In this document: positions 1 through 14,097 of the stretch, piece by piece | How the letters are laid out: each line of letters opens with the position of its first letter | Position numbering within the stretch: position 1 is the stretch's first letter | Assembly: GCA_031285415.1 (NCBI GenBank) | Contig: JAITWF010000126.1 | Span: forward strand, 1-14,097 | Direction of reading: 5' to 3' | DNA: 14,097 bases | DNA from: Deferribacteraceae bacterium | GTDB lineage: Bacteria > Chrysiogenota > Deferribacteres > Deferribacterales > JAISNW01 | Translations under genes and position numbers: made by a program | The notes under the pieces: generated by a model | What the model was told of the DNA's origin: nothing | Seen by the model: the letters and a program-made list of their open reading frames with translations, nothing else | Databases searched by the model: none

Positions 1-1645
1 TGCCCTCTGGGTCTACAGCATGAACAGCGCAAGCTATGCATGGGTCGAAAGAGTGGATTGTACGGATAACTTCCAACGGTTTGTGCTCATCAGCGATAGG
101 GTTGCCAAGTAGAGACGCCTCGTATGGGCTAGCCACGTTAGCAGCGTCTTTAGGGCCTGCATTCCATGTAGATGGAACAACAGCCTGATAGTTAGCAATT
201 TTGCCATCTTCGATAACGATCCAGTGTGATAGGAAACCACGAGGAGCTTCCAACATACCAACGCCTTCGAATCTGCCTTTAGGGAACTCTGTTACGTGGT
301 TAGCGTATGTCTGATCCCCATTAGCGATGTTTGCACACAACATATCGATGCTCTCGATAGCTCTGTCAGCCATGATCGAGCAACGGATCGCTCTTGCAGC
401 ATGACGACCTAGTGTCGAGTGGAGCTGTGCAGGCTTCAACTTAGCAGCAGAAAGTGCGCCGTTCACGAGGCCAACAGTTTTCTGGTCGCCAGCTGTGTAT
501 GCAGCAAGGATCTGTGCCAAAGGTCCAACCTGATAAGGTTTGCCATTATAGCGAGGAGCCTTACACCATGTATACTTGCCATTATCTTCAAAATCAGTGT
601 ACTTAGGCTCTGATTTACCCTTATATGGGTGAAGGTTTGTAGCCTCTGTGTACCATGCGTGAGCAGTGTCCTCTGACATGCCGTTACGGAATGCAGCGTT
701 GTTCCAGTCTTTCAGCTCTGTAAATGCGCCCTCAGTGATCAAGCCGCCTTTATCAAGGAACGCTGAATTTTTGGTATCAGTTGGGAACTCTGGAACTGAC
801 ATATAGTTCGTAACGCCAGCACCGTAGCTAAACCACTCAGGGTAGAAGCTAGCAACTGCAAGAACGTCTGGTATATAAACTTTGTTTACAAACTCTTGAG
901 CTTTCAACACATTCTCTCTAACAAGAGCGATGCGCTCAAAGTTTAGAGTAGCAGGGTTGTCTACATTAATAGCTGTAGCAACACCACCAACGCAAAGGTT
1001 CTGGATGTGTGGCTCTTTACCGCCAAGAACTGCAACAGCTTGAGAAGCCATACGCTGATAGTCAAGTGCTTTTAGGTAGTGAGAGAACGCAATCAGGTTA
1101 ACCTCTGGTGGAAGCTTCATTGCAGGGTGACCCCAGTAAGCGTTGCCGAAGATACCGAGTTTGCCACGCTGTACGAAAGCAGCAAGACGCTCTTTCGCAG
1201 CGGTGAACTCATGCACGTTGTTGCCAGACCAGTCAGAGTAGCCCTGTGCGATCTGTGCAGCTTTTGCAGGATCAGCTTTCAGAGCAGATACTATATCAAC
1301 CCAGTCTAGTGCAGATAGGTGATAGAAGTGAACTATGTGGTCTTGCACGCAGTGTGCAGATGTAATAATGTTACGGATGTACTGAGCGTTAAGAGGGATC
1401 TCAACTTTCAGAGCGTCCTCAACTGCACGTACAGAGGCGAGCGCATGAGTGGTTGTGCAAACGCCGCAGAAGCGTTGTGCGAAAACCCATGCATCACGAG
1501 GGTCTCTGCCTTGCAATATTGTTTCGATACCACGAAACATCTGTGCAGACGACCAAGCTTTTGTTACCTTTCCCCCGCCTACTTCAACGTCTACCCTAAG
1601 GTGACCTTCTATCCTTGTAACTGGATCTACTTTAATTCTAGCCAT
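1..1645 (-). CDS. hybC: [NiFe] hydrogenase large subunit (HybC-like), 3' end truncated by the window edge
   Basis: Minus-strand ATG at 1645 gives MARIKVDPVTRIEGHLR, the canonical large-subunit N-terminus. The L1 motif RDAWVFAQRFCGVCTTTHAL lies around 1440-1500. Translating 100..2 gives ...HSFDPCIACAVH-AVDPEG, the C-terminal DPCxxCxxH Ni-binding motif (Cys, so not a NiFeSe enzyme) plus the start of the protease-cleaved extension. The reading frame is continuous over the whole span. RBS AGGAG lies 7 nt upstream (1652-1656). Confidence 0.93.
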   Translation of the reverse strand, partial: MARIKVDPVTRIEGHLRVDVEVGGGKVTKAWSSAQMFRGIETILQGRDPRDAWVFAQRFCGVCTTTHALASVRAVEDALKVEIPLNAQYIRNIITSAHCVQDHIVHFYHLSALDWVDIVSALKADPAKAAQIAQGYSDWSGNNVHEFTAAKERLAAFVQRGKLGIFGNAYWGHPAMKLPPEVNLIAFSHYLKALDYQRMASQAVAVLGGKEPHIQNLCVGGVATAINVDNPATLNFERIALVRENVLKAQEFVNKVYIPDVLAVASFYPEWFSYGAGVTNYMSVPEFPTDTKNSAFLDKGGLITEGAFTELKDWNNAAFRNGMSEDTAHAWYTEATNLHPYKGKSEPKYTDFEDNGKYTWCKAPRYNGKPYQVGPLAQILAAYTAGDQKTVGLVNGALSAAKLKPAQLHSTLGRHAARAIRCSIMADRAIESIDMLCANIANGDQTYANHVTEFPKGRFEGVGMLEAPRGFLSHWIVIEDGKIANYQAVVPSTWNAGPKDAANVASPYEASLLGNPIADEHKPLEVIRTIHSFDPCIACAVHAVDPEG

Positions 1646-1668
1646 TTATATTCTCCTCGATTATTAAA

Positions 1669-2844
1669 TTAATGCGCCCCTGCTGCGTGTGCTTTCGGCA
1701 GCAGTTTTAGCAATCTTGAAAGTATGATGTATGCCAATACTTCAAGAGCTATAAATCCATATGTAAGCATAAATTCAACTACAGATGGGAAGTATGGATT
1801 CCACTCGTCACCAGGGTTGAAGCCTACAAGGTATACGTTCATACGATACAAGCCGCCGCCGAAGCAGAGCATCATAGCCATAAAGAACGCTTTTCTTGGA
1901 GTCAGTTTCGTTGCAAACATAACTATCGGAATCACTATCAGTGCCGTCTCTATCCAGAACATTGCTGAATGGAAGCCCGATGTGAATAGGTAGCCAATTT
2001 TGCCACCGACTACAAGGCTGATAACACGAATAGCTAGCCAGAATGCGCCAACGAATGGGATGAAGCGAGCGATCTCCAACGCTTCATACTCGTATGGGCG
2101 TTTGAAACCTGCTGACGATAGACCAACTTCAAACTGTACGATAGATAGACCCATAAGTAGGGCGTTCGATACGAACAGAAGTGGTAGAAAGTTTGTCTGC
2201 CAGAGTGGGTGCAGTTTGTATCCAGTGATGATAAATAGCGAGCCAAGGGACGACTGGTGCATAGTAGGCAGAGTCATACCAAGAGCGATGATAAATATCA
2301 GCACTTTGTCGAGTTTAGGAGCTACAAATAGAGCCATGCTTTTAAAGAAGCCGTCTTTAAATGTTGCAAGTTTCTCGAGAACTGCTGGGAGAAACTCGAT
2401 AATAAGGATACAGGTATACGCCATAACGCAGAGCGCAACCTCAAACATGATCGAGTTTGGCTGCCACTGTGATGGAACGAAGAAGTTGTAAACGTTCCAG
2501 TAACGGCCTATATCGATAATAACGGATGTACCAGCAAGGGCATAGCCAAACATACTGGCAACGACCGCAGAGCGGATCATTGGGTGGTATTTCCAACCAT
2601 TTAAGATATAGCAGATAATTGCAAGTGCGTAACCGCCGCAGGCAAATGCTGTACCAATAGAAACGTCATACGCAAGCCATACCCCCCAAGGGTAGCCGTC
2701 GTTAAGATTTGATACTGCGCCGATGCTTGTAACAAAGCGGTAGCCTGCTACTGCAAAGGCAAATGCAACGAGCAACGCAAGCACAACTGTCACAGGTGTG
2801 ATCAGTTTCCCCGGTGCTTGAACATAATCATCATGATGGCTCAT
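1669..2844 (-). CDS. hybB: Hydrogenase-associated integral membrane subunit, NrfD/PsrC family (HybB-like, presumed quinone-interacting)
   Basis: 391 aa, about 10 hydrophobic helices. Motifs GYPWGVW, GTAFACGG, IDIGRYWN and MHQSSLGSL align colinearly with E. coli HybB as I recall it. It shows ATGA start/stop overlap with the upstream hybA (2841-2844). Confidence 0.85.
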   Translation of the reverse strand: MSHHDDYVQAPGKLITPVTVVLALLVAFAFAVAGYRFVTSIGAVSNLNDGYPWGVWLAYDVSIGTAFACGGYALAIICYILNGWKYHPMIRSAVVASMFGYALAGTSVIIDIGRYWNVYNFFVPSQWQPNSIMFEVALCVMAYTCILIIEFLPAVLEKLATFKDGFFKSMALFVAPKLDKVLIFIIALGMTLPTMHQSSLGSLFIITGYKLHPLWQTNFLPLLFVSNALLMGLSIVQFEVGLSSAGFKRPYEYEALEIARFIPFVGAFWLAIRVISLVVGGKIGYLFTSGFHSAMFWIETALIVIPIVMFATKLTPRKAFFMAMMLCFGGGLYRMNVYLVGFNPGDEWNPYFPSVVEFMLTYGFIALEVLAYIILSRLLKLLPKAHAAGAH

Positions 2845-3776
2845 GCGTGACCTCCTTTGTGATCATTATTCCTCTCGTCCTTGTCACGCTTAAACTGATG
2901 TTTCAGAGCGATCGCACATAGTGTGACATATAGAGCGGCAGGAGCTGCCATCCATTTGTATATTGTGTGCTGAATAGTTTCAGACTCTGTAGCATACGAG
3001 TAGTCAGGAAGAGTTGGCATGCCAAGTTTTTCAAAGTCAACTTTAGCTATGTATATAACGTTTGTGCCGCCATATTCATGCTCGCCGTAGACTTTATCTT
3101 GGAAGTAGTAGCCAGGCTTCTCTGCGATTCTACGTTTTGCTTCCGCCATAAGGTCGGTGCGTTTGCCGTAGATAACAGCTTTAACAGGGCAAGTTTCAAC
3201 GCAAGATGGCATACCTTTTGTTTTAAGGTTTGTCTCTCTGCAAAGCTCGCATTTAACGATTTTTGGGAATGTTTCATGCCATTCCCAAGATGGAACGTTG
3301 AATGGGCAAGCCATCTGGCAGTAGCGGCAACCGATACAGATCCCTTTATCGTACTCAACGATACCGGTCTCTGGGTTTTTTGTCATCGCTTTTACAGGGC
3401 ATGCAGATACGCAACCAGGTGCGTTACAGTGCATACACTGACGTTTGATGAATGCATACTCTGATTTATTTTCAGGGTTCTGATACATCTTAATAATATT
3501 TTTCGTACGATAATCAAGCTCTTGTACGTTCGCCCATCTTACTTCAGCGGTATCTGCAGGTGCAAGAGAGACGGTATCGTCTAGATTAAAGTTTGAATTA
3601 CGGCAAGCAGTAACACACGCCTGACAGCCCACGCAAAGTGAGGAATCGTATAGCATTCCTACTTCGTCTGGACCGAAAGTTATGGCTTTGCTCGCATGAG
3701 CCGCAACAGGGGAGAGCGCAAGAGCCCCCGCACCGATAGCGGCAGCTTTCATAAAGCCGCGTCTTGTACTTTTCAT
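2841..3776 (-). CDS. hybA: Periplasmic 4x[4Fe-4S] ferredoxin-like electron-transfer subunit with Tat signal and C-terminal membrane anchor (HybA-like)
   Basis: The N-terminus MKSTRRGFMKAAAIGAGALALSPVAAHA is a twin-arginine signal. There are four Cys clusters (CVGCQACVTAC, CMHCNAPGCVSACP, CIGCRYCQMACP, CELC...CVETCP). A hydrophobic C-terminal helix (AAPAALYVTLCAIAL) is present. AGGAG RBS lies 9 nt upstream. Strong colinear similarity to E. coli HybA as I recall it. Confidence 0.9.
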   Translation of the reverse strand: MKSTRRGFMKAAAIGAGALALSPVAAHASKAITFGPDEVGMLYDSSLCVGCQACVTACRNSNFNLDDTVSLAPADTAEVRWANVQELDYRTKNIIKMYQNPENKSEYAFIKRQCMHCNAPGCVSACPVKAMTKNPETGIVEYDKGICIGCRYCQMACPFNVPSWEWHETFPKIVKCELCRETNLKTKGMPSCVETCPVKAVIYGKRTDLMAEAKRRIAEKPGYYFQDKVYGEHEYGGTNVIYIAKVDFEKLGMPTLPDYSYATESETIQHTIYKWMAAPAALYVTLCAIALKHQFKRDKDERNNDHKGGHA

Positions 3777-3781
3777 GTGCC

Positions 3782-4858
3782 TTACTCCTTAGGTAATGTT
3801 GAGCCTTTGCCGGCTGCAAATCCTAGAGCCGCACCAGCGATTGCGCCAACGCCCAACGCAGAGATTGCGCTAACTGGTTTGCCAGAAGGGGTAACCTTGG
3901 TTGGTGGGAACCAAGCTGGAGATGTAGGATCGATTATGTCTACTTTATCAAAGATAGATGTGTTGAACACAAGTCTCTCTGTGCAACCAACGCAAGGGTG
4001 ACCGATAGAAACAGGCCATGCCACGTTGTCGTTGAAGCGAAGTGTAGAGCAGTTTGCATATGTAGCTGGGCCTTTGCAGCCGAGTTCATAGAGGCAGTAG
4101 CCAAGTGCGTGGCCTTCGTCGCCGAAATCTTTCGCAAAACGACCTGCGTCGAAGTGTGGACGACGCTCGCAATGCTCGTGGATTCTACGTCCGTATGCAA
4201 ATAGAGGTCTGTTCTCTGCATCCATCTCTGGGAGCTTGCCCATTGTGAGGAAGTAGAGGATAGTAGCGATTAGGTTGTATGGGCTAGGAGGGCAACCTGG
4301 TAGGTTGATAAGAGGTCTGTCCTCAACTAGTGATGAAACGCTAACAGCGCCAGTAGGGTTTGGTGCAGCTGCCTGAACGCCACCTAGAGACGCACATGTA
4401 CCCATGCTGATTACAGCGAATGCGCCATCTGCTGCAACTCTAAGAGAGTCAACAGCCTTTGTACCGCCAACCTGGCAGTAGATACCGTTCTCTGCGAGAG
4501 GTACTGCACCTTCGCAAACAAGGATATACTTGCCTTTGTGCGCTACGATAGCGTCGTGTAGGGCTTTTTCAGCCTGCTCACCAGAACCAACCATAAGTGT
4601 CTCATGATACTCAAGATTGATAACATCCAAAAGAAGGTTCCCTAAGCCAGGGTGGCTTGAACGTAAAAGTGACTCAGAACAACCAGTGCACTCCTGAAAA
4701 TGGAGCCAAATCACTGGAGGTCTATTGTCGGATTCAGCCGCCGCAGCTACTTTTGGAATCATTGTTGCGGGTAATCCCATAACTGCAGTAACTGCCGTGA
4801 TTGCTTTCATAAAATCGCGGCGCGAGAAATCTGCCCCAAACAAGCTAGCATCTAACAT
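3782..4858 (-). CDS. hybO: [NiFe] hydrogenase small subunit with Tat signal peptide and C-terminal transmembrane anchor (HybO-like)
   Basis: The ORF track gives 3782..4936. The ATG at 4858 is preferred because it yields MLDASLFGADFSRRDFMKAITAVTAVMGLPATMIPKVAAA, a typical Tat leader with RR at residues 13-14. GGGGGA lies 5 nt upstream of it. The upstream ATG at 4936 sits inside a TATAAT hexamer. The mature protein carries RPPVIWLHFQECTGC (proximal-cluster Cys motif), GxCxxxGG and GCPP motifs, and a C-terminal hydrophobic helix SAISALGVGAIAGAALGFAAG. Confidence 0.88.
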   Translation of the reverse strand: MLDASLFGADFSRRDFMKAITAVTAVMGLPATMIPKVAAAAESDNRPPVIWLHFQECTGCSESLLRSSHPGLGNLLLDVINLEYHETLMVGSGEQAEKALHDAIVAHKGKYILVCEGAVPLAENGIYCQVGGTKAVDSLRVAADGAFAVISMGTCASLGGVQAAAPNPTGAVSVSSLVEDRPLINLPGCPPSPYNLIATILYFLTMGKLPEMDAENRPLFAYGRRIHEHCERRPHFDAGRFAKDFGDEGHALGYCLYELGCKGPATYANCSTLRFNDNVAWPVSIGHPCVGCTERLVFNTSIFDKVDIIDPTSPAWFPPTKVTPSGKPVSAISALGVGAIAGAALGFAAGKGSTLPKE

Positions 4859-4934
4859 TTTTTCCCCCAAAAGTGTTTCCGCCCAATAAGCTCGAAAAGA
4901 TAGACTCCAAGCGCAGTTGCAGGGCATAACACTC

Positions 4935-4940
4935 ATTATA
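4935..4940 (-). promoter_or_regulatory. Candidate -10 hexamer (TATAAT on the minus strand) of the hydrogenase operon promoter
   Basis: A perfect TATAAT on the minus strand sits about 80 nt upstream of the preferred hybO start (4858). The only -35-like hexamer (TTTACA) is at a 12-nt spacer, so the promoter may depend on an activator. The region is AT-rich. Confidence 0.25.
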
Positions 4941-5132
4941 TTGAACCGAGTTTGTAAAGTTTTCGGTTAATCCGAACTATACCATGTTTTTTACAAAATA
5001 CAACCTAAAATTTGCTGTCCGGTTAGTTTACCCCCTGGTCTGGCAAATGTTTCGAAGTTTGTACTATTCAAAAAGATACCAAATTGGTCTTTTTTAAGTT
5101 TGTTATAGTATATAGATTTCAGAGTGTTAATT

Positions 5133-5262
5133 ATAACCCCTCCCCCTTGGGGGGAGGGTGGCACGCAGTGTCGGGAGAGGGGATAGTTTTGAAAATATAT
5201 TATTTGATAATAAATTACAGATAACCCCTCTCCCTTGATCCCTCCCCCCAAGGGGGAGGGGA
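5133..5262. repeat. Cluster of C-run/G-run palindromic elements: two near-identical CCCTCCCCC-loop-GGGGGAGGG stem-loops plus a long-range inverted repeat GGGAGAGGGG/CCCCTCTCCC
   Basis: The stem 5138-5146 / 5150-5158 is 9 bp with loop TTG. The stem 5240-5248 / 5252-5260 is 9-10 bp with loop CAA. Both are preceded by ATAACCCCTC (5133-5142 and 5221-5230). 5173-5182 GGGAGAGGGG is the exact reverse complement of 5225-5234 CCCCTCTCCC, separated by a 42-nt AT-rich spacer. Confidence 0.7.
5138..5158 (-). terminator. Possible intrinsic terminator of the lepA-uppS-ferredoxin operon (distal GC hairpin followed by TTATAATTAA on the minus strand)
   Basis: On the minus strand the 9-bp GC stem is followed by TTATAATTAAC. 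The proximal hairpin (5240-5260) begins 17 nt after the ferredoxin stop codon but lacks a U-tract. Confidence 0.35.
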
Positions 5263-5277
5263 AGAGTAAGTTGTCAG

Positions 5278-6354
5278 CTACTTCTCAAACTTTAATAGAT
5301 CGTCGAATAGCTCTTTGAGGTTTAATGTTTTACTAGGCACTATATATCCGTAGTAGCACGATATGCGGCACATTCCGCACGATGTGCAGTTGGATGGGTT
5401 GAATAGGATCTGTTTGTCATCTTCGCTCATATGGAATGCGCCTGTAGGACACATCCGTGTGCAAACTTTGCATAGAACGCAATCTGTAGCAATCTCAAAA
5501 TTATAAAAGTATGCGCCGATACGGATCTCATCCTTTAGAAGTTTGCCGCACGAAAGGAGTGACTCGATAAGTAGTTTGCGCTTGGCTGGCACCTCCTTAG
5601 TGGTGCGAGCGGTGGTGCGAGTTGGTAGCTCTTGCGGCGTTAGCAGTGCAGCGCTCTTCACTAAGGTATCGGCGGCGTTATCTCTAAAGAAACCGAACAT
5701 TCCTCTGCGGTCTACCGTTTGCGCCATCTTAAGAGCTTTCTCCTCCTTCGGATCGGGGGCTGAAATCGGGAACTGTTTTGGAAATTTTATAGTGATACTG
5801 CTCTGCTCGTGCGTAATCTGTACGCCATCGAGATATTCAAAGTATGTAGAGAGCTTTTTTAGCTCCTCTATCTCATCAGTAACGATATCTCTGCCATATT
5901 TAGAGGCACAGGCAGTACAATCGGGCGTTTCAATTATAATCTTGCTAGCACCATGGGTGTATAGATATAGAAGATCGGGAAGCCCTATTATTCCTAGGCA
6001 CTCCATCATGGCAGCGTCGGATTTGCTCACCTTACAGCTAAGTTTAAGCTCCCCTTCGGGGGTGATCTTCCCTAGATATTCCTTTAAAAAGTTCTCATAC
6101 TCCATCTCTCGTATGTTGAAAACGCCTGTGGGGCAGATGTTAACGCAGATACCGCAGTATGTGCAACTATCCCAATCGATATTGACGGTGCTCCCTACGT
6201 CGCCCACCTTTATTGCGCCTGTAGGACAGTTGGTTTCGCATAGGTTGCATTTGGAGAGCTTGTGGCACATCTTATTGCACCGCTCGGGGCGCACCCCTAC
6301 GGCTTGACTCATCCCCACAAGCACGGAGTTGGCTAGGTTGAACTTACCGAACAT
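5278..6354 (-). CDS. Cytoplasmic polyferredoxin: N-terminal and C-terminal 2x[4Fe-4S] ferredoxin domains flanking a ~180-aa middle region of unknown function
   Basis: 358 aa with no signal peptide. Motifs are CNKMCHKLSKCNLCETNCP (atypical spacing), CTYCGICVNICP, CVLCKVCTRMCP and CTSCGMCRISCYYG, plus a CTAC pair in the middle region. The start overlaps the uppS stop by 11 nt. An alternative start is the ATG at 6312 (MSQAVGVRPERC...). Neither start has a strong SD. Confidence 0.75.
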   Translation of the reverse strand: MFGKFNLANSVLVGMSQAVGVRPERCNKMCHKLSKCNLCETNCPTGAIKVGDVGSTVNIDWDSCTYCGICVNICPTGVFNIREMEYENFLKEYLGKITPEGELKLSCKVSKSDAAMMECLGIIGLPDLLYLYTHGASKIIIETPDCTACASKYGRDIVTDEIEELKKLSTYFEYLDGVQITHEQSSITIKFPKQFPISAPDPKEEKALKMAQTVDRRGMFGFFRDNAADTLVKSAALLTPQELPTRTTARTTKEVPAKRKLLIESLLSCGKLLKDEIRIGAYFYNFEIATDCVLCKVCTRMCPTGAFHMSEDDKQILFNPSNCTSCGMCRISCYYGYIVPSKTLNLKELFDDLLKFEK

Positions 6355-7030
6355 CTATCTGCTCATCTGTTTTGCCGAAGCGACGTTGGCGATTATTAAA
6401 GCTCTCTATAGCAAGCTTTAAATCGGTGTCGCCGAAATCTGGCCAGAGTGTTTCGGTGAAGTACATCTCGGCATATGCAAGCTGCCAGAGCATAAAGTTT
6501 GATATGCGCAGCTCGCCCCCTGTGCGGATCAGCAGATCCACATCGGATAGCTCTGGATGATATAGATACTTTGCAAAGCTCTCCTCTGTAAAGTCGTCGC
6601 CACTTTCAGCCAATCGTTTCGCCGCCTGCACGATCTCGTCTCTGCCGCCGTAATCGAGCGCAATATTCAGGATCATTCCTGTATTATCAGCCGATTCAGC
6701 CATAACGGTCTCTAACGCTCTCCTTCCAGATGTTGGGATACGATCGAGTCTACCAGAGACGATAAGCTTTACATTGTTTTTGATAAGCTCTCTCGCCTCT
6801 TTGGTGATATAATCCTCTAGAAGTTTCATCAGAAAGCTGACCTCGTCCTGTGGGCGAAGCCAGTTCTCTGTGGAGAAGGCGAATAGGCTTAATATATCGA
6901 CTCCAGCGTTATCGGCAGCTCGCACGATACGAGTGACCGATTTGACACCCTCACGATGTCCCATAACTCTGGAGAGACTGCGACGCTTCGCCCACTCGCC
7001 GTTGCGATCCATTATGATTGCAATGTGCAT
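6344..7030 (-). CDS. uppS: Undecaprenyl-diphosphate synthase (cis-prenyltransferase)
   Basis: HIAIIMDRNGEWAK...FAFSTENWLRP...RTGGELRISNFMLWQ...RRFG matches the conserved UppS blocks. The ATG immediately follows the frr stop (TAAATG, same frame). The purine-rich stretch AAAGAG lies upstream. Confidence 0.9.
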   Translation of the reverse strand: MHIAIIMDRNGEWAKRRSLSRVMGHREGVKSVTRIVRAADNAGVDILSLFAFSTENWLRPQDEVSFLMKLLEDYITKEARELIKNNVKLIVSGRLDRIPTSGRRALETVMAESADNTGMILNIALDYGGRDEIVQAAKRLAESGDDFTEESFAKYLYHPELSDVDLLIRTGGELRISNFMLWQLAYAEMYFTETLWPDFGDTDLKLAIESFNNRQRRFGKTDEQIDVR

Positions 7031-7588
7031 CTATATTTCCATTAACTCTTTCTCTTTAACTGCGGTGATCTCGTCTAACGATTTGATCTGTGCGTCGGTG
7101 ATCTTCTGGATCTCATCGACTGCACGTTTTGATTCATCTTCAGAGATCGCTTTATCCTTCTCTAGCTTCTTAACTTTATCATTTGCGTCACGACGTTCGT
7201 TGCGTACGGCGATCTTTGTATCTTCGCACATCTTTTTGACTACCTTTACGAGATCTTTACGACGCTCTTCGGTAAGTCTCGGTATCGGAATGCGCACTAG
7301 TTTACCGTCATTCGATGGGTTCAGACCTAATCCGCCGTTTAATATGGCCTTTTCGATAGCAGGGATCAGTGAAGAGTCCCACGGCTGTACTGTTACCATA
7401 TGAGCGTCTGCCACATGTAGCGTGCCAACGCCAGCTAGTGGGGTTGGTGTGCCATACGCCTCTACCCTGATATTATCAAAGATCGATGTGCTGGCACGCC
7501 CAGAGCGTACAGCTTTTAGTTCGCCTTTGAAGTGCTGGATTGTTTTATCCATCTTCTCTTTCATCTCGTTGATAGTTGTTTTAGACAT
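7031..7588 (-). CDS. frr: Ribosome recycling factor
   Basis: The ORF track gives 7031..7630. The internal ATG at 7588 is preferred because AGGAG lies 8 nt upstream and it gives the typical ~185-aa RRF (MSKTTINEMKEKMDKT...). Conserved blocks GTPTPL, VRIPIPRLTEERRKDL and VRNERRDANDK are present. Confidence 0.92.
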   Translation of the reverse strand: MSKTTINEMKEKMDKTIQHFKGELKAVRSGRASTSIFDNIRVEAYGTPTPLAGVGTLHVADAHMVTVQPWDSSLIPAIEKAILNGGLGLNPSNDGKLVRIPIPRLTEERRKDLVKVVKKMCEDTKIAVRNERRDANDKVKKLEKDKAISEDESKRAVDEIQKITDAQIKSLDEITAVKEKELMEI

Positions 7589-7633
7589 GTTTATATTCTC
7601 CTGATTGATTGCATTTATGTACCTAATCACGTC

Positions 7634-7695
7634 ATTGCGGACTTGATCCGCAATCCAGAATTAGTAGATCTGGACTGCGGCTCGTAGGCCGCAGT
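7634..7695 (-). other. Two perfect 8-bp stem-loops in the pyrH-frr intergenic spacer
   Basis: ATTGCGGA-cttga-TCCGCAAT (7634-7654) and ACTGCGGC-tcgtag-GCCGCAGT (7674-7695). Neither is followed by a U-run on the transcribed (minus) strand. Confidence 0.5.
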
Positions 7696-7704
7696 GACGG
7701 AGGT

Positions 7705-8409
7705 TTATTTTACTGTTGTTCCGACCGCTTCGCCCTTTACTACTCTTAATAGGCTTCCAGCTTCCATCATATTATATACCACTATCGGAATATTATTATC
7801 CATACACATGCTGATTGCGGTGGAGTCCATCACATTCAACCTCTTTGTGAGTACATCGATATACGAAACGGTATCATACTTAGTCGCTGTTGGGTCTTTC
7901 TTAGGGTCTGCGGTGTATACACCATCCACCTTTGTTGCCTTGATCACTACGTCGGCATTGATCTCGGACGCCCTCAATGTGGCTGTAGTGTCGGTGGTGA
8001 AGTAAGGGTTGCCTGTGCCAGCGGCGAAGATAACGACACGCCCCTTCTCGAGGTGCCTCATCGCTCTACGTCTGATAAACGGCTCTGCCACCTGACGCAT
8101 TTCGATAGCCGACTGTACACGTGTAGGGATTCCAGCCTTCTCTAGAGCGTCTTGCAGGGCGAGCGAATTGATCACCGTAGCAAGCATACCCATATAATCG
8201 GCAGATACTCTATCCATCCCCTGTGCAGAGCCTGACACTCCACGGAAGATATTGCCACCGCCGATCACAAGCCCTATCCGCACGCCAGAATCAAATAGTG
8301 TGCGGATCTCCTGCGCAATATAGCGCAAAGTTTCGCTCTCGACGCCGTACTGTTGGCCACCCATGAGTGCTTCGCCAGACAGCTTTAATAGGACTGTTTT
8401 ATATTTCAT
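7705..8409 (-). CDS. pyrH: UMP kinase
   Basis: [18 protein letters not shown]..., GGGNIFRG and the overall 234-aa length are typical of PyrH. GAGG lies 7 nt upstream, inside the lepB 3' end. Confidence 0.93.
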
Positions 8410-8413
8410 TGAA

Positions 8414-9001
8414 CTACCTCGTTATATTTAGCAAACGATCCCAACGTACCGACTTCAAGTTCAACATGCCGCCAGCAGGATCTTTCGACCAGTATATTAT
8501 AACTGACTTCCCTTTGAAGCTATCTCTAGGCACCAGTCCCCAATATCGGCTATCTGCGCTGGAGTCACGGTTATCACCCATCATGAAGTAATGCCCCTCT
8601 GGCACCTTAAACTCAGGCACATTGTCGGCGATAGGCCCCGATGGATAGTTTCGCAGCTGTACGTAATCCTCTTGCACCGCCGCACCGTTGCGATAGAGCT
8701 TCTTATCGACGATCTTTATCGTATCGCCCGGTTCACCGATTACACGCTTGATAAAATCTTTTCCAGGCTCTAGCGGATACTCAAATACTGCGATCTCGCC
8801 GAACTTTGGATCCCCTAAGAGGTAGCTAATCTTGCTAGCTATGATATGATCCCCAATCTGAAGCGTCTCAAGCATAGAGCCAGAGGGGATCACATATGCG
8901 CTCATTACAAATGTACGAATAATCATTGCGATCACAAACGCTACTACGAGCGAATCGAAAAAATCTCTCATCCCCTTCTTGGGTTCTTTTTCTTTAGACA
9001 T
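8414..9001 (-). CDS. lepB: Signal peptidase I
   Basis: An N-terminal TM helix is followed by [10 protein letters not shown] (catalytic Ser box), a Lys box and [16 protein letters not shown]. The start overlaps the lepA stop (TAATG). Confidence 0.9.
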
Positions 9002-10806
9002 TAATTTTCGTCTCCTATCTTCAATACAGCAAGGAAGGCGTCTTGCGGTAGGTCGATCTTGCCGATCGATTTCATGCGCTTCTTCCCCTCCTTCTGCTTC
9101 TCTAAAAGTTTACGTTTACGAGAGATATCGCCGCCGTAGCACTTTGCGATAACGTCTTTGCGGTACGCCTTGACGGTAGAGCGAGCGATAACCTTCGAGC
9201 CGATCGCCGCCTGAATCGCCACCTCAAACATCTGGCGTGGGATAACGTCTTTCATTCGCTCTACAAGCTCTCTCCCCTTGTACTCCGCCTGATCTTTATG
9301 CACGATAATACTTAATGCGTCCACAGGCTCTTTATTTATAAGTATATCTAGCTTCACAAGGCTGCCTGGGCGAAACTCTGAAAATTCGTAGTCGAATGAG
9401 GCATATCCTCGTGAGATCGATTTCAGTTTATCGTAAAAGTCTGTAACGACCTCCATCAGCGGTATATCGTACTCTAATATAGAGCGAGCGGCACTCATAT
9501 ATTTCATATTCGTCTGTATGCCACGTCGAGCGTTCAGAAGCTGCATAACGCTACCCACATATTCGGCAGGTAGGATTATCGTAGATGATATATACGGCTC
9601 CTCTACCTTTTCGCACTCTGACGGTGGCGGCAGGAGTGCAGGGTTGTCGATATCAAAGACTTCGCCGTTCAGTTTGGTGATACGGAATACAACCGTTGGG
9701 GCGGTGGAGATAAGGTCGAGATTAAACTCACGCTCGAGCCTCTCCTGTATGATCTCCATATGTAGAAGCCCCAAGAAGCCACAACGGAAGCCGAATCCTA
9801 ACGCTTGAGAGCTTTCAGGCTCAAAGGTGACGGCACTATCATTTAATATAAGCTTCTCTAGAGCGTCTCTTAACGTCTGATATTCGCTTGGGTCTATAGG
9901 GTAAAGCCCACAGAATACGACAGGCTTAACATGTTTAAATCCTGGAAATGGTGTATCAGTAGGTCTTTTAACGTGAGTGACGGTATCGCCGATCTTCACC
10001 TCATGCACCGATTTGATACTTGCGGTGATGAATCCTACCTCGCCAGCTGAGAGCTCCTTTAAGGCGATAGGGGATGGAGTGAATGAGCCCATCTCGATAA
10101 TCTCGTACTCCTTTCTGGTAGACATCAGCTTGATCTTGTCGCCTGGGCGCATAGTCCCCTCTACCATACGTACAAGGACTACTACGCCTCTATATGCGTC
10201 GTACCATGAGTCGAAGATCATTGCTTTGAGTGGATTTTCAGAGTCTCCCGATGGTGCAGGCACCTTTTTGACTATAGACTCTAGTATCTCACGAGTGCCG
10301 ATCTTCTCCTTTGCGCTAGCAAGAACGGCTTCGGAGGCGTCGATACCGATAGCGTCCTCGACCTCCTTCTGCACACGCTCTGGGTCTGCACTTGGTAGAT
10401 CGATCTTGTTTATAACGGTGATCAGCTCTAAGTTTTGGTCGACCGCCATGAATGCATTTGCGATCGTCTGCGCCTCTACACCCTGAGAGGCGTCCACTAC
10501 TACCAATGCCCCCTCACAGGCGGCAAGGCTTCGGGATACCTCATAGGTAAAGTCGACATGCCCTGGGGTGTCGATAAGGTTGAGCTGGTAGGTCTTTCCA
10601 TCATCTGCTGTATATGTAAGGCGAGCTGTCTGCGCCTTGATAGTGATCCCTCGCTCTCGCTCGATATCCATGCTATCAAGTACCTGCGCCTTCATCTTGC
10701 GCTCCTCAATCCCTCCAGTATACTCTATGATCCGATCGGCAAGGGTCGACTTGCCGTGGTCTATGTGCGCTATAATACTAAAGTTGCGTATCAATTTATT
10801 TTGCAT
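9001..10806 (-). CDS. lepA: Elongation factor 4 (translational GTPase LepA)
   Basis: [25 protein letters not shown] (G1 motif), [13 protein letters not shown] and the 601-aa length are typical of LepA. AAGAGG lies 9 nt upstream. Confidence 0.95.
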
Positions 10807-10895
10807 TAAATGAACCTCTTAAACTCGTTAAGATACACTAATACGCACCTATATGGCAAGCGATTTTACAGAAAAACTAATTGACGTTTACATTT

Positions 10896-10904
10896 TGTTA
10901 TAAT
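10896..10904 (+). promoter_or_regulatory. Extended -10 promoter element (TGtTATAAT) for the EncFtn-encapsulin operon
   Basis: TGTTATAAT at 10896-10904 lies 39 nt upstream of the EncFtn ATG. TAAGGAGAT RBS sits at 10929-10937. TTGACG at 10881-10886 is only 12 nt from the -10, so it is probably not a functional -35. Confidence 0.45.
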
Positions 10905-10942
10905 ACCATATGGCAAGTTTTAGTCTATAAGGAGATAAGATT

Positions 10943-11299
10943 ATGCCGAGTTTTGCGAACCCATTTCAGGGAAATGTGAACAGGAAGGTGACGAAGCTGG
11001 AGCTTATGCAAGCTCTTCGTATCGATATAGCGTCGGAGCTTGAGGCGATCTATCTATACGATGCGCACGCACTATCAACTGACGATCCGATCGCTAAAAG
11101 GGTGCTAGAGGATATCCGTGACGAGGAGAAGCAGCATGTGGGCGAGTTAATGACGCTTCTGCGCTATCTGGATCCAGGATTTGCTGCACTTTTAGCCGAT
11201 GGCGAGGGCGAGGTGAAGGAGATGATGGCGGATCTCGGTATAAAGGAGCGTCAAGTGGGCGATCTCACGATCGGTAGCCTTATAAAAGAGGATGATTAA
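10943..11299 (+). CDS. Encapsulated ferritin-like cargo protein (EncFtn) with C-terminal encapsulin targeting peptide
   Basis: 118 aa. ELEAIYLYDAH...DP...RDEEKQHVGE gives the Glu/Glu/His pattern (E32, E62, H65 in this ORF's numbering) of the EncFtn ferroxidase site. The C-terminus ...GDLTIGSLIKEDD matches the encapsulin cargo-loading consensus (L/I)xIGSL(K/I). It is immediately followed by the shell gene. Confidence 0.85.
   Translation: MPSFANPFQGNVNRKVTKLELMQALRIDIASELEAIYLYDAHALSTDDPIAKRVLEDIRDEEKQHVGELMTLLRYLDPGFAALLADGEGEVKEMMADLGIKERQVGDLTIGSLIKEDD
11261..11296 (+). other. Encapsulin cargo-loading (targeting) peptide coding segment at the EncFtn C-terminus
   Basis: DLTIGSLIKEDD. The G-S-L-I core resembles known targeting peptides (e.g. 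SLGIGSLK). Confidence 0.7.
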
Positions 11300-12092
11300 T
11301 ATGGATTATTTAGGAAGAGAGGGTGCGCCTATCTCCGCAGATCTGTGGCGCAATATAGATAATACAGTGGTCGATGTGGCAAAGAAATCATTAAAGGTAC
11401 GGCGGTTTCTCCCCCTTGTATCTGTAGGGACGGAGGCGCAATATGCAAAGATAGAGCGGTTTGACAAGGGTGAGGAGATTGAGGAGTGGTTCGTAAAGAC
11501 TACTAACCGCCAACTCGTCGAGATTCCGCAGATATATAGCGATTTTTGGCTCAACTGGCGAGATCTGAACGGTGCTATAGATCTCTCCCCCTGCATGCGT
11601 GCCGCAACGGTACTCTCCAAACATGAGGATGAGATGATCTTCTACGGAATTCCTGCTTTAAAGCTGGAGGGGCTATTGACGGTGAAAGGCTCACAGCAGG
11701 TAAAGCGTGGCAACTGGGGGGAGGGTGAAAACGCCTTTGCAGATGTAGCTACTGGGATAGCAATGCTTGAAAAGGCTGGACGTAGCGGCAGATACGCCCT
11801 TGTGGTAAGCCCCGATCTATACATGCAGCTACAGCGCATTCAGGCAGGTACTGGAGTTTTAGAGAGTAAGCGCATTCAGAAGCTCGTCGGCTCTGATATT
11901 ATAAAATCTACCGCTCTAAAGGATAAGACGGCATTCTTAGTATGCGCAGAGAGCTACTGCATGGATCTAGCTGTGGGGCAGGATATAACGACCGCATACC
12001 TTGAATGCGTCGACCTAAACCATCATTTCAGAGTGATGGAGACCGCTCTTTTAAGAATTAAATGCCCAGATGCTATTGTTTTATTCACATAG
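11292..12092 (+). CDS. Family-1 encapsulin shell protein (HK97-fold, linocin M18-like)
   Basis: 266 aa (263 aa if the start is the ATG at 11301, which has AAGAGGA 8 nt upstream). It aligns colinearly with T. maritima encapsulin as I recall it: SADLWRNIDNTVVDVAKKSLKVRRF, HEDEMIFYG, ALVVSPDLY, LAVGQDITTAYLE and a C-terminal ...AIVLFT. It overlaps the cargo gene stop. Confidence 0.88.
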   Translation: MINMDYLGREGAPISADLWRNIDNTVVDVAKKSLKVRRFLPLVSVGTEAQYAKIERFDKGEEIEEWFVKTTNRQLVEIPQIYSDFWLNWRDLNGAIDLSPCMRAATVLSKHEDEMIFYGIPALKLEGLLTVKGSQQVKRGNWGEGENAFADVATGIAMLEKAGRSGRYALVVSPDLYMQLQRIQAGTGVLESKRIQKLVGSDIIKSTALKDKTAFLVCAESYCMDLAVGQDITTAYLECVDLNHHFRVMETALLRIKCPDAIVLFT

Positions 12093-12112
12093 TTGTACTA
12101 TAGTTTCGTATT

Positions 12113-12982
12113 ATGAAACGTGATACATTAATAAAAACCCTGCTGACGGCGGCTATCCTCCTAGGTGGGGTCTTATCATTCTTTATACTGCCAAATCTCT
12201 TTGGGCTATCTGCCGCTGATGATAGCGGCTACTACAGATCCCTACAGGAGGCACTCGACAGCCGTCTAGCCTCCGCAAGCCTATTCTTTATGACTACCAA
12301 ACTCGTAAGCGGAATTATCGCATTCTCGCAAGATGTCAATGTAGACGCTAGCGTGGTGCTTGCAGGTATCGACGTATCGCCACTTATGGTGCTACAGCCT
12401 GTTGGCAGTACTATCAACAAGATCTCCGATCTGTTTCTGGTAGCAATGGGGGCGATAGTGCTTGAGAAGGTGGTGATGATCGCTGGCGGCTGGCTGTCGT
12501 TCAAGATCTTCTTCCCTATCGCTGCCGCTATCGGGGCGGTCTCCCTTTGGGGGCGGCATAGGGTAAACACTCGAAAGGCAGCGATCGGTATGCTTATCAT
12601 CGGTATCGTTTCGTGGGGGGCGGTGCCGCTATCTATAATGACCTCTACCATGCTAGAGCGTTACTTTATGGGAGATATAATGACGCTCTCCGCCGATAGG
12701 GTGGAGAAGAATGCTTCGGAGCTGGAGGTTATCCAGAGCGACCTCACCGACCCTTCCGAATGGGGAGTGGGGGCGGAGAAGAGCTCATTTCTAGATAAAC
12801 TCAAGGTGCCGAACGTCGGACTAAAGATAAACGAGGTGCTGACGGCGATCTCATCGAAAACTGAAAATATCGTGAAAGATCTCGTGAACGCCTTTATAGT
12901 GCTTGTTATTACTACCTTAATCCTGCCGATCGGCACTATCTTTGTGCTCTGGTTTGTGTTGAGAGGGCTGACTAGCCAATGA
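12113..12982 (+). CDS. Uncharacterised polytopic membrane protein (about 5 N-terminal TM helices, a ~70-aa soluble acidic segment, and a C-terminal TM helix)
   Basis: 289 aa with no recognisable catalytic motif. It lies 20 nt downstream of the encapsulin gene with no terminator between them. Its stop overlaps the aroK start (ATGA). No SD is evident upstream. Confidence 0.6.
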   Translation: MKRDTLIKTLLTAAILLGGVLSFFILPNLFGLSAADDSGYYRSLQEALDSRLASASLFFMTTKLVSGIIAFSQDVNVDASVVLAGIDVSPLMVLQPVGSTINKISDLFLVAMGAIVLEKVVMIAGGWLSFKIFFPIAAAIGAVSLWGRHRVNTRKAAIGMLIIGIVSWGAVPLSIMTSTMLERYFMGDIMTLSADRVEKNASELEVIQSDLTDPSEWGVGAEKSSFLDKLKVPNVGLKINEVLTAISSKTENIVKDLVNAFIVLVITTLILPIGTIFVLWFVLRGLTSQ

Positions 12983-13464
12983 TCTTCTTAACAGGTTTCC
13001 TATGCACAGGCAAAAGTACCGTTGGTAAAGCACTCGCCGCACGGCGTAATCTACCATTTACCGACTTGGATACAGAGATAGAACGTCTCGCCGATCTGCC
13101 AGTGGCGGAGATCTTTCAGCGGTACGGTTCGGAGCGGTTTCGCAAGCTTGAGTCAGAGGCACTCAAAACTGTGCAATCTGGCGTTGTCGCCTGCGGCGGC
13201 GGCACTATTACAATCAGAGAGAATTTAAGGTGGATGAGGGCAAATGGCAAGATCCTTCTACTAACCGCTACCCCTACAGAGATCTTTAAACGATTAAGTA
13301 GTGACTACGCTCGGCCGCTTATGGGTAGCGCACCCACAGAGATGATGGTGAAAAGGCTCTTATTTGCTAGAGCTTGCCACTATACACAGGCGGATCTCCT
13401 TATAGATACAACGAACGTCAATATCGATACGATATTAGAGAGGATAGATGAGCATTATCAGTGA
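12979..13464 (+). CDS. aroK: Shikimate kinase
   Basis: Walker A GFLCTGKST at residues 5-13, a DLD motif, a GGG lid, and the ~160-aa size. Confidence 0.9.
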   Translation: MIFLTGFLCTGKSTVGKALAARRNLPFTDLDTEIERLADLPVAEIFQRYGSERFRKLESEALKTVQSGVVACGGGTITIRENLRWMRANGKILLLTATPTEIFKRLSSDYARPLMGSAPTEMMVKRLLFARACHYTQADLLIDTTNVNIDTILERIDEHYQ

Positions 13465-14097
13465 ACAGTCGGCAGCAGAGTTTGTAAAGGGCTCTGGTGC
13501 CTTTATGATCGCCGATCGGCGAGTGGCGGAGCTATATCCAGAGTGCCTTTCAGAGAGAAGCTTTATCGTGGATAGCGGTGAGGAGTTGAAAAGCTTTGCA
13601 AAGGTTGAGACGTTTATCAAGTGGCTTGCCGATAATGGCTGCAATAGGGGTAGCGAGATTGTTGCGCTTGGCGGTGGCACCGTTGGCGATATGGCAGGCT
13701 TCGCCGCCGCAATATATATGCGTGGGGTAAAGTTTCATAATATCCCCACGACGCTCCTATCGATGGTAGACTCCGCTATCGGTGGCAAGACGGCGGTGAA
13801 CGTAGGCAGTATTAAAAATCTCGTAGGGGCGTTTCATCAACCTACTAACGTAATCATAGATATAGCTTTTTTGAAAAGTATCACCGATAATGACTTTCTT
13901 TCAGGCTTTGGCGAGATAATTAAAACCGCTGCAATCGCTGATCAGTCACTATTTAATATGCTTTTAAATGAGCGAGATCGAGTGCTACGTAGGGAGATCG
14001 GCGATATTATTACACGAGTATGCAATATAAAGGCGGATACGGTAAGGAGAGACCCATACGATAATGGTATACGAGTGATACTGAACGCTGGACATAC
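13448..14097 (+). CDS. aroB: 3-dehydroquinate synthase (3' end truncated by the window edge)
   Basis: Translation from the ATG at 13448 gives MSIISEQ...VALGGGTVGDMAGFAAA...DSAIGGKTAVN...ILNAGH, the NAD-binding and active-site blocks of AroB. A stop lies immediately upstream in frame. It overlaps aroK by 17 nt. Confidence 0.88.
   Translation, partial: MSIISEQSAAEFVKGSGAFMIADRRVAELYPECLSERSFIVDSGEELKSFAKVETFIKWLADNGCNRGSEIVALGGGTVGDMAGFAAAIYMRGVKFHNIPTTLLSMVDSAIGGKTAVNVGSIKNLVGAFHQPTNVIIDIAFLKSITDNDFLSGFGEIIKTAAIADQSLFNMLLNERDRVLRREIGDIITRVCNIKADTVRRDPYDNGIRVILNAGH

Follow-up and report, generated by a model that had tools for sequence, protein, structure and literature searches.

A cluster of C- and G-rich palindromes precedes a NiFe hydrogenase operon in a metagenome-assembled genome (MAG) named "Deferribacteraceae bacterium", and the locus raises the question of whether these palindromes serve the hydrogenase genes or belong to a repeat of wider distribution. 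The window, that is the whole stretch of DNA analysed here, is a complete contig of 14,097 bp whose minus strand carries all genes from 10806 down to 1. The upstream genes follow the order lepA, lepB, pyrH, frr and uppS, then a gene for a 358-aa 4Fe-4S protein, and the hydrogenase operon begins after a gap of 419 nt that holds the cluster. The hydrogenase small subunit likely has its true start at the ATG of 4858, which is preceded by a GGGGGA ribosome-binding site, and the cluster lies in intergenic DNA between this start codon and the stop codon at 5278. A preliminary description of this DNA had placed the cluster between a ferredoxin gene and the hydrogenase operon, and the flanking genes proved to be as described when ORFs and Pfam matches were compared. 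One ORF of 86 aa (4991-5251) overlaps the cluster, and no Pfam family matched it.

The cluster is built of two halves that face each other, each consisting of a C-arm, a loop, a G-arm, a second loop and a mirror G-block (Table 1). The hairpins of both halves, CCCTCCCCC/GGGGGAGGG, have 9-bp stems with 3-nt loops, and they are perfect mutual reverse complements over 22 nt (5137-5158 / 5240-5261), a relation absent from the preliminary description; the whole 125 bp is therefore a near-palindrome. That description had recognized two hairpin copies and a long-range inverted repeat with a 42-nt AT-rich gap, with every coordinate correct, the inner repeat being GGGAGAGGGG on one side of the 42 AT-rich nucleotides and CCCCTCTCCC on the other. 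The sequence ATAACCCCTC[C/T]CCCTTG is also present twice, at 5133-5149 and 5221-5237, with 16 of 17 positions identical. To call the G and C runs long, as had been done, was an overstatement, since those of the repeat pair measure 4-6 nt, the longest being 6 nt.

Table 1. Positions and strands of the repeat pair, its parts and the neighbouring genes in the window.
Feature	Position	Strand	Remarks
Whole composite, probable convergent (-> <-) pair of BoxC/PIT/TMECO-type units	5137-5261	.	125-bp near-palindrome; outer 22-nt arms 100% complementary
Unit 1, long-loop subtype	5138-5182	+	triplex rule passed only with the 14-nt loop 2
Unit 1 C-arm CCCTCCCCC	5138-5146	+	
Unit 1 loop TTG	5147-5149	+	
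Unit 1 G-arm GGGGGAGGG	5150-5158	+	
Unit 1 second loop TGGCACGCAGTGTC	5159-5172	+	forms a C(GCA)G mini-hairpin
Unit 1 mirror G-block GGGAGAGGGG	5173-5182	+	
Spacer, 42 nt, AT-rich	5183-5224	.	small AT palindrome at 5194-5216
Unit 2, short-loop type	5225-5261	-	triplex rule, profile, G-quadruplex motif
Unit 2 C-arm CCCTCCCCC	5260-5252	-	
Unit 2 loop TTG	5251-5249	-	
Unit 2 G-arm GGGGGAGGG	5248-5240	-	
Unit 2 second loop ATCAA	5239-5235	-	
Unit 2 mirror G-block GGGAGAGGGG	5234-5225	-	
4Fe-4S cluster protein, 358 aa	5278-6354	-	last of the lepA-lepB-pyrH-frr-uppS run; stop codon 16 nt before the repeat pair
NiFe hydrogenase small subunit	3782-4858	-	first gene of a hybO-A-B-C-like operon; TAT motif RRDFMK
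HybA-like gene	2841-3776	-	hydrogenase operon
NrfD/HybB-like gene	1669-2844	-	hydrogenase operon
NiFe hydrogenase large subunit	1645 to contig end	-	hydrogenase operon
Putative hydrogenase operon promoter	4976-5003	-	TTGTAT 5003-4998; extended -10 TGgTATAGT 4984-4976; conserved in 3 related loci

Chance does not account for this arrangement. The motif CCCTCYCCC occurs seven times in the window, six of them within 5138-5260, against 0.11 in shuffled sequences, and none of 200 shuffles reached seven; a finder based on the triplex rule given below likewise returned no match in 200 simulated windows. RNA folding gave z-scores of -8.2 and -7.7, and DNA folding gave -9.9 and -8.1. The first of these RNA values is that of the upstream-operon transcript, whose folding had been suggested as a check in the preliminary description and which reached -78.6 kcal/mol. 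As single-stranded DNA, the hairpin of each unit has a computed energy of about -11 kcal/mol, while the pair is computed to form a long hairpin on its 22-bp arms at -43 to -45 kcal/mol. Unit 2 also contains, at 5225-5249(-), the sole canonical G-quadruplex motif of the form (G3+ N1-7)x4 in the window (GGGGGGAGGGATCAAGGGAGAGGGG), and unit 1 fails this motif because of its 14-nt middle loop.

The layout of the units is that of the E. coli repeat described as BoxC (Bergler 1992), for which later descriptions use the names potential intrastrand triplex (PIT) elements (Hoyne & Maher 2000, 2002) and TMECO, a triplex motif (PMC4666352). Under the triplex rule, a pyrimidine C-rich stem is followed by its Watson-Crick purine complement and by a third purine block mirroring the second, with at most one mismatched triad; the first loop has 3-6 nt, and the second has 3 nt in the TMECO pattern or 1-6 nt in the ITxF rule (PMC4666352). 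Both units carry 9-nt blocks CCCTCCCCC / GGGGGAGGG / GGGAGAGGG with one mismatch in the third block. Unit 2 fits CCCTCNCCC-N3-GGGNGAGGG-N5-GGGNGAGGG and passed an ITxF-like class II search, in which the published rule was re-implemented from PMC4666352, the match having stems of 9 nt, a first loop of 3 nt, a second of 5 nt and a single mismatch; these loops are within the ITxF limits and outside the strict N3 of TMECO. The second loop of unit 1, at 14 nt, is outside both published limits. The same triplex script recovered, as controls, the BoxC units of E. coli, both those in hrpB-mrcB and those downstream of fabI. An nhmmer profile made from 93 units of many phyla, with the window and E. coli left out, matched unit 2 over its full length (5262-5224(-); E=3.4e-5, 20.2 bits), and the E. 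coli BoxC units scored 20.2-25.1 bits against the same profile, in the same range as unit 2. In unit 1, the profile matched the hairpin part only (E=0.005). At gathering score, Rfam matched neither the window region nor any of 18 unit-carrying loci, and weak matches to whalefall-1 and to miRNA-type families were set aside as chance. Taken together, the rule and the profile both indicate membership at the level of sequence, and the cluster is probably an inverted (convergent) pair of BoxC/PIT/TMECO intergenic repeat units. Members of this family are always intergenic and numerous per genome, and the status of the cluster as a repeat is known from the family rather than from this genome.

The E. 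coli members share with the window the order CCCTCNCCC - loop - GGGNGAGGG - loop - mirror GGGNGAGGG and an intergenic position, and there too two units on opposite strands often lie a few tens of nucleotides apart (PMC4666352; PMC5100583). The hrpB-mrcB gap of E. coli K-12, for example, reads CCCTCTCCC TGT GGGAGAGGG CC GGGGTGAGGG, followed by 14 nt and then by the reverse complement of a second unit. The stems, however, are CCCTCCCCC/GGGGGAGGG in the window and CCCTCTCCC/GGGAGAGGG in E. coli BoxC, the second loops are 5 and 14 nt compared with 3 nt in TMECO, and the window uses one hairpin common to both units where E. coli has a type A and type B pair; the AT-rich spacer is likewise unlike that of the E. 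coli BoxC pair. The hosts differ as well, being a Deferribacteraceae MAG for the window and proteobacterial genomes for the TMECO pattern 5'-CCCTCNCCC N3-6 GGGNGAGGG N3 GGGNGAGGG, of which 3610 copies were counted in 262 genomes (Holder et al. 2015, PMC4666352). The host family and the unusual loop lengths are what is new here. The same elements have been described as HPG1/HPG2 of E. coli, a "G-quadruplex-hairpin-duplex switch" with pairs on opposite strands (Kaplan et al. 2016, PMC5100583). HPG1/HPG2 have four G tracts preceded, at a distance of about 3 nt, by a C-rich tract; unit 2 is likewise canonical (G3+N1-7), whereas unit 1 has the 14-nt middle loop and no canonical G4 motif. A mirrored version is recurrent in Methanomicrobiaceae archaea, where it is intergenic and multi-copy and where hairpin, triplex and G4 are in competition (PMC8044849). 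This archaeal motif and the window share the blocks GGGGGGTGGGGG, GGGGAGGGGG and CCCCCTCCCC, but the archaeal G block comes before the G-arm with the C-arm 3', whereas the window has C-arm, G-arm and G block in that order.

The pair also resembles the REP/BIME/REPIN class, elements mobilized by RAYT (Y1) transposases: in both, the palindromes are short, GC-rich and extragenic, they are found between operons, and copies of alternating orientation combine into a larger hairpin. Of the four roles offered in the preliminary description, the REP-like repeat comes closest and is partly supported: the "genome-specific REP/MITE-like element" proposed there is indeed a dispersed palindromic repeat, but it is not genome-specific, as the family ranges from E. 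coli to Chloroflexi and Nitrospirae. REPs and REPINs have a GTAG/GTGG tetranucleotide foot at the 5' end, whereas the window units have none (flanks ATAA and CTTC), and GTAG is not conserved in the oriented units from other genomes among the matches listed. Moreover, the third mirror block present in the window units has no counterpart in REPs, and the BoxC-type core is near-identical across phyla while REPs are species-specific. A protective role at mRNA 3' ends has been suggested for REPs; their cognate RAYT (Y1) gene is flanked by copies of the repeat, and no RAYT is known to go with BoxC-type units.

Scanning for the hairpin core, with one genome per species, returned at least 120 stretches. 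The matches listed come from Alpha-, Beta-, Gamma- and Deltaproteobacteria, Chloroflexi, Nitrospirae, Planctomycetes, Bacteroidota, Peribacteria, Chlamydiae and others, with several other genomes listed more than once. The core adjoins unrelated genes in more than 100 genomes, and across the family the units lie in all gene contexts. A third G block, which was not in the search pattern, lies at most 7 nt away on exactly one side in 101 of the 144 hairpins among the matches listed, and there it is always of the mirror type (74 GGG[AT]GGGGG versus 0 GGGGG[AT]GGG). When the matches listed are oriented by this block, the units have a TTGA-like loop and end in GGG[T/A]GGGGG-TGA. A long-loop form, in which the second loop is a C(GNA)G-closed mini-hairpin, accounts for 12 of the 142 genome matches listed and 19 of the 136 viral-contig matches; one example reads T-GGTCGC-GCA-GCGACC, compared with T-GGCAC-GCA-GTGTC in the window. 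These matches indicate that the long loop of unit 1 belongs to a recurrent subtype and is not an oddity, and this C(GNA)G subtype lies outside the loop limits of the published search rules. Family members that neighbour each other within 150 nt, among the matches listed, are convergent in 27 cases, divergent in 22 and tandem in three, with convergent gaps of 19-123 nt, and a convergent layout with a spacer of 42 nt is what the family typically shows. The orientation of units relative to the gene strand (16 same, 9 opposite) showed a weak trend, obtained with a crude ORF caller that is unreliable in high-GC loci. The exact 22-mer of the window was found in metagenomes, the matches listed being mostly from organisms of 60-70% GC, and in none of these matches did the loops or the spacer of the window occur. 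Units are present on many IMG/VR contigs, and in other metagenome organisms a unit pair makes up the core of a palindromic element of about 170 bp that is dispersed in at least 23 distinct copies, whose ends are conserved and whose flanks are unrelated.

Homologues of the small subunit with 76-79% identity were found in Deferribacteraceae, at four loci of three relatives with the same operon. The genes upstream of these loci (DUF554 in two, dUTPase in two) differ from those in the window. Common to the relatives and the window are a promoter-like TTG...TGnTAnnnT site and a leader of about 110 nt, and conservation ends at about 5005, just upstream of the promoter-like site; the repeat pair, upstream of the conserved promoter-like -35 by 134 nt and separated from the start codon by 279 nt, is therefore outside the conserved control region. 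Neither the CCCTCYCCC motif nor a profile match was found anywhere in the four related hydrogenase loci, and the DNA compared from the closest relatives (about 40 kb) and from more distant ones (about 46 kb) showed no units, so that the pair is lineage-specific in this comparison. Since the relatives keep the promoter-like site and leader without the element, it is most likely not a dedicated hydrogenase regulator; the pair appears to be dispensable for the conserved hydrogenase control region and not to be a hydrogenase-specific control element. The Fe-S protein homologues have at most 55% identity and are not syntenic, and they are therefore of no use for an empty-site comparison.

The pair also stands at a compositional break. 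Tetranucleotide correlation across the region at about 5000-5300 was r 0.43, compared with 0.81 in the control. Segments of 2.5 kb to the left of about 5000 correlated with the left block at r 0.66-0.69 and with the right block at 0.38-0.51, whereas those to the right gave 0.74-0.80 with the right block and 0.30-0.43 with the left. The best matches on both sides of the break are from Deferribacteraceae, so that a cross-phylum chimera is unlikely. Motif loci have been reported to be rearranged more than control intergenic sites (PMC4666352), and the position of the pair at the break is consistent with this published link.

We propose that the pair would be a dispensable structure-forming repeat that may have landed, or may have been left, between two transcription units. 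A single-stranded unit may adopt any of three folds, namely a GC hairpin, an intrastrand triplex of the purine motif and a G-quadruplex, and two opposite units may give a long hairpin or a cruciform-capable palindrome. The isolated single strand of the E. coli sequence forms a triplex in vitro, and DMS footprints taken in vivo from E. coli gave no support for the triplex (PMC4666352). Folded structures of this kind are plausible obstacles to replication, and an obstacle to replication or recombination would favour rearrangement at the junction, which fits the position of the pair at a rearrangement junction without amounting to proof. At the 3' end of the lepA...Fe-S transcript, the stable stem-loop might also act as a REP-like barrier or pause. 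In the cited papers no function is assigned to the family, which has been described since 1992. The mirror-block unit in many phyla and on viral contigs, the long-loop subtype, the composites of about 170 bp, the near-exclusive inverted orientation and the position of the window copy at a break of both synteny and composition are leads on how such elements spread and on whether they promote rearrangement.

A rather unlikely alternative is that the 125-bp palindrome is a MITE- or REPIN-like non-autonomous element with 22-bp terminal inverted repeats, inserted by a transposase encoded elsewhere. The terminal arms match at 22 of 22 positions, which suggests recent origin or homogenization, and the absence of the element from the related loci, its position at the compositional and synteny break, the dispersed elements of about 170 bp around unit pairs in other organisms (at least 23 distinct copies), the many IMG/VR contigs with units and the near-exclusive alternating orientation, as of REPs in BIMEs, would all suit such an insertion. 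However, there is no target-site duplication (left flank ending in ATTATAA, right flank beginning with AAGAGTA, or AAGAGTAAG), the palindrome ends at 5137/5261, the REP hallmark GTAG is absent, and no second copy is visible within the 14,097-bp contig. Nor did any transposase family appear among the ten ORFs compared with Pfam (1669-10806), and in E. coli no association of the motif with mobile elements is reported (PMC4666352). A more speculative idea, which we regard as unlikely, is that BoxC-type units are not inert and that their pairs make the heart of a non-autonomous element, mobile in the form of folded single-stranded DNA by means of a widely distributed enzyme, in which case the folded mobile form might comprise the hairpin, the mini-hairpin and the third block. 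The perfect arms, the 170-bp composites and the abundance on viral contigs hint at such mobility as single-stranded DNA. If true, such single-strand mobility would explain why the core is near-identical from Proteobacteria to Chloroflexi, Nitrospirae and CPR bacteria, and why units occur on many viral contigs and in palindromic elements of about 170 bp with conserved ends, and the window pair would mark the junction where the hydrogenase operon joined the housekeeping operon.

Returning to the pair as an intergenic repeat, its place behind the 4Fe-4S gene raises the reading that its main role is that of a terminator or 3'-end stabilizer, which ends the lepA-lepB-pyrH-frr-uppS-FeS transcript and insulates the hydrogenase operon. 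The pair begins 16 nt past the Fe-S gene stop codon on the sense strand, its RNA folds as strongly as given above, the next promoter-like site lies 134 nt further on, and no other structured terminator is found downstream of the pair (z = -0.3). A consensus scan flagged the hairpin 5158-5138(-) with the tail GUUAUAAUUA, but this one site compares with 0.7 expected, and the U run of its tail is interrupted; behind the stop-proximal hairpin the sequence reads AUCAAGGG, without a U tract. A terminator would also leave the conserved mirror G block unexplained, and the family lies in all gene contexts with the weak orientation bias reported above (16 same versus 9 opposite in a crude test). TMECO is without strand bias (PMC4666352), and PIT elements had no promoter or terminator activity in E. 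coli in the account of Hoyne & Maher 2002 given by PMC4666352. The "compound terminator" of the preliminary description is weak on these grounds, with no U tract proximally, the tail GUUAUAAUUA distally and E. coli members without terminator activity, and we consider such a main role distinctly unlikely.

An assembly artefact, in which two genomic regions or two organisms had been joined into a chimera at a repeat common to both, would be in keeping with the sharp compositional break, with a hairpin 22-mer common to many metagenome organisms and with another MAG scaffold in which such units coincide with a stretch of N and a duplication. It is very unlikely, however, given the Deferribacteraceae best matches on both sides, the intact stop-to-promoter layout of the junction region and the conserved promoter and leader, which run on into unique sequence before the pair is reached. 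In addition, a shared word of 22 nt is below the usual final assembly k-mers, which counts against an artefact.

Highly improbable is an operator or protein-binding palindrome, or a slippage-prone phase-variable tract, tuning hydrogenase expression, as the preliminary description had envisaged. The position upstream of the operon, the repeated symmetric G/C boxes and the homopolymer runs speak for it; against it stand the distance to the promoter-like site and start codon, the related Deferribacteraceae operons that keep this site and leader without the element, and the same motif beside unrelated genes in more than 100 genomes. Phase-variable tracts usually have 8 or more G/C and lie inside a coding region or promoter spacer, and phase variation is unlikely here because the runs are at most 6 nt and far from promoter or coding sequence. 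The TGGCACG in loop 2 makes no sigma-54-type site, as a GC element at -12 is missing and the strand is the wrong one. The C/G palindromes of this locus should be taken neither for a hydrogenase regulator nor for a phase switch or a new RNA.

The 22-mer that forms the perfect inverted-repeat arms of the repeat pair was also found in other metagenome contigs, where it lies within a dispersed, palindromic element some 170 bp long. We identified at least 23 distinct copies of this element on contigs with 65-70% GC (L125, L131, L132, L135, L138, L142, L152, L154, L162, L164, L166, L168, L183, L184, L195, L209, L213, L226, L231 and L234) from samples Ga0194112/113/125. Its termini are conserved (GTACGCGTTTAGC... 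and ...GCTAAACAGGTAC), and a BoxC-type pair with the exact 22-mer of the window forms its core. Since the sequences flanking the copies are unrelated, the element looks like a MITE/REPIN-like carrier of BoxC-type pairs.

Moreover, the hairpin core of the units (C-arm, loop and G-arm) was plentiful on viral or proviral contigs, with at least 120 IMG/VR entries (L247-L366), one of which (L251) carries five units within 2.4 kb (6850-9205). The mirror third block was present in 51 of the 136 IMG/VR hairpin-core matches, among the matches listed. For the E. coli units, a link to phages is not reported in the literature. We also recognized a long-loop subtype of the unit, in which the second loop of 13-25 nt folds as its own mini-hairpin, frequently closed by C(GCA)G or C(GAA)G (L015, L033, L049, L062, L077, L091, L103, L105 and L114, and the IMG/VR contigs L251, L255, L291 and L314). 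Published search rules accept a second loop of no more than 6 or 10 nt, and most of this subtype would escape them.

On the MAG scaffold L027 (7045-7364), a unit is duplicated with identical flanks and a run of N between the copies. At BoxC-type repeats, assemblers apparently introduce breaks or duplications. An 86-aa ORF runs across the repeat pair of the window; it matched no family in a Pfam search and is almost certainly spurious, and BoxC-type repeats probably give rise to low-complexity "hypothetical proteins".

Features of the window and their positions
Feature	Position	Strand	Remark
NiFe hydrogenase large subunit	2-1645	minus	548 aa, RIEGH... to ...DPCIACAVH
Promoter-like site and leader	4859-5005	minus	conserved with L367 5340-5505, L368 960-1118, L370 1930-2088
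86-aa ORF	4991-5251	minus	TTG start; spans repeat pair
Long second loop	5159-5172		example of long-loop subtype

The repeat pair is also the site of a sharp change in composition (~5000-5300). The tetranucleotide correlation (r) was 0.43 between blocks 1-5000 and 5300-14097, compared with 0.81 inside the right block, and GC3 was lower in the hydrogenase genes (0.42-0.47) than in the housekeeping genes (0.48-0.59). Together with the different upstream neighbours of the same operon in relatives, this break suggests that the hydrogenase operon was acquired or relocated.

Within this operon, the large-subunit ORF is still open at the end of the contig, with no stop codon. The longest small-subunit ORF (3782-4936) starts 26 codons too early in comparison with 3782-4858; the true start is likely the ATG at 4858, which is preceded by a GGGGGA ribosome-binding site and followed closely by the TAT motif RRDFMK. 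At 342 aa, the JGI call (P0017) is even shorter. A promoter-like site and a leader of ~110 nt are kept between the window and the related Deferribacteraceae hydrogenase loci. In the relatives, this region carries a 7-bp inverted repeat, ATAACAA-GTGT-TTGTTAT, a possible operator or leader structure with only a degenerate counterpart in the window, ATAATGAGTGTTAT.

What the first reader, a model, noticed from the sequence alone, without database searches (positions are those of the whole stretch)
5278..6354. Atypical polyferredoxin appended to the lepA-lepB-pyrH-frr-uppS housekeeping operon
A 358-aa cytoplasmic protein has two 2x[4Fe-4S] ferredoxin modules separated by a ~180-aa region with no motif I can assign. 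Its first cluster has unusual spacing (C-x3-C-x6-C-x2-C-x3-CP). Its start overlaps uppS by 11 nt, implying translational coupling to an operon that in E. coli continues with cdsA instead. It sits directly upstream of the Hyb hydrogenase and may be a redox partner or an unrelated electron carrier.
Basis: partly seen in the sequence, partly recalled or inferred. Interest (0 to 1): 0.5.

Follow-up and report, generated by a model that had tools for sequence, protein, structure and literature searches.

The report
Rare five-cluster ferredoxin, TorD-chaperone partner
The gene is real and encodes a rare, uncharacterised iron-sulfur protein whose unexplained middle is a divergent MvhD-type cluster domain plus a Tat-signal-like "RR" linker; in other genomes it usually sits beside a TorD-type chaperone for molybdenum enzymes, not beside uppS or hydrogenase genes.

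Summary
The ORF exists on the minus strand (6354..5278, 358 aa). It overlaps uppS by 11 nt and lies 341 bp upstream of a hyb-type [NiFe] hydrogenase operon. It is not a fusion artefact: about 30 full-length relatives share the architecture, and this is all that 1.84 billion representative proteins yield.

Twenty cysteines are invariant across the family:
- eight in each of the two 2x[4Fe-4S] modules;
- four in the middle domain (C107, C119, C146, C149).

After the middle domain comes an invariant internal (S/T/D)-R-R-x-F/L-F motif resembling a Tat signal.

Synteny is linked neither to uppS nor to hydrogenase:
- a TorD-family chaperone gene lies directly upstream in 8 of 13 loci;
- an orthologous radical SAM gene lies beside it in 3;
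- more distant relatives sit in molybdoenzyme or Moco clusters.

Best reading (about 0.5): a cytoplasmic NapF-like accessory electron carrier for maturation of Tat-exported Mo/W enzymes, relocated here behind uppS. This is a new variant of a known kind, of moderate interest.

The parts
5278..6354 (-). Polyferredoxin gene (358 aa): Fd(2x[4Fe-4S]) - MvhD-like domain - RR linker - Fd(2x[4Fe-4S])
   Evidence: ORF and translation. Identical protein P0001 is annotated '4Fe-4S binding protein [Deferribacteraceae bacterium]'. Twenty invariant Cys across 18 diverse relatives.
6121..6279 (-). N-terminal 2x[4Fe-4S] ferredoxin module (residues 26-78): atypical motif C26-x9-C36-x2-C39-x3-C43P plus canonical C64-x2-C67-x2-C70-x3-C74P
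   Evidence: Pfam Fer4/Fer4_9 at residues 35-78. Invariant Cys listed. C30 is conserved only in the close clade.
5755..6072 (-). Middle alpha/beta domain (residues ~95-200) with four invariant Cys (C107, C119, C146, C149); divergent MvhD/FlpD-like, putative [2Fe-2S] site
5692..5715 (-). Internal twin-arginine (Tat-signal-like) motif V-D-R216-R217-G-M-F220-G at the start of the linker helix
   Evidence: R216 is invariant; R217 and F220 are >=90% conserved in 18 relatives of 23-60% identity. Variants include SRREFL, SRREFF, TRRELF and SRRGFF. The segment is low-confidence in the AF2 model: pLDDT <50 for residues 212-250.
5335..5499 (-). C-terminal canonical 2x[4Fe-4S] ferredoxin module (residues 286-340; C292/295/298/302P and C323/326/329/333)
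6344..6354 (-). 11-nt overlap between the end of uppS and the start of the polyferredoxin gene
   Evidence: Sequence ...CAGATAGATGTTCGGTAAG... read in both frames.
6344..7030 (-). uppS (undecaprenyl diphosphate synthase), last housekeeping gene of the lepA-lepB-pyrH-frr-uppS string
   Evidence: Pfam Prenyltransf E=3.4e-79.
5137..5261 (-). Large G/C-rich hairpin immediately 3' of the polyferredoxin stop codon: 22-bp perfect outer stem plus nested stem. Probable terminator or insulating repeat element before the hydrogenase operon.
   Evidence: Inverted repeats. Terminator-like site. RNA fold -79.9 kcal/mol, z=-7.0. The palindrome motif has 4 matches against 0.01 expected. No Rfam family.
1..4936 (-). 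Neighbouring hyb-type [NiFe] hydrogenase operon (small subunit with Tat motif SRRDFMK, HybA-like, NrfD/HybB-like, large subunit running to the contig end). This is context, not shown to be functionally linked.
   Evidence: Pfam NiFe_hyd_SSU_C/Oxidored_q6, Fer4_11 and NrfD. Large-subunit frame of 548 aa ending ...DPCIACAVH....

Best explanation
The gene encodes a soluble, cytoplasmic five-cluster iron-sulfur protein.

Architecture:
- an N-terminal 2x[4Fe-4S] ferredoxin module whose first Cys is displaced;
- a divergent MvhD/FlpD-like connector domain with four invariant Cys, most likely binding a [2Fe-2S] cluster;
- a linker that begins with an invariant twin-arginine, Tat-signal-like helix;
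- a canonical C-terminal 2x[4Fe-4S] module.

Proposed function. It belongs to a rare, unnamed family whose usual genomic partner is a TorD/DmsD/NarJ-family chaperone, sometimes preceded by a conserved radical SAM enzyme. The family most likely acts as a NapF-like accessory electron carrier during cytoplasmic maturation of Tat-exported Mo/W-bisPGD enzymes.
- The cluster chain would deliver low-potential electrons to the radical SAM maturase and/or to the Fe-S or cofactor sites of the apo-enzyme.
- The internal RR helix would be the surface that docks onto the TorD-type chaperone, as remnant Tat leaders do for NarJ.

In this genome the gene has been relocated directly behind uppS. It is probably co-transcribed with uppS and terminated by a strong hairpin. 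The hydrogenase neighbourhood is probably incidental.

What is shown and what is inferred:
- Shown: the ORF, the Cys pattern and RR conservation, rarity, synteny, and remote MvhD homology by profile comparison.
- Inferred: the cluster types, chaperone docking, the maturation role, and co-transcription.
For: Architecture and conservation:
- 20 Cys plus R216 are invariant in 18 relatives down to 23% identity.
- Only Fer4 models hit in Pfam and NCBIfam.

Middle domain is MvhD-like:
- hhalign gives 94.9%, P=4.5e-8. It stays at 90.6% without L013. Reversed and 20 shuffled controls give <=1.7%.
- The top five of 177,635 PDB sequences are all MvhD, in one register with the Cys aligned.
- The L013 relative carries a bona fide Pfam FlpD domain (E=7e-12) between its two Fd modules.
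- MvhD is a [2Fe-2S] electron connector (PMC12350162).

Synteny:
- A TorD-family gene (PF02613) lies immediately upstream in L001, L005, L038, L039, L041, L042, L044 and L045, i.e. 8 of 13 loci.
- Orthologous 440-aa radical SAM genes (42-54% identity) lie next to it in L005, L044 and L046.
- P0032 lies 2 kb from a Mo-oxidoreductase A/B operon with TorD.
- Distant relatives lie beside a Tat-FdhA-like gene plus TorD (L012), in a moaA-moaC-PsrABC-like operon (L013), and beside mobA/mobB/moaE (L009).

Precedents:
- NapF is a cytoplasmic 4x[4Fe-4S] protein that aids NapA maturation (PMC10609526).
- TorD/DmsD-fdh operons with associated 'fer4' genes have been noted before (PMC4464133).

Rarity: 18 hits at E<=1e-3 among 1.84 billion representatives.
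Against: - No TorD-family or molybdoenzyme gene lies in this 14-kb contig. Here the neighbours are uppS and a hydrogenase.
- 5 of 13 loci lack an adjacent TorD gene.
- The window protein itself gives no Pfam FlpD hit. Only 2 of 14 close relatives hit weakly, best E=0.042.
- In L013 the relative sits inside a structural Psr-like/HdrD-like operon. That fits a genuine electron-transfer subunit better than a maturation factor.
- No experiment on any family member was found.
- Binding of the RR helix to TorD is pure inference.
Confidence: 0.5

Rival explanations
1. It is a structural electron-transfer subunit (an 'electron wire') of a cytoplasmic or membrane-associated redox complex. It would pass electrons between a low-potential donor and partner enzymes during catalysis, as MvhD and polyferredoxins do in Mvh/Hdr complexes. 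Candidate donors include the ferredoxin pool, an Hdr-like module and a hydrogenase. It would have no role in maturation.
For: - Five putative clusters in series, including an MvhD-like connector.
- MvhD's known role is electron connection.
- The Dehalococcoidia relative (L013) is encoded inside a PsrABC-like plus HdrD/DsrMK-like operon.
- 5 of 13 loci lack an adjacent TorD gene.
Against: - No HdrA, flavoprotein or other catalytic partner is conserved next to the family.
- The most frequent neighbour is a chaperone, not an oxidoreductase (8 of 13).
- The invariant Tat-like RR motif is not explained by a pure wire function.
Confidence: 0.25
2. It is mainly the dedicated reductant of the conserved neighbouring radical SAM enzyme, reducing its [4Fe-4S] cluster for SAM cleavage. 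TorD adjacency would then reflect the radical SAM enzyme's substrate.
For: Orthologous radical SAM genes (42-54% identity, full length) lie directly upstream or one gene away in three diverged clades. These are L005, L044, and L046, where the stop and start overlap. Dedicated ferredoxins next to radical SAM enzymes are common (general knowledge).
Against: The radical SAM gene is present in only 3 of 13 loci and is absent from the window contig. The TorD pairing is much more frequent and occurs without the radical SAM gene.
Confidence: 0.15
3. One reading: it is a redox partner or accessory protein of the adjacent Hyb-type [NiFe] hydrogenase.
For: - It lies 341 bp upstream of the hydrogenase operon on the same strand.
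- A 52%-identical homologue follows hypA-hypB in L007.
- The hydrogenase small subunit is also a Tat substrate (SRRDFMK).
Against: - Only 2 of 13 loci have any hydrogenase-related neighbour.
- A very stable hairpin terminator-like element separates the two units.
- The Hyb operon already encodes its own ferredoxin subunit, HybA.
- TorD-family chaperones are associated with molybdoenzymes, not hydrogenases (PMC4464133, PMC10609526).
Confidence: 0.08
4. The ORF is an assembly or frameshift fusion artefact, or a decaying pseudogene.
For: None beyond the unusual architecture and a single low-coverage MAG contig.
Against: More than 25 independent full-length relatives share the domain order. All 20 cluster Cys and the RR motif are intact in the window copy. 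GC content (47.2%) matches its neighbours.
Confidence: 0.01

Closest known systems
MvhD / FlpD domain (Pfam PF02662), the [2Fe-2S] electron-connector subunit of Mvh-Hdr, Fdh-Hdr and Elp-Hdr complexes
   Same: The core beta-alpha-beta-(Cys loop)-alpha segment aligns in one register: '..V-x-C-x-G....G-A....C-x-x-C...G' against 'VMCSG...EGADG...GCHxGDCH..SGN'. There are four conserved Cys and a position between electron-transfer modules. A distant full-length relative (L013) has a bona fide FlpD domain at the same place.
NapF (cytoplasmic Fe-S accessory protein of periplasmic nitrate reductase; TIGR00402)
   Same: A soluble multi-[4Fe-4S] protein with a non-export twin-arginine motif preceding a ferredoxin module. 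It is genetically tied to maturation of a Tat-exported Mo-bisPGD enzyme and to that enzyme's chaperone (the RR motif of NapF is from my own knowledge).
   Different: NapF is about 160 aa, has its RR motif at the N-terminus, has no MvhD-like domain, and works with NapD rather than a TorD-family protein. The TIGR00402 score is 38 bits against a cut-off of 102, and only over the N-terminal Fd module.
Polyferredoxins MvhB/VhuB and FwdF of methanogens
   Same: Multiple clostridial-type [4Fe-4S] modules in one chain. These are the best whole-protein PDB sequence hits: FwdF at 1.7e-12 and MvhB at 8.8e-12.
   Different: Those proteins carry 8-12 tandem [4Fe-4S] clusters with no intervening non-Fd domain and no RR motif. 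The similarity is confined to the Fer4 modules. NF045874 scores 46 bits against a cut-off of 600.
'fer4/hybA' genes of DmsD/TorD-fdhGHI operons (with DUF3305/DUF3306), noted by Bay et al. 2015, PMC4464133
   Same: The Rhodobacterales 655-680-aa relatives found here (L010-L012, L014, L019) are such genes. They share the Fd - middle domain - 'G-T/S-R-R-Q-I/V-T-R' - Fd core and the TorD neighbourhood.
   Different: They are twice as long, with an extra N-terminal CxC domain and a C-terminal Cys-rich tail. They lack the four middle-domain Cys and share only 22-25% identity. Their function is likewise unknown.

Membership tests
2x[4Fe-4S] clostridial-type ferredoxin domain (Pfam Fer4 clan) | Two CxxCxxCxxxCP-type motifs per module, scoring above the Pfam gathering thresholds | tested here: met
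   Fer4 60 bits (cut-off 21.1), Fer4_7 58.4 (27) and Fer4_9 53.1 (27), with modules at residues ~35-78 and 292-336. The first motif is non-canonical (C-x9-C-x2-C-x3-CP).
MvhD/FlpD (PF02662) | Sequence match to the family profile at or above the curated threshold | tested here: not met
   No FlpD hit for the window protein at E<=1. Only 2 of 14 close relatives hit weakly, best E=0.042.
MvhD/FlpD (PF02662) | Remote homology by profile-profile comparison, with the conserved Cys in register | tested here: met
   hhalign gives 94.9%, P=4.5e-8 over 61 columns, and 90.6% without L013; reversed and shuffled controls give <=1.7%. The top five PDB profile hits are all MvhD. C119 and C149 align to MvhD Cys; C146 is offset by 2 residues.
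MvhD/FlpD (PF02662) | Same three-dimensional fold as solved MvhD (e.g. 5odc_D) | tested here: inconclusive
MvhD/FlpD (PF02662) | Binds a [2Fe-2S] cluster and docks to HdrA-type flavoproteins | not testable with these tools
   Four invariant Cys are compatible with a cluster. No HdrA gene was seen in any of the 13 family loci.
NapF (TIGR00402) | Profile score above the equivalog cut-off; about 160 aa with four Cys motifs and an N-terminal RR motif; nap operon context | tested here: not met
   38.2 bits against a cut-off of 102.2, over residues 20-84 only. The protein is 358 aa, its RR motif is internal, and there are no nap genes in the window.
Methanogen polyferredoxin (VhuB/MvhB, NF045874) | Profile score above the cut-off; tandem array of >=6 ferredoxin modules | tested here: not met
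   46.2 bits against a cut-off of 600. Only two Fd modules are present.
Tat-exported ferredoxin (HybA/NrfC type) | N-terminal SRRxFLK motif followed by a hydrophobic h-region and a cleavage site | tested here: not met
   The RR motif is at residues 216-217, internal. It is followed by an amphipathic, charged segment (RRGMFGFFRDNAADTLVKSAALLTPQELP), not a hydrophobic h-region. This was judged by inspection only; no Tat predictor was run.
Unnamed 'TorD-partner polyferredoxin' family defined here | Fd - 4-Cys middle domain - (S/T/D)RRx(F/L)F linker - Fd, about 350-400 aa, with 20 invariant Cys | tested here: met
   The window protein carries every invariant position of alignment A3 and is 38-60% identical to 13 close members.
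Unnamed 'TorD-partner polyferredoxin' family defined here | A TorD-family (PF02613) gene immediately upstream | tested here: not met
   Absent from the 14-kb window contig, though present in 8 of 13 family loci. The rest of this MAG could not be examined.

The most novel reading that the evidence does not exclude
The invariant internal twin-arginine helix is a built-in Tat-signal mimic. Through it, a five-cluster Fe-S protein docks into the signal-peptide groove of a TorD-family chaperone. This would create a previously unrecognised redox-active co-chaperone module, optionally with a dedicated radical SAM enzyme. Such a module could reductively assemble or modify Tat-dependent Mo/W enzymes, or gate chaperone release and export by redox state.
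Probability: 0.2. Interest if true: 0.7.

Novelty: new variant of a known kind. Interest (0 to 1): 0.42.

Why it matters
How complex Mo/W-bisPGD enzymes acquire their Fe-S clusters and cofactors while held by TorD/DmsD/NarJ-type chaperones, before Tat export, is only partly understood. The role of NapF-like ferredoxins in this process remains disputed (PMC10609526).

A compact, conserved chaperone-ferredoxin (-radical SAM) cassette offers a clean system to test whether such chaperones recruit redox partners through Tat-like peptides. In this cassette the ferredoxin carries an MvhD-type connector and an internal Tat-like peptide.

For genome annotation, the work shows three things:
- This '4Fe-4S binding protein' is a definable family with a diagnostic signature.
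- Its placement behind uppS and next to a hydrogenase in this MAG should not be used to infer function.
- The MvhD-like domain occurs outside Hdr-type bifurcating complexes.

Tried and rejected
1. Pfam and NCBIfam at E<=1 return only Fer4-type models. Per-member scans of the middle region at E<=10 give only scattered noise plus weak FlpD. Rejected.

2. Sequence search of the PDB.
- The whole protein gives ferredoxin-module hits only.
- The close-clade middle-domain profile A2 gives nothing meaningful (AcrIIA15 and DsbD at E>0.2).
- Only the broader profile A4 brought up MvhD.

3. Structure searches.
- The full-length AF2 model has pLDDT 64.5, with the N-terminal Fd and residues 212-250 poor.
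- Foldseek against the PDB gives no hit at E<=0.001.
- So the fold either lacks a close solved relative or is modelled differently from MvhD.

4. The search for homologous proteins with the middle-domain alignment A4 returned no hits, even for family members. I treat this as a quirk of the word-index step, not as evidence.

5. Fusion or frameshift artefact: rejected.

6. Recent horizontal insertion: GC is 47.2% against 47.6% for the window, so no signal.

7. Rfam for the downstream hairpin: no family.

8. Literature on TorD with radical SAM and ferredoxin, or MvhD with TorD: no papers. S. oneidensis DmsG is TorD-like and its cytoplasmic partner DmsH is uncharacterised, which offers a loose analogy. 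I could not test whether DmsH is related.

It was rerun as A5.
Full report
**1. The observation**

The window is a complete 14,097-bp contig of a Deferribacteraceae MAG. The identical protein P0001 is recorded from a contig of that length and named '4Fe-4S binding protein [Deferribacteraceae bacterium]'.

The ORF lies at 5278-6354 on the minus strand (ATG at 6354; 358 aa). Upstream on the same strand are lepA, lepB, pyrH, frr and uppS, all confirmed by Pfam.

The ATG lies 11 nt inside uppS. The start is credible because the N-terminus is conserved in homologues. UppS ends where its 62%-identical orthologue in L041 ends.

Pfam and NCBIfam detect only Fer4-type modules, at residues ~30-82 and ~286-336.

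Downstream, after 341 bp, is a [NiFe] hydrogenase operon in E. coli hyb order.

**2. It is a real but very rare family**

A search of 5.8 billion proteins gave 16 clusters with the same full-length architecture, at 38-57% identity. An exhaustive HMMER search of 1.84 billion representatives with the middle-domain profile gave 18 hits at E<=1e-3. About 16 of these are genuine, and several are new and more distant members of 349-400 aa.

An alignment of 18 diverse members, down to 23% identity and including an ANME-2 archaeal ORF, shows 20 invariant cysteines:
- C26, C36, C39, C43 and C64, C67, C70, C74 (first Fd module);
- C107, C119, C146, C149 (middle domain);
- C292, C295, C298, C302 and C323, C326, C329, C333 (second Fd module).

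It also shows invariant R216, with R217 and F220 conserved in >=90% of sequences.

C30 is clade-specific, so the true family motif for the first cluster is C-x9-C-x2-C-x3-CP. A fusion or frameshift artefact is excluded.

**3. The middle region**

*(a) Residues ~95-200 form a compact alpha/beta domain.* The domain-only AF2 model has pLDDT 89.5 and pTM 0.84. By eye it resembles the MvhD/FlpD pattern, so I tested that resemblance.

Evidence for MvhD/FlpD homology:
- A distant full-length relative in a Dehalococcoidia MAG (L013) carries a bona fide Pfam FlpD domain (E=7e-12) exactly between its two ferredoxin modules.
- FlpD is the most frequent, though weak, Pfam hit among close relatives: 2 of 14, best E=0.042.
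- With the broad middle-domain profile (A4), the top five of 177,635 PDB sequences are all MvhD chains. These are 5odc_D, 8rvv_F, 8rvu_F, 9sfi_K and 7bkb_F, at E 0.17-0.35, in one register.
- hhalign of A4 against a small FlpD/MvhD alignment gives 94.9% probability, P=4.5e-8, over 61 columns.
- Without L013 the probability is still 90.6%. Against the four PDB fragments alone it is 43%.
- Reversed and 20 column-shuffled controls reach at most 1.7%.

I therefore call the domain a divergent MvhD-like, four-Cys (probably [2Fe-2S]) connector. It is supported by profile evidence and unconfirmed at the fold level. MvhD's established role is as a [2Fe-2S] electron connector (PMC12350162).

*(b) Residues ~205-285 are a linker.* It starts with the invariant motif (S/T/D)-R-R-x-(F/L)-F, for example VDRRGMF here and SRREFL, TRRELF or SRRGFF elsewhere. 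This closely resembles the SRRxFLK Tat consensus.

The motif is internal, however, and is followed by an amphipathic, charged helix rather than a hydrophobic h-region. AF2 is unconfident here, with pLDDT <50 for residues 212-250. That would fit a partner-dependent segment.

**4.

Thirteen family loci were examined.

| Neighbour | Loci |
|---|---|
| TorD/DmsD/NarJ-family gene (PF02613) immediately upstream, same strand | L001, L005, L038, L039, L041, L042, L044, L045 (8 of 13) |
| Orthologous ~440-aa radical SAM gene (CNRDCFFC; 42-54% identity over full length) adjacent | L005 and L044 (rSAM-TorD-polyFd); L046 (rSAM-polyFd, overlapping) |
| Hydrogenase-related genes | window; L007 (hypAB) (2 of 13) |
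| uppS | window; L041 (2 of 13) |

Further points:
- These TorD-like proteins match the TorD, type II DMSO-reductase chaperone, EbdD and DmsD models, all below the equivalog cut-offs.
- L005 also has a Mo-oxidoreductase A/B pair 5 kb upstream.
- The most divergent member (P0032) lies 2 kb from a Mo-oxidoreductase operon that includes TorD.
- In L041 the TorD-polyFd pair is convergent with uppS-frr-pyrH-lepB. The window arrangement, co-directional with an 11-nt overlap and no TorD, is therefore a local rearrangement of a shared neighbourhood.

More distant relatives keep the molybdoenzyme theme:
- Rhodobacterales 655-680-aa proteins lie beside a Tat-signal FdhA-like enzyme and TorD. Bay et al. 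2015 noted this arrangement earlier (PMC4464133).
- A Dehalococcoidia protein lies in a moaA-moaC-PsrABC-like operon.
- An ANME-2 protein lies beside mobA/mobB/moaE.

**5. The window's local context**

Immediately after the stop codon lies a 125-nt structure at 5137-5261. It has a 22-bp perfect G/C stem and a nested stem, folding at -79.9 kcal/mol with z=-7.0. No Rfam family matches it.

It most simply acts as a terminator or insulator. The polyferredoxin is thus the last gene of the lepA-uppS string and is separate from the hydrogenase operon. GC content gives no hint of recent acquisition.

**6. Mechanism**

The shown facts support a cytoplasmic chain of five clusters: 2x[4Fe-4S], an MvhD-like site, then 2x[4Fe-4S]. 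The family co-evolves genomically with a TorD-type chaperone and, in part, with a specific radical SAM enzyme.

By analogy with two precedents, I infer a maturation-phase electron-delivery role for Tat-dependent Mo/W enzymes, with the RR helix as the chaperone-docking element (confidence ~0.5):
- NapF, a cytoplasmic multi-[4Fe-4S] protein with a vestigial RR motif, which interacts with NapA and is needed for its Fe-S assembly in R. sphaeroides (PMC10609526).
- NarJ, which binds a remnant Tat leader (established knowledge, not tested here).

Rivals:
- a bona fide catalytic electron wire (0.25; favoured by the L013 operon);
- a dedicated radical SAM reductant (0.15);
- a hydrogenase partner (0.08);
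- an artefact (0.01).

**7. Novelty and verdict**

No Pfam or NCBIfam model describes the family, and no paper was found on it. Its parts are known kinds: ferredoxin modules, an MvhD-like connector and a NapF-like RR motif. The combination and the tight TorD pairing are undescribed, so I rate it a new variant of a known kind.

Interest is moderate (0.42). It is not a housekeeping-operon oddity or a hydrogenase subunit. It is a tidy candidate for a redox-active partner of TorD-type chaperones.

Noticed in passing
window 5137-5261: A 22-bp perfectly complementary G/C-rich inverted repeat with a nested 10-13-bp stem lies right after the polyferredoxin stop. Each arm is itself a palindrome, CCCTCCCCC(NN)GGGGGAGGG. 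The RNA fold is -79.9 kcal/mol (z=-7.0) and there is no Rfam match. It could be a terminator, a REP/MITE-like element, or the scar of the rearrangement that placed the gene behind uppS.
   Followed up: partly
window 10943-12092 (+): An EncFtn-like cargo gene (118 aa) overlaps by 8 nt a family-1 encapsulin shell gene (Linocin_M18, E=7e-60). The pair is divergently transcribed from lepA. This is an encapsulated-ferritin iron-storage nanocompartment.
   Followed up: no
L005 5298-6620; L044 301-1635; L046 1-1095: An unnamed ~440-aa radical SAM family (CNRDCFFC motif plus an N-terminal CxxC) is conserved next to the TorD/polyferredoxin genes in three diverged lineages, at 42-54% identity. It has no NCBIfam equivalog; the best weak hits are HxsC, MoaA and the W-cofactor oxidoreductase maturase.
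   Followed up: partly
L038 574-1368; L039 722-1384: A DUF2625 gene lies just upstream of the TorD-polyferredoxin pair in two loci. In L039 small cytochrome c7-like ORFs are also present. It may be a further member of the cassette.
   Followed up: no
L041 297-2953: In a related Deferribacteres-type contig the TorD-polyferredoxin pair is convergent with uppS-frr-pyrH-lepB, with 17 bp between the stops. The uppS neighbourhood is therefore shared with the window but the polyferredoxin is inverted, which implies a local inversion and loss or relocation of the TorD gene in the window lineage.
   Followed up: partly
window 3782-4936 (-) and 7031-7630 (-): The mechanically listed starts are probably too far upstream. 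The hydrogenase small-subunit Tat motif SRRDFMK is at ORF residues 38-44, so the likely start is M27. The frr ORF starts at a GTG 14 codons before a plausible ATG (MSKTT...), and the Pfam RRF match begins at residue 34.
   Followed up: no
L010-L012, L014, L019 (e.g. L012 9161-11167): The Rhodobacterales/Roseibium 655-680-aa '4Fe-4S' proteins next to Tat-FdhA-like, TorD, DUF3305 and DUF3306 genes share the Fd - middle - RR - Fd core with the window family. They lack the four middle Cys and add an HdrA-like N-terminal 'LCxCxGxQxID' domain and a C-terminal Cys-rich tail.
   Followed up: partly

Follow-up and report, generated by a model that had tools for sequence, protein, structure and literature searches.

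A two-gene encapsulin cassette with a ferritin-like cargo and an EncA-like shell, probably an iron-storage compartment, in a Deferribacteraceae bacterium

The window, the whole 14,097-nucleotide contig that was analysed from the MAG of a Deferribacteraceae bacterium, a gut-type anaerobe, carries two adjacent genes that very probably constitute a family 1 encapsulin cassette, in which a ferritin-like cargo and an HK97-fold shell protein would together form an iron-storage compartment. The two genes are:

10943..11299, + strand: cargo gene, an encapsulated ferritin-like protein of the FLP-TP / EncB-family type (118 aa, no cysteines)
11301..12092, + strand: shell gene, a family 1 encapsulin protomer of the EncA-like sublineage (263 aa)

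An earlier note on this DNA, made from the sequence alone, had read the pair as a two-gene operon of an EncFtn cargo and a family 1 encapsulin. This reading is supported by HMMs, PDB matches, predicted folds and synteny in 82 of 83 loci.

The cargo is an encapsulated ferritin-like protein of the type represented by EncB, EncC and P. furiosus EncFtn. Its 118-aa ORF (10943-11299), which the earlier note had already taken for an EncFtn-type protein, contains the stretches ELEAIYLYD and RDEEKQHVGE and has the C-terminus DLTIGSLIKEDD. When searched against EncFtn and ferritin-like families, as that note had proposed, the protein passes the cutoffs of EncB_fam (NCBIfam NF058679; 149.7 bits vs a cutoff of 90, E = 3e-44) and, narrowly, of the Pfam family EncFtn-like (PF22277; 29 bits vs 27). 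Its score with TIGR04535 ferrit_encaps, the profile of the T. maritima / R. rubrum type, is 94.5 bits and falls under the cutoff of 125, which places the cargo in the EncB-like branch and not in the classical EncFtn branch. The best sequence match in the PDB is P. furiosus EncFtn (PDB id: 5n5e, E = 5e-15, 43% identity), and further matches are M. xanthus EncC (PDB id: 7s8t, 4e-14) and EncB (1e-6); the ferroxidase ligands coincide in these alignments.

The AlphaFold2 model of the cargo monomer (pLDDT of 81) consists of two long helices (residues 18–45 and 49–76), a short helix (residues 80–97) and a low-confidence tail. This predicted fold agrees with the FLP-TP architecture, in which two long antiparallel helices and a short helix are followed by a disordered tail (PMC11202242). 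All of the top 50 matches of the model in a Foldseek search of the PDB are encapsulated ferritins; the R. rubrum and H. ochraceum EncFtn proteins, found as structural matches, are only 22–27% identical to the cargo in sequence.

The residues expected of a ferroxidase and of a targeting peptide map to the following positions in the cargo gene:

11036..11137, + strand: ferroxidase stretch, from the Glu32 codon to the His65 codon, which also includes Tyr39
11036-11038, + strand: Glu32 codon, di-iron ferroxidase-centre ligand
11126-11128, + strand: Glu62 codon, di-iron ferroxidase-centre ligand
11135-11137, + strand: His65 codon, di-iron ferroxidase-centre ligand
11264..11281, + strand: targeting peptide core L108-T-I-G-S-L113, five residues before the C-terminus

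The EncFtn signature with E32, E62 and H65 that the earlier note had pointed out is present, and its residue numbers are exact. The numbers of Glu32, Glu62, His65 and Tyr39 are identical to those in R. rubrum numbering, and the ligands line up with their counterparts in P. furiosus EncFtn and EncC. Seven positions, E32, E34, Y39, H42, E61, E62 and H65, are invariant in all 82 cargo sequences (that of the window and 81 distinct homologues). The tail of the cargo reads ...LTIGSLIKEDD, and the LTIGSL core is preceded by a low-confidence (disordered) linker (pLDDTs of 57 and 47 for residues 101–118). The pattern [TS][VI]G[SDNG][LM] occurs in 82 of the 82 cargo sequences, 1–7 residues from the C-terminus, and TVGSL is its commonest form. 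M. xanthus EncB, EncC and EncD share the targeting peptide LTVGSLR (PMC11126975), and that of T. maritima is GGDLGIRK (PMC8229669). LTIGSL is like the former and unlike the latter, in keeping with the near-consensus encapsulin targeting peptide that had been proposed for the cargo end. A scan of the window for a second cargo with a C-terminal TVGSL-like motif returned no other real ORF with the motif.

The public names of the two proteins suggest something else. In the NCBI database, the cargo is called "rubrerythrin" (MDR2884630.1) and the shell "bacteriocin family protein" (MDR2884631.1), and relatives of the cargo are listed as "demethoxyubiquinone hydroxylase family protein" or "COQ7". If these names were right, the pair would consist of a rubrerythrin/COQ7-type hydroxylase and a Linocin-M18-type bacteriocin, and there would be no compartment. 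The Pfam COQ7 profile does score over its cutoff on the cargo (24.6 vs 23.5 bits), but the match spans only positions 3–56 of the 169 in the profile, i.e. one third of it and one helix-hairpin half-site, and the protein is 118 aa long with a single E-x-x-H motif (E62–H65), whereas a complete COQ7 domain would be a four-helix di-iron bundle of ~170 aa with two EXXH motifs. The Pfam Rubrerythrin profile stays under its cutoff (19.7 vs 22.8 bits), and the cargo has no cysteine, so it cannot contain the rubredoxin-like Cys4 domain that a rubrerythrin has in addition to its four-helix bundle. Against the public annotation also stand the 149.7 bits of EncB_fam on the cargo and the assessment of Andreas and Giessen, who regard the name "bacteriocin" (PF04454) as falsely applied to family 1 shells (PMC8346489), and we consider the public annotation very improbable. 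The same work describes Flp-, rubrerythrin- and CoQ7-labelled cargos as one functional class of ferroxidase cargo (PMC8346489). The names "rubrerythrin" and "bacteriocin family protein" are known misnomers for such a pair.

The shell protein is a family 1 (classical) encapsulin. It scores 233.7 bits with the NCBIfam equivalog encap_f1 (NF041155; cutoff of 100, E = 2e-69) and 202.8 bits with Linocin_M18 (PF04454; cutoff of 24.3, E = 7e-60), as expected from the HK97-fold family 1 encapsulin recognised in the earlier note. M. xanthus EncA is its best sequence match in the PDB (7e-45, 36–37% identity), followed by the shells of B. methanolicus, D. quercicolus and Q. thermotolerans (1e-42 to 5e-40) and then by that of T. 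maritima (5e-15). An AlphaFold2 model of the monomer, calculated with 54 homologues in the alignment, has a mean pLDDT of 92.5 and comprises an N-helix (residues 13–30), an E-loop hairpin (residues 48–74), a spine helix (residues 96–115) and an A-domain. The structure prediction that had been suggested as a check thus yields an HK97 fold, made up of the A-domain, the P-domain, the E-loop and the N-terminal helix, without a long N-arm or an insertion domain. In a Foldseek search of the PDB, the model matches encapsulin shells only. The TM score is 0.90 with EncA (PDB id: 8vjo) and 0.86–0.91 with the EncA-like group as a whole (34–38% identity), and 0.74–0.84 with the T. maritima, H. ochraceum, mycobacterial and enterobacterial shells (20–26% identity). 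The model superimposes on the B. methanolicus protomer (9fy6_C) with an rmsd of 1.7 Å over 262 columns.

The HK97 fold would also be found in the product of a major capsid gene left behind by a prophage, next to which the upstream gene would be unrelated, and some relatives of the shell do match PF09950, a phage capsid-related family. However, genes for a terminase, a portal, a protease or a scaffold were not found in the window, where the neighbours of the pair are lepA, a membrane ORF, aroK and aroB, and the GC content is uniform. Furthermore, the encap_f1 equivalog score is far over its cutoff, and the shell is paired with a cargo bearing a targeting peptide in 82 of 83 loci, all of which makes a prophage remnant exceedingly improbable.

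The junction between the two genes of the cassette is tight, and the ribosome-binding site of the second gene is located within the first:

11286..11292, + strand: Shine-Dalgarno sequence AAGAGGA of the shell gene, inside the last cargo codons (sequence reading)

The earlier note had described the shell gene as overlapping the cargo gene. The outer coordinates of the pair, 10943-12092 on the + strand, stand, and the overlap probably does not. It would require the alternative start ATG 11292, which gives a protein of 266 aa and an 8-nt overlap with the cargo gene. ATG 11301, which sits 1 nt past the cargo stop codon (TAA, 11297-11299), is preferred because all homologues start with MDYL or MEYL at the equivalent position, the Pfam and NCBIfam shell alignments start at the position of this ATG, the NCBI protein MDR2884631.1 is 263 aa long, consistent with this start, and the GAGG core of the Shine-Dalgarno sequence (end at 11291) is 8 nt away from ATG 11301, whereas AAGAGGA covers ATG 11292 itself. 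With the shell start at 11301, the cargo and shell genes therefore probably abut and do not overlap. The Shine-Dalgarno sequence within the cargo end suggests that the translation of the two genes is probably coupled.

The pairing of the two genes is conserved in other genomes. A scan of one genome per species gave 319 loci with a relative of the shell, of which the best 80 were kept and supplemented with three metagenomic contigs. In 82 of these 83 loci, the shell gene is immediately preceded by an EncFtn-type ORF of the same orientation, and the gap between cargo and shell is usually 9–30 nt in these 82. In the sole locus without an upstream cargo, the shell gene is at the contig edge. The 82 paired loci span many anaerobe lineages, and one relative, P0113 (401 aa), shows a cargo–shell fused form. 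Conserved accessory genes were sought around the module in the 82 loci, and the largest flanking cluster, a generic ABC ATPase, comprised 9 loci. Since the pair is kept and its flanks are variable, the functional unit is, judging by gene order, a mobile, self-contained two-gene cassette.

The closest relatives of the shell are metagenomic sequences (66–78% identity), and the next are proteins from Eubacteriales, Oscillospiraceae and Desulfarculales (56–60% identity). Shells encoded in other Deferribacteraceae MAGs are only 46–47% identical to that of the window. These identities hint at lateral exchange among anaerobes, although a compositional check for recent transfer showed a uniform GC content across the window. 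Papers on encapsulins in Deferribacter or Mucispirillum were also searched for, and none of relevance was found. Shells of ~263–272 aa that are accompanied by a single short EncFtn-TP cargo make up an EncA-like sublineage, which is widespread in gut and sediment anaerobes. When a solved structure was sought within this ~270-aa clade, with its member P0077 as the query, EncA was still the best match in the PDB.

The regions that flank the pair contain the following features:

10807..10942, + strand: lepA–cargo intergenic region, presumed promoter and 5' leader (consensus scan, repeat finder)
TTGACG at 10881 and TATAAT at 10899-10904, + strand: weak sigma-70-like hexamers with a non-canonical 12-nt spacer
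10930-10934, + strand: cargo Shine-Dalgarno sequence AGGAG (sequence reading)
10851 and 10908: 10-nt direct repeat ATATGGCAAG (repeat finder)
12113-12982, + strand: membrane ORF, 289 aa, with about five hydrophobic segments

The promoter of the cassette is presumed to lie in the lepA–cargo intergenic region, in which the sigma-70 consensus scan gave only weak 9-of-12 matches upstream of the cargo gene. Scans of the same region with Fur-box and PerR-box consensus sequences gave scores no better than shuffled sequence, and a scan for a terminator-like site after the shell gene found none. Nothing was found in the whole window when it was scanned for Rfam families at gathering thresholds and for tRNAs.

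The genes closest to the pair are lepA, the membrane ORF, aroK and aroB. The membrane ORF is on the same strand as the pair and begins 20 nt after the shell stop codon, and there is no terminator-like site between the two. With its hydrophobic segments, it could be imagined as a third, co-transcribed member of a larger unit that works with the compartment, e.g. in metal transport. However, its stop codon overlaps aroK, which ties it to the aroK–aroB unit. It matches no family in Pfam and NCBIfam even at E <= 10, a homologue is present in 0 of the 83 related encapsulin loci, and no flanking gene is conserved across these loci. A part for the membrane ORF in the compartment is therefore very unlikely, and the two-gene cassette remains the preferred unit.

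A Hyd-2-type hybOABC hydrogenase is encoded on the opposite strand, ~6 kb from the encapsulin pair, and the earlier note had considered the pair notable for its position beside an uptake-hydrogenase locus. Six housekeeping genes separate the two on the other strand: lepA, lepB, pyrH, frr, uppS and the polyferredoxin gene. The recurrence of all neighbours was checked within 4 kb of the module in related loci. For hybO, hybA, hybB, polyferredoxin, uppS, frr, pyrH, lepB, an 86-aa ORF, the membrane ORF and aroK, no module-adjacent homologues were found elsewhere, and lepA gave only two weak GTPase matches. Because no neighbour in the window recurs near the module apart from these weak lepA matches, the proximity of the hydrogenase is, on the evidence of gene order, incidental and without functional meaning.

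The working of the compartment can be proposed by analogy with solved relatives. Each cargo chain would form a hairpin of two long helices, and in a pair of chains Glu32, Glu62 and His65 would together make up a di-iron ferroxidase centre. Five such dimers would assemble into a ring-shaped decamer with annular D5 symmetry. The flexible linker of the cargo ends in LTIGSL, which would dock in a hydrophobic pocket that the shell protomer presents to the interior, between its N-helix and its P-domain. Docking during shell assembly, in which the 263-aa HK97-fold protomer is expected to self-assemble into an icosahedral shell, would leave the cargo enclosed. Fe2+ would then pass through pores in the shell and be oxidised by the cargo, and the resulting ferric mineral would be trapped in the lumen. 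We infer decamer formation, encapsulation, ferroxidase activity and mineralisation from the same analogy. In an anaerobe, such a compartment may serve both for iron storage and for protection against iron- and oxidant-driven damage.

As to particle size, the earlier note had expected a T=1 particle of ~24 nm, and the profile comparison argues for a larger one. The profile of the clade scores 220–271 bits with the solved T=3/T=4 shells, taken as the entries with 3–4 chains (EncA, B. methanolicus, D. quercicolus, Q. thermotolerans, 9zvv and 9zw3, of which EncA is named as T=3 and Q. thermotolerans as T=4 in papers, and the T=4 of the others is inferred from chain counts), and <=106 bits with any T=1 shell. 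The two groups are thus cleanly split, and the clade, and with it the window's shell, is nearer to the T=3/T=4 group. The closest solved relatives of the cargo, those of P. furiosus and M. xanthus, also come from T=3 systems. The T=1 subclass is marked by an extended E-loop, directed away from the A-domain. A compact orientation of the E-loop separates T=3/T=4 protomers from T=1 protomers (PMC11664910, PMC8229669), and the 1.7 Å superposition of the predicted shell model on the B. methanolicus T=4 protomer suggests that the E-loop would adopt this compact conformation.

The length of the shell protein bears on the same question. It is 15–25 residues shorter than the solved T=3/T=4 shells, the tip of its E-loop is about 8 residues shorter than that of EncA, and, compared with the rest of its clade, it has a deletion of 6–7 residues (residues 88–95) ahead of the spine helix. 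An explanation of this deletion as the loss of a T=4-conserved "G-loop" was rejected by analogy with HK97, as far as such an analogy holds. The length of 263 aa is T=1-like and, together with the shortened E-loop and the additional deletion, would suit the same system with a 60-subunit T=1 shell of ~24 nm, as in T. maritima, R. rubrum and H. ochraceum. Among the EncFtn-TP systems characterised so far, the majority have T=1 shells (Table 1 in PMC11202242). Without cargo, EncA itself assembles into T=1 shells, and EncA-type protomers can do the same when cargo is lacking or when they are mutated (PDB ids: 7s21, 8v4n, 9b9i; PMC11202242). Against a T=1 shell stand the lower identity to T=1 shells (20–26% vs 34–38% to T=3/T=4 shells), the split in profile bits, the predicted compact E-loop, and a cargo and targeting peptide like those of M. 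xanthus and P. furiosus, both T=3. A T=1 particle is possible but somewhat unlikely. Judged from the sequence comparisons, a shell of 180 or 240 subunits (T=3/T=4, about 32–42 nm) is more likely than a 60-subunit, 24-nm one, and we hold T>1 with moderate confidence. A further reading, which we regard as quite unlikely, is that the window's shell, as the most trimmed of its ~263–272-aa sublineage, differs in triangulation number or pore architecture from the T=3/T=4 shells related to it; if true, this would be a natural case of loop length switching shell size inside one lineage.

The type of system described here is already well known, and the window adds a Deferribacteraceae member to it. As a cargo class of classical encapsulins, the Flp/EncFtn-loaded family 1 systems rank second in size, and they have been reported from 23 bacterial phyla (PMC8346489). 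The locus matters mainly for correct annotation, since it illustrates a persistent misannotation. It also has modest value as a representative of an anaerobe clade that is without a solved structure. The larger T=3/T=4 shell to which the sequence evidence points would imply a higher iron capacity than the T=1 reading.

Among the known systems closest to the pair is the M. xanthus EncA/EncB/EncC iron-storage encapsulin (T=3, ~32 nm). EncA is the closest solved shell (7e-45, TM score of 0.90), the cargo is an EncB family member with a match to EncC (4e-14), LTIGSL is similar to LTVGSLR, and the ferroxidase ligands are the same. In M. xanthus, however, encA precedes encB, and EncC and EncD are encoded elsewhere, whereas in the window a single cargo gene precedes the shell gene. 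The window shows no EncD-type ferric reductase, and the host, unlike M. xanthus, is an anaerobe. The window's shell falls 24 residues short of EncA in length, and both its E-loop tip and the loop before its spine helix are reduced. Compared to EncB (158 aa), the cargo is 118 aa long and has a short linker. The P. furiosus encapsulin (T=3), which also comes from an anaerobic host, is the one that the cargo domain matches best in both structure and sequence (PDB id: 5n5e), but there the shell carries the ferritin domain as an N-terminal fusion, whereas in the window the two are products of separate genes that would be linked by the targeting peptide.

The T. maritima, R. rubrum and H. ochraceum EncFtn encapsulins (T=1, ~24 nm) have the same cargo fold and the same E32/E62/H65 centre. 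Their shells, however, are only 20–26% identical to that of the window and reach <=106 bits with the clade profile. Unlike in the T. maritima / R. rubrum type, the cargo falls under the TIGR04535 cutoff, and its peptide is of the TVGSL type and not GGDLGIRK. The Q. thermotolerans and B. methanolicus IMEF encapsulins (T=4, ~42 nm) resemble the window's system in their EncA-like shells (35–38% identity, rmsd down to 1.7 Å), which are about 280 aa long vs 263 aa in the window. Their cargo is a four-helix-bundle IMEF protein, often accompanied by a ferredoxin, whereas the window encodes an EncFtn-type half-ferritin.

In public annotation of the encapsulin pair (10943–12092), the cargo (MDR2884630.1) is named 'rubrerythrin' and the shell (MDR2884631.1) 'bacteriocin family protein'; homologous cargos elsewhere carry the name 'demethoxyubiquinone hydroxylase/COQ7'. 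The JGI call places the shell start at 11292, which makes it 266 residues long. The shell differs from its relatives in the loop that runs from the conserved WRD motif to the spine helix. Here, at residues 88–96 (11562–11588), the protein is shorter by 6–7 residues than its relatives of about 270 residues, and its two closest relatives (78% identity) have deletions of intermediate size in the same loop. The shell also contains five cysteines, versus zero to three in most relatives.

The features that surround the pair are as follows.

Features on either side of the encapsulin pair
Start at 1645, running off the left end of the window, minus strand: hydrogenase large subunit (hybC)
1669–2844, minus strand: HybB cytochrome b subunit (475.7 bits, cutoff 450)
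2841–3776, minus strand: HybA (372.5 bits, cutoff 263)
3782–4936, minus strand: hydrogenase small subunit (hybO) with a Tat signal
5278–6354, minus strand: 358-residue protein containing several 4Fe-4S ferredoxin motifs, flanked by the hydrogenase cluster and uppS
10851–10860 and 10908–10917: exact 10-nt direct repeat ATATGGCAAG in the lepA–cargo intergenic region
12113–12982, plus strand: membrane ORF of 289 residues with about five hydrophobic segments
12979–13464, plus strand: aroK
From 13448, running off the right end of the window, plus strand: aroB (aroK and aroB together span 12979–14095)

The two copies of ATATGGCAAG are separated by 57 bp, one on either side of promoter-like hexamers, and could represent a candidate operator. 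The repeat is short and present in two copies only, and may have arisen by chance. No Fur- or PerR-like box was found in the lepA–cargo intergenic region.

Downstream, the membrane ORF begins after a gap of 20 nt from the shell stop codon, with no terminator found in between, and its own stop overlaps the start of aroK in an ATGA at 12979–12982. Next come aroK and aroB, which overlap each other by 17 nt and, like the encapsulin pair, lie on the plus strand. NCBI lists the membrane ORF as hypothetical protein LBV09_05945, a singleton in 90% clustering. Searches of Pfam and NCBIfam gave no match to it, even with the threshold relaxed to E ≤ 10, and it has a homologue in none of the 83 related encapsulin loci (the best 80 of 319, one genome per species, and three metagenomic contigs).

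At the other end of the window, the minus-strand genes at 2–4936 form a Hyd-2-type [NiFe] hydrogenase cluster in the order hybO-A-B-C, the large subunit being cut by the window edge just past its DPCIACAVH motif. The 358-residue protein, the start of which overlaps uppS by 11 nt, carries ferredoxin motifs at both of its ends and a middle part without family assignment; no NCBIfam model reached its cutoff in a scan of this protein.

Other MAGs of the Deferribacteraceae contain four related loci (L035, L041, L048 and L056). The shells encoded there share only 46–47% identity with that of the window, less than the shells of Desulfarculales and Oscillospiraceae do (56–58%), and the cargo ORFs of these four loci, which end in KLTVGSLLKK tails, are apparently longer (151–164 residues by first-start calling). 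Together, these sequence comparisons suggest that Deferribacteraceae acquired the encapsulin cassette more than once. In another relative, the 401-residue protein P0113 from an ENA metagenome, a single fused chain combines an EncFtn-like domain with the shell (PF22277 and PF04454). Such fusions have been described mainly from archaea (PMC8346489); P0113 is a bacterial-clade relative.
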